Below, in pieces: positions 1 through 64,000 of a stretch of 64,000 nucleotides of DNA. The position numbers were made by a program, and so were the translations under genes. The DNA is from Candidatus Omnitrophota bacterium. Lineage in GTDB: Bacteria; Omnitrophota; Gorgyraeia; Gygaellales; Profunditerraquicolaceae. The stretch is from contig JAPLLZ010000029.1 of NCBI GenBank assembly GCA_026387265.1, positions 1,064-65,063 on the forward strand, read 5' to 3'. Below the pieces are notes generated by a model. It was not told where the DNA came from. It did not search any database and saw only the letters and a program-made list of their open reading frames with translations. How positions within the stretch are numbered: the stretch's first letter is position 1; the number at the start of each line of letters is the position of its first letter.

Positions 1-1191
1 TTGGGGGGGATAGTCAGTGGTTCAATTGAAGCTGCGTCGGAAAAAGAGGCGATTGAGAAGATTAGCGCGTTAGGGTATCTTCCTATGCATTTGGAGGAAG
101 ATAAGGGTGTTGTTGCGCGGGCACCGGTTGCGGCGGTAGTGAATAAGGCTAGCGGAAGGATTAAAGGGGGCCAGATTACTATTTTTAGCCGTCAGCTTTC
201 CAGCCTTTTAAAATCCGGGGTACCGATTTTAACGGCAATTAATATTATCAGCGAACAATCAGAAAATGCCCACTTAAAAGTTGTTTTGCGCGATATCTAT
301 AATATGATTAAAAACGGCGGAACTTTTTCTGCCGCATTAGAAACCTACCCGAAATATTTTTCCGTTTTATATATTGCTATGGTGCGTACCGGTGAGAATA
401 GCGGAGCTTTAGCCGGTTCACTTTTAAGGATTGCCGATTACCGCGCTAAGCAAGAAGAGCTGCTTTCCCGTTTCCGCATGGCCATGGCCTATCCAATTTT
501 AATGGCTTTGGTAGGGGTAGCTACAGTGGTATTTATGCTTACTTTTGTTTTACCCAGATTAATGGGGATATTTTCTAATATGGGCCAGAATTTGCCGTTG
601 CCTACCCGGATTTTATTAGCGGTAAGCCAGGGGTTACGCCAATGGTGGCCTTGGATAATTTTAATTATCGTGGCCGCAGTTTTCCTGATTAAACAGCAGC
701 TTAAAACTAAGGTGGGCAAACTTACCTGGAGTGCTTTAAAATTACATATACCCATATTTGGAAAATTTGCTCTAAAAGCGGATTTGGCTTGTTTTAGCCG
801 GACCCTGGAGTTGTTAATTAAGAGTGGGTTACCGATCTTAAGAGCCCTGCAGATATCTGTGCAGGTATTAAGTAATGAAGTGATTAAAGAGAAGTTAATT
901 AAGAGCTACCGTGATTTAGAGCAAGGCGGGTCTTTTGGCCGGAGCCTGAAAGATTCTAAATTACTTCCTTTATTTATGGTTAATTTAATCAGCGTCGGGG
1001 AAGAGTCTGGAAATCTGGCTTCTGCGTTGGGTGAAGTTGCCGATTCGTATGAGCGCGATACTGATGAAATGATTAGGATTATGAGCAGCCTGCTTGAGCC
1101 TTTAATGATTTTGGTGATGGGTTTAATTGTGGGATTTATTGTAATTGCGATGCTTTTGCCGGTTTTTGAAATCAATATGATGGCTAAATAA
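1..1191 (+). CDS. gspF: Type II secretion / type IV pilus inner-membrane platform protein (GspF/PilC family), N-terminus cut by window edge
   Basis: ORF runs off the 5' edge; 396 aa; GspF/PilC layout with TM helices (AYPILMALVGVATVVFMLTFVLP, WWPWIILIIVAAVFLI, LLEPLMILVMGLIVGFIVIAMLLPVF) separating two related cytoplasmic domains; heads a pseudopilin operon. Confidence 0.85.
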   Translation: MGGIVSGSIEAASEKEAIEKISALGYLPMHLEEDKGVVARAPVAAVVNKASGRIKGGQITIFSRQLSSLLKSGVPILTAINIISEQSENAHLKVVLRDIYNMIKNGGTFSAALETYPKYFSVLYIAMVRTGENSGALAGSLLRIADYRAKQEELLSRFRMAMAYPILMALVGVATVVFMLTFVLPRLMGIFSNMGQNLPLPTRILLAVSQGLRQWWPWIILIIVAAVFLIKQQLKTKVGKLTWSALKLHIPIFGKFALKADLACFSRTLELLIKSGLPILRALQISVQVLSNEVIKEKLIKSYRDLEQGGSFGRSLKDSKLLPLFMVNLISVGEESGNLASALGEVADSYERDTDEMIRIMSSLLEPLMILVMGLIVGFIVIAMLLPVFEINMMAK

Positions 1192-1193
1192 TT

Positions 1194-2054
1194 ATGAAAA
1201 GTAATAAACAAAAGTTATGTTTATTAATTTTTTTAAGTTTATTTTGTTTGGCTGCGGGCTATCCCGGTGATTGGCTGGAGAAAAAAAGCGAACATTTTGT
1301 AGTGAATTTTACTCAGGATGAAAAGTTTGCTCAGGATGTATTGGATGCTGCAGAAAAAGATTACCGCAGGATAGCCTATGATTTAGGTTATGTGCGTTAT
1401 TCGGAATTCTGGACCTGGGATAAACGAGTTAAAATTTATATCTTTCCTGACCGCGCAGGATTCTTAAAAGCAACCGGCCAGCCTGATTGGTCAGAAGGCA
1501 TGGCTGATTATAGGAATAAACAGATCGTAAGTTATGTGTGGGGAAAGGGTTTTGTTGAATCCCTTCTGCCGCATGAAATAGCGCATCTGGTATTTAGGGA
1601 TTTTGTGGGTTTTGTAGGTGAAATACCTCTTTGGCTGGACGAAGGAGTGGCGCAGTGGGAGGAGGAGGCCAAAAGAAAAGATATGAAGGCCCTGATTCAG
1701 CGTTATTATCAGCAGGATAATTTATTATTGCTGAGCGATGTAATGAAGTTGAATATTGAAAATCTAAAAGGTAAACAAGGAGTACTGATTAGGGCAACGC
1801 GGACAAAAGACGGCCAGGACGGAGTTCTTTTCCTCAGTGCGAATAATTTAGTAGAAATTTATTATCTTCAATCCGTTGCTTTAATTGGGTATCTTATTGA
1901 AAAGTATGGTTCTAATTCTTTTTCCGGGTTTTGCCGTGAATTGCGCGACGGCAAAAATGTGGAAGAGGCCTTAAAGACAGCTTATCCTTTACATATACGT
2001 AATCTACGGGAGTTTGAGGATGGATGGAGGGAATATTTAAAGACAGGTGGTTAA
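1194..2054 (+). CDS. Secreted zinc metallopeptidase-like protein (HExxH, peptidase-MA-like)
   Basis: Signal peptide MKSNKQKLCLLIFLSLFCLAAG; HExxH site LLPHEIAHLVF with downstream LDEGVAQWEEE Glu-rich region (gluzincin-like); no closer family recognised. Confidence 0.6.
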   Translation: MKSNKQKLCLLIFLSLFCLAAGYPGDWLEKKSEHFVVNFTQDEKFAQDVLDAAEKDYRRIAYDLGYVRYSEFWTWDKRVKIYIFPDRAGFLKATGQPDWSEGMADYRNKQIVSYVWGKGFVESLLPHEIAHLVFRDFVGFVGEIPLWLDEGVAQWEEEAKRKDMKALIQRYYQQDNLLLLSDVMKLNIENLKGKQGVLIRATRTKDGQDGVLFLSANNLVEIYYLQSVALIGYLIEKYGSNSFSGFCRELRDGKNVEEALKTAYPLHIRNLREFEDGWREYLKTGG

Positions 2055-2076
2055 TCTGATTATATGGAGGTTAGCG

Positions 2077-2511
2077 ATGAATAAGCGGCAGAAAAAAGAA
2101 AATAAGGCCAGAAGTTTAAAAGGATTTACTCTTATTGAGTTAATGCTGGTAGTAGTAATTATCGGGGCATTAGTAGCGATGGTCATGCCTAGGCTTACCG
2201 GTAGAGGAGAGCAGGCGCGCGTAGCTGCTGCTAGCGCGGATATCAATGCCAATATTGCCACAGGCTTAAAGCTCTATGAATTAGATAATGGCAGTTTTCC
2301 TAGTACGACAGAGGGATTGGCTGCTTTATTGGTTAAACCTGCTTCAGCTAGAAATTGGAATGGGCCGTATTTGGAAAGAAAACCCTTAGACCCCTGGGGC
2401 AAAGAATATGAATATAAATCTCCCGGTGAACATCGTAAAACTGATTATGACCTGTATTCTTTAGGCAAGGATGGAACAGAAAGTGCCGATGATGTTACAA
2501 ATTGGGAATAA
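2077..2511 (+). CDS. gspG: Major pseudopilin GspG
   Basis: Prepilin N-terminus KGFTLIELMLVVVIIGALVAMV and GspG-type C-terminus (NWNGPYL, PLDPWG, YEYKSPG, DYDLYSLGKDG); ATG 2077 preferred over track start 2047 because GGAGG lies just upstream. Confidence 0.9.
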   Translation: MNKRQKKENKARSLKGFTLIELMLVVVIIGALVAMVMPRLTGRGEQARVAAASADINANIATGLKLYELDNGSFPSTTEGLAALLVKPASARNWNGPYLERKPLDPWGKEYEYKSPGEHRKTDYDLYSLGKDGTESADDVTNWE

Positions 2512-2938
2512 GCAGACATGTTTTTTAGAAGCAATCGCCGGTAAGAAATCCGGGAGAGATCCGCAAAAAGGCTTTACTCTTTTGGAGGTAATGATTACTG
2601 CCGCAGTTTTAGCATTAGGGGCAACATTGATTTATCAATCTTTTTTCATTGCGATTGACTCTTTTAATTATTATTCCACTTCTTTAAAGATTACTCCCTG
2701 GATGGATGAGAAAATTTGGCAGGCGCAGAATGAGCTTAAACATTCAGGATCTCTCGGTGTGATGACTACAAGCGGCCAGGCGGAAATTAATAATAAAAGC
2801 GTGGATTGGAGTTTAGGTTATAATTCCGTCGGATCGTCAGATAACCTCTTTAAAGTCGATTTAATGCTTTCTTGGTCACAGGGGCTGCGGCAGATAAAAT
2901 TATCAAGATCAACATATGCGATTTATTCGGTTAAATAG
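2471..2938 (+). CDS. Minor pseudopilin (GspH/GspI-like)
   Basis: Prepilin-type N-terminus QKGFTLLEVMITAAVLALGATLIY; about 150 aa; true start uncertain (ATG 2489/2492 also possible), overlaps the gspG 3' end. Confidence 0.7.
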   Translation: MEQKVPMMLQIGNKQTCFLEAIAGKKSGRDPQKGFTLLEVMITAAVLALGATLIYQSFFIAIDSFNYYSTSLKITPWMDEKIWQAQNELKHSGSLGVMTTSGQAEINNKSVDWSLGYNSVGSSDNLFKVDLMLSWSQGLRQIKLSRSTYAIYSVK

Positions 2939-3500
2939 GATAGGGTTTAGCCTGGTCGAGTTACTGGTAGTTACGGCTATGCTGGGGATAATCTCCCTAG
3001 CCATATTTTCAACCTTTAACAATGGTTTTAAGGTTTGGCAAAAGATAAATAAGCCTTTGGCAGAGGAGGATTTGGGCATTTTTTTTGACAAACTTGCCCA
3101 AGATTTGAGTAATTGCGTGAAGTCCAGCAGTATTCTTTTTACCGGGGATGCGAGTAGTTTCGGCGTACCGACCCTGGTGAACAGTTCAAGGCTAAAGGTA
3201 AACTCATTGGGTTTGGTGGTTTATTCATACGATCAGCAATCCGGGTTGCTATATAGAGAGCAAAAAGATTTTAGCCAGCTTTATAATCATCAGGATGCTA
3301 GCCCAGTTGTCCTGCTTAAGAATATCAGTTTTTTAAAATTTGAATATTATTATTTTGATAAGCAAGAACAGAAATATGTATGGAAAGAAGAATGGTCAGG
3401 TGCGGGTTTGCCTCTGGCAGTAAGGGTAGGTTTAAATTTAAATGATTCCTCGGAAACCGATAAGATTATCCGGACGATTAACATCCCTATCAGCGGCTAA
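2916..3500 (+). CDS. Minor pseudopilin (GspJ/PulJ-like)
   Basis: Short leader MRFIRLNR followed by IGFSLVELLVVTAMLGIISLAIF prepilin-type helix; 194 aa. Confidence 0.65.
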   Translation: MRFIRLNRIGFSLVELLVVTAMLGIISLAIFSTFNNGFKVWQKINKPLAEEDLGIFFDKLAQDLSNCVKSSSILFTGDASSFGVPTLVNSSRLKVNSLGLVVYSYDQQSGLLYREQKDFSQLYNHQDASPVVLLKNISFLKFEYYYFDKQEQKYVWKEEWSGAGLPLAVRVGLNLNDSSETDKIIRTINIPISG

Positions 3501-4459
3501 ATATAGGGGGAGCATTCTGATTGTTGCCTTATGGTCGCTTTGTTTGTTGTCGGCATTCGCAGTTATTCTGAATAGTCAGATAAGGCAGGAATTAGTTTTA
3601 GCCAACCGGCTGGACCAAAAGGATAAAATGCGCCTGATTGCCGAAGCCGGAGTGGCCAAGGCAATTTTAGAAGTAAAAAATGATCCGGAGATGGCTTATG
3701 ATTATTTAGGTGATACCTGGAGCGACAACCCGGGCGCATTCCAAAATATTCAAGTGGGAGACGGCGAGTTTAGTTTAGCTTACACCTATCCGGATATAAA
3801 ATCCGGGCTTTTGATAACAGGTTACGGTTGTATAGCTTAAAATTTTAGAGCGCCTTTTTAAAATTGTTTTGCCTTGTGATGAAACGCAAGCTCAGGAATT
3901 AGCGGCTTGCATTCTGGATTGGAGAGATTCCGATAGCGAACTTTCCATTCCTGCCGGCAGCGCGGAATATTTGCATTATAGCAGCCTGCCGTTTTCTTAC
4001 GCCGCCAAAAATTCTGAATTTGAAATACTTGAGGAGTTACTTTTAGTGAAAGGGTTTAGTGAGAATATTTTTGAAAAAATAAAAGACTATGTTACTATCT
4101 ATGGAGAAGGCAGGGTCAATATTAATACTACCAATGCAGCTGTTCTTTTTGCTTTAGGTTTGGATGAGGATACCGCCAATAAGGTTATTTTATACCGGGC
4201 GGGTAAAGACGGCCTGAGGGGTACGCTGGATGATAATGTTTTTGTTTCTGGTGCTGAGATTGTCCCGAAGCTGTCCCAGGCGTATGCGTTTAGCCCTTCT
4301 CAGATTGAACAACTCAATCAGGTGGCCGTTTCGTTTTTGGCGGTTAGTTCCAATAATTTTTTAATTAGGTCAACCGCCAGGCTGAATGCCAGATATTCGT
4401 TAACGGTATCCAGTGTAGTTAGGCGGGATGGCAGGATTATTTACTGGCGGGAAGATTAA
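3442..4459 (+). pseudogene. gspK: GspK-like minor pseudopilin split by a one-nucleotide frame change
   Basis: ORFs 3442-3840 (frame 1, TM GSILIVALWSLCLLSAFAVIL) and 3869-4459 (frame 2, open from 3836; ILDWRDSDSE, ININTTNAAVLFALGL). Skipping T3838 joins ...GYGCIA to KILERLFKIV... giving about 338 aa, a typical GspK size. Confidence 0.55.
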
Positions 4460-4464
4460 TTAAA

Positions 4465-5943
4465 ATGTTTAAATTAAATATTAATAAATTAAAATTTTTG
4501 TCCGCGCTAGCTAATCAAGAATTTGTTGGGATTAATTTTAGCGGGAATAATTTAAAAATTTCTCACGTTAAAGTCTCTCCAAGCAAGAAGGAAATAGTCA
4601 ATCTCTTAAATTTAGATGTTACTGGGCTTAGTGATCTTGATATTACTAAGAATATTCAGGTTGCTATTGGTGCGCTTAAAGGAAAAAAGATTGAAGTCAT
4701 TGATATCGTTCCGACGCAACTGGTGATTACAAAAAATATTGAAATTCCTTCTATTGAAAAGAAGGAGATTAAAGAGATCCTTAATTTGCAGGCAGGTAGG
4801 CATACTCCTTATTCACGGGAAGAAATAATTGTTGATTATGTTGAAATAGGCACTTATAAACATAGTTATACTAAGGTACTTTTAGTGATTGTTGCCCGCA
4901 GCGTCTTAAAGCGGCATTATGAAATATTAGACCGTGCAGGTTTTAGATTAAAGAGAGCGCTCTTAGCTTCTGAAGGGCTGGCCTTATCTGTTTCTAAAAC
5001 CTTAAGGCTGGAGATGGATAATGTCCCGGTTAATATATTGCATGTCGATGAAAACTTTACAGATTTTAGTATTATTCTTAAAAATAAGGTAATTTTTATC
5101 CGTTCTATCCCCATTGGTACCTTTCAGTTAAAGAATGAAAAAGAAGTTTATCAGCTAAAATTTGTAGATGAGCTTAAACGGTCTTTGGAGGCTTACTTGG
5201 GAGGGGATATTGAGATAAGTCCGAATATGTTAATTCTAACCGGGGCAGGTGAGGATCTTAAAGAAATTGAAAGCTTGTTGAATAAAACAATGCACCTGCC
5301 GGTAAAGATTTTGTCTTATGCCAGTATTTTTAACATTTCAGAGTTGGCTAAAGGAACGATATCTAAAGCTAAGCAGGTATCTTTTTTTGATGTTATTGCG
5401 CCGATTCTTAATTGCCAGGAGATGAAAATAGACCTTATCCCGGAAGAAGCCAGGGTACGCCGGTCTATCGAAGAGAGAGGTAAAGATCTGATTAAAACAG
5501 GTATTTTCATTTTAACCATTTTTATCGCTACCTTTTTTATACTGGCTAGTAAGATTTATTTTAAAGGTGCGCAGTTAAGTAAGCTCGATAGTAAGTATGC
5601 GGTAATTAACCAAGAAGCACAAAAACTAGAGAAAGATCTCTTGAAGGTCGGCTTAGTCAAGAATTATCTGGTTAATCGAGGCTATACTTTAGAGATTTTA
5701 ACGGAGTTGCATGGTTTGGTTTCTGAGGATATAGAGCTTAGCGAGATTCGTTATGACGCAGATAAATTTTCTGTAAAGGGAAGCGCGGATGCAATGAGTT
5801 CAGTTTTTTCTTTTGTTGACCGCATGGAAAAATCAAAATATTTTAAAGAGGTTAAAACCAGATATACCGCTAAGCGTAAAGATGGTTTAAGGGATTATAC
5901 AGATTTTGAAGTCATTGCATTAATGGAAAGGCCGCAGGATTGA
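4465..5943 (+). CDS. PilM-PilN fusion (GspL-equivalent assembly protein)
   Basis: 492 aa: N-terminal roughly 330-aa actin-like PilM-type domain, TM helix IFILTIFIATFFILASKIYF, then a PilN-like periplasmic domain. Confidence 0.7.
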   Translation: MFKLNINKLKFLSALANQEFVGINFSGNNLKISHVKVSPSKKEIVNLLNLDVTGLSDLDITKNIQVAIGALKGKKIEVIDIVPTQLVITKNIEIPSIEKKEIKEILNLQAGRHTPYSREEIIVDYVEIGTYKHSYTKVLLVIVARSVLKRHYEILDRAGFRLKRALLASEGLALSVSKTLRLEMDNVPVNILHVDENFTDFSIILKNKVIFIRSIPIGTFQLKNEKEVYQLKFVDELKRSLEAYLGGDIEISPNMLILTGAGEDLKEIESLLNKTMHLPVKILSYASIFNISELAKGTISKAKQVSFFDVIAPILNCQEMKIDLIPEEARVRRSIEERGKDLIKTGIFILTIFIATFFILASKIYFKGAQLSKLDSKYAVINQEAQKLEKDLLKVGLVKNYLVNRGYTLEILTELHGLVSEDIELSEIRYDADKFSVKGSADAMSSVFSFVDRMEKSKYFKEVKTRYTAKRKDGLRDYTDFEVIALMERPQD

Positions 5944-6509
5944 TGAAATTGCTTAATGTGCAGATGCTCCAAGTATTCTTGGGGCGTTTATCAAAAAAAG
6001 ATAGAACAATTTTCTATGTTATTGTTGCTATTGTTTCGTTATTAATACTGGACCGGGCGATTATTTCTCCCGTATTTTCAAAAATCTGCTCGTTAAATAA
6101 AGAAATTCAGGATAAACAGGCGACGATTAAAAAGAACCTGCGGATACTGACACAGAAGGACAAAATCCTGGCGCAGAGTTCTAAGTATAGTTCTTTTTTA
6201 GGTGATTCCCAAATGACTGAGGATGAGCAGGTAACTGCGGTTTTAAAAGAGCTGGAAAGCTTAGCAAGTAAAAGTTCAGTATATCTGATTGATATGAAGC
6301 CGGCCGGGGCTAAAGGATCAGGTTCTTCAAAAAAGATTTACGTAAACTTAAATTGCGAAGCTCAGATGGAACAATTGGTTGATTTTATGTATAATATGGA
6401 GAATTCCAGCAACCTGATTTCTATTGAAAAATATCAACTTACTCCTAAAGCAAAAGAATCAAGCGTGGCAAAATGCAGTATATCGGTGTATAAAGTAGTT
6501 GCGCTATAA
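5943..6509 (+). CDS. PilO/GspM-like bitopic assembly protein
   Basis: ATG 5943 overlaps the upstream stop (TGATG); N-terminal TM IFYVIVAIVSLLILDRAIISPVF, coiled-coil segment, small C-terminal domain; operon position after pilMN. Confidence 0.5.
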   Translation: MKLLNVQMLQVFLGRLSKKDRTIFYVIVAIVSLLILDRAIISPVFSKICSLNKEIQDKQATIKKNLRILTQKDKILAQSSKYSSFLGDSQMTEDEQVTAVLKELESLASKSSVYLIDMKPAGAKGSGSSKKIYVNLNCEAQMEQLVDFMYNMENSSNLISIEKYQLTPKAKESSVAKCSISVYKVVAL

Positions 6510-6553
6510 ATTTTAGAAAATAAAGGCAGGTAAAAAGAAAAACGGAGGGGTGG

Positions 6554-7027
6554 ATGAAAAAGATAATTTTTTTTGTTTTAAGCTTAGTGTTGGCTTGGAG
6601 TTTGACTGCTCAGGCACTGGAAACAAATTTGGTGGATACGCGTAATGAAATCTTGAAAACTGCTCAGGAGGTGAAAACATATTTTACTTCCTCCAGGGAT
6701 CCGGTTTTGATAAACAGCATGTGGGATTCTGCGGTTTTGTCTGTCTCGCAACTGGATGCCTATTTTTCTATGCTTGGGATATTTAATACTATAAAAAAGG
6801 AGAACCTAGATAATGCCCCATTTAGCTATTTGATTACCTGGTTGACTCAGTTAAAGAAAACAACTGAATTAAACATAAAGAGCCTGGAGGAAATAAAAAC
6901 AACCACTGATGCCCGCAGTAAGGTTCTGGTATTAAAATTAAAGGATATTTTTAGCAATCTGAAAATGCGTATTGATAAAGAGTTGCAGACCGTTGGGCAG
7001 TTTCAGGAAGCTACTAAGAAACAATAA
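6554..7027 (+). CDS. Secreted helical protein of unknown function (last gene of the pseudopilus operon)
   Basis: Signal peptide MKKIIFFVLSLVLAWSLTAQA; GGAGG upstream; no recognisable family. Confidence 0.5.
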   Translation: MKKIIFFVLSLVLAWSLTAQALETNLVDTRNEILKTAQEVKTYFTSSRDPVLINSMWDSAVLSVSQLDAYFSMLGIFNTIKKENLDNAPFSYLITWLTQLKKTTELNIKSLEEIKTTTDARSKVLVLKLKDIFSNLKMRIDKELQTVGQFQEATKKQ

Positions 7028-7104
7028 TTTCGGATAGTTAATTACCTGGTTGAGCAAGAAATAAGTATTTTAAGAAAATAGGGCCATTTTTTATGTTTTA
7101 TCTA

Positions 7105-7134
7105 TTGGATGATTAGTTGATTTTGAGGTATAAT
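7105..7134 (+). promoter_or_regulatory. Putative sigma70-type promoter of purU
   Basis: TTGGAT (7105-7110), 18-nt spacer, TATAAT (7129-7134). Confidence 0.4.
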
Positions 7135-7152
7135 AATTTTGTTAAGTGGAGG

Positions 7153-7184
7153 ATCCTTGCTCGCTGCGCTCGCAAGGATTTTTC
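7153..7184 (+). promoter_or_regulatory. Leader hairpin plus T-run (terminator/attenuator-like), ATCCTTRC-N11-GYAAGGAT module
   Basis: ATCCTTGC (7153-7160), 11-nt loop TCGCTGCGCTC, GCAAGGAT (7172-7179), then TTTTT; sits between the putative promoter and the purU SD AAGGAGG. Confidence 0.45.
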
Positions 7185-7208
7185 TGGATAAAGTATTAAG
7201 GAGGAGTT

Positions 7209-8051
7209 ATGCGTAAATTTATCTTGTTATTTCAATGCCATGACCGCAAAGGGATTGTCGCTAGAATTTCAGATTTTATCCTTAAAATAGGCGGCAATAT
7301 TATTACTGCTGATCAATATAGTACAGATCCTGCAGGCGGTTATTTTTTTATGCGCGTCGAGTTTATTCTGGATGACGGGCAACAAAACAGGCAGAGTTTG
7401 GTTTTAGCTTTTGGGCCTATAGCGCAAGAATTTGGCGCTAGCTGGAATCTTTATGACCAGGCAGAAACTTTACGTATGGGGATCCTGGTGTCGGAACCGG
7501 ATCATTGTTTAGTAGATTTGTTGTATTTATGGAATGCCGGTGAACTAAAAGTACAAATTCCATTTGTTTTGAGCAATTGTGAGAAACATCGCAAACTGGT
7601 AACCGGGTATAACCTGCCATTTTATTATGTACCAGCCAGTAAAGATAACCGGCAGGAATCCCAGATACTTTCTCATTCTTTAGCGTCAACCGATTTTTTG
7701 GTGTTGGCGCGTTATATGCTGGTGCTCTCTTCAGATTTTCTGCATAAATATAACAAAGATATAATCAATATTCACCATGGTTTTTTGCCTTCTTTTAAAG
7801 GCGTGGATCCTTACGGCCAGGCATTAAATAAAGGGGTTAAGGTTATCGGTTCAACTGTGCATTTCGTAGATAATCAACTGGATGAAGGGCCGATCATTGC
7901 CCAGGAAGTTGAGTATGTTTCGCATAAAGATAGCCGGCAGGATTTAATAAGAAAAGGCAGGCATGCGGAAAAGAAGGCGCTGGCGCAGGCATTGTCCAGT
8001 TATATTGATTACCGGATTATTAAGCACGAAAATAAAACTATAGTTTTTTAA
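7209..8051 (+). CDS. purU: Formyltetrahydrofolate deformylase
   Basis: N-terminal ACT-like domain plus formyltransferase domain with INIHHGFLPSFKG and DEGPIIAQ; 280 aa. Confidence 0.9.
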   Translation: MRKFILLFQCHDRKGIVARISDFILKIGGNIITADQYSTDPAGGYFFMRVEFILDDGQQNRQSLVLAFGPIAQEFGASWNLYDQAETLRMGILVSEPDHCLVDLLYLWNAGELKVQIPFVLSNCEKHRKLVTGYNLPFYYVPASKDNRQESQILSHSLASTDFLVLARYMLVLSSDFLHKYNKDIINIHHGFLPSFKGVDPYGQALNKGVKVIGSTVHFVDNQLDEGPIIAQEVEYVSHKDSRQDLIRKGRHAEKKALAQALSSYIDYRIIKHENKTIVF

Positions 8052-8112
8052 TCAAAAACACATTTTCCCAGGCAAAAAGGCACGAAGTGCGTAAAGGAAC
8101 TGTGTTTTTGAT
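8051..8112. terminator. Long hairpin between convergent purU and ispH
   Basis: 12-bp stem ATCAAAAACACA (8051-8062) / TGTGTTTTTGAT (8101-8112) with inner GCAC-GAA-GTGC hairpin; begins at the last base of the purU stop. Confidence 0.5.
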
Positions 8113-8140
8113 TATCCGCTAACGTTTCAGTGGCGGATAA
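8112..8140. repeat. CCGCC-type hairpin repeat, copy 1
   Basis: TTATCCGCTAACGTTTCAGTGGCGGATAA; its reverse complement ATCCGCCACTGAAACGTTAGCGGAT matches 26045-26071 (ATCCGCCACTGAAGCGTTGGCGGAT) at all but 2 positions. Confidence 0.6.
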
Positions 8141-8158
8141 TTCAGCAGTAAAAGAGTA

Positions 8159-9004
8159 TTAAGCAGAACAAATAGCTTTAATTCTGGCAATAATTTCTTT
8201 AATGCTTGTTTCCGGAGTGGATGCGCCCGCGGTAATACCCACATTTTTGACGTTTTTTAGCCAACCTGATTTTATTTCTTTAGCGGAATTAACCCAATAG
8301 CTATGCGGATTCAAGGATTTCGATATTTCGTAAATTCTTTTGGTGTTGGCGCTGGTTTTTGAGCCGATAATAATCATGATGGTATTTTTAAGCGGCATAG
8401 TTTTTACTTCATTTTGTTTTGTTTTGGTGGGGTTACAAATCGTGTTATGGAAGGAAATTTTTGGGATATATTTACGCAGCAATTCCAGGATTACCAGTAC
8501 ATGATCTAGATTTTGGGTTGATTGTACGACAATCCCGGCTTTTTTAATCCTTTTGATTTTAGTTAAAGGTATATCCTGGAGACTGTCAATTACTATAGCT
8601 TTTGATTTAAGCTGTCCGATGATACCTGAAACTTCATCGTGTTTTTTGTCTCCGATAATAATTATCCGGTAACCTTGGTTTTCTAACTGCCGGGCAATTT
8701 GATGGATTTCTTTTACCATGGGGCAGGTTGCATCGATAACCCGGTAGCCTAGATTTTTAGCCCGCCGTAAAGTATATTTGGACAAACCATGCGCCCGGAT
8801 CAATAATGTTTTACCTTTACCTGTAGAGAGCCGGTTAATTTTTTTAATTCCGGCATCCCGGATTTGTTTAACCACCTCTTCATTATGCACAATATCGCCA
8901 AGCATAAATACAGACTTTTGTGTTTTTGCGGTTTCCAGGGCTTGAGCGATAGCTTTTCTAACTCCAAAACAGAATCCCGCTGATTTAGCTAGATTAATTT
9001 TCAT
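8159..9004 (-). CDS. ispH: 4-hydroxy-3-methylbut-2-enyl diphosphate reductase
   Basis: Three conserved Cys regions (AGFCFGV, DATCPMV, HNTICNPT) and DIVHNEEVV; 281 aa. Confidence 0.92.
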   Translation of the reverse strand: MKINLAKSAGFCFGVRKAIAQALETAKTQKSVFMLGDIVHNEEVVKQIRDAGIKKINRLSTGKGKTLLIRAHGLSKYTLRRAKNLGYRVIDATCPMVKEIHQIARQLENQGYRIIIIGDKKHDEVSGIIGQLKSKAIVIDSLQDIPLTKIKRIKKAGIVVQSTQNLDHVLVILELLRKYIPKISFHNTICNPTKTKQNEVKTMPLKNTIMIIIGSKTSANTKRIYEISKSLNPHSYWVNSAKEIKSGWLKNVKNVGITAGASTPETSIKEIIARIKAICSA

Positions 9005-9066
9005 CAGTACTTTTTTTATAATAATATTTAAGAATGAGCAGTATTTTCTTTGTTAGCCAAGAAGAT

Positions 9067-10107
9067 TTAAATACCAAGGATTTTTTTGGAAAAATTATCC
9101 AGTGCTTGCTTATATTTTTGGTTCATCTGCAAACCTTGAATTTGTTTGCTTGCTTGGCCATATAGAATTTTTATTTGGTTTAGCGCATAAGCCAGTGCGC
9201 CGGTATCGGTAATGATCGAGCGCATTTTAATCAACTCCGCGTCTTGGGTAACCTTACTTTCCATAATCCTTTTTATAATTAACCTGTCTTTTTTACCAGC
9301 GTGGTTGAAGGCATACCAGGCCAGTAAAGTTCTTTTGGCTTCTTTAATATCGGTGAGGTTAGATTTGCCGATATCCTTAACCGTTCCGAAAGTTCCGATA
9401 ATGTCATCTTTAATCTGAAAGGCCCTTCCTAAAAGCATACCGTAGGAATATAACTTTTTAATTTGTAAGGGTTTTGCCCCGGCTAATTCGGCTCCCATGG
9501 CTAGAGGAGAGGCAAAGGTATAATTTGCAGTTTTGTAGTCATAGATTTTGTAGATATCTTTTTGGGTAACTTTTTCTATCGGTTTAATTCCCAGCAGCAG
9601 TTCAATAAATTCTCCGCTACCTGTATATAGGGCTGCCAGAAATAATTTTTTTAGCGCCTTTTCTTTACGCAGCATGTTTTCTTTTACAGATAGGAAAGCA
9701 TCCAGAGCCATGGCGTACATCACATCGCCGACTACAATCGCCAGGTCTTCCCCTTTAAATTTAATTTTCTTATTTTGTTTTAGAGAGCTTCTAAGCAAAG
9801 TATGCATGGCAGGCTTGCCGCGGCGTTGGTCGCTTTTATCGATGATATCGTCGTGGACAAGCATGAAATCATGTAATAGTTCTAAAGATAAGGCGCTGCG
9901 ATAAAGCCCGGAAGGGATTTTTTTAGAAAAGCCCAGATAACCGATACAGAATAATATCGGCCTGACTCTTTTGCCATCGCGGCAGATAAATTCTTTGATG
10001 TTCTTAAAAAGGACAGGGGAGAGCTTATTTAAGGCGTATAATTTATTAATTGAGCCGATATAAGCACTTAATTCTTTTTCGATTTTGTTTTTTATTCCCA
10101 AAAACAT
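9067..10107 (-). CDS. Polyprenyl diphosphate synthase (GGPP/FPP synthase family)
   Basis: Asp-rich motifs LVHDDIIDKSDQRRG and FQIKDDIIG; 346 aa. Confidence 0.85.
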   Translation of the reverse strand: MFLGIKNKIEKELSAYIGSINKLYALNKLSPVLFKNIKEFICRDGKRVRPILFCIGYLGFSKKIPSGLYRSALSLELLHDFMLVHDDIIDKSDQRRGKPAMHTLLRSSLKQNKKIKFKGEDLAIVVGDVMYAMALDAFLSVKENMLRKEKALKKLFLAALYTGSGEFIELLLGIKPIEKVTQKDIYKIYDYKTANYTFASPLAMGAELAGAKPLQIKKLYSYGMLLGRAFQIKDDIIGTFGTVKDIGKSNLTDIKEAKRTLLAWYAFNHAGKKDRLIIKRIMESKVTQDAELIKMRSIITDTGALAYALNQIKILYGQASKQIQGLQMNQKYKQALDNFSKKILGI

Positions 10108-10112
10108 AATTT

Positions 10113-10141
10113 ATGTTAACATATAAAGAGTAATTAAGCAA
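10113..10141 (-). promoter_or_regulatory. Putative promoter abutting the prenyl synthase start codon
   Basis: Minus strand: TTGCTT, 17 nt, TAACAT, 5 nt, ATG (10107); no Shine-Dalgarno. Confidence 0.35.
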
Positions 10142-10349
10142 TTATTTTGCCTTCTTGGAAAACGAAAAAATATAATTATTGGCGATGGTTTTGGGGGATT
10201 GAGCGCTGGTTGATAGAGGAATTAATCCGGAATTCCTGTGTAATGATATTGCAACCTTCTGCCGTAAATTCAGGATTAAGTTTATTCAGGAAGAGTATTT
10301 TGTGTTTACTCGGCTGGAAAATTTGTAACCTTTTACAGAGAGGTGGCAG

Positions 10350-10745
10350 ATGTCAAACTGGGGTATTTTGATCCTGAGGTTGGGGATAGGAGTGATGTTT
10401 GCGGCGCATGGGCTGCAAAAAGTTTTTGGTTTTTTCGCCGGTCCGGGGATTAAAGGATTTTCTCAGATGTTATCAAGCCTGGGTTTTGCTCCGGCAATTC
10501 CGTGGGCTTATTTGGCCGGATATACTGAATTGTTAGGAGGTGTATTTTTAATTATTGGGGTGTTTACCCGGCCTTGCGCTACCTTGCTTTTTATTCTTAT
10601 TACAACTGCTGCGATTAAAGTGCATTTAGGAAAAGGGTTTTTTCTCTCCGGTGGAGGTTTCGAATATGATTTTGTGATTGCTTGCGTTTGCCTTGCGCTT
10701 GTCTTGCTGGGTGAAGGCAAGTATACTATTTTTAGCCTGATGTAA
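10350..10745 (+). CDS. DoxX family membrane protein
   Basis: 131 aa, four hydrophobic helices, N-terminal GIGVMFAAHGLQKVFG typical of DoxX; SD GAGGTGG. Confidence 0.8.
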   Translation: MSNWGILILRLGIGVMFAAHGLQKVFGFFAGPGIKGFSQMLSSLGFAPAIPWAYLAGYTELLGGVFLIIGVFTRPCATLLFILITTAAIKVHLGKGFFLSGGGFEYDFVIACVCLALVLLGEGKYTIFSLM

Positions 10746-10867
10746 GTTTATCGAGGGAAAATTTCTGTTGATTGCTAAAGCAAATGTGCTATATTTGATT
10801 TGAAGTTTTAAATCTTGAGCAGATATTTTCCAGTTAAAATAATCACGCGAAATAACATTAAGGTGGC

Positions 10868-12049
10868 ATGATGAATAAAATATTTAATTATTTTATCACG
10901 ATTTTGTTTTTAGCTTTATTTTTGCCGATAGGATTTCTGTTTGCTGATGAATCAGGCTCAAGTCCGGCTAAGCTTATCTTTTTTCATTCTCCCGGTTGTC
11001 ATCGATGTATTCAAGTAAAGCAGGAGGTAATGCCGGCTATAGAAAAAGAGTTTAAGGATAAGGTTATTTTCGAATACCGGGATATTACTGATTTGGATAA
11101 TTACAAGATGCTTCTGGGGTTATTGCAAGCTAACCCGGAGAGCCAGAAACTCCAGGTTCCGCTTTTCTATATGGGGGGTAAATTTTTAAATGGCCAAGAT
11201 CCCTTGCCTGATAGGTTGCGGAGTTTTATTTATTTTGGAATAAAAAGTAATTTAAGCTTAAAGTTAAATCCAGTAGATTTAGTGGCTTATTTTAAAAGCT
11301 TTGTTCCGGCGGCAGTTATGGTTGCTGGCCTTGGCGATGGTATAAACCCTTGTGCTTTTACGGTAATTGTTTTTTTTATTTCTTTCCTTGCTTTGCAAGG
11401 ATATCGCAAAGCAGAGCTTATTTTGATTGGTTTATTATTCATTATTGCGGTTTTTTTGACCTATCTAGGCATCGGTTTAGGTATTTTTAATTTCTTTTAC
11501 CGTTTTGCAGGGTTCTGGGTAGTTGCGTATTTATTAAATATAATTATTGGAATTTTAAGTATTATTTTTGGATTTCTTGCCGTTTATGATTTCGTAACAT
11601 TTAAAAAAACAGGTTCTACTGAAGGGTTAGTTTTGCAGCTGCCCAAACCGATTAAGGAGAATATCCACAAAGTAGTAGGATTTTTCTATCGTAAGAGCCA
11701 GCAGGAAAAACAGGAAAAAACAAAACCGGCACTAGGCAAGCTTGCCTTGAGTGCTCTAATGACCGGATTTTTAGTTTCACTTTTAGAGGCAGTTTGCACC
11801 GGCCAGGTGTATTTACCGACGATTTCCTTTGTTTTAAAATCTTCAACATTTAAGCTTCAGGCGCTAGGATATCTCTTGTTGTATAATATTATGTTTATCG
11901 TGCCGCTGATTGTCGTTTTCGTATTGGCGCTTTTGGGTACTACCAGCCAGCAATTTTCCGGTTTTTTGAAAAAACATTTAGGATTAATTAAAATTTTATT
12001 GGCAATTTTGTTTTTTAGTTTAGGTATATTTTTACTTTGGAGGGTTTAA
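10868..12049 (+). CDS. Thioredoxin-fold CxxC domain fused to a CcdA/DsbD-like thiol-disulfide transmembrane domain
   Basis: FFHSPGCHRCIQVKQE (CxxC) in the N-terminal domain; multi-TM C-terminal part with GDGINPCAF and EAVCTGQVYLP Cys-containing helices. Confidence 0.7.
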   Translation: MMNKIFNYFITILFLALFLPIGFLFADESGSSPAKLIFFHSPGCHRCIQVKQEVMPAIEKEFKDKVIFEYRDITDLDNYKMLLGLLQANPESQKLQVPLFYMGGKFLNGQDPLPDRLRSFIYFGIKSNLSLKLNPVDLVAYFKSFVPAAVMVAGLGDGINPCAFTVIVFFISFLALQGYRKAELILIGLLFIIAVFLTYLGIGLGIFNFFYRFAGFWVVAYLLNIIIGILSIIFGFLAVYDFVTFKKTGSTEGLVLQLPKPIKENIHKVVGFFYRKSQQEKQEKTKPALGKLALSALMTGFLVSLLEAVCTGQVYLPTISFVLKSSTFKLQALGYLLLYNIMFIVPLIVVFVLALLGTTSQQFSGFLKKHLGLIKILLAILFFSLGIFLLWRV

Positions 12050-12447
12050 TGCGTAAGTGGATAATTTTCTTGAGTTTTTTTATTTTACAATTTTCTTGTG
12101 TAACAGTGTTTACGAAGTCGGACTCCTTTGCCCAGGAAGAGAAGGTGGATACGAATGAATGGGATTTTGGTGTGGTTAAGCAAGGGGATGTGTTAAAGCA
12201 TGATTTTATACTAAAAAACGAAACAAATGATATTCTGGAAATTAATAGTATTCATACTTCTTGCGGATGTACTGTTTCGCAGTCAGATAAAAAATCCTTA
12301 ATGCCGCAGGAAAGTACAGTGATTAAAGTAAGTTTTAATTCGCGTGGATATTTGGGTGAGGTTAAGCAATTTGTCTATGTTAATACTGATAATACGGATT
12401 TGGCAATAATTAAATTTACAATTAAAGCCCAAGTTGTAAAGGATTAA
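12049..12447 (+). CDS. DUF1573 domain protein (secreted)
   Basis: ATG 12049 overlaps the upstream stop (TAATG); signal peptide; HTSCGCT motif typical of DUF1573. Confidence 0.7.
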   Translation: MRKWIIFLSFFILQFSCVTVFTKSDSFAQEEKVDTNEWDFGVVKQGDVLKHDFILKNETNDILEINSIHTSCGCTVSQSDKKSLMPQESTVIKVSFNSRGYLGEVKQFVYVNTDNTDLAIIKFTIKAQVVKD

Positions 12448-12461
12448 ATTATAAAGGAACT

Positions 12462-12641
12462 TTCCGCCTCAGAAGCTATTTCAAAATTCTCTAGAATTTT
12501 GAAATATTCGGCGGAATAATCCTTACTCTTTTCATTCGTAAGGATTTCGCTAAACAAGAGCTAAGGGAGCTCAAATTCGCGGACACTCCAACAAGCTGGA
12601 GCTACAACTTACGTCGGCTGCGGCTTCCGTAAGTTGTCCGC
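12462..12641. repeat. Modular multi-hairpin repeat element, long copy (modules 1-4)
   Basis: Module 1 12462-12516 (TTCCGCC / TCAGAAGCT / 12-bp stem ATTTCAAAATTC / ATTC / GGCGGAA); module 2 12519-12545 (ATCCTTAC-N11-GTAAGGAT); module 3 12558-12572 (GAGCT-AAGGG-AGCTC); module 4 12579-12641 (GCGGACA ... ACAACTTACG-N14-CGTAAGTTGT ... TGTCCGC). Modules 1 and 4 recur at 40559-40674. Confidence 0.7.
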
Positions 12642-12663
12642 TCATTTAAGGAGGATTAATTCG

Positions 12664-13626
12664 ATGTGGTCATTACAGTTAAGAATGTGGTTGCTGGTAA
12701 CTTTGCTCTTTGGAATTATTTATGCTTTATTAGTTGTAGTGGGCAGTAGTTTTTTGCACGTAAGCAGTTTTAGTTTCTACCTGATTATCTCTTTAGTCAT
12801 GATGATTATTCAGTATATGGTAGGGCCTAAAATTGTAGAGTGGAGTATGCGCGTTAAGTATATTAAGAGAGAAGAGAACCCGCGCCTGTTTCAGATAGTA
12901 GAAAGTTTAAGTGTGCGCGCTAACATTCCCATGCCTAGAATTGGTATTGCTCAAATTGATATACCCAATGCTTTTGCTTTTGGCCGTTCTCTTAAGGACG
13001 GTAGAGTTTGTGTAACTAGCGGGATATTGAATTTACTTGATGAGGAAGAGTTAAAAGCTGTTCTTGGGCATGAATTAAGCCATTTAAAGAATCACGATGT
13101 GCTTACAATTACTTTGCTTTCAGTTATTCCAATGATTATGTACCGGATTGCCTGGCAGTTTTTATTTTATGGCCGCAGGCGTGATGAGCGGGGCGGCAAT
13201 ACCGTGTTAATCGGGCTGGCAGCCTTTTTGTTTTATTTTATAACCAATCTTTTAGTGCTTTATGCTTCGCGTATCCGGGAATATTTTGCTGACTGCGGTT
13301 CTGTGCTTTTGGGTAATCATCCGAAAGCTTTAGCCTCTAGCCTCTATAAGCTGGCTTATGGATCAGCTAAGTTAAACAAAGAAGAATTGAAGCAGACTGA
13401 AGGTTTAAAAGCATTTTTTATTAATGATCCGTCACAGGGGCGCAAGGAAGTGCTGGAGATATCACAATTAGATTTAGATAAAAGCGGTACGATTGATGCT
13501 TCTGAGCTGGAGTTGTTAAGAAGGTCGAATATACGTTTAAATTTGGGGGATAGGATGTTGGAGCTTTTAAGTACACATCCAAATATGCTTAAACGTATTA
13601 AAAGACTTTCAGAATATAAAGCTTAA
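12664..13626 (+). CDS. htpX: M48 family zinc protease HtpX
   Basis: HELSHLKNHD zinc site, TM helices, C-terminal STHPNMLKRI; ATG 12664 has AAGGAGG upstream (track start TTG 12634 lies inside the repeat). Confidence 0.85.
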   Translation: MWSLQLRMWLLVTLLFGIIYALLVVVGSSFLHVSSFSFYLIISLVMMIIQYMVGPKIVEWSMRVKYIKREENPRLFQIVESLSVRANIPMPRIGIAQIDIPNAFAFGRSLKDGRVCVTSGILNLLDEEELKAVLGHELSHLKNHDVLTITLLSVIPMIMYRIAWQFLFYGRRRDERGGNTVLIGLAAFLFYFITNLLVLYASRIREYFADCGSVLLGNHPKALASSLYKLAYGSAKLNKEELKQTEGLKAFFINDPSQGRKEVLEISQLDLDKSGTIDASELELLRRSNIRLNLGDRMLELLSTHPNMLKRIKRLSEYKA

Positions 13627-13644
13627 AAGAGCTTGAAAAATAAC

Positions 13645-13690
13645 AAAACGGGGCCGTTTCAGCGATATTGATACGGCCCCGTTTTCTTTT
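13645..13690 (+). terminator. Rho-independent terminator after htpX
   Basis: AAAACGGGGCCGT (13645-13657) / ACGGCCCCGTTTT (13673-13685) GC-rich stem followed by a T-rich tract. Confidence 0.8.
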
Positions 13691-13717
13691 GACATAACCC
13701 TAAATATACTATATAAT
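13689..13717 (+). promoter_or_regulatory. Consensus sigma70 promoter of lysS (near-leaderless)
   Basis: TTGACA (13689-13694), 17 nt, TATAAT (13712-13717); lysS ATG at 13727, no SD. Confidence 0.6.
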
Positions 13718-13726
13718 TACTAAACT

Positions 13727-15190
13727 ATGGACATTAATGAGATTGTGCAGCAAAGAATTGCAAAATTAGAAGCATTGGGAAGCAAAAACGTGGTTTTGTA
13801 TCCGGCCAGCGTTCCTGCTCATATTACCATTGGGCAGGCTTTGAGCAGCTTTGAAGAAGGCAAGCAAGTTACTCTCTGTGGTAGGATTATGGCTAATCGA
13901 GCGCACGGAAAGGTCAACTTTATGGACCTGCGGGATACTACTGGTAAGATCCAGCTTTATATTAAGCGGGATGTTGTAGGGCAAGAGAAAGCGGAGCTGC
14001 TTGAGCAATTGGATATTGCTGACATTTTAAGCGTCAGCGGTGAGCTTTTTAAGACGCACACCGGTGAATTTACGGTGAAGGTTCTGGATTTTACGATATT
14101 ATCTAAGGCTTTACGGCCTTTACCTGAAAAATGGCATGGTTTGAAAGATGTGGAGTTGCGTTATCGGCAGCGTTATTTAGACCTGCTTTCTAATGAAGAT
14201 GTAAAAAAAGTATTTTTGTTGCGTGCTAAGATTATTCAGGCGATTCGCAGTTTTTTAGATTCCCGGGGATTTTTAGAAGTAGAAACTCCAATGATGCATG
14301 ATATCGCCGGAGGTGCAGCTGGCCGGCCTTTTAAGACCTTTCATAATGAATATAGCATGGATTTATATTTAAGGATTGCCCCGGAGTTATATTTAAAACG
14401 CCTTATCGTCGGCGGCCTGGACCGGGTTTATGAAATTAATCGTTCTTTTCGTAATGAAGGAGTCTCTACCCGGCATAACCCTGAGTTTACCATGTTAGAA
14501 GTTTATCAGGCTTATACAGATTATGAAGGCATGATTAGTTTAACGCAGGATTTAATTTGTCATATCACTAAAGAGGTTTTAGGCAAGGAAGAGTTGCTTT
14601 ATCAGGGTAAGACAATTGATCTTAAGACTCCTTGGAAGAGGCAATCCTTTGCTCAGCTGGTCAAGGATAAATTTGGGATCCAACCGCAGGATGAACCGGC
14701 GGTAATGCTGAATAAGTTGCAGGCTAAAGGGCTGGCTAAGGACCAGAACCGCCTGAGTCGTTCGCAGATCAATAAGATTGTGGAGGATGCGCTAGAGCAG
14801 GAACTTCTGGTTAATCCGACATTTATTACTGATTATTTTACCAGTCTTTGCCCTTTAGCCAAGACTAAGCAAGATAATCCTTTGATTTCAGAGAGATTTG
14901 AGCTTTATTTGGCCGGGATGGAGATTGCTAATGCTTATTCTGAGTTAAATAATCCTTTAGAACAGCGTCGGCGTTTTGAAGAGGAGATTAAGGATCTTAA
15001 TACCGATGAAAAGAAGAATGTTGATGAAGAGTATCTGTTGGCCCTGGAGCATGGTATGCCGCCGGCCGGAGGATTAGGTATTGGAATCGATCGACTGGTA
15101 ATGTTGCTTACAGATCAACCGTCTATTAGGGATGTGATTTTATTTCCTCTCTTACGTACACAGCAAGAGCAAGGAGAGGATAAGGTTTAA
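13727..15190 (+). CDS. lysS: Lysyl-tRNA synthetase, class II
   Basis: OB-fold anticodon-binding N-domain, class II motifs (SFRNEG, GGLGIGIDRLVMLL); 487 aa. Confidence 0.95.
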   Translation: MDINEIVQQRIAKLEALGSKNVVLYPASVPAHITIGQALSSFEEGKQVTLCGRIMANRAHGKVNFMDLRDTTGKIQLYIKRDVVGQEKAELLEQLDIADILSVSGELFKTHTGEFTVKVLDFTILSKALRPLPEKWHGLKDVELRYRQRYLDLLSNEDVKKVFLLRAKIIQAIRSFLDSRGFLEVETPMMHDIAGGAAGRPFKTFHNEYSMDLYLRIAPELYLKRLIVGGLDRVYEINRSFRNEGVSTRHNPEFTMLEVYQAYTDYEGMISLTQDLICHITKEVLGKEELLYQGKTIDLKTPWKRQSFAQLVKDKFGIQPQDEPAVMLNKLQAKGLAKDQNRLSRSQINKIVEDALEQELLVNPTFITDYFTSLCPLAKTKQDNPLISERFELYLAGMEIANAYSELNNPLEQRRRFEEEIKDLNTDEKKNVDEEYLLALEHGMPPAGGLGIGIDRLVMLLTDQPSIRDVILFPLLRTQQEQGEDKV

Positions 15191-15191
15191 T

Positions 15192-16403
15192 ATGTTTTCA
15201 GAATTATGGCTTAGCCAAAGATACCTAAGGGCAGGCAAGAAGGAAAAAATTATCTCGATTACCGCGTTAATTTCCATAATCGGGATTGCCATTGGGGTAA
15301 TGGTTTTAATCGTGGTGATTTCAGTAATGAGCGGGTTTGACCGGTTTCTTGAAGATAAGATGGTGGGGACTAATTCTCACTTGTCGCTGGAGTTTTATAA
15401 TGGCGCCAGGAATTCAGACAGAGTAATTGACAAGCTAAAAACTTTTTCTTACGTAGAAGGGGCGTCTCCTTTTATTGACGGACAGGCCCTGGTGAAGACC
15501 GGTAAGTCGATTTTCGGGGTTCAGGTGCGTGGTATTGATCCAAAGCTGCAGATGGAAACATCTAAGCTTGATGAATATTTAAAATCCGGCAGCTATGATT
15601 TGACGGGTAATGAAGTGGCATTAGGCGGTGAATTGGCTTTACGCTTAGGCTTGGAGGTAGGCGGGATTTTAAGCTTGGTTTCTCCAGTTTCTTTAGCGAA
15701 AACTGATTTTTATGTTAAGGGAATTTTTAATAGCGGAATGTATCTTTATGATTCCAGCTTAGTTTTGACTAGTATCCAGGGAGCGCAGGATTTCTATAAA
15801 ATGCCGGATACAGTCAGTGGCGTTGCCGTGCGCGTCCGGGATATTTATAAAGTTGAAAATATCAAAGAGAAATTGTACCGGGACTTAACCGGGATTGGCC
15901 CATATCTGGTGCGTACCTGGATAGACGCCAATAAGAATTTTTTGGAAGCGTTGAAGCTTGAAAAAATTGTGATGTTTATTGTAGTCACCATGACTACGGT
16001 AGTAGCGGCATTTGGTATTGTGAGCACTTTGATTATGTCGGTAATGAGCAGGATTAAGGATATTGGTATTTTACGTTCTGTCGGAGCCAGGACTAAAAGT
16101 ATTCTGCAGATTTTTATTTTTCAGGGTATGGCGATTGGTATAACCGGAATATTTTTAGGGTTGAGTGCAGGGGTGAGCCTGGCGCTTTCGTTAGATAAGG
16201 TAGTAGATATTATATCTAAAATTATCGGTAGAAGCCTGATTCCCAAGGATATTTATTATTTTGACCGGATTCCGGTGAATATTAATGTCGGCGACGTAAC
16301 GGTTATTGTAATTTCTGCTTTGTTGATAACTTTGGCGGCCAGTATCTATCCGGCATATTATGCCAGCCGTATAATCCCCAGCGAGGCAGTCCGGCATGAG
16401 TGA
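15192..16403 (+). CDS. lolE: Lipoprotein-releasing ABC permease (LolC/LolE family)
   Basis: 403 aa, FtsX-like 4-TM permease with large periplasmic loop; N-terminus LSQRYLRAGKKEK...; followed by lolD. Confidence 0.8.
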   Translation: MFSELWLSQRYLRAGKKEKIISITALISIIGIAIGVMVLIVVISVMSGFDRFLEDKMVGTNSHLSLEFYNGARNSDRVIDKLKTFSYVEGASPFIDGQALVKTGKSIFGVQVRGIDPKLQMETSKLDEYLKSGSYDLTGNEVALGGELALRLGLEVGGILSLVSPVSLAKTDFYVKGIFNSGMYLYDSSLVLTSIQGAQDFYKMPDTVSGVAVRVRDIYKVENIKEKLYRDLTGIGPYLVRTWIDANKNFLEALKLEKIVMFIVVTMTTVVAAFGIVSTLIMSVMSRIKDIGILRSVGARTKSILQIFIFQGMAIGITGIFLGLSAGVSLALSLDKVVDIISKIIGRSLIPKDIYYFDRIPVNINVGDVTVIVISALLITLAASIYPAYYASRIIPSEAVRHE

Positions 16404-17094
16404 AGAAATAATTAAAGTCAACTCGATTTGTAAGAGTTATCAGGATAACTTAACTAACCTGGAAGTATTAAAAAATATTAATTTTTCTGTTTTGGCGGGT
16501 GAATTCTTGGTAATTCAGGGGCCAAGCGGCGCAGGAAAGTCGACGCTTTTACATATTTTAGGCGGTTTGGATAATCCGACCCAAGGGAAAGTTTATTTTC
16601 AAGGAGCGGATATTTATGCCATAGATGAGAATAAGCGTTCTGCTTTGCGCAATGAGAAAATAGGTTTTGTTTTTCAGTTTTTTCATCTTTTGCCGGAGTT
16701 AAATGCTTTAGAGAATGTTTTGTTACCGGGAATTTTAAAATCCTGGTGGGATAGGAAAAAAAGCTTAGGCAAGGCGCTTGAACTTTTAGAAAGATTAGGA
16801 TTATCCTCCAGGTTAAAACATCGGCCGGGTGCTTTAAGCGGCGGAGAACAACAGAGAGTGGCGATTGCCCGGGCGTTAGTCAATTGTCCGCAGCTTTTAC
16901 TTTGTGATGAGCCTACGGGTAATTTAGATTCAGAGAATGGTAAAAATATCCTGCAGCTTTTAATTGAGCTTAACCGGGCTCAAAAGATTACCATTGTGAT
17001 GGTTACTCATGATAAAGATATTGCCTGTGGAGCCGGAAGAATTATTCATTTGAAGGATGGGGTTATTCTAGGAAATAATAATGATAAACACTAA
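16396..17094 (+). CDS. lolD: Lipoprotein-releasing ABC ATPase
   Basis: Walker A GPSGAGKST, signature LSGGEQQRVAIARAL, Walker B LLLCDEPTGNLD; overlaps lolE by 8 nt. Confidence 0.85.
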   Translation: MSEEIIKVNSICKSYQDNLTNLEVLKNINFSVLAGEFLVIQGPSGAGKSTLLHILGGLDNPTQGKVYFQGADIYAIDENKRSALRNEKIGFVFQFFHLLPELNALENVLLPGILKSWWDRKKSLGKALELLERLGLSSRLKHRPGALSGGEQQRVAIARALVNCPQLLLCDEPTGNLDSENGKNILQLLIELNRAQKITIVMVTHDKDIACGAGRIIHLKDGVILGNNNDKH

Positions 17095-17217
17095 ACCCGA
17101 AAAACGAAACTCTAAACAAACTCAAAATTCTAAACTCGAAACTCAAAACATTGGTTTAAAAATTTGAGTTTTGGATTTAGGATTTGTTTAGGATTTAGAG
17201 TTTAGTGTTTAGAGTTT
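17089..17217. repeat. Inverted heptamer-array element, copy 1
   Basis: Left arm of CNCTAAA/CTCGAAA-type heptamers (17089-17147), 15-nt centre, right arm of TTTAGRR/TTTGAG-type heptamers (17163-17217); begins in the last lolD codons, ends 4 nt before the ilvE SD. Confidence 0.7.
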
Positions 17218-17233
17218 ATTAAAGGAGGTAAGC

Positions 17234-18103
17234 ATGCAGATTTACATTAACGGGAAATTTTATGATAAAGAGAACGCTAAGGTATCTGTATTTGATCATG
17301 GGTTGCTTTATGGGGATGGTGTTTTTGAGGGGATCCGTTCTTATAATCGCCGTGTGTTTAAATTAAGCGAGCATATTGATCGGCTGCTGGAATCTGCCCA
17401 GAGTATTATGTTAAAGGTCCCGTTGACTAAAGAACAGTTAATTAAAGCGGTAACCCAAACATTAAAAGCTAATAAGCTAGATAATGCTTATATCCGTCTG
17501 GTGGTTACCCGTGGGGTAGGTGATTTAGGGCTTGATCCGCGTAAATGTAATCAAGGCTCGACAATTATTGTTATCGCCGATAAAATCGCTTTGTATCCAG
17601 AGAAACTTTATCGTGAGGGCTTAACGATTGTGACTGTGCCTACCGTGCGTAATTTGCCGGAAGCACTTAACCCCCAGATTAAGTCTTTGAATTACTTAAA
17701 TAATATTCTGGCTAAGATGGAAGCGGCTAATGCTGGATGCGATGAAGCAATTATGTTAGATTCACTAGGGTATGTGGCAGAGTGTACTGGAGACAATATT
17801 TTTGTGGTTAAGCATGGCCAGCTTTACACTCCTCCGCAGTGTATGGGGACTTTGCGCGGAATCACCCGTGATTCCATACTGGAGATTGCCCGCAGGGATA
17901 AAATTCCGGCACACGAACATGTAATTACGCGGCATGAAGTTTATATTTCAGATGAGTGTTTCTTAAGCGGTACGGCAGCAGAGCTCATCCCGGTAGTTAA
18001 GGTGGATGGCCGGATTATTGGCCAGGGTAAGCCGGGTAAGCTTACTTTGAGCCTGATGAAAAAATTCAAAGAGTTAACCGTTAAAGATGGAGTAAAGTAT
18101 TAA
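17234..18103 (+). CDS. ilvE: Branched-chain amino acid aminotransferase (class IV PLP enzyme)
   Basis: 289 aa; VFDHGLLYGDGVFEGIRSY and class IV fold motifs. Confidence 0.85.
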   Translation: MQIYINGKFYDKENAKVSVFDHGLLYGDGVFEGIRSYNRRVFKLSEHIDRLLESAQSIMLKVPLTKEQLIKAVTQTLKANKLDNAYIRLVVTRGVGDLGLDPRKCNQGSTIIVIADKIALYPEKLYREGLTIVTVPTVRNLPEALNPQIKSLNYLNNILAKMEAANAGCDEAIMLDSLGYVAECTGDNIFVVKHGQLYTPPQCMGTLRGITRDSILEIARRDKIPAHEHVITRHEVYISDECFLSGTAAELIPVVKVDGRIIGQGKPGKLTLSLMKKFKELTVKDGVKY

Positions 18104-18615
18104 TGCTTTGTGATATTTGCGGTAAAAATCCGGCGACCGTGCATTTGACTGAGATTATTGATGAACAGATGAACGAGTTGCATTTATGTGAAGATTGCGC
18201 CAGGCATAAGAGTGCGGCTATGGAACAGCAATTTGGTTTGAGTGATTTGCTGGCGGGCATGGCGGATTTTGAAAAACCTTCTGATAAAGAAGAAGAGTCG
18301 GTGACCATTAAATGCCCTGCTTGCGGTTTGGCTTATGCGGATTTTAAGAAGATCGGACGGTTAGGTTGCGGAGAATGTTTTAATGCTTTTCGTAAATACC
18401 TGGCTCCTTTATTGAAACGTATACATGGTTCAAATCAGCATGTTGGAAAAAATCCAACTAAGGCAAAAACTCAGGTTAAGTCTTCTAAAAAGAAATCCGG
18501 TTTGCAAGAACTAAAAGATCAATTGCAAAGAGCTATTCAGCAGGAGGCGTTTGAAGAAGCAGCGCGCCTGCGCGATCAAATCAAAAAAATATCGTTAGAG
18601 CAGGGTAGCCTTTAG
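18103..18615 (+). CDS. mcsA: McsA (zinc-finger / UVR-motif activator of McsB)
   Basis: MLCDICGKNPATVHLTEI, CEDC, CPACG, CGEC zinc-finger pairs and C-terminal UVR-like EEAARLRDQIKKI. Confidence 0.8.
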   Translation: MLCDICGKNPATVHLTEIIDEQMNELHLCEDCARHKSAAMEQQFGLSDLLAGMADFEKPSDKEEESVTIKCPACGLAYADFKKIGRLGCGECFNAFRKYLAPLLKRIHGSNQHVGKNPTKAKTQVKSSKKKSGLQELKDQLQRAIQQEAFEEAARLRDQIKKISLEQGSL

Positions 18616-18646
18616 ATATTTTGCCGCGGAATTAAAAAGGAATAAT

Positions 18647-19699
18647 ATGCAGATTAATGATTTAATTAATCATACTAGTGAATGGCTTAAAGGGACGGGG
18701 CCGCATTCGGATGTAGTTATTTCCAGCAGGATCCGCCTGGCTAGGAATTTAAATAAATTTCCTTTTCCACACTGGGCATCTAAGGCACAGCTAAATGAGG
18801 TTTTGGAAAAAACCAGTCAGGCGATGGGAAAAGTAGAATTGTTGAGTAAGGCTGCGCTTTTTATTCTGGCAAATTTAGATAGTATTGATAAGCAATTTTT
18901 AGTGGAAAGACATCTGATGTCGATTGAACATACTCAAAAAACAGAGCAGAAAGCGGTTCTGGTGAATGATGAAGAAAATATCTCAGTAATGATTAACGAA
19001 GAAGATCATTTGCGCATTCAGCTTATGCAGTCGGGCTTTAATCTTTTTGAAGCATGGGAGATTATTAATGGTATTGATGATGAGCTAGCTAAGCTGTTGG
19101 ATTATGCGTTTCTGGAGGATTTTGGTTATCTTACCGCTTGTCCGACGAATACCGGTACAGGTATGCGTGGTTCAGTAATGCTGCATTTACCCGCATTGGT
19201 AATGAGCCGGCAAATTGAGCGGGTGCTGGCGGCGATTGCTAAATTGAGCTTTACTACGCGCGGGCTTTACGGAGAAGGTACACAGGCCAGCGGTAATTTT
19301 TTTCAGATTTCCAACCAGGTTTCTTTAGGACATAGCGAAATGGAAATTATTGAAAATATTAATGGCCTCATCCGGCAGATTATTGAACAGGAAACGCAAG
19401 CCCGGGATATTATGTTGACTAAGAGCAGGGCGATTTTAGAAGACAGAATTAACCGTTCGTTAGGAATTTTAAAAAGTGCCCGGATAATTACCAGCCAGGA
19501 GACGATTGAATTGTTGTCTATGGTAAGATTGGGTAGTGATTTGGGAATGATTAAAGATATTGACCGGCGTACGATTAATGAACTTTTCATTATTACTCAG
19601 CCGGCGCATTTACAGAAGCTGGAGAATGTTAAGCTTTCATCGGACCAGAGGGATTTAAAGAGAGCGGAGTTGATTCGGAAAAAATTGAATTTATTATAA
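18647..19699 (+). CDS. mcsB: Protein arginine kinase McsB
   Basis: Phosphagen-kinase catalytic domain with CPTNTGTGMR; 350 aa; sits between mcsA and clpC. Confidence 0.9.
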   Translation: MQINDLINHTSEWLKGTGPHSDVVISSRIRLARNLNKFPFPHWASKAQLNEVLEKTSQAMGKVELLSKAALFILANLDSIDKQFLVERHLMSIEHTQKTEQKAVLVNDEENISVMINEEDHLRIQLMQSGFNLFEAWEIINGIDDELAKLLDYAFLEDFGYLTACPTNTGTGMRGSVMLHLPALVMSRQIERVLAAIAKLSFTTRGLYGEGTQASGNFFQISNQVSLGHSEMEIIENINGLIRQIIEQETQARDIMLTKSRAILEDRINRSLGILKSARIITSQETIELLSMVRLGSDLGMIKDIDRRTINELFIITQPAHLQKLENVKLSSDQRDLKRAELIRKKLNLL

Positions 19700-19807
19700 G
19701 GTCCTTTCTTATTTTGTGTTTGAATTATGTAGAGACGCAAAATTTTGTGTCTCTACAATACACAAAGGAAGGTTTACCCCTTTGGGGTAATGATTAGGAG
19801 AATAACC

Positions 19808-22231
19808 ATGTTTAATCGTTTTACGGAGAGAGCAAGAAAAGTAATTATTTTAGCTAAGGAAGAAGCCAGGCGTTTCAATCATGATTATATTGGCACCGAG
19901 CATATACTTTTAGGCCTGATTCGGGAAGGTGAAGGAGTAGCCGCTGCAGTTTTGCAGAAGCTGGATGTTTCACTGGAGAATATCAGGCTGGAGATCGAAA
20001 AGCTGGTTCAGCCCGGACCGGCCACTCAAATTATCGGGGATATTCCTTTTACTCCCCGGGCCAAAAAAGCATTAGAGCTGGCTGCTGAGGAAGCGCGTTC
20101 TTTGGGGCATAATTATATCGGAACAGAGCATCTTTTGCTTGGGCTGATCCGCGAAGGCGAAGGCATTGCTTCCCAAGTATTATTAAATTTAGGTATGGAT
20201 TTGAATTCTGTACGCAATGAGGTAATGAGCCTTTTAGGTTCAGCTTTACCGGGGATGAATCAGCAAGGGGGGCCGCAGGCAACAAAATCCAAGACTCCAG
20301 CCCTGGATGCTTTTGGTCGGGACTTAACCGCGTTGGCGCGTGAAAATAAATTGGATCCGGTAATTGACCGTACGCAGGAGATTGAGCGGGTAGTGCAAAT
20401 CTTAAGCCGGCGTACGAAAAATAACCCGGTGCTTTTAGGAGAGGCTGGAGTAGGTAAGACCGCGATTGTGGAAGGCTTAGCTCAGTTAATTATTGCCGGA
20501 AACATTCCTGAGGTTTTAAGGGGTAAGCGGATTGTGGTTTTAGATTTGGCATTAATGGTTGCCGGGACCAAATACCGTGGACAGTTTGAAGAAAGAATCA
20601 AGGCGATTATGGAAGAAATTAAGCGTTCCCAGGATGTAATTATTTTTATTGATGAGCTGCATACTTTAGTGGGAGCAGGCGCGGCAGAAGGTGCGATTGA
20701 TGCCTCGAATATTATGAAACCGTCTCTTTCCCGTGGTGAGATGCAGTGTATTGGGGCGACCACGATTAATGAATACCGTAAATATATCGAGAAAGATGCA
20801 GCTTTAGAGCGTCGTTTCCAGACGATTATGGTGGAACCGCCTACAGTTGAGCAGACGGTTAAAATTTTAAAAGGCCTGCGGGATAAATATGAAGCACATC
20901 ACCGGGTTACTTTTAAAGATGAGGCGCTGGAGGCAGCAGCTGTATTAAGTGACCGCTATATTACCGGAAGGTTTATGCCGGATAAAGCGATTGATTTAAT
21001 TGATGAAGCTGGTTCTCGTGCGCGTTTAAATGTTCTGATTGTTCCGGAAAATATTAAAAGCATTGAGGCAAATGTTGAATCGTTAAGAAAAGAAAAAGAG
21101 GCTTATATTAAGAGCCAGGATTTTGAAAAAGCCGCTTCGCTGCGGGATCAGGAGCGTACTGCCCGTCAGGAGCTGGAGCGATTAAATAAAGAATGGAGTC
21201 AGGCTAAAGATAAGATGCGTCCGGAGGTAACCGGTGAGGATATTGCCAAGATTCTGGCGCAGTGGACAGGTATTCCTATTTTTAGATTAGAGGAAAAGGA
21301 AAGCGAGAAACTGCTTAAGATTGAAGAGGAGTTGCATAAACGCGTAGTCGGGCAAAATGAAGCAATTGAAGCAATTGCCCATGCGGTAAGACGTTCACGT
21401 GCCGGGATTAAAGATCCTAAGCGGCCGATTGGTTCATTTGTATTTTTAGGCCCTACCGGTGTAGGAAAAACTTTATTGGCCCGGGCATTGGCGGAGTTTA
21501 TGTTTGGCGATGAAGATGCATTACTTCAGATCGATATGTCTGAATATATGGAAAAATTTAATGTTTCTCGCTTAATTGGTGCTCCTCCGGGATATGTGGG
21601 GTATGAGGAGGGTGGCCAGCTTACTGAACGCGTCCGGCGCCGGCCGTATGCGGTAATCCTTTTGGATGAAATTGAAAAAGCCCATCCGGATGTTTTTAGT
21701 TTATTGTTGCAGGTTTTTGAAGAAGGCCGGCTTACCGATAGTTTCGGCCGTAAGGTAAACTTTAAGAATACGATTATTATTATGACCTCAAACGTCGGAG
21801 CAGAATTGATTCGTAAAACCGGATCATTAGGTTTTAAAGCACAAAAAGACGATGGCAATTATCAAGATATGAAAGAAAAACTGCTGGAGGCTGTTAAGCA
21901 TGCTTTTAAACCGGAGTTCCTGAATCGTATTGATGATATTATTGTTTTTAAACAATTAGCCAGAGAGGATTTAACTAAAATTATTGATATCGAAATCGGC
22001 TATGTAATTGAACGTTTAAAAGAACAGAAGATTATTTTAGAAGTAAGCCAGGAAGCTAAGGATCTATTGATTGAAAAAGGGTTTGATCCGGTATTTGGCG
22101 CCCGTCCTTTAAAAAGAACTATTCAAAGATATTTGGAAGATTCTTTAGCCAATGAGATTATTTCTAAGAAATATAAGGAGGGCTCTTCTATTAAAGTAAC
22201 GCGTAAAAACGAAGAGCTTATTTTCGAATAA
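19808..22231 (+). CDS. clpC: ATP-dependent Clp protease ATPase subunit ClpC
   Basis: Duplicated Clp-N repeats ([13 protein letters not shown] / [13 protein letters not shown]), two AAA+ modules ([16 protein letters not shown]), UVR-like middle segment; ATG 19808 after AGGAG. Confidence 0.95.
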
Positions 22232-23016
22232 TGCTTATGCTATTTTTTTTGTTTTTTTGCCGTAAGATACTTTCTTTTATGTATTTTTTAGGCGGTTTGG
22301 CCAGTTTAACTGGACAGACTGTTTACCAGACATTTAAGCCTCCCTATAAATACGATCATATTGTTGAGCAGTCGAAAAAAGCCGGTTATGACAGCTTGCC
22401 GATTGTTTCAGTGGTAGCTTTGTTTATCGGTTTTATCTTTGCTTTACAATTCGGTTATTTTATGCAGCGTATCGGTTCAGAGATGTATATCGCCAGTTTA
22501 GTGGCTTTAGCGATCGTGCGCGAATTAGGGCCGGTGATTACTGCTTTAATTGTTGCCGGAAGGGTAGGGGCAGCTAATACTGCTGAGATAGGTTCAATGC
22601 AGGTTACCGAGCAGATTGATGCTTTGGAAACTTTAGCGACTAATCCGGTCAAGTATTTAGTTGTGCCGCGTTTTGTCGCCCTGGGCGTTATGCTTCCTTT
22701 ACTTACATTGTATGCTGACATTGTCGGTATAATGGGAAGTTATCTTATTTGCGTAGTAAAACTGGGAATTACCAGCAGCATGTATATGCACATGACTTTT
22801 TCCGCTTTGCTTTATAAAGATTTATGTACCGGGTTATTTAAGGCTTGGATTTTTGGTATGGTCATTGCTTTGGTAAGTTGCTATGAGGGTTTTAATGTCG
22901 AAGGCGGGGCAGTAGGGGTGGGCAAGGCTACTACGCGTTCAGTGGTGATTAGTTTTTTAATGATTCTGGCTGCGGACTGTTTGATTACCGCGCTATTCTA
23001 TTTTATTTTTCCTTAA
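22231..23016 (+). CDS. mlaE: MlaE-type ABC permease
   Basis: About 260 aa, MlaE family pattern (ELGPVITALIVAGRVGAANTAEIGSMQVTEQIDAL). Confidence 0.85.
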   Translation: MLMLFFLFFCRKILSFMYFLGGLASLTGQTVYQTFKPPYKYDHIVEQSKKAGYDSLPIVSVVALFIGFIFALQFGYFMQRIGSEMYIASLVALAIVRELGPVITALIVAGRVGAANTAEIGSMQVTEQIDALETLATNPVKYLVVPRFVALGVMLPLLTLYADIVGIMGSYLICVVKLGITSSMYMHMTFSALLYKDLCTGLFKAWIFGMVIALVSCYEGFNVEGGAVGVGKATTRSVVISFLMILAADCLITALFYFIFP

Positions 23017-23022
23017 AAAACA

Positions 23023-23772
23023 ATGATTGAGATACAGTCTTTGAGTAAAACATTTAATAACAACTTAGTTCTGAATGAACTGAGCCTGAATGTGCAGACT
23101 GGAGAAACCTGCGTAATTATCGGCCGCAGCGGTTGCGGAAAATCAGTTTTACTTAAACATATTGTCGGGTTATTAAAGCCCGATAGCGGGCGGGTTTTGG
23201 TCGAGTCTAGAGAAGTAGCTACTTTGAAAGAACTAGAGCTGGTGGCATTGCGTGCAAAAATCAGTATGGTTTTTCAGGGAGGAGCGCTTTTTGATTCGAT
23301 GAATGTGAGTGAAAACGTAGGTTTTAGCCTGCTGGAGCATACCTCTTTGAGCCAAAAAGAAATTATGGAAAGGGCGGAAGAGTCTTTGTTTTTAGTCGGC
23401 CTGGGCGGTATTGGAAATCTTATGCCTTCAGAGTTAAGCGGCGGGATGAAGAAACGCGTAGCTTTAGCGCGGGCAATTTGTATAAAGCCTGAAATTATTC
23501 TTTATGATGAACCAACTACGGGAGTAGACCCGATTACTGCTGATTGTATTAATGAATTAATTCGTTCATTGCATGATAAATTAAAAGTTACCTCTTTAGT
23601 GGTTACTCATGATATGAAAAGTGCTTATCATATCGCCGATAAAATTGCCATGATGTATAAAGGAAGAATAATTATGGAGGGTACTGCGGAGCAGATTCAA
23701 AATGCGCAGGATCCGGTAGTGCACCAGTTTATTAACGGGCTTTCCAAGGGGCCGATAACTGAAGTAGAGTAA
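23023..23772 (+). CDS. mlaF: MlaF-type ABC ATPase
   Basis: Walker A GRSGCGKS, signature LSGGMKKRVALARA, Walker B ILYDEPTTGVDP. Confidence 0.85.
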   Translation: MIEIQSLSKTFNNNLVLNELSLNVQTGETCVIIGRSGCGKSVLLKHIVGLLKPDSGRVLVESREVATLKELELVALRAKISMVFQGGALFDSMNVSENVGFSLLEHTSLSQKEIMERAEESLFLVGLGGIGNLMPSELSGGMKKRVALARAICIKPEIILYDEPTTGVDPITADCINELIRSLHDKLKVTSLVVTHDMKSAYHIADKIAMMYKGRIIMEGTAEQIQNAQDPVVHQFINGLSKGPITEVE

Positions 23773-23900
23773 TATTTTAAAAAAATCACGCCGTGTTTGG
23801 CTTGAAGTGCCCAGTGCAGATTGCACCTGGCGCCGATAAGTATTGCGCCAGTGCGCGCTAGGAGAGCGTGGGGTGTGTTTTTGTAGACAAGGAGGCTTAA

Positions 23901-24515
23901 ATGATTTTCGGTAAAACTAAACTAGAGATGAAGGTTGGCATTTTTGTTTTTATCGGATTAGTTGTTCTAGTTGTTTTTATATTATCCATTGGCGGTTTTA
24001 AAACCTGGAGTTCAGGTTATCGGATCAACCTTATTTTTAATTTCGTTAACGGAGTAAAAATCGGAGCGCCTGTGCGTTTTGCCGGGGTAGACGTGGGAGA
24101 AGTAAAGAAGATTGATCTGCAGTTTAAATCTGCTGAAAGTCATACAAATGTCTGCTTGGATGTTTGGATTAGAGATATAGTACATGTGCCGGCGGATTCA
24201 ACGGTATGGGTGAATACCTTGGGTTTATTGGGTGAAAAATATGTAGAGATAATGCCGGGTAAAGATTATTCTCATCCGCTTAAAGAGAATGATTCTTTGG
24301 TTGGAGTAGATCCGGTGCCTACGCATGAGTTGTTCAGTAAAGCCGAAAGCATAATGGGTAATGTAGACAATGGGATTGCTAAGATTGTGAATAAAGAAGG
24401 TACATTGGGTAGGCTACTTTATGATGACAAAATTTATAATGAATTGGAAGCTTTAGTTACCGATGTGCGTAAGAATCCCTGGAAGTTGTTGATTAAAACT
24501 AAAGAAAAAAAGTAA
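23901..24515 (+). CDS. mlaD: MlaD (MCE domain) substrate-binding protein
   Basis: N-terminal TM (KVGIFVFIGLVVLVVFILSIG) followed by MCE domain (GAPVRFAGVDVGEV). Confidence 0.8.
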   Translation: MIFGKTKLEMKVGIFVFIGLVVLVVFILSIGGFKTWSSGYRINLIFNFVNGVKIGAPVRFAGVDVGEVKKIDLQFKSAESHTNVCLDVWIRDIVHVPADSTVWVNTLGLLGEKYVEIMPGKDYSHPLKENDSLVGVDPVPTHELFSKAESIMGNVDNGIAKIVNKEGTLGRLLYDDKIYNELEALVTDVRKNPWKLLIKTKEKK

Positions 24516-24522
24516 TTCACCC

Positions 24523-24572
24523 CCCACACCAATTGAAGCATAATTCAAAACTATGTATATAATTGGTGTGGG
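24523..24572. repeat. 12-bp-stem hairpin between mlaD and radA
   Basis: CCCACACCAATT (24523-24534) / AATTGGTGTGGG (24561-24572), 26-nt loop; stem resembles the ACACCAAAATT stem of the element at 40559. Confidence 0.5.
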
Positions 24573-24586
24573 AGTAAAGGTGTATA

Positions 24587-25972
24587 ATGAAAACCAAAAC
24601 AGTTTTTAGTTGTTCAAGTTGTGGTTACCAATCACCTAAATGGGTAGGCCGGTGCCCGGATTGTAACAGCTGGAATTCTTTTATTGAAGAAAATTATACT
24701 CCGATTGCTCCCGGTAGCAAAGAAAGAGTCAGTTTATATAAAGACGGCCCGGTGCTTTTAAAAGATGTAGTCGCCAAAGATGAGGATCGGTTAAAAACTA
24801 ATATTGTTGAGCTGGATCGGGTTTTAGGCGGCGGGATTGTTAAGGGATCGGTAATTCTTATCGGTGGCGATCCGGGTGTAGGTAAGTCTACGATTTCTCT
24901 GCAAGTTTCAAATCATTTGACTAAGCAGGGAATCAGGGTGCTTTATGTCAGCGGAGAAGAATCCGTGGCTCAGACTAAGTTGCGCGCCAAGCGTTTAGGC
25001 GAGTCAGGAAGCGATGATCTGTATATCGTTAACCAGACAGATTTATCTTTAATTGTTGAATATATAAAAAAATTAAAGCCACAGGTAGTGATCATTGATT
25101 CTATTCAGGTAGTTTTTGATCCGGGAATTAGTTCTTCTGCCGGGAGCGTCAGCCAGGTCAGGGAGTGTGCCGGAGTACTTACCCAATTAGCTAAAACTAC
25201 GGAAACTTCGATTTTTATTATCGGACATGTGACTAAGGAAGGTACTTTAGCCGGCCCACGAGTTTTAGAGCATATTGTAGATACCGTATTATATTTTGAA
25301 GGCGACCGTTTTGCCATCTATAGAATATTAAGAGCGGTGAAGAATAGGTTTGGCTCGACCAATGAAATCGGTGTATTTGAGATGGTATCTACGGGATTGG
25401 CGGAAGTAAAAAATCCTTCTGAAATTTTTCTGTCTGAACGGCCCAGCAATGTTTCCGGCACCATTGTTACTTCGGTTCTGGAAGGAACGCGGCCTCTTTT
25501 GGTCGAGATTCAGTCTTTAGTTTCCAGAAGTAGTTTTGGTTATGCCCGGCGCAGAGGTCAGGGGTTTGATTTTAACCGGCTTTCTTTACTGGTGGCAGTT
25601 TTAGAAAAACGCATGGGTTTGGCTCTTGAGGCCGAAGACATATTTATTAATGTTGTCGGTGGGATGAAAGTAGAAGACCCAGCAGCGGATTTAGCGGTAT
25701 GTGCGGTAATTGCCTCGAGTTTCAGGGAGCAAGAGGTGTTGCCTAAATCGCTAGTTTTAGGAGAGGTTGGTTTAAGCGGTGAAATCAGGAGCATTACGCA
25801 GGTGCTTACGCGGATAAACGAGGCAGAAAAGCTGGGTTTTAAGCACTGCATTTTACCAAAAAACAGTATTAAGAATCTTAAGCTTAAAAAATCAGATATG
25901 GAAATTATCCCTGTTTCTACTTTAAAAGAAGCTTTGGATATTATACTTTGCCGCCAAAAACAGCAGGCTTAG
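24587..25972 (+). CDS. radA: DNA repair protein RadA/Sms
   Basis: N-terminal zinc finger CSSCGYQSPKWVGRCPDCNSWNS, RecA-like Walker A GGDPGVGKST, KNRFG motif, Lon-like C-domain. Confidence 0.95.
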   Translation: MKTKTVFSCSSCGYQSPKWVGRCPDCNSWNSFIEENYTPIAPGSKERVSLYKDGPVLLKDVVAKDEDRLKTNIVELDRVLGGGIVKGSVILIGGDPGVGKSTISLQVSNHLTKQGIRVLYVSGEESVAQTKLRAKRLGESGSDDLYIVNQTDLSLIVEYIKKLKPQVVIIDSIQVVFDPGISSSAGSVSQVRECAGVLTQLAKTTETSIFIIGHVTKEGTLAGPRVLEHIVDTVLYFEGDRFAIYRILRAVKNRFGSTNEIGVFEMVSTGLAEVKNPSEIFLSERPSNVSGTIVTSVLEGTRPLLVEIQSLVSRSSFGYARRRGQGFDFNRLSLLVAVLEKRMGLALEAEDIFINVVGGMKVEDPAADLAVCAVIASSFREQEVLPKSLVLGEVGLSGEIRSITQVLTRINEAEKLGFKHCILPKNSIKNLKLKKSDMEIIPVSTLKEALDIILCRQKQQA

Positions 25973-26044
25973 TATGGCCGCAAAGTATTTTACTGTTAAA
26001 GGATTTAAGGAGTTCAATTTTGGGAGTAGCAATTAATAGCAATT

Positions 26045-26071
26045 AATCCGCCACTGAAGCGTTGGCGGATT
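26045..26071. repeat. CCGCC-type hairpin repeat, copy 2
   Basis: AATCCGCCA-CTGAAGCGT-TGGCGGATT; near-identical to the reverse complement of 8112-8140; preceded by tandem AGCAATTAAT x2. Confidence 0.6.
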
Positions 26072-26095
26072 CAATTCCGGCAAAAGAATTGTCGT

Positions 26096-26116
26096 TCCGC
26101 CATAAAACATGGCGGA
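26096..26116. repeat. 21-bp hairpin TCCGCCAT-AAAAC-ATGGCGGA (intergenic copy)
   Basis: Exact reverse complement of 36151-36171. Confidence 0.75.
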
Positions 26117-26117
26117 T

Positions 26118-26136
26118 CCGCCACGGATTGTGGCGG
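26118..26136. repeat. Third CCGCC hairpin of the radA-yacL spacer
   Basis: CCGCCAC-GGATT-GTGGCGG, directly abutting the 21-bp hairpin. Confidence 0.55.
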
Positions 26137-26156
26137 GCATTGAAGGAGGTAAGAAA

Positions 26157-27137
26157 ATGAATTTATTGTTAGCACGGATTTTATTTATTTTGGGAAGTGC
26201 GGTAATCGGTTATCAGGCAACCGGGTTTGGTGGAAATGGTTTAATTGGTATGGCTATTGGTGCTCTGGCCGCATTAATCATGATTTTAATAGAAGTAGGA
26301 TTGCGTAAAGTTTCGGTAAGCGGTTTGTCCAGCGCGGTATTCGGATTAATTTTAGGTTTAATTATGGCCAAATTAGTAGGGGATGCTTTTAGCCTTGCCC
26401 CTGTAGATGCTGGCATGCTTTCAAGAATCAGGGTGGGGTTAACCTTAATCTTTTGTTATCTTGGTATGGTGATGGCTTTACGCGGAAAGGATGAATTTAA
26501 TATTATTATTCCTTATGTGCGCCTGCGCCGGCAAGATCAGTCTCAGGATGTAATTCTTTTAGATACCAGCGTGATCATCGACGGCCGGATTGTGGATATT
26601 TGTAAAACGCGTTTTTTAGGCGGAAAAGTGATTATCCCTAAATTTGTACTTAGGGAATTGCAGCAGATTGCTGATTCTACTGATCCGATTAAGCGTCAGA
26701 GAGGCCGGAGGGGATTAGAGATACTTAATACTATTCAAAATGAGCCGGGTATGGATATTGCCATACATGAACAGGATTTCTCAGAGACCTCGGAAGTGGA
26801 TGCGAAGTTAGTTTTGTTAGCTAAATTGTTGGAAGCAAAAATTCTTACGGTTGATTTTAATCTAAACCGCGTAGCCAGCATTCAAGGAATTAAGGTGCTG
26901 AATATTAATGAATTAGCCAATGCGCTTAAGCCGGTAGTTTTCCCCGGTGAAGAGATGCAGATTAAGTTGATTAAGGAAGGTAAAGAGCATAACCAGGCGG
27001 TAGGTTATTTGGATGATGGCACGATGGTCGTGGTTGAAGATGCCCGGCGTTTAATTGGCCAGGATGTTAAGGTGGCGGTGACCTCAGTTTTACAGACTCA
27101 GGCCGGCAGAATGATCTTTACTAAAATTGAAAAATAA
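26157..27137 (+). CDS. yacL: PIN/TRAM domain membrane protein (YacL-like)
   Basis: ATG 26157 after AAGGAGG (the track start 26109 reads through the hairpin repeats); N-terminal TM helices, PIN domain ([13 protein letters not shown]), C-terminal TRAM-like domain; conserved position upstream of ispD-ispF. Confidence 0.8.
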
Positions 27138-27823
27138 TGCTTAGTGCAATTATTTTGGCAGCTGGGCAGGGCAGGCGATTAAAAACTGTCGTGCCTAAAC
27201 CGTTAATAAAAATAGGGAAATTACCGGTAATCGTTTATTCTTTAGGTACTCTAGATAAGCATCCGGGGATTGATGAGATTATTGTGGTGGTAAATTCCCG
27301 GAATCAGCGGGCAATAAAACAGCTGATAAATAGATACTCATTTAAGAAGATTAAGGGGTTAGTTTTAGGTGGTAGACGCCGGCAGGATTCGGTGTATAAC
27401 GGCCTTAAAATAGTTAACGGTAATAGCCGGTGGGTATTGATTCATGATTCTGCGCGGCCGTTTATTGATAGGGAATCGATAACTAACGTTATTGCGGCGG
27501 CTAGAAAAATCGGTTGTGCTATCGTGGCGGTGAAGCCAAAAGCAACCATAAAATTATCTTGCCGGAATAATACGGTAGCCGAAACTTTAAATAGAGATAA
27601 TCTTTGGGAGGCACAAACCCCCCAGGTTTTTAAAAAAGAATTGATTCTAGAGGCGTATAAAAAGTATTCTACCGGCAATGTTACTGATGATGCCTCATTG
27701 GTTGAAAAATTAGGTAAGCAAGTTTTGCTGGTTCAGGGAAAATATGAAAACATTAAAATTACCACCAAAGAGGATTTGTTGTTTGCCGAATTAATTGCTA
27801 AAAGGTGTAAACATGCAATATAG
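27137..27823 (+). CDS. ispD: 2-C-methyl-D-erythritol 4-phosphate cytidylyltransferase
   Basis: AIILAAGQGRRL nucleotide-binding motif; 228 aa. Confidence 0.9.
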   Translation: MLSAIILAAGQGRRLKTVVPKPLIKIGKLPVIVYSLGTLDKHPGIDEIIVVVNSRNQRAIKQLINRYSFKKIKGLVLGGRRRQDSVYNGLKIVNGNSRWVLIHDSARPFIDRESITNVIAAARKIGCAIVAVKPKATIKLSCRNNTVAETLNRDNLWEAQTPQVFKKELILEAYKKYSTGNVTDDASLVEKLGKQVLLVQGKYENIKITTKEDLLFAELIAKRCKHAI

Positions 27824-28295
27824 GGTTGGGATAGGCTATGATATTCATCGTTTGATTGAAGGAAGAAAGTTATTTCTGGGGGCGGTAGAAATCCCTTATG
27901 TTAAAGGCCTCCTGGGGCATTCTGACGGTGATGCGTTGATTCATGCGCTCTGCGATGCTTTGTTAGGGGCTTTAGCGTTGGGGGATATTGGAGAGCATTT
28001 TCCGGACACGGATCCTAAATATCAGGGTATTGCCAGTAGCCAGTTGCTTAAAGTAGTTAAAGAGTTAGTGGATAAAAGCGGATATAAAATCAATAATCTA
28101 GATATAATTGTTATTGCCCAGGAGCCCAAGCTGACGCCTTTTAAGAAACAAATTAAAGAAAAGATTTGCGCGCTTCTGGATATTGGGCAAGATATTTTAA
28201 ACATTAAAGCAAAAACTAATGAAGGGTTAGGCGCTGTGGGCCATAAGGAAGCGATTTCCTGTTTTGCAACAGCTTCTTTAGTGAAGGGGGAATAA
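27813..28295 (+). CDS. ispF: 2-C-methyl-D-erythritol 2,4-cyclodiphosphate synthase
   Basis: [12 protein letters not shown] and [11 protein letters not shown] metal-site motifs; ATG 27813 overlaps the ispD end. Confidence 0.92.
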
Positions 28296-28296
28296 T

Positions 28297-28980
28297 ATGG
28301 TTTATCTGATTAACATTTTAATTATATTGCTGGCGATTGCAGTAATTAAACTGGTGTTAATTTCTATCTTTTTCTATGCTGATATTAGGGCGGCGCAAAA
28401 AAGAGATCCTGCGGCGAAAAGTTTCTTAGAGATAATTTTACTTTATCCCGGGCTGCACGCTTTAGTTTATTATCGGATTGCGCATTTATTCTATGGAATA
28501 AGGTTATTCTTTTTAGCGCGCCTGTTATCTCAGGCCGGTAGGTTTTTTACCGGTATTGAAATTCATCCGGGAGCTAAAATCGGTAAACGTTTTTTTATTG
28601 ATCATGGGCTAGGAGTAGTGATTGGAGAGACGGCGGTTGTGGGTGATGATGTCCTGCTTTATCAGGGATCTACCTTGGGTGGAACCGGTATTGTTCAGGG
28701 TAAGCGCCATCCTACGGTTGGTAATAATGTGGTTATTGGAGCCGGAGCCAAAGTTTTGGGCAACATTGTTATCGGAGATAATTCTTATATTGGAGCAAAC
28801 GCAGTAGTGGTGAAAGATGTTCCGCCGAATTCTACAGTAGTGGGTGTTCCCGGTAGGATTACAAAACAGGATGGTAAGAAGATGGATGTCAGCCTGGATC
28901 ATGCGCGTATACTTGATCCGATTATGCAGACGATTGAAGAACTGCAGGATAGAGTTAAAGAATTAGAAAAGAATAAGTAA
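28297..28980 (+). CDS. cysE: Serine O-acetyltransferase
   Basis: [21 protein letters not shown], hexapeptide-repeat C-domain. ATG 28297 has a strong SD, giving an unusual hydrophobic roughly 25-aa N-terminal extension; GTG 28354 would give a canonical-length protein. Confidence 0.85.
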
Positions 28981-29113
28981 ACTCTAAACACGAAACCCTA
29001 AACTCTAAACAAACTCGAAACACTAAATCCGAATTTAAGAACTTACTTCTGAGTAATATTTGAGTTTCGGATTTAGGATTTGTTTAGGATTTCGAGTTTC
29101 GAATTTAGGATTT
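28979..29113. repeat. Inverted heptamer-array element, copy 2
   Basis: Left arm AAACTCTAAACACGAAACCCTAAACTCTAAACAAACTCGAAACACTAAATCCGAA, variable centre, right arm TTTGAGTTTCGGATTTAGGATTTGTTTAGGATTTCGAGTTTCGAATTTAGGATTT; fills the cysE-cysS spacer. Confidence 0.7.
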
Positions 29114-29120
29114 AATAATT

Positions 29121-30629
29121 ATGTCTATTTTTATATATAATTCTCTCACCAGAAAAAAAGAAGAATTTATTCCCTTAAAACCGAAGGAAATTAAGATGTA
29201 TGTTTGCGGACCGACGGTTTATGACGAGGCGCATATCGGCCATGCCCGCAGCGCCTATGTATTTGACGTGATTCGGAGGTATTTAACGTATAAGGGGCTC
29301 GAGGTTAAATTTGTGAGAAACGTAACCGATGTTGACGATAAGATTATTAATAAGGCGAAAAATGAATTTAAGGGAGAGGATTTAAATACGGCGGTGGGCA
29401 AAGTCTCCAATAAGTATTTAGATCTTTACCATGATGATATGAAAAGCCTGGGGATTCTTGAGCCGGATATTGAGCCGAAGGCAACCGAATATGTCGGCAA
29501 CAATAAGATGCAGGAATTTATCCAGCAGCTGATTGAACAAGATTGTGCCTATGTTGCTGATGGAGATGTGTATTTTGATATTAAAAAAGCCAAGGGTTAC
29601 GGAAAACTATCTAATCAGGCGATAGAAAAGATGGAATCCGGAGCTAGGATTGCTTTGGGCGAGAAAAAGAAAGACCCATTAGATTTTGCATTATGGAAAG
29701 CAGCTAAGCCGGGAGAGCCTGCCTGGGATAGCCCCTGGGGAAAGGGAAGGCCGGGTTGGCATATTGAATGTTCGGTAATGAGCTCGGATATTCTTGGGGA
29801 CGAATTTGATATTCATGGCGGTGGAATCGACCTTATTTTCCCGCATCATGAAAATGAGATTGCTCAATCTGAAGGCGCAGGTAAGACGTTCGCTCATTAT
29901 TGGATACATCATGGTTTATTGACAATCAATGCTCAAAAGATGTCCAAGTCATTAGGTAACTTTATTACTATAAAAGACGTGATAAATAAATATTCTTCCG
30001 ATGTTTTAAAGATATTTTATTTGCAGGCACATTATTCTAGTCCGGTAGATTTCACTTGGGAAAGGCTTGAAGAGGCTCACAAGGCAATTCAAAGATTTGA
30101 AATACTTTTCTTTAGAATGGATCAAGCGAGAAAAATCGGTATGACTTCTTCAGTGCAAACAGCTAATTTTATCGAAAAAAATAAAAACAATTTTATTAAA
30201 GCTATGGATGATAATTTTAATACACCAGATGCTTTAGCTAGTCTTTTCGATTTAGTTAATGATACTAACAAGTTTATAGATACAGAGAAACAAACTGCTA
30301 ATTATACAGAAATAGTAAATGAAGCAGAGAGGGTAATTATTGAATTAGGAAATATTTTTGGTCTTGAACTTAAGTCTATTCAAATATCCACTAGAGCATT
30401 CAATTTAGAATTATCCGAACCTAGCGGTAGTAGTAGTTCTAGTAGTAGTTCTAGTAGTAGTTCAAGTAGTGAGGAAATTGCAGAAATCAAATCGTTAATT
30501 GTTGACCGAAACGAAGCAAGGAAGAGTAGGGATTTTAAAAAATCAGACGAAATTCGAAAAACACTAGAAGATAAAGGTATAATTTTAGAAGACACTAAAG
30601 ACGGTACAATCTGGCGTAGAAAGCTATGA
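29121..30629 (+). CDS. cysS: Cysteinyl-tRNA synthetase
   Basis: Class I HIGH (AHIGHARS) and KMSKS (KMSKSLGN) motifs, C-terminal ...LEDTKDGTIWRRK; 502 aa including a Ser14 linker insert. Confidence 0.95.
   Translation: MSIFIYNSLTRKKEEFIPLKPKEIKMYVCGPTVYDEAHIGHARSAYVFDVIRRYLTYKGLEVKFVRNVTDVDDKIINKAKNEFKGEDLNTAVGKVSNKYLDLYHDDMKSLGILEPDIEPKATEYVGNNKMQEFIQQLIEQDCAYVADGDVYFDIKKAKGYGKLSNQAIEKMESGARIALGEKKKDPLDFALWKAAKPGEPAWDSPWGKGRPGWHIECSVMSSDILGDEFDIHGGGIDLIFPHHENEIAQSEGAGKTFAHYWIHHGLLTINAQKMSKSLGNFITIKDVINKYSSDVLKIFYLQAHYSSPVDFTWERLEEAHKAIQRFEILFFRMDQARKIGMTSSVQTANFIEKNKNNFIKAMDDNFNTPDALASLFDLVNDTNKFIDTEKQTANYTEIVNEAERVIIELGNIFGLELKSIQISTRAFNLELSEPSGSSSSSSSSSSSSSSEEIAEIKSLIVDRNEARKSRDFKKSDEIRKTLEDKGIILEDTKDGTIWRRKL
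30429..30470 (+). repeat. In-frame 12-nt tandem repeat encoding Ser14 within cysS
   Basis: AGTAGTAGTTCT x2 + AGTAGTAGTTCA + AGTAGT = 14 consecutive Ser codons. Confidence 0.9.
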
Positions 30630-31231
30630 AAAGCAAGTTTATTACATTTGAAGGCTCCGAAGGCTGTGGCAAGAGTACGCAGTCAGAGATGCTTTTTACT
30701 TATCTTAAAAGCAAAGGGCATAATGTTATTTATTTGCGTGAACCGGGTGGAGTAAAATTAAGCGAAGATATCCGTCTAATGTTGCTTGATCCAAAAAACC
30801 GGATTTGCGCGCAAGCCGAAACCTTGCTTTATATGACTGCCCGGGCGCAGGTAGTTGAGGAAATAATTAAGCCGGCTCTTGAAGACGGAAAAACGGTAGT
30901 TTGTGACCGGTTCCTTGATTCAACCGTCGCTTATCAGGGGTTCGGTTTGGGGGTAGATATAAAATTAATTAAAATTATGGGTGATTTTGCTACTCAAGGG
31001 ATTCAGCCTGATCTGACTATTTTTTTAGATTTACCGATTGAAAAGGGGTTAGAGTGCCGTAATAATTGTCCGGATCGTATTGAACAGCGCAGTTTAAGCT
31101 ATCATGAAAAAGTTCGTCAGGGGTATTTGATGTTGGCTAAAGAAGAGCCGTGCAGGATTAAAGTTGTAGAAGTTTTAGCGGATAAGCTTGATACGCAAAA
31201 TAAAATCCGGGAGATTGTACATGTATTTTAG
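30626..31231 (+). CDS. tmk: Thymidylate kinase
   Basis: P-loop FITFEGSEGCGKSTQ, DRF motif (CDRFLDS). Confidence 0.9.
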   Translation: MKSKFITFEGSEGCGKSTQSEMLFTYLKSKGHNVIYLREPGGVKLSEDIRLMLLDPKNRICAQAETLLYMTARAQVVEEIIKPALEDGKTVVCDRFLDSTVAYQGFGLGVDIKLIKIMGDFATQGIQPDLTIFLDLPIEKGLECRNNCPDRIEQRSLSYHEKVRQGYLMLAKEEPCRIKVVEVLADKLDTQNKIREIVHVF

Positions 31232-32111
31232 TGATTGTTTAGGTCATGATCGAGCATTAAGTATGATTAAGGCGCATTTGTCGAATTCTCGTTTTTCCGG
31301 AGCATATATTTTTCGCGGACCGGAAGGGATTGGCAAGAGGATGGTAGCTAAAATTATTGCTGCACAGCTTAATTGCACTGGAGAAACACCGCGGCCATGT
31401 GGTAATTGTAGTTCATGTGTGAAGACGCACAAAGAAGAGCACCCTGACCTGCATATTATTCAGAAAGGTGAATCGCAAATTAAGATTGAAGATATCCGTG
31501 ATATCTTAAGACAGGCAAATTTCAGGCCGTATCAAGGGCAGGTTAAGGTTTTTATTATTGATAATGCGCACAAACTTAATTCCGAGGCGGCTAATTCTTT
31601 GCTTAAGGTGCTGGAAGAGCCTCCTAAGGATGTCTTGATTATTTTAATTACGCATAAACCTCAGAATATTATTAAAACCGTGCTTTCCCGTTGTAATAAA
31701 ACTACTGCGCATTTTCTGGCGTATTATGCGGAAGGCCGGATAGGCCTGGCATTAAGATTAAAGGATACGCCGCTGTTACAGGAGAAAAACAAAATATTTG
31801 ATTCTTTTGTCCTTGCGGCAAAACCCCTGGATCGTAATATCATGGGGCAAAGCAAGGAGCAGCTACAGGTTTGTTTGAGTATTCTGGCTTCCTGGTTCAG
31901 GGATATTTATTTATTAAAGTGCGGTTTAAGTGATAAAGAAATAATTCATTCAGATCGGCATAGTGATTTACTCAAAGCCGCACAACGGTATTCTTATAAA
32001 CAGCTGGATGATATTATCAGCGTTATTTCCGAAAGTGTGGTGTTTTTAGAAAAAAATGTTAACAGTAAATTACTTTTGCATAATTTGGGGGCGCAACTAT
32101 GGAAGGTTTAG
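31221..32111 (+). CDS. holB: DNA polymerase III delta' subunit
   Basis: AAA+-like GPEGIGK, zinc module CGNCSSC, LLKVLEEPP, SRC motif; start ATG 31221 (MYFSD...) overlaps the tmk end. Confidence 0.75.
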   Translation: MYFSDCLGHDRALSMIKAHLSNSRFSGAYIFRGPEGIGKRMVAKIIAAQLNCTGETPRPCGNCSSCVKTHKEEHPDLHIIQKGESQIKIEDIRDILRQANFRPYQGQVKVFIIDNAHKLNSEAANSLLKVLEEPPKDVLIILITHKPQNIIKTVLSRCNKTTAHFLAYYAEGRIGLALRLKDTPLLQEKNKIFDSFVLAAKPLDRNIMGQSKEQLQVCLSILASWFRDIYLLKCGLSDKEIIHSDRHSDLLKAAQRYSYKQLDDIISVISESVVFLEKNVNSKLLLHNLGAQLWKV

Positions 32112-32905
32112 TTTTGATACAGCTTAATAATTCCGGAATCATTCAATTTTATCAAGTGGGAAGCTTGAGTTTAAAAGTAGGCGACTATGTAATTGTCGAG
32201 CATGACCGGGGGCTAGACTGTGGCTGTGTGATTCCGGCAGCGCGTGCGCATTGCTGCCATGATGAGCCTCCGAAAGAACCTCCGAAAAAAATTATCCGGT
32301 TGGCTAAAGAGAGTGATTTAAAGCAGGTTCAGGATAACGCAATTAAAGCAAAAGAAGCGTTTAATGCCTGCGAGAAAAAGATCTTGGAGCATAAGCTAGA
32401 TATGAAGCTGGTCAAAGCGGAGTATTCTTTTGACCGGTCTAAAATTTTATTTTACTTTACTTCAGATGGGCGCGTGGATTTTCGTAATTTAGTTAAAGAT
32501 TTAGCTAAAGTATTTAAGGCGCGTATAGAATTAAGGCAAATCGGAGTCAGGGATGAAGCCCGGCTTTTCGGCGGGTATGGTTCATGCGGCAGGGAGCTGT
32601 GTTGTAGAAAGTTTTTAAAGGATTTTGAACCGGTAACAATTAAAATGGCCAAAGAAGAAGGTTTGCCGCTAAATCCTCCTAAGATTTCCGGCTTGTGCGG
32701 CCGCCTGATGTGTTGTTTGTCTTATGAATATGAAACCTATAAAATACTTTCTAAGGGGTTGCCGCGGGAAGGGGAACACCTGAACACTCCTGAAGGTAAG
32801 GGTAAAGTAATCGGGGTGAATGTATTTAAGCGCTTGGTAAGTGTGCAGCTGGATGAAGGTGGTTATGTTGAGGTCAGCTATAAGGAAAAAGAACATGTTA
32901 AATAA
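32099..32905 (+). CDS. ricT: PSP1 domain protein (RicT/YaaT-like)
   Basis: PSP1 C-terminal domain with Cys cluster (GSCGRELCCRKF, GLCGRLMCCLSYE); conserved position after holB. Confidence 0.8.
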   Translation: MEGLVLIQLNNSGIIQFYQVGSLSLKVGDYVIVEHDRGLDCGCVIPAARAHCCHDEPPKEPPKKIIRLAKESDLKQVQDNAIKAKEAFNACEKKILEHKLDMKLVKAEYSFDRSKILFYFTSDGRVDFRNLVKDLAKVFKARIELRQIGVRDEARLFGGYGSCGRELCCRKFLKDFEPVTIKMAKEEGLPLNPPKISGLCGRLMCCLSYEYETYKILSKGLPREGEHLNTPEGKGKVIGVNVFKRLVSVQLDEGGYVEVSYKEKEHVK

Positions 32906-34394
32906 GTTTTATATTACTACACCTATTTATTATGTGAATGCTGCTCCGCATATCGGCCATTCGTATACTACTATTGCTGCCGATGTTTTAAGCCGGTTTA
33001 AGCGCCGGCAGCTAGGGCCGGAGCATGTGCATTTTCTTACCGGGACTGATGAGCATGGGCAGAAGATTCAGAAAGCCGCAGATTCTGCTAAACTTTCCGC
33101 GCAAAGCTTTGTGGATCAGACCAGCCAGAAATTCAGGAACCTTTGGCAGTCTTTAAATGTTTCTTACGATGATTTTATCCGTACGACTGAGTCGCGGCAT
33201 ATTAAGGTTGTCCAGAAGAGTTTAGATATACTTTTTAAAAAAGGTGATATCTATGAAGGTAAATATGAGGGATTATATTGTACACCTTGTGAAACATTCT
33301 GGCTTGAGGCGCAGGCGGTGGGAGGGTTATGTCCGGATTGTCAGCGGCCGGTGGAACGTATTGTCGAAACCAACTATTTCTTTAAATTATCAAAATATCA
33401 GGATTGGCTTTTGAAATATCTTAATGAGCATCCGGATTTTATTAAACCTGCCAGCCGCTATGAAGAAACGTTAAGGTTTTTAGAGTTGAATAAATTAAAT
33501 GATTTATGTATTTCGTGTCCTAAAGAAAGGCTTAATTGGGGGATTCCTTTACCTTTTGCCCCGGAACACGTTACTTATGTTTGGTTTGATGCTTTGGTCA
33601 ATTATATCAGCGCCGTCGGTGAATTTGATGAAAAAGGAGAGTATCATTCTGATTGGTGGCCGGCAGAATTACATCTAATGGCTAAAGACATTTTAAGGCA
33701 GCATACAGTGTATTGGCCGATCATGCTGCATGCTTTAAATATTGATCTGCCTAAAGCAGTTTTTGCGCATGGCTGGTGGATGATTAATGAAGATAAAATG
33801 TCTAAATCCCGCGGTAACGTTGTTAATCCTCTTGAGATGGTAGAAAAATTCGGCTTGGATGCTTATCGCTATTTTCTTCTGCGCGAAGTTCCTTTTGGCT
33901 TAGACGGTAATTTTTCGGAAGAGAGGATAATTAAGCGTTATAACAGCGATTTGGCCAATGACCTGGGCAATTTGGTATATAGGACATTAACCATGGTGGA
34001 AAAATATTTTAACGGTGAAATTCCCGACCTCGTATTAAGTGGCAGTTCAAAATCTGTTGAGGATATCTTAGCAAAAATAAAACATTTGCCGGTACGTGTT
34101 AATTTAAGTCTGGATGAAATCAATTTTAGCCAGGCGCTTGAGGCTATTTGGGAAGTAATTGGAATGGCCAATAAACATGTTGAAGAGACTAAACCCTGGA
34201 ATTTAGCTAAAGAAAATAAACAGGAAGAGCTAAAAGAATTCATTCGATTATTAATTGATGTGATTAGAGCAGTGGCAGGGCAGTTAGAAATCTTCATCCC
34301 CCAGACTGCTTTGTCGATTCAGGAACAGTTTAAGGGGGATAGGGTTAAAAAAGGCAATCCTTTATTTCCGCGCATTGAAACTAAAAAGAAGTAG
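32895..34394 (+). CDS. metG: Methionyl-tRNA synthetase (short form)
   Basis: HIGH (APHIGHSYT), KMSKS (KMSKSRGN), zinc knuckle CTPCE...CPDCQ; ATG 32895; no C-terminal tRNA-binding domain. Confidence 0.95.
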   Translation: MLNKFYITTPIYYVNAAPHIGHSYTTIAADVLSRFKRRQLGPEHVHFLTGTDEHGQKIQKAADSAKLSAQSFVDQTSQKFRNLWQSLNVSYDDFIRTTESRHIKVVQKSLDILFKKGDIYEGKYEGLYCTPCETFWLEAQAVGGLCPDCQRPVERIVETNYFFKLSKYQDWLLKYLNEHPDFIKPASRYEETLRFLELNKLNDLCISCPKERLNWGIPLPFAPEHVTYVWFDALVNYISAVGEFDEKGEYHSDWWPAELHLMAKDILRQHTVYWPIMLHALNIDLPKAVFAHGWWMINEDKMSKSRGNVVNPLEMVEKFGLDAYRYFLLREVPFGLDGNFSEERIIKRYNSDLANDLGNLVYRTLTMVEKYFNGEIPDLVLSGSSKSVEDILAKIKHLPVRVNLSLDEINFSQALEAIWEVIGMANKHVEETKPWNLAKENKQEELKEFIRLLIDVIRAVAGQLEIFIPQTALSIQEQFKGDRVKKGNPLFPRIETKKK

Positions 34395-34396
34395 TT

Positions 34397-35158
34397 ATGT
34401 TGATTGATACGCATTGTCATCTTGATTTTCCCGCCTTTGAGCCGGATCGCGATCAGGTCCTCCAGCGCGCCCAAGAAGCAGGAGTAAAATATTGTATTAA
34501 TATCGGTGCAACTTTGGAATCTTCAACTGCAGCTTGTCTACTCGCTGGTAAATATCCGGAAGTTTATGCTAGCGTAGGCGTGCATCCGCATGATGCGGAT
34601 ACTTTTGATGAACAGGCATTGCTTAAATTAAAACAATTGGCTGGCGCAAAAAAAGTGGTGGCCATCGGAGAAACCGGCCTGGATTACTATCGTAATTTAT
34701 CCAGTAAAGAAAATCAAAAACAAGCTTTTCTTAAACAGATTGTTTTAGCCAAAGAATTAAATTTGCCGGTTGTCGTGCATTGCCGCCAGGCTGAAGAAGA
34801 TACTTTAAAGATTTTAAAAAATGTTTTACCTTTGCCGATTGTCGTGCATTGTTTTTCCGGAGATGAAAATTTTTTAAAAGAGTGCTTAGACTGTGGTTTT
34901 TTCATTTCTTATACCTGTAATATTACTTACAAAAAAGCAGCTGCCTTAAGAGAGATGGTTGTTTTGACTCCCTTGGATAGGTTAATGTTGGAAACTGATG
35001 CTCCGTATTTATCTCCGGAAGGTTTCCGGGGTAAGCGTAATGAGCCAATGCAGGTAAAGCTATTGGCGAACGAAGTCAGCCGAATTAAGGGGGTAAGTTT
35101 ACAAGAGCTAGAAGAGCAGACGAGCAGAAACGCAAAAAGTTTTTTTAAATTAACATGA
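34397..35158 (+). CDS. tatD: TatD family metal-dependent hydrolase
   Basis: LIDTHCHLDF, VGVHPH, ETDAPYL metal-ligand motifs. Confidence 0.85.
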   Translation: MLIDTHCHLDFPAFEPDRDQVLQRAQEAGVKYCINIGATLESSTAACLLAGKYPEVYASVGVHPHDADTFDEQALLKLKQLAGAKKVVAIGETGLDYYRNLSSKENQKQAFLKQIVLAKELNLPVVVHCRQAEEDTLKILKNVLPLPIVVHCFSGDENFLKECLDCGFFISYTCNITYKKAAALREMVVLTPLDRLMLETDAPYLSPEGFRGKRNEPMQVKLLANEVSRIKGVSLQELEEQTSRNAKSFFKLT

Positions 35159-36294
35159 GCGCTCAAATTTCTATAGTTAAGTGTGACAATTATGAGCCAG
35201 CTAAGGTCCAGCAAGCCATTCGGGATGCGCTTGGCCTTTTAGGCGGGATAACTAACTTCATTAAGCCGAATTCCAGGGTGTTGGTTAAGCCAAATCTTTT
35301 AATGTCTAAAGGCCCGGAATGTGGTATTACTACGCATCCGCAGATAGTTAGGGCAATTATCCAAATACTGAAAGAAATAAATTGTAAAGTTGTTGTTGGT
35401 GATGGGCCGAGCGTTTGGGGCGGATATATAGAAAATGTGGATGAGGTTTATGGAGTAACTGGAATTAAAAAAGTCTGTCAGGATGAGGATGTGCGCCTGG
35501 TAAATTTTGATAAACGCCGGATGCGCGATAAATTTCCTCTTACCGCACAGCTAGATGAGTGTGATCATTTAATTAATCTGCCTAAATTTAAAACTCACGA
35601 ACTTACTTTAATTACCGGGGCAATAAAAAATCTTTTTGGATTGGTCTCTGGCACCTATAAAACCGAACTGCATAAGAATTATTTTGCCCCGGCAGAGTTT
35701 GCTAAAATCTTGGTGGATATCTATCAGGAGGCAAAACCGGATTTGACGATTATTGACGGAATATTGGCGATGGAAGGCGATGGCCCGGCGACTAGCGGAA
35801 TACCCCGGGAACTTGGCCTTTTGCTTTGTGGGGCTGATTGTGTGGCGTTAGATACAATTGTCGCCAAAATAATGGGGATTAAACAAGAGGTTTTGACGAC
35901 TAAAGAAGCTGCTTTACGTAATTTAGGGCAGGCCTGGTTGGATAAAATAAAGATAGAGGGAGAGAATATCGATCGGTTAAATATCCGTCCGTTTATTCTA
36001 CCGAAAAATTCAGTTAAACTAACTACTTTACCTCCGATTATAACAAAAATATTTAAGTCTCTGGTTAGATATTATCCTTATTCATTGCGTTTAAAATGTA
36101 CGCGTTGCGGGCATTGTGTTAAGGTTTGTCCAAAGCAGTGCATTAGATTATCCGCCATGTTTTATGGCGGAAAGAAAAGTGGAATACAGATTAACTATCA
36201 TCAATGTATTGCTTGTTTTTGCTGTCAGGAAGCTTGTCCGGAAGCAGCTATAGGGGTAAGGAAGAGCCTTTTAGCTAAATTAATAGGGTTATAG
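35155..36294 (+). CDS. DUF362 domain protein with C-terminal 2x[4Fe-4S] ferredoxin domain
   Basis: DUF362-like core; CTRCGHCVKVCP and CIACFCCQEACP cluster motifs; carries the 21-bp hairpin in frame between the two clusters. Confidence 0.75.
   Translation: MSAQISIVKCDNYEPAKVQQAIRDALGLLGGITNFIKPNSRVLVKPNLLMSKGPECGITTHPQIVRAIIQILKEINCKVVVGDGPSVWGGYIENVDEVYGVTGIKKVCQDEDVRLVNFDKRRMRDKFPLTAQLDECDHLINLPKFKTHELTLITGAIKNLFGLVSGTYKTELHKNYFAPAEFAKILVDIYQEAKPDLTIIDGILAMEGDGPATSGIPRELGLLLCGADCVALDTIVAKIMGIKQEVLTTKEAALRNLGQAWLDKIKIEGENIDRLNIRPFILPKNSVKLTTLPPIITKIFKSLVRYYPYSLRLKCTRCGHCVKVCPKQCIRLSAMFYGGKKSGIQINYHQCIACFCCQEACPEAAIGVRKSLLAKLIGL
36151..36171. repeat. 21-bp hairpin TCCGCCAT-GTTTT-ATGGCGGA inside a CDS (in frame, SAMFYGG)
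   Basis: Exact reverse complement of the intergenic 26096-26116; starts on a codon boundary of ORF 35155-36294 and is exactly 7 codons long. Confidence 0.75.
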
Positions 36295-36302
36295 AGCTAT
36301 GT

Positions 36303-36374
36303 ATTAGCGGGGTCCTGTCGAGATTTGTTTTCGCCGCATGACGCGGCTCAAATCAAATCTCGCCACCCGCTAAT
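36303..36374. repeat. GCGGG-TCCTG...CACCCGC nested-hairpin element, copy 1
   Basis: Outer stem ATTAGCGGG / CCCGCTAAT, middle stem CGAGATTTG / CAAATCTCG, central GCCGC-ATGA-(C)GCGGC. Confidence 0.6.
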
Positions 36375-36386
36375 TCCCACAATAAG

Positions 36387-37442
36387 ATGGATATTCGCAC
36401 AATAGACTGGAAAAATAATAAGATCAGGATTATTGATCAAACTAAATTACCGCTTAAATTATTATATATTAATATTGATCACTTGGAAGATCTCTGGCAA
36501 GCAATTAAAATTATGCAGGTGCGTGGTGCTCCGGCTTTAGGGGCAGCTGCCGGATTAGGAATGTATTTAGGGATAAAAGATTATATTTGTTCCGATTGGG
36601 GAAAATTTAGCCGGAAATTAAATTCAGTAGCCAAATATCTTGCCAGTAGCCGTCCGACCGCCAGAAATTTATTCTGGGGGATAGAAAGAATATTGGCAGT
36701 TGCATCGGCCCATAAAAATCAACCAATTACTAAGATTAAGCAGGCGATATTGGCGGATGCAAAGTTAATTATGCAGGAAGATGCGTTTTCCTGTCGCAAG
36801 ATTGGTGCTTATGGAGCCAGACTGTTTAAAAATAATAATAAGGTTCTAACTATCTGTAATGCCGGAATATTGGCAACCATTGATTATGGTACTGCTTTGG
36901 GGGTTGTTTATACTGCTGTCAGTCAAGGAAAGAAGGTAGAAGTTTTCTGTTGTGAAACACGGCCTTTGCTGCAGGGGGCACGTTTAACCACATGGGAATT
37001 GAATAAACAAGGTATAGATGTTACTTTAATTGCTGATAATACTGCTGCTAAATTAATGCAAGAGAATCAGGTGGATATGGTGATTACCGGCGCAGACCGT
37101 ATTGCTGCCAATGGTGATACTGCTAATAAAATAGGTAGTTTTAATCTGGCTGTCTTAGCTAAATATCATAATATACCTTTTTATGTTGCTGCACCAAAAA
37201 GTACCTTTGATTTGGCAATCAGGGATAAGTCTGGTATAAAGATTGAGCTGCGTAAAGATCAGGAAGTATCCAGTATATTATTTAAAAAAGAGATTGCCCC
37301 GAAAAATGCCAAAGTACTGAATCCTGCTTTTGATGTTATCCCGCATCAATTAATTAGCGGTATTATTACTGATCAAGGAGTCATTCAGATGCCATATTTG
37401 CAGAATATCAGAAAAATATTAGGGAAAAATAAATGCGGATAA
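36387..37442 (+). CDS. mtnA: S-methyl-5-thioribose-1-phosphate isomerase (eIF-2B-related family)
   Basis: 351 aa; MQVRGAPALGAAAG and GADRIAANGDTANKIG family motifs. Confidence 0.8.
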   Translation: MDIRTIDWKNNKIRIIDQTKLPLKLLYINIDHLEDLWQAIKIMQVRGAPALGAAAGLGMYLGIKDYICSDWGKFSRKLNSVAKYLASSRPTARNLFWGIERILAVASAHKNQPITKIKQAILADAKLIMQEDAFSCRKIGAYGARLFKNNNKVLTICNAGILATIDYGTALGVVYTAVSQGKKVEVFCCETRPLLQGARLTTWELNKQGIDVTLIADNTAAKLMQENQVDMVITGADRIAANGDTANKIGSFNLAVLAKYHNIPFYVAAPKSTFDLAIRDKSGIKIELRKDQEVSSILFKKEIAPKNAKVLNPAFDVIPHQLISGIITDQGVIQMPYLQNIRKILGKNKCG

Positions 37443-38329
37443 GTGATCTTGGCGAATTTGAGTTAATTAAAAGGTTTAAGAAGAAGATCAGAACTAATTC
37501 TTCTGTGGTTGAAGGCAGCGGGGATGATTGTGCGGTATTAAAATTTGATAAAAATAGCTACCAATTGTTAACTTGCGACATGATCGTAGAAGGGGTGGAT
37601 TTTTACAAAACTGATAATCTTCGCTTGGTAGGCGCTAAAGCTTTAGGAATCTCTATCAGCGATATTTCTGCCTGCGGAGGAGTGCCTAAGCACGCGGTAG
37701 TGTCATTAGGGTTACCTAAAAATATGTTGGTGAGTCAGGTAGATTTATTGGCAAGAGGGCTATTTGATATGGCCGGTAGGTTTGATATTAATGTTGTTGG
37801 AGGAGATATTTCGGCTTCTGGCAAGCTTGTTATTGATGTAAGCCTATTGGGAGAAGTGGAGAAGAATAACCTTTGTTTGCGCCGGGGAGCAAAAACCGGT
37901 GATATTATTATGGTAACTGGTGAATTCGGCGGCTCGATCAAAGGCAAACATTTAAAATTTACTCCGCGTTTAAAAGAAGCGCGGTTTTTAGTAAATAATT
38001 TTAAGATTAATTCCATGATCGATGTTTCCGACGGTCTGGTGCAGGATTTAGGACATATTTTAAAACAAAGTTTAGTAGGGGCAGTTTTATATGAAAGCCT
38101 TATTCCTCTAAGCAAACAGGCAAAAAACAGCCAGGATGCTCTTTGTTCGGGTGAAGAATTTGAGCTTCTTTTTACTGCCACCAGAGAAGAGGCAAGTAAA
38201 ATTATCAAAAGTACTAAATATCGTTTTAAAGTTATTGGTGAAATTATGCCGGAATCATTCGGCTTAAGGCTGATTAATTATAAAAACAGGTATTCCCGAT
38301 TTAAATTAAAAGGGTACCAACATTTCTAA
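37433..38329 (+). CDS. thiL: Thiamine-monophosphate kinase
   Basis: AIR-synthase-like fold, GEFELIKRF... GDDCAVL N-terminal motif. Confidence 0.8.
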   Translation: MRISDLGEFELIKRFKKKIRTNSSVVEGSGDDCAVLKFDKNSYQLLTCDMIVEGVDFYKTDNLRLVGAKALGISISDISACGGVPKHAVVSLGLPKNMLVSQVDLLARGLFDMAGRFDINVVGGDISASGKLVIDVSLLGEVEKNNLCLRRGAKTGDIIMVTGEFGGSIKGKHLKFTPRLKEARFLVNNFKINSMIDVSDGLVQDLGHILKQSLVGAVLYESLIPLSKQAKNSQDALCSGEEFELLFTATREEASKIIKSTKYRFKVIGEIMPESFGLRLINYKNRYSRFKLKGYQHF

Positions 38330-38796
38330 TGGAAAAAATATCTGCATCGGTTAATCAGACATTAAAATTAGGTAGGGTTATTGCTGGTTGCCTTACTGGC
38401 GGAGAGATTATCCTTTTAGATGGACAATTGGGGGCAGGTAAAACCGTCTTAGCTAAAGGAATTGCTCAGGGGTTAGGGATTAATAAAAATGATGTGGTTA
38501 GCCCGACCTTTGTTTTGTTGCGCATATATCAGGGAAAACATTTATTGCAACATTTTGATTTTTATCGTATTAATTCACCGGAGGATATTTTTGCTTTAGG
38601 TTATCAAGAATATCTGTATTCTGATGCGGTGACGGTTATTGAATGGCCGCAGCGGTTGAAATTCCTCTTGCCAAAGGAATTTTTAAAGATTAAGCTATTT
38701 ACTAAAGCCAGAAATAAAAGGTGTTTTAAGTTTTTGGCAAAAGGCTCCGGATATAAGAAATTATTAGAAAGGATTAATGAAAATACTCGGGATTGA
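38329..38796 (+). CDS. tsaE: tRNA t6A37 biosynthesis ATPase TsaE
   Basis: P-loop DGQLGAGKTVLAKG, SPTFVL, HFDFYR motifs. Confidence 0.85.
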   Translation: MEKISASVNQTLKLGRVIAGCLTGGEIILLDGQLGAGKTVLAKGIAQGLGINKNDVVSPTFVLLRIYQGKHLLQHFDFYRINSPEDIFALGYQEYLYSDAVTVIEWPQRLKFLLPKEFLKIKLFTKARNKRCFKFLAKGSGYKKLLERINENTRD

Positions 38797-39451
38797 TACT
38801 ACGACGGCGCGTCTTTGTTTAGGTTTGCATGTAGACGGTAAGTTCTATGAATACAGCCTGGAAACTGGGCGGAATCTTTCGGCGCTGTTGGTTCCAACTA
38901 TCCAGCGGGTGCTTAGTGCTGTAGGATTAAAAGTATCCGACATTGATTATTTTGCCTGCGGTTTAGGGCCAGGGTCTTTTACTGGAATCCGTATTGGTTT
39001 AGCTACGATTAAAGGGTTAAGTGTGATAAAAAATAAGCCGGTTATTGGAATCTCAACATTAGATATTCTGGCTAAGAATGCGCAGCTAGATGATCGTTTA
39101 ATCATTACTGCGGTAGATGCCAGAAGATCGCTTATTTACTGCAGTTCTTATAGGCACGTACAGGGAAAGTTGCAGCGTAAGAGTGCATATGCGCTACTTA
39201 GTTTAGATGAGTTAATTGAAAGATTCCCCGGCAAGTCGGTAATTTTGGGAGATGCTGTAGCTTTGTATGGTGATGCATTATTGGCGCGTATAAAGAATAC
39301 ATCTGTTTTAGATAAAGATTATTGGACTCCGCAGGCACACAATCTTATGGAACTGGCGTTGGACAGGATTAAAACTAAACAATTTTCTTCGGCTTTGGCG
39401 ATTAAACCCATTTATTTATATCCTAAAGAATGCCAAATAAAAACGCGATAG
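38777..39451 (+). CDS. tsaB: tRNA t6A37 biosynthesis protein TsaB
   Basis: MKILGIDTTT and GPGSFTGIRIG motifs. Confidence 0.8.
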   Translation: MKILGIDTTTARLCLGLHVDGKFYEYSLETGRNLSALLVPTIQRVLSAVGLKVSDIDYFACGLGPGSFTGIRIGLATIKGLSVIKNKPVIGISTLDILAKNAQLDDRLIITAVDARRSLIYCSSYRHVQGKLQRKSAYALLSLDELIERFPGKSVILGDAVALYGDALLARIKNTSVLDKDYWTPQAHNLMELALDRIKTKQFSSALAIKPIYLYPKECQIKTR

Positions 39452-40551
39452 GCTATCGGCCCACCTGGGCGGAAGTCAACCTAAATTGTCTGGAGCATAA
39501 TTTTAAAGAGGTTAAGTCTCTTCTGCGTCCTGAAATTAAAGTTTTGGTTACCGTAAAAGCCGATGCTTATGGGCATGGTTTAATTCCGGTAGCCAGGAAA
39601 TTAGTTGCCTGTGGTTTGGGTTATTTAGGGGTTGCCTCTATAGATGAAGGGATAAAATTAAGAAGAGCCGGAATTAAAAAACCGATTTTACTTTTAGGGT
39701 TAGTTCTTAAAGAAGATATCAGCCCGCTTTTTACTTATCAGCTTATTCCTGCAGTTTGCGACCTTCAGTTAGCCTGTGCTATTAGTGTTAAAGCTCAAAT
39801 GCTTAGGCAGGTTATGCCGGTGCATATCAAAATCGATACCGGGATGGGCAGGATCGGGGTTTTGCCCAAGGAAGCCTTTAAATTAGTAACGGATATTCAC
39901 AAACTAAAGAATATACAGATCCAGGGGATTTTTACGCATTTTCCTCTTGCGGATTCCGACCGTAAATTTACTGCCAGGCAAATCAGTATATTTGATAAAT
40001 TAGTTGTGGATTTAAAAAATAGCGGGATAGGGATTCCTCTGGTGCATGCTGCCAATAGTATTGGTTTAATTAACCATCGTAACAGCCATTTTACGATGGT
40101 TAGGCCGGGATTGGTAATTTATGGTTTGTATCCTAAGAAAAATTTAGGCTTAAAATTGAAGCCGGTGTTGAGTCTTAAAACCCGCGTAGTTTTCATTAAA
40201 CAAGTTGGCTCGCATGTCGGTATAAGTTATGGGTTAACTTATGTAACGGCGCGGCCAACGCGGATTGTTACTTTGCCTATCGGTTATGGTGATGGTTACC
40301 CGCGCAATCTTTCCAATTTAGCCTGGCTTTTGATTGGTGGCCGGAGGTTTAGGGTTAGTGGTAGAGTTTGTATGGATCAAATTATGGTGGATGTCGGTAA
40401 TTTTAAGCCGAAAATCGGAGATGAGGTAGTCTTAATTGGTAAACAGGGTAAGCAACAAATTACCGCGGAAGAACTTGCGGAGTTATCCGGTACAATTTCC
40501 TATGAGATTGTTTGTGGTTTAGGGAGTAGAATTCCTAGGATTTATAGATAA
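39430..40551 (+). CDS. alr: Alanine racemase
   Basis: PLP-lysine motif VTVKADAYGHG, C-terminal beta domain (VCMDQIMVDV). Confidence 0.9.
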   Translation: MPNKNAIGYRPTWAEVNLNCLEHNFKEVKSLLRPEIKVLVTVKADAYGHGLIPVARKLVACGLGYLGVASIDEGIKLRRAGIKKPILLLGLVLKEDISPLFTYQLIPAVCDLQLACAISVKAQMLRQVMPVHIKIDTGMGRIGVLPKEAFKLVTDIHKLKNIQIQGIFTHFPLADSDRKFTARQISIFDKLVVDLKNSGIGIPLVHAANSIGLINHRNSHFTMVRPGLVIYGLYPKKNLGLKLKPVLSLKTRVVFIKQVGSHVGISYGLTYVTARPTRIVTLPIGYGDGYPRNLSNLAWLLIGGRRFRVSGRVCMDQIMVDVGNFKPKIGDEVVLIGKQGKQQITAEELAELSGTISYEIVCGLGSRIPRIYR

Positions 40552-40558
40552 CGAAAGC

Positions 40559-40674
40559 TTCGCCTCAGAATCTACACCAAAATTATCTGGAATTTTGGTG
40601 TATTCGGCGAAATTAATACGCAGACGGCCTAACGCCTACGACTTACGTCGCTTCCGCTTCCGTAAGTTGTCTGC
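40559..40674. repeat. Modular multi-hairpin repeat element, short copy (modules 1 and 4)
   Basis: Module 1 40559-40611 (TTCGCC / TCAGAATCT / stem ACACCAAAATT / ATTC / GGCGAA); module 4 40620-40674 (GCAGAC ... ACTTACG-N13-CGTAAGT ... GTCTGC); fills the spacer between convergent alr and lptG. Confidence 0.7.
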
Positions 40675-40677
40675 TTA

Positions 40678-41775
40678 TTAAGGTAGTTTTGAAATAAGAT
40701 AGAGGCTGCTGGATAGAATAATAATGTGGCTTAATGAAGCAGCCAGAATAGGCGTGATTAAACCGGATTTTCCTATAGCCAGGCAGATCGCATCCAGGAC
40801 ATAATAGAGAAAGCCCACGATAATTGAAACTCCGATAGAAGACATCCCCGTTGCGCGTTTACGCATCAGAAGAGAAAATGGTATTCCCAAAAGGATAATG
40901 ATGATACTGGTAAATGGTGAAGTGAAACGCTGATAAAGGTCGACCTTTAAATTCCTAATTACCGTAGTGGCTCCGCTTTTAGAGAGTATCCAGATATAGT
41001 CCTGCATTTGGCGGATATTCATTTGTTCCGGTTTTTGCCTTAAAGAGGCAAGATTTTCCGGGGTTTCCGGAATACTCATGATTTCTTCTTCCAAATAATT
41101 TGGCTCGTCAATTACCTGTCCATTGCTATCAAATTTATAAGTGATACTTTGCGAAAATCTCCACAGTCCATCTTGGTAGACTCCCCTAGTAGCGATGATT
41201 TTTTTAGTCAAATTCTGTTTTTCATCTTGCTCCAAAATGGTGATCCCTTCCATGGTTTTTGCAGCTGGTAAAAACCTGCTGATAAAAAATAATCTATTCC
41301 TCATACCGTAGAGCGTAAGGTTGGTGATTGCTTCATTTTTTTTAGGCTTACCTTTTGTGCCTTCTTCAATCTGGATTTTAATTTTTTGATTTTCGACAGA
41401 AGAGACAGGGACAAATCGGTCATTTACCCAGAATACTGCTAAGCTAATTAGTAAGCCAAAGATTAGGGCATTGCGGGCGATTTCAAATATACTTAAACCG
41501 CTTGAACGCATAGCAATAATTTCATTATTGTGGTTTAGTTTTCCGAAAGTATAAACCGTACTCAAGAGACAGGCAAAAGGGGAGACCTGCACAAACATAA
41601 TCGGCAGATATGAAACATAATAGCGTATCAGCAGCGCTAAGGTGGCTTGATGTTTTAATACTTCATCTAGATTAGAAAGTAGGTCGATAACGATATAAAG
41701 AAATAGAAATACAAAAATACAAGAAAAGAAAATATAAATAATTGATTTTAGGATATAGCGGTCTAAGATGCGCAT
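40678..41775 (-). CDS. lptG: LPS export ABC permease LptG
   Basis: LptF/LptG family: 6 TM with periplasmic insert; second of an overlapping pair. Confidence 0.8.
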   Translation of the reverse strand: MRILDRYILKSIIYIFFSCIFVFLFLYIVIDLLSNLDEVLKHQATLALLIRYYVSYLPIMFVQVSPFACLLSTVYTFGKLNHNNEIIAMRSSGLSIFEIARNALIFGLLISLAVFWVNDRFVPVSSVENQKIKIQIEEGTKGKPKKNEAITNLTLYGMRNRLFFISRFLPAAKTMEGITILEQDEKQNLTKKIIATRGVYQDGLWRFSQSITYKFDSNGQVIDEPNYLEEEIMSIPETPENLASLRQKPEQMNIRQMQDYIWILSKSGATTVIRNLKVDLYQRFTSPFTSIIIILLGIPFSLLMRKRATGMSSIGVSIIVGFLYYVLDAICLAIGKSGLITPILAASLSHIIILSSSLYLISKLP

Positions 41776-42866
41776 AGTTTATAGGTTAAATAACTTCCGA
41801 CACTGGCAAAGATAATATTGGGTAACCATATAGCCAGGGCTGCCGGTAAGGCTCCTTCCATGGCTAGTGCGGTTAAGCCGATATATAAAGGATAATAGCA
41901 GACAATAATTAATACGGCAATTCCGATATTAATGGATTTTTCGCGCCGGCGCGTAATAATCCCCAAAGAGGACCCTAAGAGCATAAAAACAAAGCAAGAA
42001 AAGGCTAAGGCTAGTTTCTCATGTATTTTGGTAATGAGCGGGGCGGGGCTAATGCCTTCAGATTTAAGTTTAGCCGCCTCTTTTTTTAACTCATGAATAG
42101 TCATTTCTTTATACTTCTTTTCTACAACTTTATCCTGCATTTGGGCCATGTCCAGATTCATAAAGTAAGTACGGAAATTAAGTTTATAAAAGTTAGTTGG
42201 GTTTTCCGGGTCAGGTTCGTCACTGGTCCCATCGATAAGTTTTAATTTTACAGTATTTTTCCCCGGCATAGTGATAAATTCTCCGGCTTTAGCGACAATC
42301 GTGCGGGTGGGCCGGTCTTCGCCCTGCGGCTCATAGATGCGGATGTTATTGAGCCGGTTTTTTTTCTGGTCGACATGGTAGATAAAGAGGATATATTTTT
42401 TGAAAGAATCAATAAATACTCCTTCTTCAAAAGCGGCAGTAGGATTTTTAATACCCATTTCCTGCAGGGTTTTGCGGTAAGCAAAATGAGAATATGACGC
42501 AGCTTGATCATTAAAAACTGCCAGGGCCAAACTTAAAGCTAAACCAATAATCAATAAGGGCAGCATTAATTTAAATAAGTTTATGCCGCTGGCGCGGATA
42601 GCGATTACTTCATTATCACCGCTTAATCTACCTAAAGCCAGCAATACTGCCACCAGGATTGATATCGGCAGGGTATAGGTGACGATATAAGGAGTAAGGT
42701 AAATAAAGATCTGGATTACGCTGAATATATCCACTCCTTTATTAATCACTAAATCCGCAATGCGTTTCAAATTACCGATAAGCACCATGACAAAGGTTAA
42801 TACTCCTAGAACTAATAGTAGCGGTCCGAAGAATTCCCTTAAGATGTAATTACGCAGGATTTTCAT
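41763..42866 (-). CDS. lptF: LPS export ABC permease LptF
   Basis: LptF/LptG family (MKILRNYILREFFGPLL...); first of the pair. Confidence 0.8.
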   Translation of the reverse strand: MKILRNYILREFFGPLLLVLGVLTFVMVLIGNLKRIADLVINKGVDIFSVIQIFIYLTPYIVTYTLPISILVAVLLALGRLSGDNEVIAIRASGINLFKLMLPLLIIGLALSLALAVFNDQAASYSHFAYRKTLQEMGIKNPTAAFEEGVFIDSFKKYILFIYHVDQKKNRLNNIRIYEPQGEDRPTRTIVAKAGEFITMPGKNTVKLKLIDGTSDEPDPENPTNFYKLNFRTYFMNLDMAQMQDKVVEKKYKEMTIHELKKEAAKLKSEGISPAPLITKIHEKLALAFSCFVFMLLGSSLGIITRRREKSINIGIAVLIIVCYYPLYIGLTALAMEGALPAALAIWLPNIIFASVGSYLTYKLCAS

Positions 42867-42868
42867 AG

Positions 42869-43536
42869 TTAACTAGCTAAAGTTAAAAAGAGCACTTTTC
42901 TGGCTCCGGCTGCCTTTAAACATTTGGCTGCCTCATTTGCGGTAGCGGCAGTGGTTAAGACATCATCAACAAGCAGTAAATTTGTATTATTAATTAATTC
43001 CGGTTTGGTGACCATAAAACATCCCTCAATATTGCGGCAACGTTGTTGAAAAGTAAACTCAGTTTGAGTTTTTGTAGGTTTGATACGTATGAGAACATTA
43101 GCTAAGACCCTCTTTCCGAATTCATTCGCTACTTCTTGGCTTAAAATTTCAGCTTGGTTAAATTCTCTTTCTCTTTTGCGGCTGCTATGTAGCGGTATAG
43201 GAATAATGAAATCAAGATGTTCAATTGGCAATTGGTAATCTTGGATAAAAGTATTCATTATTTTTCCCAAAGGTTTACCCAGGTAATCTTTACCGGAATA
43301 TTTAAATTCATGGATTAGTTTTTTTACAGAGCCGGAATATGCGCAAGGACTAAAGGCCCGGTCAAAATAGAAATCTTTTTTGTATTTCCCACAGCTTGGA
43401 CAAGTATTTTTTTCTATTGCTTCAGGGCTAAGGTGCCTGCCGCCTGTTGGTTAGGTGTCCGGATTATATTTTTACAAACTAAACAGCAGTTTGGATAAAA
43501 TAGATCCTTTAAGCCTTTTAATAACCCCCGCAACAT
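42869..43536 (-). pseudogene. comFC: ComFC-like phosphoribosyltransferase, frameshifted near the N-terminal zinc finger
   Basis: ATG 43536 opens MLRGLLKGLKDLFYPNCCLVCKNIIRTPNQQ... which stops at 43414. A second frame, open from 43450, reads ...EKNTCPSCGKYKKDFYFDRAFSPCAYSGSVKKLIHEFKYSGKDYLGKPLGKIMNTF... through the PRTase motif LLLVDDVLTTAAT to 42869. Confidence 0.6.
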
Positions 43537-43542
43537 AAAGAT

Positions 43543-43571
43543 ATAATATCAATGAAAATTACGTTTGTCAA
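43543..43571 (-). promoter_or_regulatory. Consensus promoter abutting the comFC ATG (leaderless geometry)
   Basis: Minus strand TTGACA (43571-43566), 17 nt, TATTAT (43548-43543), 6 nt, ATG 43536. Confidence 0.55.
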
Positions 43572-43576
43572 AGTAA

Positions 43577-43605
43577 TTGACAGTCAACTCTATCGATAGT
43601 AGAAT
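43577..43605 (+). promoter_or_regulatory. Consensus promoter abutting the pyrE ATG (leaderless geometry)
   Basis: TTGACA (43577-43582), 17 nt, TAGAAT (43600-43605), 7 nt, ATG 43613; the -35 is what the ORF track used as a TTG start. Confidence 0.6.
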
Positions 43606-43612
43606 AAAAACC

Positions 43613-44176
43613 ATGGAAAAGTTAAATTGTACGCAGTTAAAGCAGGAATTATTTAATTTATTAAACCAAGAGGCTTTAAAAAGAGGCAAATTTGTGCTTT
43701 CTTCAGGTAAGGAAAGTAACTATTACCTTGATGGGCGTATAATTACCTTGAGTCCGCAAGGGGGTTATTTGGTGGCTAACATTATTTTGGATATGCTCAA
43801 AGATGAAGCTTTAGATGCCATCGGCGGACCGACCTTAGGGGCTGATCCTATTGTGGGTGCTTTGGCAGCAGTAAGCTATATCAATAGGCATCCGGTGAAT
43901 ACTTTTATCGTGCGTAAGCAGGCCAAAGAACATGGAACGCAGCAGCAGGTAGAGGGGCCAGCTTTGAAAAAAGGAAGCCGGGTGGTTTTGGTTGATGATG
44001 TGGCTACCAGCGGTAAGGCGATTCTGGAGGCTAAACAGGCTTTGGATAAAATTGGAGTAATCGCCGAAAAGGCAATCGTGATTGTTGACCGCAACCAGGG
44101 CGCTGCTGAGAATTTAGCTAAAGCAGGATTAAAACTAGAGTCAATCTTTAAGATTACGGATTTCGGTTTAGGTTAG
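43613..44176 (+). CDS. pyrE: Orotate phosphoribosyltransferase
   Basis: PRPP-binding motif VVLVDDVATSGKA; about 187 aa from ATG 43613. Confidence 0.9.
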   Translation: MEKLNCTQLKQELFNLLNQEALKRGKFVLSSGKESNYYLDGRIITLSPQGGYLVANIILDMLKDEALDAIGGPTLGADPIVGALAAVSYINRHPVNTFIVRKQAKEHGTQQQVEGPALKKGSRVVLVDDVATSGKAILEAKQALDKIGVIAEKAIVIVDRNQGAAENLAKAGLKLESIFKITDFGLG

Positions 44177-44183
44177 GTGTTGC

Positions 44184-45434
44184 GTGAAAAACATAAAAAT
44201 TATAGTAGTAGGCGCTGGGCCATCAGGCATAATGGCGGCAATCCGGGCATGCTCTCTTGGCCAGGTTGTGCTTCTTCTGGAAAAAAAGAGCTCGCTGGGC
44301 AATAAACTTCTCCTTAGCGGCAAAGGCCGCTGCAATCTTACCAACACAGAAGACCTTCCTAATTTTCTAAAACGTTTCTCTAAAAACGGCGATTTTTTAA
44401 GAGATGCTTTTAAGAAATTTTTTAATCAAGAATTAATCTCTTTTTTTGAAGATCGCGGTTTAAAGTTAAAAGTTGAACGTCAACTGCGTGTATTTCCACA
44501 GAGTGATCGATCTGCCAGTATTCTTAAAGTGCTAGAAGATGAATTAGTTAAATTGGGTGTGCAGGTTATCTGTCGCAGTAAAGTTGTGGATGTTTTGGTT
44601 ACCGGCGGACAAGCCAAAGGAGTACGTTTAGAGAATGGCCAAAATATTCTTGGTGATTGCGTTATTTTAGCTTCTGGAGGCGCTAGTTATAGTTTCACTG
44701 GCTCTGATGCTTCGGGAATAAATATTGCTAAGAAGTTAGGGCATATGGTTGTACCCTTACGTGCGGGTTTAGTTGCGTTGGATGTAAAGCAAAGTTATGT
44801 TAAAAAGTTAGAAGGATTAACCTTGCGCAATATTAAACTTAAGTTTTCTGATGGAAAGCGGGAGATTGTTTCAGAGATTGGAGAGTTGGTTTTTACTGCC
44901 ACCGGGATATCCGGGCCGCTAGTGATTACTTTAAGCGGTAAAGTTATAGATTTAAAGACGTCGGATCAAACTGTATTTGTGGATATAGACTTAAAACCAG
45001 CCTTGTCTATTCAACAGCTGGATGCCCGTTTATTGAGGGAGTTTAAACTAAATTCCAAAAAAAGCATTAAGAATATGCTTAAAGAATTATTGCCTTTGCG
45101 CTTAATTATGGTTTTTGCTGACGCTGCCGGGATTGATCCGCTGAAAAAATGCAGCCAGGTTACGCAAAAGGAAAGAGAGAAGATCACTTCTTTACTTAAA
45201 GGTTTTCATTTGGAGATTTCCGGGTCACGGCCGATTGAAGAGGGTATGGTTACCCGCGGGGGAATAAGTTTAAAACAAATTGATCCGCGGACAATGGAGT
45301 CTCGTCTGGTTAAGGGGTTATATTTTTGCGGAGAGATGATTGATGTGGATGCAGATACTGGAGGATTTAATCTCCAGGCAGCTTTCTCAACCGGGTATCT
45401 GGCAGGAGAGAGTGCGGCGCTTAATGATAATTAA
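44184..45434 (+). CDS. FAD-dependent oxidoreductase (HI0933/BaiN-like family)
   Basis: IIVVGAGPSGIMAAI dinucleotide-binding motif, LSGKGRCNLTN, C-terminal GGFNLQAAFSTG. Confidence 0.8.
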   Translation: MKNIKIIVVGAGPSGIMAAIRACSLGQVVLLLEKKSSLGNKLLLSGKGRCNLTNTEDLPNFLKRFSKNGDFLRDAFKKFFNQELISFFEDRGLKLKVERQLRVFPQSDRSASILKVLEDELVKLGVQVICRSKVVDVLVTGGQAKGVRLENGQNILGDCVILASGGASYSFTGSDASGINIAKKLGHMVVPLRAGLVALDVKQSYVKKLEGLTLRNIKLKFSDGKREIVSEIGELVFTATGISGPLVITLSGKVIDLKTSDQTVFVDIDLKPALSIQQLDARLLREFKLNSKKSIKNMLKELLPLRLIMVFADAAGIDPLKKCSQVTQKEREKITSLLKGFHLEISGSRPIEEGMVTRGGISLKQIDPRTMESRLVKGLYFCGEMIDVDADTGGFNLQAAFSTGYLAGESAALNDN

Positions 45435-45439
45435 TAATT

Positions 45440-45513
45440 TATTTGCGGGTCCTGCCGCAGGAGCGCCTCTCGCCAAATTTGGCTCGAGGCATCTTGCGCG
45501 TCACCCGCAAATA
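45440..45513. repeat. GCGGG-TCCTG...CACCCGC nested-hairpin element, copy 2
   Basis: Outer stem TATTTGCGGG / CCCGCAAATA; inner TCCTG-CCG-CAGGA, GCCTC...GAGGC around the palindrome GCCAAATTTGGC. Confidence 0.6.
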
Positions 45514-45524
45514 AATAATATTCT

Positions 45525-46898
45525 ATGGAAAAGATTTATTTAGCCTCCAATTCTAAGGCCAGAAAGAAATTATTAGAAAAATTTGGCCTGAAGTTTAAAA
45601 TCCTACCTTCTAAAGTTAAAGAGCAAACTCAACGCGGTAATTTATCATATCCTCAACTTGTGCAGAAGAACGCCCGTAAAAAAGCAGAAGAAGCAGCAGC
45701 TCGAGTAACTGGTGGAATTATTATTGCCGCCGATACTATTTGTGTGCAGAATGGTAAGATCTTCGGTAAACCGAAGAATATGGCAGCTGCCCGCCGGATG
45801 CTTCAACAATTATCCAGTAGGCCGCAATGGCTATACACCGGTTTGGCACTAATTAAAAAAACTAAAAGTAAACAAAAACTCCTGCTAGATTATGAAAGAG
45901 CAAGAGTTTATATGGATAAATTAAGCCCGGCGCAGATTGATAATTATTTTAAACAGGTTTCTCCTTTAGATAAAGCCGGTAGTTTTGATATCCAGGGCAA
46001 AGGGGCATTTTTTATTAAGCGAATCGATGGGTGTTTTTATAATGTAGTCGGACTGCCTTTGAGAAAATTATATCTGATGCTTAAAAAGTTTGATGTAAAA
46101 ATTCTTTCGTTTTTTTTAACGGCCACCAGTTGTTTATTAACTGCCGTGGTTTTGTCTGGCTGCTCTACGGAATATAATCTTGCTACTAAACAGGAGGAGA
46201 AATATTATTATAGTACGGATAAGGAAGTCCAGATGGGCCAGTCAATTAACCGTAGGGTAGAAAAAGAATTAAAATTTTCCGCAGATCCATTACAGCAAAA
46301 ACGCGTGGAGGATATTGGCAAAAAGGTAGCTGCCGTCAGCGATAGAAAAGAGATTGATTATTATTTCCGGGTTTTAGATGATGATGAGGTTAACGCTGTA
46401 TCTTTACCCGGAGGGTATGTTTATATTAACAGTGGATTGTTGGATAAAGTGGCTAATGATGATGAGTTGGCCTGTGTTTTAGCACACGAGGTAGGCCATA
46501 TTGTTGCCCGGCATAGCATAAAGAAACTTCAGGCGATGCAGAGTTATTCTATTTTAAGAGTGTTAGTGGCTGTAGCTCCTGGTGCTTCAGAGGTAGGCAG
46601 CGCCGCAGATGCTGCTTTTACTCAATTTTTGCTTGGCTATAACCGCGAAGATGAGCTATTAGCAGATCAACTGGGTGCCCGTTATGCTAAATTGGCTGGT
46701 TATGATCCACATAGCATGATTACTTTTTTAATTAAGTTGCAGGATATCAACCGTAGGATGCCGCTTAGAGAACAGTCGTATTATAAGACCCACCCTTATG
46801 TTCCTGATCGGATTAGAGTAGTTAAGCAGGAACTGGGGGAGCAGATTGATTTTGGGGACTACATCAATATTGAACAAGAAAGCCACCAGCCCCGTTAG
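45525..46898 (+). CDS. Maf nucleotide pyrophosphatase domain fused in frame to an M48 metalloprotease lipoprotein
   Basis: Residues 1-190 Maf-like (IYLASNSKARKKLLE, AGSFDIQG, YNVVGLPL). An internal ATG 46077 opens the lipoprotein signal MLKKFDVKILSFFLTATSCLLTAVVLSGC, followed by an M48 domain (HEVGHIVARH, THPYVPDRI). No stop codon lies between the two parts. Confidence 0.75.
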   Translation: MEKIYLASNSKARKKLLEKFGLKFKILPSKVKEQTQRGNLSYPQLVQKNARKKAEEAAARVTGGIIIAADTICVQNGKIFGKPKNMAAARRMLQQLSSRPQWLYTGLALIKKTKSKQKLLLDYERARVYMDKLSPAQIDNYFKQVSPLDKAGSFDIQGKGAFFIKRIDGCFYNVVGLPLRKLYLMLKKFDVKILSFFLTATSCLLTAVVLSGCSTEYNLATKQEEKYYYSTDKEVQMGQSINRRVEKELKFSADPLQQKRVEDIGKKVAAVSDRKEIDYYFRVLDDDEVNAVSLPGGYVYINSGLLDKVANDDELACVLAHEVGHIVARHSIKKLQAMQSYSILRVLVAVAPGASEVGSAADAAFTQFLLGYNREDELLADQLGARYAKLAGYDPHSMITFLIKLQDINRRMPLREQSYYKTHPYVPDRIRVVKQELGEQIDFGDYINIEQESHQPR

Positions 46899-46954
46899 AG
46901 ACAGGCTGCCGAAGGCAGCCGTTAGTTACCCTAGGTGTCTTGTCTCTAACGGGG
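46890..46954. repeat. 64-65-bp palindromic element (CCCCGTTAGAG...CTCTAACGGGG), intergenic copy
   Basis: 14-bp terminal inverted repeats CCCCGTTAGAGACA / TGTCTCTAACGGGG, internal hairpin GGCTGCC-GAA-GGCAGCC. Contains the upstream stop TAG (46896-46898) and ends on the G of the downstream GTG start. Confidence 0.75.
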
Positions 46955-48069
46955 TGAATAGAATAATTGCTCTCTTGGTAATTTTTTTGTTAACCTTTTG
47001 CCGTTTACCGGCAGGAGAGATTTCCGATAAGAAATATATGAAAAATAATGTGGCGCATTTAGACAAGGTAAATTTTGATAACCCTTTTGGGGTTTTGGAA
47101 TTTTTGCATTGGAATCATTCTTGGAATAATTATAAATATTCCAGCCAACGCGATTTGGAAGAAGTGGTTTCCCTTATGCGTGATGCTGGTGTGGGTTGGG
47201 TAAGGTGGGATTTTTTATGGTCAGATATCGAAGCTCAGGAGGGGAAGTTTGACTTTACTAAATATGACAATATTGTTAAGGTGCTTAAAAATAATGATAT
47301 TCATATTTTAGGTGTTTTACATTACAGTACAAATTGGGCTTCTTCCTGCGGCGAATGGAATTGTCCGCCTGAAGATAACCAGAAATTCGTAAATTACGCA
47401 AGCAAAGTTATCCAGCGCTATAAGGATCAAGTGAAGTATTGGGAGGTTTGGAATGAACCGGATTCAGCTATCTACTGGAAAAAGCAGGATAGTCTTAAGT
47501 CTTATTGTATTCTATTGAAAGAGGTTTATTTGGCAGCTAAAAAAATAGACCCTGATTGTAAGATTCTAAATGGCGGCATTGCCAATGGTTTAGTTAGTAT
47601 TAATCATTTGTATGATAATGGAGCAAAAGATTATTTTGATATATTAAACCTGCATTTTTTTGAAAGCCCTTTACATGGAAAAAATGGTATAAAGGCGGTA
47701 ATTAGTTATCCTAATCTTGCTTATAAAATAATGGTGCGTAATGGTGATGCGCATAAGAAAATCTGGATAACGGAGATTGGCTGCCCGGGGGTAGAATCCG
47801 GATTAAAGACAGATAATTGGTGGATGGGAGAGAATCCTGATGAGCGCCAACAGGCTGAATGGGTAAAAGAAGTTTATGGCGAATTGTTAAAAAATCAGCA
47901 GGTGGAAAAAATTTTCTGGGCCTTTTTCCGTGATACCAAGGAACATTGGGGTAATGGTGTTGATTATTTTTGTTTAGTGCGTTGGGATTATTCCACCAAG
48001 CCTTCCTTTGAAGCTTATCAAAAGCGTTATCAGGAGTGGAAAAAGAATAAAGCCGTAAGGCCTAAGTGA
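46954..48069 (+). CDS. Secreted clan GH-A (TIM-barrel) glycoside hydrolase-like protein
   Basis: GTG 46954 gives the signal peptide (M)NRIIALLVIFLLTFCRLPAG; YWEVWNEPD (acid/base Glu) and KIWITEIG (nucleophile Glu) signatures; the track start 46846 reads through the repeat. Confidence 0.65.
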   Translation: MNRIIALLVIFLLTFCRLPAGEISDKKYMKNNVAHLDKVNFDNPFGVLEFLHWNHSWNNYKYSSQRDLEEVVSLMRDAGVGWVRWDFLWSDIEAQEGKFDFTKYDNIVKVLKNNDIHILGVLHYSTNWASSCGEWNCPPEDNQKFVNYASKVIQRYKDQVKYWEVWNEPDSAIYWKKQDSLKSYCILLKEVYLAAKKIDPDCKILNGGIANGLVSINHLYDNGAKDYFDILNLHFFESPLHGKNGIKAVISYPNLAYKIMVRNGDAHKKIWITEIGCPGVESGLKTDNWWMGENPDERQQAEWVKEVYGELLKNQQVEKIFWAFFRDTKEHWGNGVDYFCLVRWDYSTKPSFEAYQKRYQEWKKNKAVRPK

Positions 48070-48089
48070 AAATAAGCCTTTTTCTTAAG

Positions 48090-48437
48090 CTATGCTTTTT
48101 TATTCTCAATATCCGTTTTTAAAATGGCTAATTCCTGAGTTAATTTTATTATTTTGTCTGTAAGTTCGGATATTTTTACACAAAAGTGCAGAGCAATTAA
48201 AAATAGCGATAGAAGCGTAAAAATAAAGAGTGTTGTTGTCGGCACTACCGCCCCGATAAGTTTTGTCAGCAGTAATAATAAGTCATACCAACTGATTAAA
48301 ACCAGAATAGAAATCCCGCACAAAATCCACAAAAATGAATATTCTTCGCGCAGCTTTCTGCGCCGGATTAATTCAACAATCAGCAGCAAAAGAAAAACCA
48401 CAACTAATATCGCAAATAATTTTTGCCTAAAAAGCAT
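48090..48437 (-). CDS. DUF2304-like small membrane protein
   Basis: 115 aa, hydrophobic helices, LIVELIRRRKLREEYSFLW segment; sits directly downstream of a GT2 gene, as DUF2304 proteins usually do. Confidence 0.6.
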   Translation of the reverse strand: MLFRQKLFAILVVVFLLLLIVELIRRRKLREEYSFLWILCGISILVLISWYDLLLLLTKLIGAVVPTTTLFIFTLLSLFLIALHFCVKISELTDKIIKLTQELAILKTDIENKKA

Positions 48438-48462
48438 TTTCCCCTCCTTGAAATTTTATTAG

Positions 48463-49185
48463 TTAATTTGCAGCATTTCTCTTTGTCAAAAGTTTACGTA
48501 TAAAGATAACTAATAATGAAAGCGACATTTTAAATATATAGTAAAGAGGTTTCATTCCGCTGTGCATTGATTTTTTGCTGTTTTTTAAATACATTTTTAC
48601 CGGAATCTCTTTTATTTTAAAGTTTGCGAAGTAAGAAGCGATAATTACATCGGCATCCGGAAAATCCGAAGGATACATGTTAGAATAAAATTTGCATACC
48701 CTGCGATTTAAGGCGATGAAACCAGAGGTGGGATCGGTAATCTTCTGTCGGGTAACTGAGCTGGCAATCACCCGTAAAATAGCAATACCAATCCTTCTTA
48801 AAGTAGAAACTTTGTAAGCGGATTCTCCTAAAAAACGCGAACCAATAATGATATCATTCTGATTATTCTGAATCTCAGAAAATAAGGAAGGTATGGATTT
48901 GGATTCGTGTTGTCCATCGGCGTCCAGGCATACCAGGTAATCATAGTTATGAGCTGCCGCATATTTAAAGCCAGTTTGCAAAGCCGCCCCGTAACCTAGA
49001 TTAAAGGGAAGAGAGACTACAACCGCTCCTGCTTGTTTTGCAAGAAAAGCAGTATTATCAGTTGAACCATCATCAACTACTAAAATAGGCAAATCAAAAT
49101 ATTTTTTTTTAATTTCTTTTATAACTACGCCAACATTTTCTGCTTCATTGAATGCCGGAATAATAATGCATTTTGAGATATTCAT
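48463..49185 (-). CDS. GT2 glycosyltransferase, polyprenyl-phosphate sugar synthase (Dpm1-like) type
   Basis: IIPAFNEAENV, VVDDGSTDNT, LDADGQHE (DxD); 240 aa soluble GT-A domain. Confidence 0.85.
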   Translation of the reverse strand: MNISKCIIIPAFNEAENVGVVIKEIKKKYFDLPILVVDDGSTDNTAFLAKQAGAVVVSLPFNLGYGAALQTGFKYAAAHNYDYLVCLDADGQHESKSIPSLFSEIQNNQNDIIIGSRFLGESAYKVSTLRRIGIAILRVIASSVTRQKITDPTSGFIALNRRVCKFYSNMYPSDFPDADVIIASYFANFKIKEIPVKMYLKNSKKSMHSGMKPLYYIFKMSLSLLVIFIRKLLTKRNAAN

Positions 49186-50141
49186 GCTTTTACTGTTAAG
49201 TATGCCTTGGTTTTATTAATTAATCCTATACTAATCCCGAACACTACAACGATATTTCTTAAAATGGAAATCAACGGATAAAGAATAATGGCCGGATCTT
49301 TTTTAATTTTTAAAAGTATGCAAGCAAAACCTATCTGTAAAGTTAACAGCAAGAAAAGAAATAAAATAAAAATAGTTAGCGGTCTGATGGCTAATGTTAG
49401 AATGCACATTCCGGTTAACAAAGTATTCAATAAAAACCATCTATCCAGGGGGTAAAGTTCAGCTTTGGGCAAAAATACTCTGTATCTTGCATAGGCGTAT
49501 TGTCGTTTTAAGAAACCCAACAAAGTTGATTTAAAATGGTGGATGGCGAGGGCATTTTCAACATAGATAAGTTTATACCCGCAATTTATAATCCTGGAAT
49601 TAAAATCGGCGTCTAAAGCAGCATTTAACAAATTTTCATTAAATCTACCGATTTTGTTAAAGGCCTCCTTGCGGTAAATCGCATTTGCCGAAGTAATATG
49701 TTTTGTGCAGTGCGGTTTATTTTTAAATTTAAGTTCTATTTCATAACCGGCAATCCTGGCGATCCAAGAATCATCCTGGGCAGTTACTAAATGTCCTCCT
49801 ACCCCCATAATGCTCGGACAATCAAATTCTCTGGTTACTTTAGTTAACCAGCCTTCTTCTAGCTCAACGTCGGATTCAATCAAAGCCACAAATTCTCCTT
49901 CACAATGTGCCAGAGCTGCATTAAGAGCAGCGGCCTCACCTTTATTTTTTTGCCGGAACAATTTAATATTCTTATTTTCACTGAATAATTTAGCCAGCCT
50001 TTCTGCGGGATTGTCCGTAGAACCGTCATCGATTATAATTATTTCTAATGCCTGGTTGGTTTTTTGTTTCAAAATAGATTCTACCGTATTGCTTAATGTA
50101 TTTGCGTTATTATAAACAGGAATGATAAAGCTTACTTTCAA
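49182..50141 (-). CDS. GT2 glycosyltransferase with C-terminal TM helices
   Basis: SFIIPVYNNANTL, IIIDDGSTDN, IESDVELE; hydrophobic C-terminal third. Confidence 0.8.
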   Translation of the reverse strand: MKVSFIIPVYNNANTLSNTVESILKQKTNQALEIIIIDDGSTDNPAERLAKLFSENKNIKLFRQKNKGEAAALNAALAHCEGEFVALIESDVELEEGWLTKVTREFDCPSIMGVGGHLVTAQDDSWIARIAGYEIELKFKNKPHCTKHITSANAIYRKEAFNKIGRFNENLLNAALDADFNSRIINCGYKLIYVENALAIHHFKSTLLGFLKRQYAYARYRVFLPKAELYPLDRWFLLNTLLTGMCILTLAIRPLTIFILFLFLLLTLQIGFACILLKIKKDPAIILYPLISILRNIVVVFGISIGLINKTKAYLTVKA

Positions 50142-51581
50142 TTAGCGCCTCCTAAATAATTTAAAACCGATTGTTAGATCTTTAATTAAGTCCCCGATTT
50201 TTTTATACTTTTTTATCCGGTTAAAAATTATCTGGGGCCTTAAATAGAATGATCTATACGCATAGCGCACTAAATTTTCCAGGGTTTTATTTGAAAGCTT
50301 TGTATAATTAATTATGCTTTTGGACAAAGGATCGATGCTGGTAGAATTTTCGGTTAAATAACCTTGTTCCTTGCAGATGTTATAAAAATCAGTGCCTTTA
50401 AAAGGAGTGGCGATAGAAAACATGATGTTTTTTAATTTCATATCTTTTAATTTGTCGATAGTGCTTATTATGTCTTGAGGTGATTCATCAGGGCAACAGC
50501 CTAACATTATATTCAATTTTGGTTCTATTGCGTAGTCATTTAACAATTTTATTGCAGTAATGATTGTTTCAACCTTAAGATTTTTATTAATATAATTCAG
50601 CGCTTTTTGGTTTAAGCTCTCTACTCCAATATCAATAGAGCGGCATCCGGCATCTGCCAGTGTTTTGATGATTTGTTTATTTGTTAAGAAATCCGCCCGG
50701 CTTAAACATCCCCATTCAAGTTTTAAATCCTTGATTCCCTCACAGATCTGTATTGTTCTGGATTCTTCCCATAAAAATTGGTCATCAACGATCATTACTG
50801 AGTTAAATCCCTGTTTCTTTATTTCTTGAAATTCCAGTATTACTCTTTGGGGGTTGGCTATTTTTAGTGGCGGTTTCTTGCCGAAATATTTTTTATATTC
50901 TAATTCTCTGGCAAAATTTATAGAAATAGGGACGCAAAAGATGCAATTAAAAATACATCCTCGAGAAGTCATCATCGTAGTGAAAGGTGTTCCTTTAAAC
51001 TTTGGATTAAAATATTTTTTTAAGTAAGGCAGAAATATTTGATGATTTCTGTAGGGTATGGGCAGGTTATCCAGATCCACTAAAGAGCCGGAAGGAGGTA
51101 TGTGCAGGAAAGTTTTCTTCTCAAGAAGCGAGACGCCAATTAATTTTCCTTCTGTAAAATAGTGAACAAGGTTATCCTCGACTTCACCCCTAAATACAAT
51201 CACTTTTGGCGAAATAAGATAATCTTCCGGAGCACGCGTTGGCTCCGGGCCGTAAACTATAATCTTAGTATCTTGGTTAAGCCGGGATAACTTATGGATA
51301 AAAGCCAAATCCGTGGGCTTAGAAAGAATAACAGAATGGAGCAGGCAATAATCCGGATTATAGCTCCTGATTGCCTCCCAAAATTTGCTCTCAGGTATTT
51401 TTTCCAATACGGCATCGATATAATTTAACTGGAAACCATATTTATGCAGTAAAGTGAATATATATAAGTTGGCCAGGTCAGGAAAATGGTATAGCTCATA
51501 TGAACAACCGGCTAATCTCTCCGCGGTTCTTTTTTCCAGAGGGGCGGGTTCGACAAATAGGATTTTTTTACCGTTCATCAA
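50142..51581 (-). CDS. B12-binding-domain radical SAM enzyme (class B-like), paralog 3
   Basis: Radical SAM cluster motif SRGCIFNCIFCV preceded by a roughly 190-aa Rossmann-like N-domain; 479 aa. Confidence 0.8.
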   Translation of the reverse strand: MMNGKKILFVEPAPLEKRTAERLAGCSYELYHFPDLANLYIFTLLHKYGFQLNYIDAVLEKIPESKFWEAIRSYNPDYCLLHSVILSKPTDLAFIHKLSRLNQDTKIIVYGPEPTRAPEDYLISPKVIVFRGEVEDNLVHYFTEGKLIGVSLLEKKTFLHIPPSGSLVDLDNLPIPYRNHQIFLPYLKKYFNPKFKGTPFTTMMTSRGCIFNCIFCVPISINFARELEYKKYFGKKPPLKIANPQRVILEFQEIKKQGFNSVMIVDDQFLWEESRTIQICEGIKDLKLEWGCLSRADFLTNKQIIKTLADAGCRSIDIGVESLNQKALNYINKNLKVETIITAIKLLNDYAIEPKLNIMLGCCPDESPQDIISTIDKLKDMKLKNIMFSIATPFKGTDFYNICKEQGYLTENSTSIDPLSKSIINYTKLSNKTLENLVRYAYRSFYLRPQIIFNRIKKYKKIGDLIKDLTIGFKLFRRR

Positions 51582-52948
51582 TACCTTCCTGCCAGTATTT
51601 CTTTAGCAACGGCTAATCCGGTTTTAGCGAAGTCACGGATAATAATATTTTTTTTGAATTTCTTTAAAAGCCTTAAGTGGTATCGGGGGCGGGTAAAGAA
51701 ATCAAAAGTTGCCTTGCGCCTTAACGCATAGAGCTGTTGGACTGATAAATCCGAAAGGGGGATAGGGGGAGAGTTGACTAATCCAAACCCCGACCAATTC
51801 GGCATTTTTACCCCTTTGCTGATAGCGTAATTATAAATATCAGTTCCCGGATAAGGAACGCAAATAGCAAATGAGGCATAGTCCATTTCTAATTTATTCG
51901 TGGCCAGGTTTATGGTGTCCATGGCGGTATCCCAGGTTTCACCGGGGAAACCTAGCATAAAATTCCCCCCGATATGAAAACCTACCTTGTTGGCAGCTGC
52001 AAATGACTTATATACATTTTCCAGCGTGATATTTTTTCTAACGCTATCCAGAATGCTTTGATTACCGCTTTCTACTCCAAAGCAGCACCAGTTTACTCCG
52101 GCCTGGCGTAACTTTTGATAGAGTTCCATATCCACTTCATCGCAGCGGCCCGCGATCATTATTTCTAACTTATAACCGCGTTTAATTATTTCTTCACAAA
52201 TTTCCATGGAACGTTTTTTATTCACAGTAAAGGTATCGTCCTGGATATATAAAATCCTAATTTTATACTGTTTAACCAGGATATCTAGTTCTTCCATCAC
52301 GCGGCTAATACTGAAATAACGGATACCTCGGCCCAAGACTGTTTTAGATGAGCAAAATGTGCAGTTTCTGTAGCATCCTCTGGCGGTATAAAGAACTCCT
52401 ACGGGGGCGCGCACGCCGCTGGGTAAGTCGTCAAGATTAGCAATAGGCGCCGGGGGAGGATTGTCAATTATTTTTGAACCCTTGCGAAAAGTTATGCCTG
52501 GTAATTCATCCGGGGAGTCTTTAGAGTTTAATATTTGTATTAATTTCGGCAAGGTGTATTCGCCTTCACCTCTTACTACAAAGTCAACAAAGGGGTATTG
52601 TTCTATGGTTTCCACCGGTAACGCCGTAACATGGATGCCGCCGAAAATAGTAATTATTTTAGGATCTGCTTTCTTTACGCATTCGCATAAACTTGCTGCA
52701 ATTTCCATGGTTGCCGTCATGGCCGTGACGCCGATATAGTCAGGATGATAGTCAAGTACCCGGCTTAAGCATGCTGTAAAGTTTAAAGCCAGGCCATCGG
52801 CATCTAAAAGTATGACTTTATGCCCGACACGTTCTAAGCAGGCAGCGACTGTTAAGATGCTCGTTGGCGGTATAACTGCCACAAAGTCCTGGAGTTGGTG
52901 ATAGGCGTGTTCAGAGGTTGGTGCGCAGATCAAAACTATTCTACTCAT
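51578..52948 (-). CDS. B12-binding-domain radical SAM enzyme (class B-like), paralog 2
   Basis: N-terminal cobalamin-binding-type domain (IITIFGGIHVTALP), TARGCYRNCTFCSS cluster motif; 456 aa. Confidence 0.85.
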   Translation of the reverse strand: MSRIVLICAPTSEHAYHQLQDFVAVIPPTSILTVAACLERVGHKVILLDADGLALNFTACLSRVLDYHPDYIGVTAMTATMEIAASLCECVKKADPKIITIFGGIHVTALPVETIEQYPFVDFVVRGEGEYTLPKLIQILNSKDSPDELPGITFRKGSKIIDNPPPAPIANLDDLPSGVRAPVGVLYTARGCYRNCTFCSSKTVLGRGIRYFSISRVMEELDILVKQYKIRILYIQDDTFTVNKKRSMEICEEIIKRGYKLEIMIAGRCDEVDMELYQKLRQAGVNWCCFGVESGNQSILDSVRKNITLENVYKSFAAANKVGFHIGGNFMLGFPGETWDTAMDTINLATNKLEMDYASFAICVPYPGTDIYNYAISKGVKMPNWSGFGLVNSPPIPLSDLSVQQLYALRRKATFDFFTRPRYHLRLLKKFKKNIIIRDFAKTGLAVAKEILAGRY

Positions 52949-53589
52949 TTTGGTTTATGGGCCACCATTATACAATGCAGGCTTAATGGCCAGATTAAAA
53001 AAGGGATATTGGTTATTTTTATTATTCTAAAACCAAGAGATCTAAGCTGTTTTTCCATCTCGCCAGGAGTCCACTGCCAGAGATGTCCAGTATTATAGAA
53101 AGCTTCTTTAAACATAAGCGCAGCGATCCGGGTGATTTTAAATATGAAATCATTGGGGAATACAACTATAAGTGTACCGTCTTTACGTAAAATTCTATAC
53201 ATTTCTTTAATTACTAATATCGCATCCTGAAATTTAAAGTGCTCAATCACTTCTGCCAAGATACAACAGTCGATCGTTTCCGAAGGCGTATTTAGCTGTA
53301 GTAGGTTTGCTTCGGTAACAGTTAATCCATGCTTTCGGCAAATAGCCACTTTTTCTTTGTCTATTTCTATTCCCCAGACATCTTTGTTAGGATAGGTCTT
53401 AGTTAATTTTTCTAGCGTTATTCCTTCTCCGCAGCCAGCATCTAATATTATATTTGCTTCTTTGTGGATATTGTTCAATATGGTTCTATTGCGATAATTC
53501 CAATAAATCCTGCTGAGCCTGTTTTTTGCGTATTGTTCTCGTTGAGGCAATGTTTTGCTATAACTGTAGAAATTATTGTTTGTGGGCAT
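52945..53589 (-). CDS. Class I SAM-dependent methyltransferase
   Basis: Motif I ILDAGCGEGITL, acidic loop VWGIEID, post-I/II motifs; 214 aa. Confidence 0.8.
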   Translation of the reverse strand: MPTNNNFYSYSKTLPQREQYAKNRLSRIYWNYRNRTILNNIHKEANIILDAGCGEGITLEKLTKTYPNKDVWGIEIDKEKVAICRKHGLTVTEANLLQLNTPSETIDCCILAEVIEHFKFQDAILVIKEMYRILRKDGTLIVVFPNDFIFKITRIAALMFKEAFYNTGHLWQWTPGEMEKQLRSLGFRIIKITNIPFLIWPLSLHCIMVAHKPK

Positions 53590-53601
53590 ATTTAGTTTTA
53601 A

Positions 53602-55050
53602 TTATTTTTCAAGCTGTTGAGCTAAACATTGTTTCGGTTTCAAAAATATAAATTTTAATAGAGGAATACTGATCTTCAATATTCTTCTGAAATAAAGCGG
53701 GTTTTTCATTATTCTAAGCAGGTAATCAAGAATAATTTTAGGCCTAAAATAAAATTCCTTTAGAAAGAGCTTAAAGTATTTCTCCAGGTCCTTCTTCTGT
53801 AAGCCAGAGGGTATAAAAACAGTATTTAACATGCTCATTTTTTGCCAGTCTTCAGTATGCTGGCCATATTGTTTTGCAATTCTATAAAGTTCTGATCCGG
53901 GAAACTGCGTCATAAAAGAGACGGTAATGTCGTTTAATTTAATTCGTTTAGCAAAATCAATAGTCTGGCGCAGAGTTTTTTTTGTTTCCTTAGGAAAGCC
54001 CAAGATAAAGAATCCTTTGCTAAAGATGCCTGCTTGACGAGTTAATGCGACTGCTTTTTCAATTTGTCCAAGGCCAAGTCCTTTTCTAGAGAAATCCAGG
54101 ATGTCTTGAACACCGGTTTCTATACCAAAACCTATCTGCCAACAACCGGCCCGTTTCATTAATTTTAAGATGTCCAAGCTTACCAGGTCCGCCCGGCTAT
54201 TACAAGTCCAACTTAAAAAAAGTTTCTTTTGTAATAAAAATTCACATATTTTGATTAACCGTTCTTTAGATAAAAATAGAGTATCATCTTCAAATGAGAT
54301 TTCCTTTATTCCATAGCGGTGGTGTAGAAGTTCGATCATTTCTGATATATATTGATGGCTAAAAAATCTGCAGGTTTTTTTAAAAACAGAGGAGGAGCAA
54401 AAAATACAGTTATAAGGACAGCCCCGGGAGGTTAAAATATAAGCCGCGGGCAGTTTTTGAAATTTAGATATAGCCGGATAATATCCTCTAGGGAAGTTTG
54501 GCAGGATATCCCAGGCAGGAAACGGCAGCTTATCTAAGTCAACAATTGGTGGTCGTTCCGGGGTAAGTATAACTTTATTTGTTTCCCTAAAAGTTATTCC
54601 AGGAACTTCGCCCAATTTACCTTTACTCTCTATTCTTTTAAGCAATTCAATCAATGTTTCTTCGCCTTCGCCGATTATTCCAAAGTCAAATGCGGGGAAT
54701 TTTTGCATTGTTTCTTCAGGGGTGGCGCTTAGATGTGCTCCACCGATAATTATGGTGATTCTAGCTGCCCTTTCTTTAATCATTCTCGCTAGCCTTGCAG
54801 CATTAAAAATAGATACGGTGGTAGCGGTAATCGCAACATAATCGGGATGATGGCCTAAAATTTCACTTACGCTATCTTCGTAGCTTAAGCTATTAGACGC
54901 TTCCGCGACGGCAACATCGAATTTTTCAACCCTGGCTACGCTCGCTAAATAAAGTAACCCTAAGGGCGCTAAAGTGTTACCCATTCCAGCAAAGTAACCG
55001 TATCGCTGGAATAAGCTGGTCGGTGGATTAACAAAAACTATTTTTGACAT
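53602..55050 (-). CDS. B12-binding-domain radical SAM enzyme (class B-like), paralog 1
   Basis: N-terminal cobalamin-binding-type domain (ITIIIGGAHLSATP), TSRGCPYNCIFCSS cluster motif; 482 aa. Confidence 0.85.
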   Translation of the reverse strand: MSKIVFVNPPTSLFQRYGYFAGMGNTLAPLGLLYLASVARVEKFDVAVAEASNSLSYEDSVSEILGHHPDYVAITATTVSIFNAARLARMIKERAARITIIIGGAHLSATPEETMQKFPAFDFGIIGEGEETLIELLKRIESKGKLGEVPGITFRETNKVILTPERPPIVDLDKLPFPAWDILPNFPRGYYPAISKFQKLPAAYILTSRGCPYNCIFCSSSVFKKTCRFFSHQYISEMIELLHHRYGIKEISFEDDTLFLSKERLIKICEFLLQKKLFLSWTCNSRADLVSLDILKLMKRAGCWQIGFGIETGVQDILDFSRKGLGLGQIEKAVALTRQAGIFSKGFFILGFPKETKKTLRQTIDFAKRIKLNDITVSFMTQFPGSELYRIAKQYGQHTEDWQKMSMLNTVFIPSGLQKKDLEKYFKLFLKEFYFRPKIILDYLLRIMKNPLYFRRILKISIPLLKFIFLKPKQCLAQQLEK

Positions 55051-55052
55051 AG

Positions 55053-57116
55053 CTATATTTGAGTGTTTTGAGTTTGTTTTCTATTTGTATTTTTAAGTGA
55101 TTCTAAAAAATTAGGATTAGCTGGATATCCAAGTTGGATAGCTTTATCATAATATTGGATTGCTAGGTTATAGTTTTTTATATTATAGTATGCCCAAGAG
55201 AGAAGATTATACGTTGAGCCTGAATCAGGATTAATCGTCAGTGCTTTTTGGAAAGATTTTATGGCTTGATCAAAATTACCCATATTTTCATATGTGTAGC
55301 CGAGATTAAAGTGCACAGCATGTGAATTTGGATTTATTTTTAGTGCTATTTTACACAAATCCATCGCCATTTGATACTTACCAATACCGTTGCAAAACTC
55401 CGCAGCATAAATATATACCTCAGCGACACCTGGGTTAATCGCGATTGCTTTATTATATACAATAATCGCCTCATCATTGTTTTTAATTGCTTGGTAGGTA
55501 TAAGCAAGCGCTCTGTATGATTCTATATACTTTGGGTTTAGACGCAGGGCCTGGTTAAAATCAGCTATGGCTTGAGCGTATTCTTTTTTATCACCGAAAG
55601 ACATTCCTCTGAAATAGTAAGCCTGGAAATCTAGAGGGTCTAGTTGGATTGCCTGATTTAGATAAAAAATAGCTTTATCAGGATCATTTTTTTCATAATA
55701 GACACCGCCGAGGTTATAGTAAGCTTCACTATAATTAGGCGCTAATTCAGTTGCTTTAATTAAGCTCTCTATGGCCTGGTTGTACATTTTCTTTTTGGCA
55801 TAAGCATTACCTAATTGGACATAAGTTCTTGGTTTTTTAGCGGATTTAAGAGTCAGATCTTTACTTAAAGTAATATCATCCTGCCAGGCAAAATTTCTGC
55901 TGTATGTTAAAATTGCATAGCCTGAAATAATTAAAATAAGAATTACTACCCCAAGATTTTTATTTTTAAATAAATAATACATAATAGTAACTAAAAATAT
56001 GCTGTAGCCTAGCATTGGTAAATAAAGCCGGTGTTCAAAGATTACATCTGCAAGAGGGACAACGCTTGATTCCGGCAGGAGAGTCAAGAAAAAATAGAAA
56101 ATGGCAAACGCAATTAATCTGTGCTTATGAAATATGCGGATAGCGGCAGTTAAAATAACCAACAAAAACAGAAAGCTGGCCAAGACGGGTGGCTCAAAAA
56201 ACGTATGCGTAACGGGATAATCATAGTCTAAGTTCTGATTTAAGGGTATAAATAGTAGGCGTAAATATGTAATCATAACCCTAGGCTGTGTCAGGAGGTA
56301 ATTCCAGCGAGGGATATCCGGCGCGGATTTTAACAGCTGTATCATTTTTCTGGAGTTTTCCGAGCTAGTATAAAATAATACTAACGGAACAATTAAGGAG
56401 ATGATAAAGAAAGGCAGGATCCTTTTCCAGTTTAATCCAGAAGATATTCTCAAGAAACAAAACTCATAAAGCAAAATCATGAAGGGGAGGGTGATGATTA
56501 TTTCTTTTGTAAACATCCCTACCGAAGCGGTTATCAGAGAGGCAAAGTAATAAAAATTAATCTTTTGCCCGTAATCGGGTTTTTCTATTTTCAGAATCCT
56601 GGATTTAATATAAAGGCAGAGAGTGAGTAGATAAAATAATGTGGCTAAGCCGCTGGATCTCTGGACAATATAATTTACAGCTTCAGTTTGTATGGGGTGT
56701 GCTACAAATACAGCCGCAATAAAAAAAGCAATTAGATTTGCGTGCTTAGAAATTTTGTTCTTTTTCATTGCTGGCGTAGCAAGGGTTAAAAAGGCAAACC
56801 ACCAAACCAGGATAGTTACAGATAAATGGCTAATTAGGTTAAATAGATGATAGCCGAAGACGTGCAGTTGATGTAAATGATAATTAAAGGCAAAAGAGAG
56901 GTAGGTTATGAAACGCGTAGGAGCAAAATCCCAGATCAACCCTAAATTAGACAGGTTTTTTATATTTAAATTTACAACAATGGATGACTCGTCATCGAAA
57001 TGAAATGAACCATTGAGGCTATTTGAGTAAGCAACAATCCCTAAACAACAAAGAAGAACTATGGCTAAAAGTTCATAAAGTGGATATATTTTTTTTGTGA
57101 CATTTACATTTTGCAT
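55053..57116 (-). CDS. Polytopic GT-C-like membrane protein with C-terminal TPR array (TMTC-like architecture)
   Basis: About 400-aa multi-TM N-domain with first-loop acidic motif GSFHFDDESSIV, followed by about 7 TPR repeats (YAKKKMYNQAIESLIKATELAPNY...); 687 aa. Confidence 0.7.
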   Translation of the reverse strand: MQNVNVTKKIYPLYELLAIVLLCCLGIVAYSNSLNGSFHFDDESSIVVNLNIKNLSNLGLIWDFAPTRFITYLSFAFNYHLHQLHVFGYHLFNLISHLSVTILVWWFAFLTLATPAMKKNKISKHANLIAFFIAAVFVAHPIQTEAVNYIVQRSSGLATLFYLLTLCLYIKSRILKIEKPDYGQKINFYYFASLITASVGMFTKEIIITLPFMILLYEFCFLRISSGLNWKRILPFFIISLIVPLVLFYTSSENSRKMIQLLKSAPDIPRWNYLLTQPRVMITYLRLLFIPLNQNLDYDYPVTHTFFEPPVLASFLFLLVILTAAIRIFHKHRLIAFAIFYFFLTLLPESSVVPLADVIFEHRLYLPMLGYSIFLVTIMYYLFKNKNLGVVILILIISGYAILTYSRNFAWQDDITLSKDLTLKSAKKPRTYVQLGNAYAKKKMYNQAIESLIKATELAPNYSEAYYNLGGVYYEKNDPDKAIFYLNQAIQLDPLDFQAYYFRGMSFGDKKEYAQAIADFNQALRLNPKYIESYRALAYTYQAIKNNDEAIIVYNKAIAINPGVAEVYIYAAEFCNGIGKYQMAMDLCKIALKINPNSHAVHFNLGYTYENMGNFDQAIKSFQKALTINPDSGSTYNLLSWAYYNIKNYNLAIQYYDKAIQLGYPANPNFLESLKNTNRKQTQNTQI

Positions 57117-57164
57117 TTAAACTTTTTACCTGTTTTTCTGGATATAATTTCCTTTTAGTGTTTT

Positions 57165-57193
57165 ATTATACCACAGGTAATTTTGTTAGTTAA
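57165..57193 (-). promoter_or_regulatory. Putative promoter of the 57.1-48.1 kb operon
   Basis: Minus strand TTAACT (57193-57188), 17 nt, TATAAT (57170-57165) with TG at the extended -10 position (TGGTATAAT). Confidence 0.5.
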
Positions 57194-57492
57194 ACTATTT
57201 GAATTATTAAAGCACTGAACTTGTTTTATACCCTGTGTCTAAAAACTGCGATAGGGCGTCTACTTATTAACTTATCCAAACAGATTTTTTAGTGAATTGA
57301 TTATAGGAAACTCAAAAAATTCGGTGAGACTTAGTGAAAGTTTATTAAATACTACGTATTGCTGGAGGGGATGGAGTTTCCCGTTTTTCCAGATTAAACC
57401 TTTTGGGAACGGAATCCCGCTTGAGTATTTATCTAATGAGCGGGAGAACCACCAATAATAAATGCGGGAGAAGTATCTCTCCATGAGTTTTA

Positions 57493-57573
57493 TGCGGGAG
57501 GAGGGAGTTGAACCCTCAAGGGTTACCCCACACGCTTCTGAGACGTGCGCGTATGCCATTCCGCCACTCCCGC
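57493..57573 (-). tRNA. tRNA-Leu (anticodon CAG)
   Basis: Hand-folded: acceptor GCGGGAG/CTCCCGC, D arm GCG-GAATGGCATA-CGC, anticodon arm CACGT-CTCAGAA-GCGTG, 13-nt variable arm, T arm GAGGG-TTCAACT-CCCTC, discriminator A; CCA not encoded. Confidence 0.9.
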
Positions 57574-57850
57574 AAAATTGATAACTTTTAATCTTTTATC
57601 TAGCGAAATCCCTGATCAAACGTTAGAAAGATCAAGGATGATCCCCGCAAGAATTGTGTGGGGTTCTTGAATTGATTAAGTATATCTTAGCCTGCTAATC
57701 CTGTCAATTGGATATCACCTTTTAGCTTTAAATAAATTGCGGTTGAGTTTTTTTGCTGTTATAATATATGACTTAGTATATTTTGAAATAATGATTCTAC
57801 CTGTTAGGTATAGGTTAATTTGTTTATAAGTTGCAGGAGGATATGGATTA

Positions 57851-58807
57851 ATGTTTTTAGAACAGTTTAAAATTACCGGCCTGGCGATGGTTCAGATATT
57901 TCTTTTGGGTGGTTTAGGCTATATTTTGGTTAAGAAAAATATACTTTCCCATGAAGGCTTGGATGCTTTAAGCCGCTTAGTGATCCAGATTATTTTTCCG
58001 GCTTTAATTATTGTTCAGATGCTCAAGAATTTTCGTTTTGATCTTTATCCAAATTGGTGGGTTTTTCCGTTAGTCAGCCTGATGATTACGGTTACGGGTT
58101 TAATTGTCGGCTGGCTGTTGCTTAAGTTTTCAGGGTTAAAAACGCATAAGTTACAGTTTTTAAGTTTAGTGGCTTTTCAAAATTCAGGTTATCTTCCTTT
58201 AGCGATGGCTGCGGCGATATTTTCCGGCCAACAAGCTAATGATATATTTATTTTTATCTTTCTGTTTTTATTAGGGTTTGATTTAGTAGCCTGGTCATTA
58301 GGTATTTATATGCTTACTTATGAAAAGCAGGTTAAATTTAAACTACAAAGCCTTTTCAGCGCCCCGGTAATCGCAAATTTAACCAGCCTGGCGTTAATTG
58401 CGCTGGGTTTAAATAAATTTATTCCGGATGTTTTGTTTAAGCCTTTATCTATGGTGGGTAATTGCACTTTGCCTTTAGCCATGTTAGTTGTGGGGGGTAA
58501 TGTGGCTTTAGTACAACTAAAGAATATCGATTGGAAAACAACCTTGATATTTTTGTTGGGAAAGTTGATTATTCTTCCGGTATTGGGTATAGTGGTTGTT
58601 TTAAAACTTGCACTGCCGAATTTATTGGGTTTTCTGATTGTGATGCAACTGGCGATGCCTTCGGCAACTTCTTTATCCGTGATCATCCGCCGTTTTAACC
58701 GGCAGGATGCTTTAATCAGTCAAGGTGTATTTTTTAGCCATGTTATCGGCTTGTTTACTATGCCTGTATTTTTAAGTTTATATTTATACTGGGTTATGCT
58801 AAAATGA
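57851..58807 (+). CDS. AEC (auxin efflux carrier) family transporter
   Basis: 318 aa, about 10 TM helices in two inverted halves, typical AEC N-terminus. Confidence 0.8.
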   Translation: MFLEQFKITGLAMVQIFLLGGLGYILVKKNILSHEGLDALSRLVIQIIFPALIIVQMLKNFRFDLYPNWWVFPLVSLMITVTGLIVGWLLLKFSGLKTHKLQFLSLVAFQNSGYLPLAMAAAIFSGQQANDIFIFIFLFLLGFDLVAWSLGIYMLTYEKQVKFKLQSLFSAPVIANLTSLALIALGLNKFIPDVLFKPLSMVGNCTLPLAMLVVGGNVALVQLKNIDWKTTLIFLLGKLIILPVLGIVVVLKLALPNLLGFLIVMQLAMPSATSLSVIIRRFNRQDALISQGVFFSHVIGLFTMPVFLSLYLYWVMLK

Positions 58808-59259
58808 ACAACACAACTGCTACTAACCGTAAAGCGTACAGAGATTATGAGGTTTTGGAGTCTTTAGAGTGCGGGATTGAATTAAAAGGCTCGGAGGTTA
58901 AATCTTTACGCGATGCCAGGGTTAACCTGAATGATAGTTTTGCCCGTTTTGAAGAGCAGGAAATATTTTTATATAACGCCCATATCAGTCATTACGCGCA
59001 GGCCAGTTATTTAAACGTTAATGCGGACCGGCCGCGCAAGCTGCTTCTGCATAAGAAGCAAATCCAAAGAATAAATGGCAAGCTTACCCAAAAAGGCCTA
59101 ACCTTAATTCCGTTGAAGATTTATTTTAATGACCGGGGTTTTGCCAAAGTAGAGCTGGCGCTTTGTAAAGGCAAGAAGCTTTATGATAAGCGGGAAGATG
59201 TTAAGCGCAGGGAAACTGATAAAATATTGCGCCGAGTAATCAAGAATAGAAGAGGATAA
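58804..59259 (+). CDS. smpB: SsrA-binding protein
   Basis: NRKAYRDYEV, GSEVKSLR, LLLHK motifs; tmRNA immediately downstream. Confidence 0.95.
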   Translation: MNNTTATNRKAYRDYEVLESLECGIELKGSEVKSLRDARVNLNDSFARFEEQEIFLYNAHISHYAQASYLNVNADRPRKLLLHKKQIQRINGKLTQKGLTLIPLKIYFNDRGFAKVELALCKGKKLYDKREDVKRRETDKILRRVIKNRRG

Positions 59260-59289
59260 TCGTTTTTAGAATTGTTCTTTTGAAAACTT

Positions 59290-59710
59290 GGGGGTGAAAG
59301 GGTTCGACTTAAGATATGTCGCTTAAGAGCAGCATGCCGCGGATGTAAGGTTAGCCGCGTTAACAATCCTTGCACAATTCAAACGCAAACACAAAAACAC
59401 CAGTGTTCACAAACCGATTGGCAGCGTTACCGGGTTTTCAGCCGGTAGCATTTCCAGCTGGTTGCGTACCAGTCTTAGCGTTTAATTAAACGCTAAGCCT
59501 CTAGCTGTCCTGCCTACGGGATAGATTAGAGCTCAAGTAGGATAGTCCCGGCGGTTAGCCTTCCAAACCGGGGCAAAATCGAAAAGGCTGCATCTTGCAA
59601 ATCCTGCCGGGTAGGAGTTGCAAGGTTAAGAATAAATTACCAGGCTAAGCATGTAGCGGTTTTTAGGTGATTACTTAAGGACGGCGGTCCGATTCCGCCC
59701 ACCTCCACCA
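59290..59710 (+). ncRNA. ssrA: tmRNA (SsrA)
   Basis: 5' GGGGGTGAAAGGGTTCGAC; 3' tRNA-like end GGACGGCGGTCCGATTCCGCCCACCTCCACCA. The acceptor pairs GGGGGTG/CACCTCC with the G3-U pair. Tag ORF 59385-59489 has its stop in the loop of the CTTAGCGTTT/AAACGCTAAG hairpin. Confidence 0.9.
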
Positions 59711-59732
59711 TTTTTGCTGTGCAAAAATGGTG
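59706..59732 (+). terminator. Hairpin overlapping the tmRNA 3' end
   Basis: CACCATTTTTGC-TGT-GCAAAAATGGTG, 12-bp stem that includes the terminal CACCA. Confidence 0.5.
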
Positions 59733-59733
59733 A

Positions 59734-59765
59734 GACCTCGCCAAAATATTAGATTTTGGCGGGTC
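59734..59765. repeat. CGCCAAAAT hairpin downstream of the tmRNA
   Basis: GACC-T-CGCCAAAAT-ATTAG-ATTTTGGCG-G-GTC; stem sequence resembles the GCCAAATTTGGC core of 45440-45513. Confidence 0.45.
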
Positions 59766-59806
59766 CACCACTTTATTTATAATTATCATCTTAGTGTTAC
59801 AAATAT

Positions 59807-60901
59807 ATGAAAATTAAAAAACATTTAAAAATATTTATCAGCTGTATTTTTTTGGTTGCTTTAATCAGCGGTTGCGCCACTATTCCTGTGGGCGAAAATA
59901 TTGCTACTTATTTTATCGGCGGAGTAACTTATTATCCTTTGGTTACTTTGTGCGATTTACGCGGGGTCACTATGCAGTATGATCCGCTTATCCGTACCGT
60001 CTATTTAAGCAAAGATCTGCAACATTCAAGCTTAAGAGTTGGTGACGCTCTAGTGTTGGTAAATGATAATACTTTACGTTTAAATAATCCGATTGATATC
60101 TATCAAGGTACAATTGCGGTGCCCCTCCAATATAAAGAGCAAGTTTTTGATGTTTTATTCAGGCAGGCTGTTTTGGTGCACCGCCGTCCGGGTGTCGGTA
60201 AAATAAGATTAACCAAAGTAGTGATTGATGCCGGTCATGGTGGCAATGACCCCGGAGCGATTGGTAAGAATGGTTTAAAGGAGAAGGACGTAAACCTGGA
60301 TATTGCTAAAAGATTAAGTAATCTTTTAAAAGCCGAAGGTGTACAGACAGTGCTTACCCGTTCGACAGATAAATTTATTCCGCTTTCTATGCGGGTGAGT
60401 ATTGCTAATCGTTCAAAAGCAGATTTATTTATCAGTATTCATTCTAATGCTGCCCGTTCGCGTTCTTTATGCGGGTTTGAAGTTTATTATGTTGCTCCCA
60501 GTGTAAGTGACTCCAAACGCGCGGTGCTTACCTCAAGAACTACCGCATTGAATCTCAAGGGTGCTGATTTTGCTAGTAATTCTCAGGAGCTCAAGACGAT
60601 TATTTGGGACATGATTTATACGAATAGCCGCGCAGAGTCGATTGAGTTGTCGCGTTCTTTATGTAAGGTGATGGATTCTAGTATTGATGCTGATATTTTG
60701 GGAGTAAAGAATGCGCGTTTTCAGGTTTTAAAAGGGATTACCATGCCGGGGGTATTAATTGAGGTGGGATTTGTGTCTAATTTTAATGAAGAAAGGCTGT
60801 TAAAGACCTCTAGTTATCGTGAGAAGTTAGCCGACGGCATATTAGAGGGGGTCAGGGATTATTCCCGGGATATGGCATTAGTGGAGGTAACAACAAAATG
60901 A
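59807..60901 (+). CDS. N-acetylmuramoyl-L-alanine amidase (Amidase_3) lipoprotein
   Basis: Lipobox LISGCAT, N-terminal stalk domain, catalytic domain VVIDAGHGGNDPGA ... FISIHSNA ... VLIEVGF. Confidence 0.85.
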   Translation: MKIKKHLKIFISCIFLVALISGCATIPVGENIATYFIGGVTYYPLVTLCDLRGVTMQYDPLIRTVYLSKDLQHSSLRVGDALVLVNDNTLRLNNPIDIYQGTIAVPLQYKEQVFDVLFRQAVLVHRRPGVGKIRLTKVVIDAGHGGNDPGAIGKNGLKEKDVNLDIAKRLSNLLKAEGVQTVLTRSTDKFIPLSMRVSIANRSKADLFISIHSNAARSRSLCGFEVYYVAPSVSDSKRAVLTSRTTALNLKGADFASNSQELKTIIWDMIYTNSRAESIELSRSLCKVMDSSIDADILGVKNARFQVLKGITMPGVLIEVGFVSNFNEERLLKTSSYREKLADGILEGVRDYSRDMALVEVTTK

Positions 60902-61689
60902 GTTCAATTGGCGTTTTTGATTCTGGAGTAGGCGGGCTTACAGTAGCCAGAGAAATAATCCGTCAACTACCCAATGAAAATATAGTTTACTTTGGTGATA
61001 CTGCTCGCGTTCCTTATGGGATTAAGTCGCCTCAAACCGTAATCCGTTTTTCTATTGAAAATATTTTATTTTTATTAAAGCACGATGTTAAATTAATTTG
61101 CGTTGCTTGTAACACTGCATCTAGTTTTGCGCTTCCGGTAATCCGGAATAATTTCCGTGTTCCGATTATCGGCGTAATTACCCCTGGAGCCAGAGAAGCA
61201 GTTTATGCTTCACAAAATAAGCGTATTGGAGTAATCGGGACCAAGGGAACGATTAAGAGCCGTACATATGAAACAGAAATTAAACAGCTTGATCCTAAAG
61301 TTAAAGTAACGGCTGTGGCTTGTCCTTTATTTGTTCCTTTTGTGGAGGAAGGCTGGCTTTCCGGAGAAGTAGTATTAAACGTGGCCAGGCAATATTTAAA
61401 ACCGCTGCGCCAGGCTGGTGTGGATACAGTAATCTTAGGCTGTACACATTATCCTTTGCTTAGGCCGGTAATTCAGGAAGTTTTGGGCAAAAATGTTATT
61501 TTGATTGATTCTGCTAAGCAGGTAGCTTTTGAAATAAAAAAGATTCTGACTAGTGAAGATTTATTTAATCGCGGCAAGGGCGGCAAACATAAATTTTACG
61601 TCAGTGATAATCCTGAATGGTTTAGTTCTCTAGCTCATCGGTTTATGGGGACTAAATTGATGAACGTAAAGAAGGTGGAAAATGTATAG
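60898..61689 (+). CDS. murI: Glutamate racemase
   Basis: IGVFDSGVGGLTV, catalytic Cys motifs VACNTAS and LGCTHYP. Confidence 0.92.
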   Translation: MSSIGVFDSGVGGLTVAREIIRQLPNENIVYFGDTARVPYGIKSPQTVIRFSIENILFLLKHDVKLICVACNTASSFALPVIRNNFRVPIIGVITPGAREAVYASQNKRIGVIGTKGTIKSRTYETEIKQLDPKVKVTAVACPLFVPFVEEGWLSGEVVLNVARQYLKPLRQAGVDTVILGCTHYPLLRPVIQEVLGKNVILIDSAKQVAFEIKKILTSEDLFNRGKGGKHKFYVSDNPEWFSSLAHRFMGTKLMNVKKVENV

Positions 61690-62128
61690 CTTAAAAGTAC
61701 AGGGGACTTTTAGTTCTGCGCATAATTTAAGAGGCTATAAAGGTAAATGTGAAGATTTGCATGGGCATAATTGGGTAGTGGAGATAGTGGTTAAATCTAA
61801 GAGGCTAGATAATATCGGCATGGTTTTGGATTTTAAATTCCTGAAGAAAAAATTAAATGTTTGTTTAGAGCAGATGGATCATAAGTATCTTAATCAACTG
61901 TCTTATTTTAAAAAAGTAAACCCCGTTAGAGGCAGGGCGCCGAAGGTAACCGACGGCTGCCTGCGGCAGCCTGCCTCTAACGGGGTAAATCCAACCTCTG
62001 AAAATATTGCTAAATATGTTTATGATCAACTTAAATCTTCGATTCCTTTATTAAATTGTGTAACGGTCTGGGAAAATAGTACAAGCAGCGCTACCTATGA
62101 ACCTAGCCCTTCCTCGGGTAGGGATTAA
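61682..62128 (+). CDS. queD: 6-carboxy-5,6,7,8-tetrahydropterin synthase QueD, carrying a 23-codon repeat-derived insertion
   Basis: FSSAHNLRGYKGKCEDLHGHNW, MDHKYLN, NPTSENIAKY motifs; 148 aa versus the roughly 120 aa I recall as typical. Confidence 0.85.
   Translation: MYSLKVQGTFSSAHNLRGYKGKCEDLHGHNWVVEIVVKSKRLDNIGMVLDFKFLKKKLNVCLEQMDHKYLNQLSYFKKVNPVRGRAPKVTDGCLRQPASNGVNPTSENIAKYVYDQLKSSIPLLNCVTVWENSTSSATYEPSPSSGRD
61921..61984. repeat. 64-bp palindromic element (CCCCGTTAGAG...CTCTAACGGGG), copy inside queD
   Basis: Termini CCCCGTTAGAGGCAGG / CCTGCCTCTAACGGGG; the internal part (GGTAACCGACGGCTGCCTGCGGCAGCC) matches the reverse complement of the internal part of 46890-46954; flanked by GTAAAYCC 69 bp apart. 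Confidence 0.8.
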
Positions 62129-62149
62129 AGAATGAAAGGAAGGGCTGGG
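62102..62149 (+). repeat. Hairpin spanning the queD stop and the queC start
   Basis: CCTAGCCCTTCC (62102-62113) pairs with GGAAGGGCTGGG (62138-62149), including one T-G wobble on the + strand; the 24-nt loop contains the queD TAA; encodes the queD tail EPSPSSGRD. Confidence 0.5.
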
Positions 62150-62808
62150 TGAAGAGTAAAATTTCTAAGACTGCGGTAGTGCTTTTATCCGGCGGATTAG
62201 ATTCGGCTACAGCTTTGTATTTAGCTAAAGCTAAAGGATATAAATGCCACGCTTTAATTTTTGACTATGGGCAAAGGCATAAACAGGAAGTTATTTGTGC
62301 AGTAAAGATCGCCCGGGCCAGCGGCTGTGCTTACCGGATTTTAAAAATAGGATTTCCCTGGAAAGGTTCTGCGCTTTTAGATAAAAAAATTAATGTTCCG
62401 GGGGGAATTACCCAGGGCGTTCCGGTTACTTATGTGCCGGCGCGTAATATTATTTTTTTAAGTTTTGCTCTATCTATGGCAGAAGTAATTAAGGCACAGG
62501 CGATATTTATCGGGGCACACGCACAGGATTATTCCGGGTATCCGGATTGCCGGCCAGCTTTCTTTAAGGCTTTTATACAAATGGCTAAAGCTGGGATTGC
62601 CGCTAAAAATAGAATTAAAATTTTAGTTCCCCTTTTAAATATGAATAAATCACAGATTATTCGTTTAGGTAATAAACTTGGTGTACCATTTAGCCTTACC
62701 CGTTCATGCTATCGGGCAGGCAAAAAACCGTGTCAAAAATGCGATAGTTGTTATTATCGTGCTAAAGGTTTTAAGGAGGCGGGGCTGATAGATCCGTTAG
62801 TTAATTGA
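62149..62808 (+). CDS. queC: 7-cyano-7-deazaguanine synthase
   Basis: PP-loop AVVLLSGGLDS, C-terminal zinc Cys cluster CYRAGKKPCQKCDSC. Confidence 0.92.
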   Translation: MKSKISKTAVVLLSGGLDSATALYLAKAKGYKCHALIFDYGQRHKQEVICAVKIARASGCAYRILKIGFPWKGSALLDKKINVPGGITQGVPVTYVPARNIIFLSFALSMAEVIKAQAIFIGAHAQDYSGYPDCRPAFFKAFIQMAKAGIAAKNRIKILVPLLNMNKSQIIRLGNKLGVPFSLTRSCYRAGKKPCQKCDSCYYRAKGFKEAGLIDPLVN

Positions 62809-63479
62809 TTAAAGCCAGGATTTCCGAAGTATTCGATAGCGTACAAGGTGAAGGCCTGTATTTGGGAGAGAAGCAGATTTTTGTGCGTTTTTTTGACTGT
62901 AATCTCAGCTGCATTTATTGTGATACTAAGCTGGACCGGTTTACGGAGTATGAACCAAAAGAGCTTTTTGAAGAAATTAGCCTTTATCGCGATAAGTATC
63001 ATTCTATTTCTTTTACCGGGGGTGAGCCGCTTCTTTATGCGGATTTCTTGAAGGAGATCTTTAAGCTTACTAGTGGGCGTGGCCACCGGCATTATCTGGA
63101 AACAAATGGAACCCTGTTTTTTGAGCTAGAGAAATTAATCGACCATATTGATATTATTGCGATGGACTTGAAATTCCCCAGCTCATCCGGGATGGGTAAT
63201 CTTTGGCAATTACATCGTAAATTTTTAAAAATTGCCTCCAAAAAAGAAGTGTTTCTTAAAGCAATTATCTGTCAGGCGACTTATGAGGAAGATTTAAAAG
63301 AGGCTTTGGCGATAATTAAAGAAATAAGCCCGGCCAGCGTTTTAGTTCTGCAGCCGAATAGCTATGAGAATCAGGCGGTTTTACATGAAAAAATGATGAA
63401 TTTCAAAGAGATTGCTACACAACAGGGGGTTACCACTTGCGTTATCCCCCAGATTCATAAAATAATGGGGTTAAAATGA
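62805..63479 (+). CDS. queE: 7-carboxy-7-deazaguanine synthase (radical SAM)
   Basis: FDSVQGEG, CNLSCIYCDT cluster motif, FTGGEPLL. Confidence 0.85.
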   Translation: MIKARISEVFDSVQGEGLYLGEKQIFVRFFDCNLSCIYCDTKLDRFTEYEPKELFEEISLYRDKYHSISFTGGEPLLYADFLKEIFKLTSGRGHRHYLETNGTLFFELEKLIDHIDIIAMDLKFPSSSGMGNLWQLHRKFLKIASKKEVFLKAIICQATYEEDLKEALAIIKEISPASVLVLQPNSYENQAVLHEKMMNFKEIATQQGVTTCVIPQIHKIMGLK

Positions 63480-63910
63480 AGAATAAACTAATAAAAATGT
63501 CCGCCACAGTGCATGGTGGAAAGAAATCTGATTATGAAGGTTTACAAAATAATGTCAGGAAATTAAAGACACCGGCAATTGAGGTTTGGCAAAATCAATA
63601 TGCGGATAAGGTTTATGTTATTAACTTGGATATTCCGGAGTTTACTTGTATCTGTCCTAAAACCGGTTTACCGGATTTTGCGGTTATCCGAATTGAATAT
63701 TCTCCGCTTAAGTTTTGTGTGGAGCTAAAATCTTTTAAACTTTACACCATATCTTTTCGCAATGTGGGGATTTTTCATGAGCATCTGATTAATAAAATGC
63801 TGGAGGATTTTGTGCGCGCAGTGAAGCCGCGCTGGGTAAAGATTAGTGGTGTTTTTAATCCCCGCGGCGGAATTACTACTACTGTTTCAGCGGAGTATAA
63901 AACTAGATGA
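63476..63910 (+). CDS. queF: NADPH-dependent 7-cyano-7-deazaguanine reductase (unimodular type)
   Basis: Catalytic Cys motif CICPKTGLPDF and ELKSFKLY QueF motif. Confidence 0.9.
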   Translation: MKNKLIKMSATVHGGKKSDYEGLQNNVRKLKTPAIEVWQNQYADKVYVINLDIPEFTCICPKTGLPDFAVIRIEYSPLKFCVELKSFKLYTISFRNVGIFHEHLINKMLEDFVRAVKPRWVKISGVFNPRGGITTTVSAEYKTR

Positions 63911-64000
63911 GAGAACTAAAGGCAGTAAGGATAACCCAGGCAGTAATGGATTTAGTAAAACAGGCTAATTTTTTACTGCGTAAAGATGTTTTATCGGCTT
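63907..64000 (+). CDS. 5' fragment of a CDS, possibly Fe-S type hydro-lyase (class I fumarase / tartrate dehydratase) alpha subunit
   Basis: ATGA overlap with queF; MRELKAVRITQAVMDLVKQANFLLRKDVLSA resembles N-termini of that family; only 31 codons visible. Confidence 0.35.
   Translation, partial: MRELKAVRITQAVMDLVKQANFLLRKDVLSA

Follow-up and report, generated by a model that had tools for sequence, protein, structure and literature searches.

The palindrome lying between the Maf/M48 and glycoside hydrolase genes of this Omnitrophota DNA (the window, meaning the whole stretch of 64,000 nucleotides that was analysed) is very probably a complete 65-bp copy of a MITE, a non-autonomous DNA transposon with terminal inverted repeats, inserted in the overlap of the two genes and belonging to a family with shared termini that is served by a transposase acting in trans. 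This assignment (MITE copy 1, 65 nt, 46890..46954, no strand assigned) draws on the sequence, the fold and two same-site pairs of filled and empty junctions (L134/L172 and L138/L173), and it explains an odd junction, at which a transposon provides the stop codon of the first gene as well as the start codon of the second. The family is apparently undescribed: in the papers searched, the terminal motif does not turn up in any relevant setting, and MITEs are nowhere linked with Omnitrophota or Patescibacteria.

The element is bounded by a left terminal inverted repeat, CCCCGTTAGAGACA (46890..46903), which contains the TAG ending Maf/M48, and by a right one, TGTCTCTAACGGGG (46941..46954), whose last G is the first base of a GTG codon. 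The perfect 14-bp terminal stem described in the original prediction was borne out, the two repeats being exact reverse complements of 14 bp each, and so was the hairpin that it placed inside them, GGCTGCC-GAA-GGCAGCC, which occupies 46904..46920 with a 7-bp stem and a 3-nt loop. This inner hairpin 1, recognised by sequence, fold and covariation (alignment A1, helices 3 and 4), is followed by a partly degraded inner hairpin 2, AGTTACC-CTA-GGTGTCT (46924..46940; sequence and fold), with one mismatch and one G-T pair; as for the whole element, no strand is assigned to these parts. Every one of the four differences between copy 1 and the L134 copy falls within hairpin 2 or the linker preceding it. 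Allowing up to one mismatch, matches to the 14-mer occur in only two places of the 64-kb window, which are both arms of each of two copies, and the junction palindrome is not a product of chance, since at least 119 public genome contigs share its termini.

Folded as RNA, the stretch 46880-46970 reaches -41.7 kcal/mol (z = -5.4), and none of 200 shuffles was as stable. Such a strong and significant fold, located exactly between two genes, could be taken for an RNA element of local origin (a terminator, an attenuator, a riboswitch-like hairpin or a small RNA) rather than mobile DNA. We consider this highly improbable: no terminator-like site is present in 46600-47200, the stem is followed by TGAATAGAATAATT and not by a T-run, and Rfam gave nothing for the element at gathering score (only tmRNA and one tRNA in the whole window), permissive scans of both copies returning only generic miRNA-hairpin models at 13-28 bits, far below thresholds of 45-130. 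It is further disfavoured by the filled and empty pairs, by a second, oppositely oriented copy within a coding sequence, and by the hundreds of copies with target duplications at unrelated loci and in unrelated phyla. A promoter search at the junction gave nothing meaningful.

The Maf/peptidase M48 fusion gene (45525..46898, forward strand) encodes 457 aa in the ORF list, and its orthologues, which carry PF02545 and PF01435, have 448-454 aa. The glycoside hydrolase gene (46954..48069, forward strand; ORF list and NCBI protein P0001) encodes 371 aa counted from GTG, with an N-terminal signal-peptide-like segment. As had been proposed, the former ends on the TAG within the left terminal repeat (46896..46898, forward strand), and the last G of the element is the G of a GTG (46954..46956, forward strand) in frame with the hydrolase ORF ending at 48069. 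In element-free junctions (L120, L121, L122, L172 and L173), an 8-nt overlap joins the Maf/M48 stop to the hydrolase ATG in an ancestral sequence reading cATGAATAG or cATGAATAA, without any spacer, in agreement with the proposal that the palindrome makes up the whole spacer. The comparison of C-termini points the same way, as element-free M48 proteins end in ...THE* or ...PHE* and lack the final Pro-Arg. Since these orthologues have none of them, the spacer, the stop in use and the last two M48 residues are derived from the element. The claim that the terminal Gln-Pro-Arg of Maf/M48 is element-encoded therefore stands for Pro and Arg and fails for Gln, whose CAG codon belongs to the decayed left target copy and is GAA, for Glu, in relatives.

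As the junction alignments demonstrate, the element entered at TGAA inside the overlap of M48 stop and hydrolase start. The near-isogenic contigs L134 and L172, which are 97.6% identical over 1,596 nt, differ by a precise 69-nt indel consisting of the element plus TGAA, and so do L138 and L173 (93.9% over 1,596 nt). In the window, the right target-site duplication is an intact TGAA (46955..46958, forward strand; sequence and junction alignments), whereas the left one has decayed from TGAA to CCAG (46886..46889, forward strand; junction alignments); together with the base before it, the left target copy reads ATGAA in L134, L138 and L124, ATGAG in L123 and ACCAG in the window. A junction without any duplication (ancestral ...CAG|TGA, with a GTGA overlap) was considered and rejected, as the flank in the window exceeds that of the element-free relatives by exactly 4 nt. 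The M48 stop is found within the element in L134, L138 and L123 (TAG) and in L124 (TAA) as well, and the decayed copies of L123 and L124 keep both its position and the frame.

Three features of the element made this insertion harmless. In the M48 frame, the terminal repeat reads CCC CGT TAG, so that M48 ends after Pro-Arg; the final G of the element and the duplicated TGAA recreate a GTG start at the ancestral position; and the element plus its duplication measures 69 nt, a multiple of three with an open frame, which leaves the old ATG still in the hydrolase frame. The new start is GTG and not ATG because the duplicated target is TGAA, not ATGAA, and the G of the element replaces the A. The same terminal-repeat TAG closes 11 further long ORFs in the census of elements relative to stops and starts that had been suggested.

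GTG 46954 is the probable start of the hydrolase, to judge from sequence, from protein P0001 (371 aa), which starts there, and from the orthologue alignment: the N-terminal comparison with element-free relatives finds their ATG at the codon matching GTG 46954. In the lineage of the window, the old ATG would later have been lost (ATGAA to ACCAG), with initiation moving to GTG 46954. Folding the mRNA, as had been advised, places this codon in the terminal stem, buried in a hairpin of about -42 kcal/mol with its G and U paired, and the 5' arm of that hairpin carries the upstream M48 stop. No Shine-Dalgarno sequence lies at a useful distance from GTG 46954. Given this burial and the lack of such a sequence, translation of the hydrolase probably still depends on ribosomes ending M48, which would preserve the ancestral coupling; ribosomes finishing M48 at the TAG of the 5' arm would melt the stem and so permit hydrolase translation. 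An alternative start, TTG 46846, lies in the hydrolase frame 4 nt 3' of GGGGAG, with the frame open through the element. The ORF list starts there, and reading from 46846 does yield the peptide quoted in the original prediction, SPVRDRLPKAAVSYPRCLVSNGVN. Gene callers thus disagree on the hydrolase start (GTG 46954 or TTG 46846), which constitutes an annotation hazard. The peptide SPVRDRLPKAAV... would correspond to the element read through from a start upstream of GTG 46954.

The paired start codon in the -41.7 kcal/mol structure and the upstream stop in its 5' arm raise the question of whether the junction copy has been co-opted and kept as a device for translational coupling or throttling, or as a site of mRNA processing or stability, which would be compatible with a MITE origin. 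Between lineages, the junction element is identical at 59-63 of 65 nt (91-97%), as against 76-79% for the coding flanks; in the window it is nearly intact despite a left duplication in which three of four bases have changed, a mild anomaly; and the decayed copies of L123 and L124 keep stop position and frame. Of the three changes in the left duplication, two abolish the old ATG and two fall on third codon positions of M48. A single old neutral insertion does not explain the likeness of the element relative to its flanks, which requires either that a hotspot was hit more than once, or that constraint or conversion acted along with precise excision. Recent independent insertions from one source copy, however, account for this likeness equally well. 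Moreover, in the closest sampled relative of each filled lineage the element is absent and the two genes simply overlap by 8 nt, so that the junction element is dispensable, and copies of the family occur in both orientations, inside ORFs as well as between genes. Co-option is therefore unlikely in our view.

A second copy (MITE copy 2, 65 nt, 61921..61985, no strand assigned), inverted with respect to copy 1, forms part of the open reading frame of queD, the gene for 6-carboxytetrahydropterin synthase (61682..62128, forward strand; PF01242 and orthologue alignment). It is 85% identical to the reverse complement of copy 1, has perfect 14-bp terminal repeats too, and is flanked by two TAAA duplications on the forward strand, the left at 61917..61920 (the empty site in L174 being AAAAAG-TAAA-TCC) and the right at 61986..61989 (sequence and L174 comparison). 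Compared with the queD of L174, a relative at 84% identity, the window gene shows a precise 69-nt indel at TAAA, and the site is empty in most of 120 orthologues. Copy 2 thus entered TAAA in a surface loop of QueD, where it is translated as 23 extra residues, NPVRGRAPKVTDGCLRQPASNGV. A same-species empty allele was sought by an exact 41-mer scan of the metagenome collection, with no match. The predicted QueD model retains its fold and shows the insert as a coil of low confidence lying between helices 74-79 and 106-118. The parallel peptide announced for queD, NPVRGRAPKVTDGCLRQPASNGVN, is present in ORF 61682..62128, and the PVR and SNGV peptides attributed to the palindromic termini of both copies are real, PVR...SNGV recurring in dozens of host proteins. 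The 23 foreign residues adjoin the active-site motifs of QueD, and translation of the copy would give peptides such as NPVRGRAPK / VTDGCLR / QPASNGVNPTSENIAK; no Pfam match was obtained for the insert peptides. In a neighbour-joining tree of queD (115 core columns), which is too weak to decide for or against a single ancient insertion, the 22 carriers are scattered, with 15 changes.

Beyond the window, the same 11-nt termini are carried by at least 119 genome contigs, which come from Patescibacteria, Omnitrophota, Planctomycetota, Nitrospirota and others and span at least six phylum-level groups, when about two matches to such a 22-base pattern would be expected by chance in the genome collection according to our own estimate. 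Our census, which required identical first 11-nt termini, comprised 125 elements. Their termini take the form CCCCGTTAGAG-R-N... as inverted repeats of 13-14 bp, perfect over 13 bp in 85 of the 125 and over at least 12 bp in 122. The junction element has two 7-bp hairpins inside, joined by a 3-nt linker, giving three helices in all; across the family, the same termini surround unrelated interiors of 28-58 nt in many phyla, and lengths are 50-80 nt, with variants of 29-114 nt. Identity of the 11-nt termini across phyla is unusual for MITEs, though the search itself demanded it.

Identical 4-nt flanking duplications accompany 78 of the 125 elements and mostly follow T-N-N-A, the flank logo being T(82%)-N-N-A(80%)-C(42%); target sites include TTTA, TTGA, TAAA and TCAA, and TTAA occurs only once among the 78. 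To judge from these signatures, the element is mobile and generates a 4-nt T-N-N-A target-site duplication. The 65-nt subtype is represented by 47 copies in metagenome contigs, 22 of these contigs coming from one sample; many copies are nearly identical at differing loci and with differing duplications, and 35 of the 47 have a perfect one. Near-identical copies at different loci are the mark of recent activity. Several copies can also share a genome, with two in the 64-kb window and five on two contigs of one Jorgensenbacteria MAG (L004 and L029). In the hairpins (alignment A1), 94.2% of cells are paired, slid partners reaching only 36-46%, and cells with double changes number 61 against 18.8 in shuffles (0 of 500 shuffles as high); the hairpins are kept by compensatory change.

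The length of these elements follows a rule. It equals 3n+2 in 89 of the 125, so that, with the 4-nt duplication, the insertion totals a multiple of three, and the bias persists when similar interiors are grouped (57 of 87 clusters, p = 9e-10). Avoidance of stop codons is modest (2.80 open frames of 4, against 2.44 +/- 0.10). Long open frames contain 37 of the 125 copies, 36 of which are 3n+2 in length, as well as 17 of the 47 belonging to the 65-nt subtype. The proteins that carry in-frame copies are genuine enzymes (class II FBP aldolase, GcvT, YchF, Sua5, PyrD, a RecD-like helicase and Wzy), and copies are found in both orientations, within ORFs and between genes. Because insertions hit essential enzymes, some of them splitting Pfam domains, and because the stable helix of the element brings both flanks together, removal after transcription or translation, as by a mini-intron or an intein-like process that would leave host proteins without extra residues, also has to be weighed. 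We find it scarcely credible, since splicing would leave the 3n+2 bias, the stop avoidance and the 36 of 37 frame-preserving in-gene copies without a reason, the frame is still kept by decayed copies of other lengths at the same sites (38 and 44 nt; 16-23 residues in QueD), no ribozyme or intron matches were obtained, and 14-28 residues are far too few for an intein.

As to the means of transposition, a DDE-type cut-and-paste transposase acting in trans would move the elements, and a staggered 4-bp cut together with CCC...GGG ends would suggest a piggyBac/IS1380-like or an IS5-like enzyme. Neither the window nor the 119 plus 46 loci, which are fragments of carrier genomes, yielded an autonomous element or a transposase with these termini, and a search of the fetched loci for terminus pairs 130-6000 nt apart with matching duplications returned no autonomous partner. 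Three candidate partners were rejected: L025 5281..7376 is a degenerate 50-nt copy and a chance match around a threonyl-tRNA-synthetase-like ORF, L062 encloses TolC-like and HlyD-like genes, and L069 is a segmental duplication. All solitary termini proved to be decayed or variant short copies, and a metagenome scan with the left end alone retrieved only complete copies of 65 or 68 nt. No transposase is among the ORF families recurring in the 119 loci, which are housekeeping ones (PilB, PilM, PilC, ABC transporters, PGK, tRNA synthetases and TsaD), nor was a transposase family detected by a bulk Pfam scan of 137 ORFs from the 46 further loci. The clean empty sites at the junction and in queD are compatible with sites never filled or with seamless excision.

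The missing DDE transposase, the small size and GC-richness of the palindrome, and the compensatory changes that maintain its hairpins on both strands, wobble pairs being few, would also fit a REP/REPIN-type or IS200/IS605-type palindrome, moved as a single-stranded hairpin by RAYT/TnpA (HUH/Y1), the more so as REPs also occur within genes (PMC3733652). However, the 4-nt duplication is real and varies within one subtype (TAAA, TGAA, TTTA, TTCA, CTGG, CGGG...), and filled and empty sites form precise pairs, whereas Y1 transposition involves no duplication and a fixed flanking tetranucleotide. In addition, the ends are symmetrical, without the unpaired GTAG or CGTC tag that is part of the definition (PMC3733652), and there is no RAYT among the ORFs near the elements, all of which makes this origin very unlikely. 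Like REP/REPIN sequences, the present elements are small GC-rich palindromes that are sometimes intragenic and occur in several phyla, including Planctomycetes (PMC3733652), but a REP is a single stem-loop of 20-40 bp that bears the unpaired tag on one side, lacks a target duplication, frequently pairs up with another as an inverted dimer and is associated with a RAYT gene (PMC3733652), none of which is shared here.

The closest counterparts are the mobile elements of other bacteria. With bacterial MITEs such as Correia/NEMIS, ERIC, RUP and Nezha, the present elements share terminal inverted repeats, a target-site duplication, the lack of an ORF and dispersed copies, as well as hairpin-forming transcripts and effects on the expression of neighbouring genes (PMC10969869). 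Classical MITEs, however, are species- or genus-specific, mostly intergenic and usually 70-300 bp long, with 15-30-bp repeats and a usually traceable parent IS (PMC10969869), whereas here the termini are common across phyla, the interiors are interchangeable, about 30% of copies lie in frame in genes and a known parent IS is lacking. The elements also behave like the Rickettsia palindromic elements (RPE), short palindromic non-coding repeats often found in frame in functional genes, to which they add an apparently tolerated peptide (Ogata et al. 2000, as cited in PMC10969869 and PMC3733652). As described in those two papers, RPE are about 100-150 bp (RPE-1) or CGTC-tagged REP-like units, are found in Rickettsia only, and do not have a regular target-site duplication as part of their description. 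By these accounts, the present elements are not members of the RPE, being set apart by size, tagless ends and host phyla: they have symmetrical 13-bp repeats, a 4-bp T-N-N-A duplication, the 3n+2 rule and carriers in at least six phylum-level groups.

PiggyBac is linked with IS1380 as one superfamily. Its 4-bp target duplication with outer T and A (TTAA), its CCC/GGG ends and its 13-bp repeat resemble those seen here, and its footprint-free excision would fit the clean empty sites (PMC5861402). Unlike piggyBac, however, the present target is T-N-N-A, with TTAA in 1 of 78, and the search for a piggyBac or IS1380-like transposase found none, so the likeness, which extends to CCCC...GGGG ends, may serve as a lead. 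The conserved 13-bp ends offer a simple handle in locating the transposase. The termini bear a further likeness, in that GTTAGAG and CTCTAAC resemble the attC core sites GTTRRRY and RYYYAAC, as would befit an integron attC-like or other site-specific recombination site. Their order is nevertheless reversed (GTT...AAC instead of AAC...GTT), with GTT and AAC outermost in the stem; the copies occupy housekeeping genes, not cassette boundaries, carry target duplications and have no integrase nearby, so that this origin is barely conceivable.

In-frame colonisation of protein genes by palindromic elements has been documented mainly for Rickettsia. Uncultivated bacteria from at least six phylum-level groups now show the same kind of behaviour, marked by a 4-bp duplication and a 3n+2 length and accompanied by filled and empty alleles at the population level. 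Tentatively, the elements could represent a pan-phylum superfamily of ultra-small, coding-compatible transposons with invariant 11-13 bp CCCCGTTAGAG... ends, interchangeable interiors and lengths shaped to 3n+2, which return repeatedly to permissive sites (the queD loop and the M48/hydrolase overlap) and are perhaps removed seamlessly in a piggyBac-like manner. Within such a superfamily, one frame might provide an immediate stop while the other two stay open, and essential genes and gene junctions might conceivably give the elements a way into the streamlined, densely coding genomes of Patescibacteria, Omnitrophota and Planctomycetota. If this were true, loop insertions and N- and C-terminal variation in the carrier phyla would have in them a major source that has been overlooked. 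Three matters become testable: the persistence of selfish DNA in genomes with almost no intergenic space, repeated hits on the same sites as opposed to clean excision, and the share of lineage-specific loop insertions in candidate-phyla proteins that stems from these elements. Carriage by phages was rejected, viral contigs having yielded only one match in 2.9 million.

The 65-nt palindrome at 46890-46954, between the Maf/M48 gene and the glycoside hydrolase gene (the junction copy), pairs as predicted from the sequence: CCCCGTTAGAGACA (46890-46903) and TGTCTCTAACGGGG (46941-46954) form a perfect 14-bp terminal stem, which encloses the expected hairpin GGCTGCC-GAA-GGCAGCC (46904-46920) and, beyond a 3-nt linker, a second, imperfect hairpin, AGTTACC-CTA-GGTGTCT (46924-46940). 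The boundaries assigned to both genes also stood up: the 457-aa Maf/M48 ORF (45525..46898) stops at TAG 46896-98, and the final base of the palindrome is the G of GTG 46954, which lies in a hydrolase frame open from TTG 46846 in the window ORF list. Folding of the mRNA, proposed as a test of start-codon sequestration, gave a structure of -41.7 kcal/mol (z = -5.4) in which both the G and the U of GUG are base-paired. A second 65-nt palindrome, at 61921-61985 inside queD (the queD copy), shares 85% identity with the reverse complement of the junction copy and is therefore inverted relative to it; the queD ORF runs through it uninterrupted, and a compensated pair sets the two terminal stems apart (GAGACA/TGTCTC vs GAGGCA/TGCCTC).

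In this 65-nt subtype the terminal stem (14 bp) surrounds two hairpins, each with a 7-bp stem and a 3-nt loop, that are joined by a GAC/GTC linker; the whole is predicted to form a three-way junction that is alike on either strand. In an alignment of 15 sequences of the subtype, 94.2% of the cells are paired, wobble pairs are few, and both sides have changed in 15 pairs; double-change cells number 61, vs 18.8 in shuffles, and none of 500 shuffles reached 61. Sliding the partners lowers pairing to 36-46%. The 53- and 59-nt subtypes have unstructured, purine-rich interiors.

The origin of the junction copy is evident from syntenic contigs of element-free relatives, where the Maf/M48 and hydrolase genes overlap by 8 nt and the empty junction reads ...gag act cATGAATAAaata (contigs L120, L121 and L122) or ...ccc cATGAATAGaata (L172 and L173). 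Metagenome contigs scanned with the left half of the 65-nt subtype contained 47 complete copies, two of which (L134 and L138) lie exactly at this junction, as ...CCCCA-TGAA-[65 nt]-TGAA-TAGAATAATT. L134 is 97.6% identical to L172 over 1,596 shared nt, L138 is 93.9% identical to L173, and the sole presence/absence difference within each pair is a precise 69-nt indel, namely the element plus one extra TGAA. Such indels between filled and empty sites are the classical signature of transposition. The right-hand TGAA of the window is unchanged and the left copy has drifted from the ancestral ATGAA to ACCAG, with the ATGAG of contig L123 as an intermediate; compared with element-free relatives, the window flank has exactly 4 extra nt, as duplication demands. 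Two of the three substitutions in the left duplication abolish the ancestral ATG, and two fall at third-codon positions of M48. Decayed copies at this site, of 38 nt (L123) and 44 nt (L124, as well as protein P0024, judging from its peptide), all have lengths of 3n+2 and therefore keep the frame of the old ATG.

Among the window, L134 and L138, the junction element is identical at 59-63 of 65 nt, and its mostly coding flanks (~1.4 kb) are 76-79% identical; the nearest sampled relative of every filled lineage is empty (window-L120, 0.81; L134-L172, 0.98; L138-L173, 0.93). This pattern fits a hotspot, in which near-identical source copies independently entered the same TGAA in several lineages, the site perhaps being simply one of few harmless ones. 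It also fits a single old insertion that selection or conversion has kept unchanged and that has been cleanly excised many times.

For the upstream gene, the insertion reads GAA(now CAG) CCC CGT TAG in the M48 frame, from which the protein is predicted to retain its native C-terminus and to gain Pro-Arg ahead of an element-borne stop. The last residues QPR had been proposed to be element-encoded; comparison with element-free orthologues, in which the 8-nt gene overlap remains, upholds this for Pro, Arg and the stop, while the Q comes from the host gene (relatives have E). M48 ends in the same way in L134, L138 and L123, and the stop has become TAA in L124. The fusion of Maf (PF02545) and peptidase M48 (PF01435) in one ORF of 448-457 aa (window 45525-46898, L120, L121, L122, L172), with a lipoprotein-like signal between the domains, is conserved in relatives, one of which has a 567-aa protein (P0042) with Maf joined directly to the hydrolase and no M48 domain.

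For the downstream gene, the duplicated target is TGAA rather than ATGAA and the base preceding it is the last G of the element, so that the start codon was recreated as GTG: the window has GTG AAT AGA... at the ancestral codon vs ATG AAT AGA/AAA... in relatives. The insertion of 69 nt, a multiple of three, with no stop in the relevant frame of the element, left the old ATG in frame as well, and the predicted product from it in L134 and L138 is MNPVRDRLPKAAVSHLRCLVSNGV-NRIICLL.... The window has lost this ATG, and its candidate starts are GTG 46954 and, in the same frame, TTG 46846. NCBI annotates the hydrolase of this Candidatus Omnitrophota MAG as a 371-aa protein (P0001) beginning with GTG 46954. 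No Shine-Dalgarno sequence was seen at a useful distance from this GTG in the window sequence, and GGGGAG lies 4 nt upstream of TTG 46846. Since that motif also encodes Leu-Gly-Glu of M48, and since the conserved signal-peptide-like segment begins at the GTG codon in all orthologues, in line with the original prediction, we favour GTG 46954 as the probable start. Translation of the hydrolase would still be coupled to that of M48, as ribosomes arriving at the TAG in the 5' arm would melt the stem hiding the GTG. The junction arrangement is thus explained by an element that donated a stop to M48 and rebuilt the start of the hydrolase, and its wider interest is the element family. As a separate observation, in many relatives no stop interrupts the frame 5' of the hydrolase start (46846-46953) along the 3' end of M48, and gene callers frequently pick an upstream TTG or ATG (MKKLILAI..SILNK..), so annotated N-termini of the family are inconsistent (325 to 405 aa).

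The queD copy, flanked by TAAA on either side, adds 65 + 4 = 69 nt, or 23 codons. The site is empty (...YFKK|VNPTSENIAKY) in most of the 120 closest orthologues of QueD (118 aa), and the window protein carries NPVRGRAPKVTDGCLRQPASNGV there. The window and L174 queD DNA are 83.6% identical, with a precise 69-nt indel at AAAAAG-TAAA-TCC; L174 is on the contig that contains L138, so that genome is filled at the junction and empty at queD. At this point, other orthologues among the 120 carry inserts of 14, 16, 17, 19 or 21-23 residues that all start (N/S)PVR and finish SNGV, and P0166 has one in the opposite orientation, whose peptide resembles that of the junction copy. Seven more (P0146, P0164, P0183, P0184, P0198, P0203, P0238) have only three residues there (NGV, GGV or NGA), which look like relics of a near-complete deletion, possibly via AAC microhomology of the left junction with the right terminus. 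Insert carriers are scattered on a QueD core-column tree, itself weak, and both hotspot insertion and an old insertion with excision fit this site as well. In the AlphaFold model the QueD fold is retained and the insert, placed with low confidence, is a coil that runs from helix 74-79 to helix 106-118; a Pfam search with the insert peptide matched no family. Three residues upstream of the MITE site, relatives' QueD proteins also show a second in-frame insert type (SAAGG, SAAGGSASGG, SAKGACLPVRQGSASGG and longer). A second small palindrome type, ATCCGCC...GGCGGAT, of ~25-29 nt, occurs in the window at 8114-8138, 26046-26070, 26089-26117 and 36150-36178. The SAAGG-type inserts could be translated TCCGCC...GGCGGA palindromes, which, if true, would make a second frame-compatible element family.

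The genomic census proposed earlier was made by scanning GTDB, one genome per species, for CCCCGTTAGAG-N(28-58)-CTCTAACGGGG; at least 119 contigs matched, against ~2 chance matches expected by our estimate. The figures that follow concern 125 elements of 50-80 nt, from the matches listed and the window. Identical 4-nt direct repeats flank 78 of them, mostly T-N-N-A (TTTA 15, TTGA 11, TAAA 11, TCAA 10), and in the flank logo T (82%) and A (80%) enclose the two N positions, with a weak C next. In 85/125 the terminal repeat is perfect over 13 bp, its positions 12 and 13 differing from element to element with complementarity kept. Interiors fall into 87 unrelated clusters, and only the termini are universal across subtypes. 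Lengths of 3n+2 are found in 89/125 elements (p = 6e-18) and in 57 of the 87 independent clusters (p = 9e-10), and with a 4-nt duplication the insertion is therefore a multiple of three. Size variants include minimal hairpins of 29-30 nt, made of the terminal repeats and a short loop (L094 ~5284-5312, L102 3312-3341), and a 114-nt form (L113 ~4931-5044) with TCAA on each side and slightly different termini, CCCCGTTAGAAGC...GCTTCTAGCGGGG. One Jorgensenbacteria MAG holds five copies over two contigs, including 80-nt copies adjacent or in tandem, few bases apart (L004 2942-3105, L029 7-223), which suggests insertion of element beside element, or local amplification.

Among the same listed elements, 37/125 lie within a stop-free frame reaching at least 120 nt to each side, and 36 of these 37 are 3n+2; the metagenome set has 17/47 intragenic copies. 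One frame of the termini yields TAG or TAA, and this TAG closes 11 other long ORFs among the matches listed; the remaining two give PVR...SNGV (26 cases) or PLE...LTG (16, some being antisense shadows of the same element). Stop avoidance in the interiors is slight (2.80 open frames of 4 vs 2.44 +/- 0.10 shuffled). In-frame hosts are genuine enzymes, such as class II fructose-bisphosphate aldolase, GcvT, YchF and Sua5/TsaC, together with dihydroorotate dehydrogenase, a RecD-like helicase and Wzy-type ligases, and in several of the host proteins the insert splits a Pfam domain. Carriers among the matches listed are all MAGs: ~65 Patescibacteria, 20 Omnitrophota, 20 Planctomycetota, 4 Nitrospirota, and single Elusimicrobia, Cloacimonadota, Ratteibacteria and Desulfobacterales. 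Of 2.9 million viral contigs, a single one shows the pattern. Type IV pilus genes recur beside elements (PilB in 9 loci, plus PilM, PilC and T2SSK; L004, L009, L018, L029, L042, L045, L046 and others), and in L045 the PilB open frame starts within the element (5877-5955); this adjacency may merely reflect how common such genes are in the carrier phyla.

Structurally, the element is an ordinary MITE (a non-autonomous transposon with terminal inverted repeats), except for its very small size, ends constant across phyla, interchangeable interiors and the 3n+2 rule. No transposase with these ends was found in the window, the fetched loci, the ORF families near elements or the metagenome scan, and no longer element with the same termini among long-range terminus pairs, solitary termini or the left-end scan. 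Three features of the element recall piggyBac, namely a staggered 4-bp target whose outer bases are T and A, CCC...GGG tips and a 13-bp repeat, and they likewise recall the IS1380 family, the bacterial relatives of piggyBac. PiggyBac has a TTAA target, a left end starting CCCTAGAAAGATA, and footprint-free excision (PMC5861402). The likeness to piggyBac/IS1380 is a lead rather than a result. The nearest known case in behaviour is that of the Rickettsia palindromic elements, the textbook selfish DNA within protein genes (PMC10969869; PMC3733652). Full-text searches of the freely accessible literature turned up no description of the terminal motif or of MITEs in Omnitrophota, Patescibacteria, Saccharibacteria or Planctomycetes.

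Other identities do not fit: an intrinsic terminator, as both a T-run and a terminator-like site are absent at the junction; an Rfam family, as none matched at gathering score; a REP/REPIN, as defined in PMC3733652, given the lack of a GTAG or CGTC tag and the variable duplication; an attC site, given core-like motifs in reversed order and copies inside housekeeping genes; and an intron- or intein-like segment, given the frame-preserving lengths, which argue that the element is translated.

Further features of the window include two ~140-nt palindromes (17085-17222 and 28978-29118), 78-86% alike, which are made of heptamer-like units (TAAACTC... pairing with ...GAGTTTA) and lie immediately 5' of ORF starts (ATG 17234 and ATG 29121). 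Two upstream regions of ~200 nt (12454-12653 and 40550-40686), 77-81% identical in two blocks, may be a leader or regulatory element common to two genes; the first terminates with AAGGAG, immediately ahead of ATG 12664. The window also has an ordinary tmRNA gene (59290-59710, 165 bits) and an ordinary tRNA gene on the minus strand (57493-57573).

Follow-up and report, generated by a model that had tools for sequence, protein, structure and literature searches.

A small palindromic, MITE-like element lies in frame within queD of an Omnitrophota bacterium and belongs to a family found in many phyla

The window, that is, the whole 64-kb stretch of DNA analyzed here, contains a queD gene followed by queC and a radical-SAM gene. 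The features of this locus, together with those of a related repeat elsewhere in the window, are listed in Table 1. The queD ORF encodes 148 aa and is open throughout the larger of the two insertions that it contains.

Table 1. Features of the queD locus and of the related repeat in the window
Feature	Position	Strand	Basis or remark
queD (6-carboxytetrahydropterin synthase) ORF	61682-62128	+	PF01242/PTPS, E = 3.7e-36; Foldseek to 4ntm; both insertions inside
65-nt palindromic MITE-like element, read as PVRGRAPKVTDGCLRQPASNG	61921-61985		71% GC, against 32% in the rest of queD
Target-site duplication, left TAAA	61917-61920		target G at 61916 before it
Target-site duplication, right TAAA	61986-61989		
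Outer stem, left arm = terminal inverted repeat (CCCCGTTAGAGGCA)	61921-61934		pairs with 61972-61985
Outer stem, right arm = terminal inverted repeat (TGCCTCTAACGGGG)	61972-61985		
Inner hairpin A (GGGCGCC-GAA-GGTAACC)	61935-61951		degenerate in the queD copy
Inner hairpin B (GGCTGCC-TGC-GGCAGCC)	61955-61971		intact
Second copy of the 65-nt element, interior flipped	46890-46954		repeat comparison, fold
Second, different 48-nt inverted-repeat element (CCTAGCCCTTCC...GGAAGGGCTGGG)	62102-62149		alignment against five orthologues without it
queC	62149-62808		downstream of queD
Radical-SAM queE-like gene	62805-63479		downstream of queC

The sequence at positions 61915-61992 reads GTAAA, CCCCGTTAGAGGCAGGGCGCCGAAGGTAACCGACGGCTGCCTGCGGCAGCCTGCCTCTAACGGGG and TAAATCC. 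The element includes the CC at 61921-22 and the G at 61985, and its 65 nt together with the 4-bp TAAA lengthen queD by 69 nt, or 23 codons. A previous reading made from the sequence alone (the sequence-only reading) had claimed a 69-bp palindromic insert in frame in queD, and this was borne out: 23 codons are added, the ORF stays open, and the translation is as it had been given. The same reading had placed a 64-bp palindrome at 61921-61984; the palindrome is real, but it is 65 nt long. It had also likened GTAAAYCC repeats 69 bp apart to a target-site duplication. These repeats are present, but the duplication does not extend over 8 bp; it consists of TAAA (4 bp, or 5 bp as GTNAA).

The two arms of the palindrome, 33 nt each, are 85% complementary. 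When folded as RNA, the element reaches -54 kcal/mol (z = -8.65), a stability that was not attained by any of 200 shuffled sequences. Inner hairpin A is intact in a related copy (L203), where it reads GGACACC-GAA-GGTGTCC. The terminal 16-mer occurs four times in the window, that is, at both ends of the two copies present in these 64 kb. Only 0.26 occurrences are expected by chance, and none of 100 shuffles reached four. The second copy shows 85% identity to the queD copy as a reverse complement and 73% as a direct repeat, in agreement with the earlier claim that both are copies of one element, with opposite orientations of the interior. It had been described as intergenic, but this is not purely so, as the stop codon TAG (46896-46898) of the ORF at 45525-46898 lies within its left terminus. 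Its flanks, CCAG and TGAA, form no intact duplication.

The 148 aa of the window QueD can be divided into 118 + 23 + 7. The excess over about 120 aa had been ascribed to the one insert; this holds for 23 residues, but the last 7 residues come from the 48-nt element at the 3' end of the gene. That element is flanked by a 4-bp duplication, TGAA, at 62098-62101 and 62150-62153, and changes the C-terminus from YEE-stop to YEPSPSSGRD-stop. Through it the overlap between queD and queC was lost and the GTG start of queC (62149-62151) was created. It occurs once in the window, and a related 48-nt copy is found in L158.

In the alignment with E. coli QueD (4ntm), residues 8-73 and 103-139 of the window QueD were matched and about 25 residues were left over. 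The Foldseek superposition of the model on 4ntm gave a target-normalised TM of 0.87. The catalytic residues H14, C23, H27, H29, D66, H67, T105-S106-E107 and E131 are invariant in the QueD alignment. The AF2 model has a confident core, with a pLDDT of about 50 at residues 80-102; that is, the QueD fold is otherwise kept, and the insert is predicted as a loop of low confidence on it. The frame and the catalytic motifs are thus intact, as had been supposed, and we think that the QueD carrying the insert is most likely still a working enzyme, with the insert as a flexible surface loop. Two segments of the protein, KKVNPVRGRAPK and ASNGVNPTSENIAK, are candidate diagnostic peptides for the insert.

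Empty orthologous sites of queD read AAAGTAAATCC, i.e., AAA-GTA-AAT-CCN without interruption. An uninterrupted GTAAAT or ATAAAT is found in L206, L146 and about 70 other orthologues, which confirms that the repeat interrupts a motif that is contiguous elsewhere. The window and L203, L204, L205 and L207 show the order GTAAA-element-TAAAY. In L147 and L148 the duplication is TCAA and the local codons are ATC AAT, while in L202 the duplication is TTAA on GTT AAC and the element lies in the flipped orientation relative to L203. The flanks in L150 are TTAA and TCAA. The element bodies at this one site measure 44, 47, 62 and 65 nt. Judging from these comparisons, the identical nucleotide of queD was struck independently at least three times (TAAA, TCAA and TTAA), in both orientations and by several subfamilies. 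None of 87 queD loci contains a frame-breaking insert; all inserts seen in queD have a length that is a multiple of three (3n) and are free of stops. There are only two GTNAA sites in the permissive phase in queD, and of these only V79-N80 lies in a loop, just ahead of the invariant NPTSEN motif and its helix.

The termini of the family can be written as CCCCGTTAGAR...YTCTAACGGGG, with the tag CCCCGTTAGA at one end and TCTAACGGGG at the other. A scan of reference genomes with this pattern gave at least 120 loci. The matches listed include Omnitrophota, Patescibacteria, Planctomycetota, Desulfobacterota, Nitrospirota and others, with MAG taxonomic labels that are perhaps partly wrong. Several MAGs gave two to three loci each, and some loci hold 2-5 copies. 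DCOU01, CAZQYB01, JAUWBI01 and MGQQ01 are examples of MAGs rich in the element. The sequence-only reading had depended on the existence of copies beyond the second one in the window, and such copies are numerous: the family is present at more than 150 further places in many phyla, both between genes and inside genes that are unrelated to queD. Viral contigs gave only three matches, and the family is therefore not primarily phage-borne. BLAST against plasmids of cultured bacteria gave chance-level partial matches only.

The copy statistics were obtained from 156 copies (116 clusters) among the matches listed. An exact 4-bp repeat flanks 77 of the 156 copies, against 9 of 615 displaced control 4-mers; about half of the copies, including the second copy in the window, are without an exact duplication. 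The duplicated sequence varies (TTTA, TAAA, TCAA, TTGA, TGAA, CGAG, CCCG and so on). The oriented target logo (n = 77) gives G 52, T 68, A 47, A 63 and A 69, which corresponds to the target GTNAA.

The elements are 25-100 nt in size, mostly 40-69 nt. Their termini are kept across phyla, but their interiors are not. Positions 1-10 and 56-65 hardly vary among 17 copies taken from several phyla, and the outer arms are complementary over 14-16 nt. The outer stem (helix 1) is 95.8% paired in the family alignment, and all 14 pairs (7 + 7) of the inner hairpins (helices 2 and 3) covary, with changes on both sides. The Y-shaped fold as a whole is 83% paired, compared to 71% in shuffled sequences and 35-47% when the partners are slid. 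The covariation of the inner hairpins suggests a structural constraint that would be needless for an ordinary MITE mobilised by a DDE transposase. Rfam contains no family that the element matches at the gathering score; it gives only generic miRNA-precursor hairpin matches far below this, and an Rfam scan of the whole window found tmRNA and one tRNA only. An integron attC site is an imperfect palindrome with RYYYAAC at its 5' end and GTTRRRY at its 3' end. This candidate was rejected, as the order of the motifs is reversed here (either strand has GTTAGAG on its 5' side and CTCTAAC on its 3' side) and copies also lie inside ORFs. Searches of the literature for these termini, and for MITEs lying in frame in Omnitrophota or Patescibacteria, brought up nothing beyond chance matches to primers and general papers on MITEs and Rickettsia palindromic elements (RPEs). 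This family of tiny, frame-tolerant palindromic elements is previously undescribed.

The value of (length + 4) is divisible by three in 106 of the 156 copies (p = 1e-18) and in 77 of the 116 clusters (p = 4e-13). About a third of the copies lie in frame within housekeeping genes. Between 29 and 39 copies are read through in long ORFs, and all of these except one are 3n. The phase that yields PVR..SNG is used in 36 of 48 in-ORF readings, and the peptide signature is V-x-P-V-R...S-N-G-V. Pfam confirmed IF-2, FolD, Asd, DHODH, Mur ligase and QueD as hosts; Sua5 and PrmC are also among the hosts, and SecA, DnaE, UvrA and CarB were identified by eye only. Outside long ORFs, 44 of 77 copies are stop-free on both strands, compared to 31.8 of 77 when the interiors are shuffled. 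The 3n bias outside ORFs and the decay in place described below suggest that selection acts on the element itself for frame neutrality and that the copies inside ORFs are trapped.

We therefore think it probable that the 69 extra bases represent one copy of a palindromic transposable element that is non-autonomous and MITE-like, has a REPIN-like interior, inserts in frame and is mobilised in trans. Its conserved termini make up the outer stem, within which the 65-nt class has two side-by-side 7-bp hairpins with 3-nt loops. As filled and empty sites show, insertion takes place at GTNAA with duplication of TNAA. The element and the duplication together make a multiple of three, and stops occur in the termini in only one of the three phases. 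This phase is identical at both termini, and it is the lethal one. That is, because the length is 3n and the stops share a single phase, a gene that receives the element in GTN-AAx (Val-Asn/Lys) stays open. It gains V-N-P-V-R...S-N-G-V with a middle rich in Gly, Arg, Ala and Pro from the GC-rich hairpins, and the V79-N80 site of queD was colonised repeatedly. Within an ORF the element would be trapped, because only in-frame deletions are tolerated there, and would therefore persist. It would then decay in place and leave 9-nt footprints, as L201, L122 and L124 suggest.

As for the mobilisation, the fixed 4-bp duplication, as from a staggered cut, and the conserved terminal repeats point to a DDE-type transposase acting in trans. 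An autonomous parent IS was sought in 1.28 Mb of loci, first with exact and then with relaxed ends, and no two ends at a distance of 0.3-6 kb, with duplications that match, were found to enclose a gene; the apparent pairs were separate small elements. Because this search space is small, the absence is weak evidence. Since no transposase with these termini was found, we infer the mobilising enzyme, and even its class, indirectly. One unpaired end, in L046, adjoins ABC-transporter-like ORFs (by eye) and no transposase. In DDE transposons of the IS1380/piggyBac type, the ends start with CC(C), the duplications are AT-rich and of 4-5 bp (or TTAA), and the tip has a TAGA-like motif. The resemblance of TNAA followed by CCCCGTTAGA to these ends covers a few bases and is a lead only; no such transposase was seen adjoining the termini.

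A more far-reaching interpretation, which we hold only tentatively and consider rather doubtful, is that these elements are mobile hairpins adapted to ORFs, which form a family that crosses phyla and has its own GTNAA-recognising machinery, that they spread horizontally and generate loops, and that targeted insertion or positive selection underlies their accumulation in queD. The queD site is occupied in 4 of 80 unbiased loci, compared to 3 elements elsewhere in about 360 kb, a roughly 50-fold over-occupancy, and random insertion together with tolerance may not account fully for it. If this interpretation is true, the 3n length, the stop-free strands, the shared stop phase and the hairpins encoding Gly/Arg/Pro/Ala loops would be adaptations to gene-dense, streamlined genomes. 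The elements would pass horizontally between Patescibacteria, Omnitrophota and Planctomycetota that occur together, and would be a general source of surface loops in the housekeeping proteins of their hosts.

The same in-frame outcome would result if the element moved via single-stranded DNA hairpins by means of an HUH/Y1 enzyme (REP/REPIN-RAYT or IS200/IS605-like) or by another non-DDE route, which we regard as improbable. Its architecture of two inverted REP-like units (conserved tag and GC hairpin), its strict hairpin geometry with compensatory changes, and its short specific target penta-nucleotide, a feature typical of IS200/IS605, agree with such a route, and so does the lack of an IS partner in the 1.28 Mb of loci. 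However, Y1/HUH elements insert without duplication, whereas the flank repeats of this family match each other yet vary in sequence, and are thus true duplications. For this reason IS200/IS605 or REP-RAYT was rejected as the primary model. There is also no GTAG/CGTC tag, and a non-systematic look revealed no Y1 gene between half-elements.

It seems very improbable that the hairpin is left untranslated, either by being cut from the mRNA at the base of the stem with religation or by ribosome bypass with the GTA-AAY codons as take-off and landing sites. The identical GTA AAY codons around so stable a hairpin do have a superficial likeness to the bypass in T4 gene 60. In a skipped insert, however, 3n length and freedom from stops would be needless and the take-off hairpin would be intact, but every queD insert is in frame and open, and 3n lengths are strongly enriched in the whole family. 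L201, the closest relative, whose flanks show 82% nt identity, carries an orthologous insert with a mutated left terminus. The left stem arm of this copy is gone and its fold is only half as stable (-24.7 kcal/mol, compared to -54 kcal/mol in the window), yet it is still 69 nt long and open. Because the decayed copy remains in frame, we think that the insert in queD is translated. The identity between the window and L201 at the three codon positions is flat in the insert (.78/.74/.78), compared to.88/.95/.63 in the core. The 9-nt 'NGV' footprints at the queD site are likewise kept in frame. Furthermore, the orientation of the element in queD differs between L202 and L203, which would be incompatible with a strand-specific RNA signal.

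Less probable again is a native loop, that is, an ancestral feature of Omnitrophota QueD that arose by ordinary protein evolution. Many Omnitrophota QueDs do have extra residues at exactly this position, and the 44-nt type (NPVRSGAPRRGTSNG) is common to related sequences, consistent with vertical inheritance in that group. The sequence-only reading had named a loop shared by diverse orthologues as an argument against itself, and in a formal sense this applies, as 21 of the best 120 homologue clusters have an insert here. An ancestral loop, however, is not what these inserts indicate: because their duplications, orientations and subfamilies differ, they strengthen the mobile-element reading. 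The duplications follow the local codon, the GC content of the insert departs from that of the gene (Table 1), the family lies in unrelated genes and intergenic DNA, and the closest empty-site relative (P0017, 92% identity outside the insert) is without the insert. Finally, an assembly or binning artefact, e.g., a chimeric join or a short-read hairpin artefact, is hardly conceivable, for although near-perfect palindromes can come from library artefacts, independent assemblies (ENA, JGI, NCBI and Logan) have family members at the identical queD position, L201 has a diverged orthologous copy, and the ORF is open with a clean 4-bp duplication.

With the mobile-element reading, in-frame selfish DNA in genes, hitherto regarded as peculiar to Rickettsia and a small number of further genera, extends to a far smaller element with a clear transposition signature. 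It explains differences in length and loops of low confidence that were puzzling in the housekeeping proteins of uncultivated lineages, and the V-x-P-V-R...S-N-G-V signature offers a simple annotation motif for such inserts. The family is also a natural experiment on the acquisition of loops by proteins, and it may serve to mark horizontal exchange between ultra-small bacteria that occur together.

The family can be compared with three known groups of repeats. REPs lie outside genes and have a GTAG or CGTC tag (PMC3733652). REPs are not flanked by duplications. The queD family shares with REPs and REPINs a similar size, GC-rich hairpins in an AT-rich genome and compensatory changes, and, like a REPIN, it is an inverted doublet that can fold as one long or two short hairpins. 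In contrast, it has the CCCCGTTAGA tag and the 4-bp duplication and is frequently intragenic (about a third), so that the defining features of REPs are not found in it.

Bacterial MITEs, such as Correia/NEMIS, ERIC, BOX, Coxiella QMITE and the Anabaena MITEs, have many copies and are occasionally intragenic, and in-frame fusions are possible (PMC10969869). The queD family resembles them in being small and non-coding, with terminal inverted repeats and a target duplication, whose fixed length is seen from filled and empty sites. However, MITE families are usually confined to one genus or family and mostly intergenic, and their parent IS can usually be identified, whereas the queD family keeps its termini across phyla, is 3n in two thirds of its copies, and was found without an autonomous IS of the same termini in the 1.28 Mb of loci.

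The RPEs are about 150 bp long, with 44 copies in R. conorii, nearly half of which lie within ORFs (PMC10969869). Both RPEs and the queD family are palindromic repeats in frame in many unrelated housekeeping ORFs, with peptides judged to be compatible with the fold. The RPE-like behaviour proposed in the sequence-only reading was thus upheld, and it extends over many phyla beyond this genome. The RPEs are two to six times larger than the members of the queD family, which for their part show clear terminal inverted repeats, the 4-bp duplication, the GTNAA target and lengths quantised in threes, and which occur in many free-living or episymbiotic uncultivated phyla rather than in one intracellular genus. 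Sequence similarity between the two groups is not to be expected. By analogy, the queD family may be said to work like the RPEs, from which its size, its termini and its Omnitrophota-like host set it apart.

The stretch that interrupts queD reads GTAAA, then CCCCGTTAGAGGCAGG GCGCCGAAGGTAACCGAC GGCTGCCTGCGGCAGCC TGCCTCTAACGGGG, then TAAATCC. Its palindrome is 65 nt long, not 64 nt as the sequence-only reading had it, and its 33-nt arms are 85% complementary. Folded as single-stranded RNA, it reaches -54 kcal/mol (z = -8.65), a value that no shuffle out of 200 matched. The GC content was 71% in the element, compared with 32% in the remaining queD and 39% in the whole window. The proposed in-frame insertion was confirmed: the ORF, whose product is PTPS/QueD (PF01242, E = 3.7e-36), reads through the element, and E. 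coli QueD aligned to residues 8-73 and 103-139 of the window protein, leaving about 25 extra residues between them. The flanking direct repeat also exists as a duplication, but its true unit is TAAA. Downstream lie queC and then a radical-SAM queE-like gene. A tmRNA gene (165 bits) and a tRNA gene stand just upstream of the murI-queD-queC-queE cluster, and the gene order smpB, amidase, murI, queDCE, queF, fumarase is common to the window and two collected loci (L201 and L205).

The second copy, which had been taken as intergenic, is indeed a copy (85% identity as reverse complement, 73% as direct repeat), but it overlaps the stop codon of the upstream ORF. That is, it gives this ORF its TAG and its last two residues. 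Its last G and the flanking TG form a GTG, a candidate start codon for a downstream ORF whose product would begin with a lipoprotein-like signal peptide (MNRIIALLVIFLLTFC...). The flanks are CCAG and TGAA, and an intact duplication is absent. The terminal 16-mer occurred four times in the window, at the ends of the two elements, against 0.26 expected by chance.

Features in the window and, where an L-number is given, in collected relative loci
Feature	Position	Length	Strand or orientation	Duplication	Codons or remark
queD ORF	61682-62128	148 aa			
queD element with flanks	61915-61992				
queD palindrome	61921-61985	65 nt		TAAA (61917-61920, 61986-61989)	
Second copy	46890-46954				
Upstream ORF	45525-46898				TAG at 46896-46898
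GTG	46954-46956				
Junction element	62102-62149	48 nt		TGAA	whole span 62098-62153
Related nested copy	L158 2041-2088	48 nt			
tmRNA gene	59290-59710		+		
tRNA gene	57493-57573		-		
TCCGCC-N-GGCGGA	26047-26069, 26096-26116, 36151-36171				variant 8114-8138
Imperfect palindrome	17085-17222, 28978-29118	~135 nt			
Distant pair	12454-12653, 40550-40686				D5, D11
Element clusters	L118 1581-2906; L002 3151-7043				
Near-identical neighbours	L118 1581-1645, 2083-2147				
queD insert	L203	65 nt	as window	TAAA	GTA AAC; both inner hairpins intact
queD insert	L202	65 nt	flipped	TTAA	GTT AAC
queD insert	L147/L148	47 nt	-	TCAA	ATC AAT; A-rich body
queD insert	L150	47 nt	-	TTAA/TCAA	GTT AAC / GTC AAT; A-rich body
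queD insert	L204/L205	44 nt	-	TAAA	ATA AAC (L204), GTA AAC (L205)
queD insert	L207	62 nt	-	TAAA	GTA AAC

When one genome per species was scanned with the pattern CCCCGTTAGAR-N(18-48)-YTCTAACGGGG, at least 120 loci matched, against about one by chance on our own estimate. The hosts among the matches listed were Omnitrophota, many Patescibacteria classes, Planctomycetota (Pirellulales, Phycisphaerae, Sedimentisphaerales), Desulfobacterota, Nitrospirota, Riflebacteria and Cloacimonadota, with single MAGs of Methanosarcinales and Clostridia. Viral contigs held only three copies, and the plasmids of cultured bacteria that were searched held none. Allowing one mismatch per end, the listed loci and the window contained 156-160 elements of 25-100 nt. 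In some loci three to five elements lay within a few kb, pointing to bursts at one place or to targets in tandem gene families; two neighbours were nearly identical. The outer 10-11 bp were nearly invariant, and the interiors formed 116 clusters at 70% identity. The 65-nt class has a 14-bp outer stem and two 7-bp hairpins with 3-nt loops, joined by a 3-nt linker; this geometry is shared by copies from Omnitrophota, Planctomycetota and Patescibacteria whose hairpin sequences differ. In 17 such copies the structure was 83% paired, compared with 71% in column shuffles and 35-47% with slid partners. Changes on both sides of a pair numbered 71, where 27 were expected, and covariation was seen at each of the 14 inner-hairpin pairs. 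No Rfam family matched the element, our literature search found neither these termini nor such elements in these phyla described, and the family appears undescribed in the searchable literature.

Among the matches listed and the window, an exact 4-bp flank repeat was present at 77 of 156 copies but at only 9 of 615 displaced control 4-mers. The duplicated sequence varies (TTTA, TAAA, TCAA, TTGA, TGAA, TTCA, CGAG and others), and the oriented target in the 77 copies is G (52), T (68), A (47), A (63), A (69), that is, GTNAA. A 5-bp duplication with an element one base shorter fits equally well. Sequence comparison shows that the element inserts at GTNAA with a 4-bp duplication, in both orientations and in repeated independent events, that it is tolerated in frame, and that it persists vertically and decays. 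Conserved terminal repeats and a duplication of fixed length are the hallmark of DDE-type transposases, and we infer from them that such an enzyme would mobilise the element in trans. The ends may resemble those of IS1380/piggyBac elements (CC(C)...TAGA, with 4-5-bp or TTAA duplications). No transposase gene bounded by these termini was present in the 1.28 Mb of loci examined. With the covarying inner hairpins and the REPIN-like doublet layout, a hairpin-recognising mechanism, HUH/Y1 or other, stays in play as a less likely rival; the true variable duplications argue against it.

Among the matches listed and the window, 106 of the 156 copies had a length that becomes a multiple of 3 when 4 is added (hereafter 3n; p = 1e-18), as did 77 of the 116 clusters (p = 4e-13); lengths among the matches listed peaked at 53, 59, 62, 65 and 68 nt. 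In the same matches, 39 of 122 copies lay in a frame that runs on without a stop for 40 or more codons to either side, and all but one were 3n. The left terminus read as CCC-CGT-TAG and the TAA at the right share a phase, so that the same phase is lethal at both ends, and with a GTAAA target the phase xxG-TAA is impossible within a gene. What is left is GTN-AAx (V-N-P-V-R...S-N-G-V-N/K); accordingly, it was used in 36 of 48 in-ORF readings among the matches listed. About 15 more copies sit at gene ends, where the CCC-CGT-TAG phase supplies the stop codon, as the second window copy does. Pfam identified as hosts an AIR-synthase-related (HypE-like) protein, IF-2, dihydroorotate dehydrogenase, FolD, Asd, Mur ligase, Sua5, PrmC, a radical-SAM enzyme and V-ATPase subunit E; for SecA, DnaE, UvrA and CarB the identification was by eye only. 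Outside long ORFs, 46 of 83 copies among the matches listed were also 3n, and 44 of 77 3n copies had no stop on either strand, where shuffled interiors would give 31.8. From this bias and stop-freedom we infer that selection acts on the element itself to keep it frame-neutral.

In the closest relative, L201 (82% nucleotide identity in the flanks), an orthologous 69-nt insert keeps its frame open although its left terminus is mutated (CTCTCCTAAAG) and its fold is weak (-24.7 kcal/mol). Because this decayed copy can no longer form the hairpin and yet stays open in an otherwise conserved gene, it argues that the queD insert is translated, and disfavours excision or bypass. The QueD alignment is invariant at H14, C23, H27, H29, D66, H67, E131 and T105-S106-E107; the first seven presumably have catalytic or metal-binding roles. 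In the AlphaFold2 model the core is confident and residues 80-102 have a pLDDT of about 50; it superposes on E. coli QueD with a target-normalised TM of 0.87 (rmsd 2.1 A). Because of these invariant residues, the confident core and the superposition, QueD is likely functional with an extra flexible loop.

The closest homologues of the window QueD are Omnitrophota QueDs. Most of 87 queD loci (80 from metagenomes and 7 via protein look-ups) have the uninterrupted ...TTT AAA AAA GTA AAT CCN ACN... (KKVNPT), and the window site equals this empty site plus the element and a second TAAA. Only a 9-nt N-G-V footprint is left in L122, L124 and six protein clusters. From the filled and empty alleles, therefore, the duplication tracks the local synonymous codon. 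Such tracking is the signature of independent staggered-cut insertions at one queD nucleotide, with at least three events, both orientations and several subfamilies. A native QueD loop is ruled out by the empty orthologous sites and by duplications matching the local codons.

Once its inserts are removed, the window queD contains GTNAA four times, and just two of these sites have the permissive phase: V37-K38 lies within a core strand, and V79-N80 belongs to the loop that precedes the invariant NPTSEN motif. Repeat hits at one site are therefore expected in kind. The fill frequency is high relative to elsewhere: 4 of 80 unbiased metagenome loci were filled and 2 more had footprints, whereas the rest of these loci, about 360 kb, held only 3 unique elements, and the window has 632 GTNAA sites and two elements only. 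In-ORF copies may be trapped, because only in-frame deletions would be tolerated, and this would raise queD occupancy. The L201 insert supports such trapping: its identity to the window by codon position is flat (.78/.74/.78, compared with.88/.95/.63 in the core), and its amino-acid identity is 57%, compared with 87% in the core.

At the queD/queC junction there is a second, unrelated inverted-repeat element (CCTAGCCCTTCC...GGAAGGGCTGGG), absent in five orthologues. It turns the QueD C-terminus from YEE* into YEPSPSSGRD* (+7 residues) and separates the normally overlapping genes, and the queC GTG start consists of its last G and the duplicated TG. A related copy occurs in another locus, and 'EPS...GRD'-like tails were seen in other QueD homologues. 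Of the 120 best QueD clusters, 18 have a third kind of palindromic repeat in frame: one or two 15-nt units of TCCGCC-nnn-GGCGGA, placed two codons before the main site (F-SAAGG(SASGG)-KK). QueD homologue loci listed for it are L125, L138, L192 and L139; the flanks lack obvious duplication, and one protein (P0009) has both insert types. The window has three such hairpins, against 0.03 expected. The short loop before NPTSEN and the queD 3' end are evidently permissive landing places. Elsewhere in the window, the two imperfect palindromes (78-86% identical; arms of TTTAGRG-like short repeats, AAACTCTAAAC... / ...GTTTAGAGTTTA) may represent a further family of repeat elements, or else paired terminators. 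The pair about 28 kb apart (77-81% identity over about 64 and 37 nt), with a local hairpin in both (GAAATATTTCAAAATTC...GAATTTTGAAATA-like), may be conserved terminators or paralogous gene 3' ends.

Given such a family, a single insertion in queD is nothing unusual; the family itself is relevant to specialists in mobile elements and candidate-phyla genomics. The element was not classed as a Rickettsia palindromic element (RPE), a REP, an attC site or a bypass element, nor placed in any Rfam family. The family has the structural features of a MITE but no known parent IS. In behaviour it is like the general class of bacterial MITEs and like RPEs, which are in-frame palindromes in many housekeeping genes (PMC10969869). 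Compared with these, it is far smaller and has clear terminal repeats, a target duplication, a defined target, a length quantised in threes, a conserved Y-shaped structure and a cross-phylum spread.
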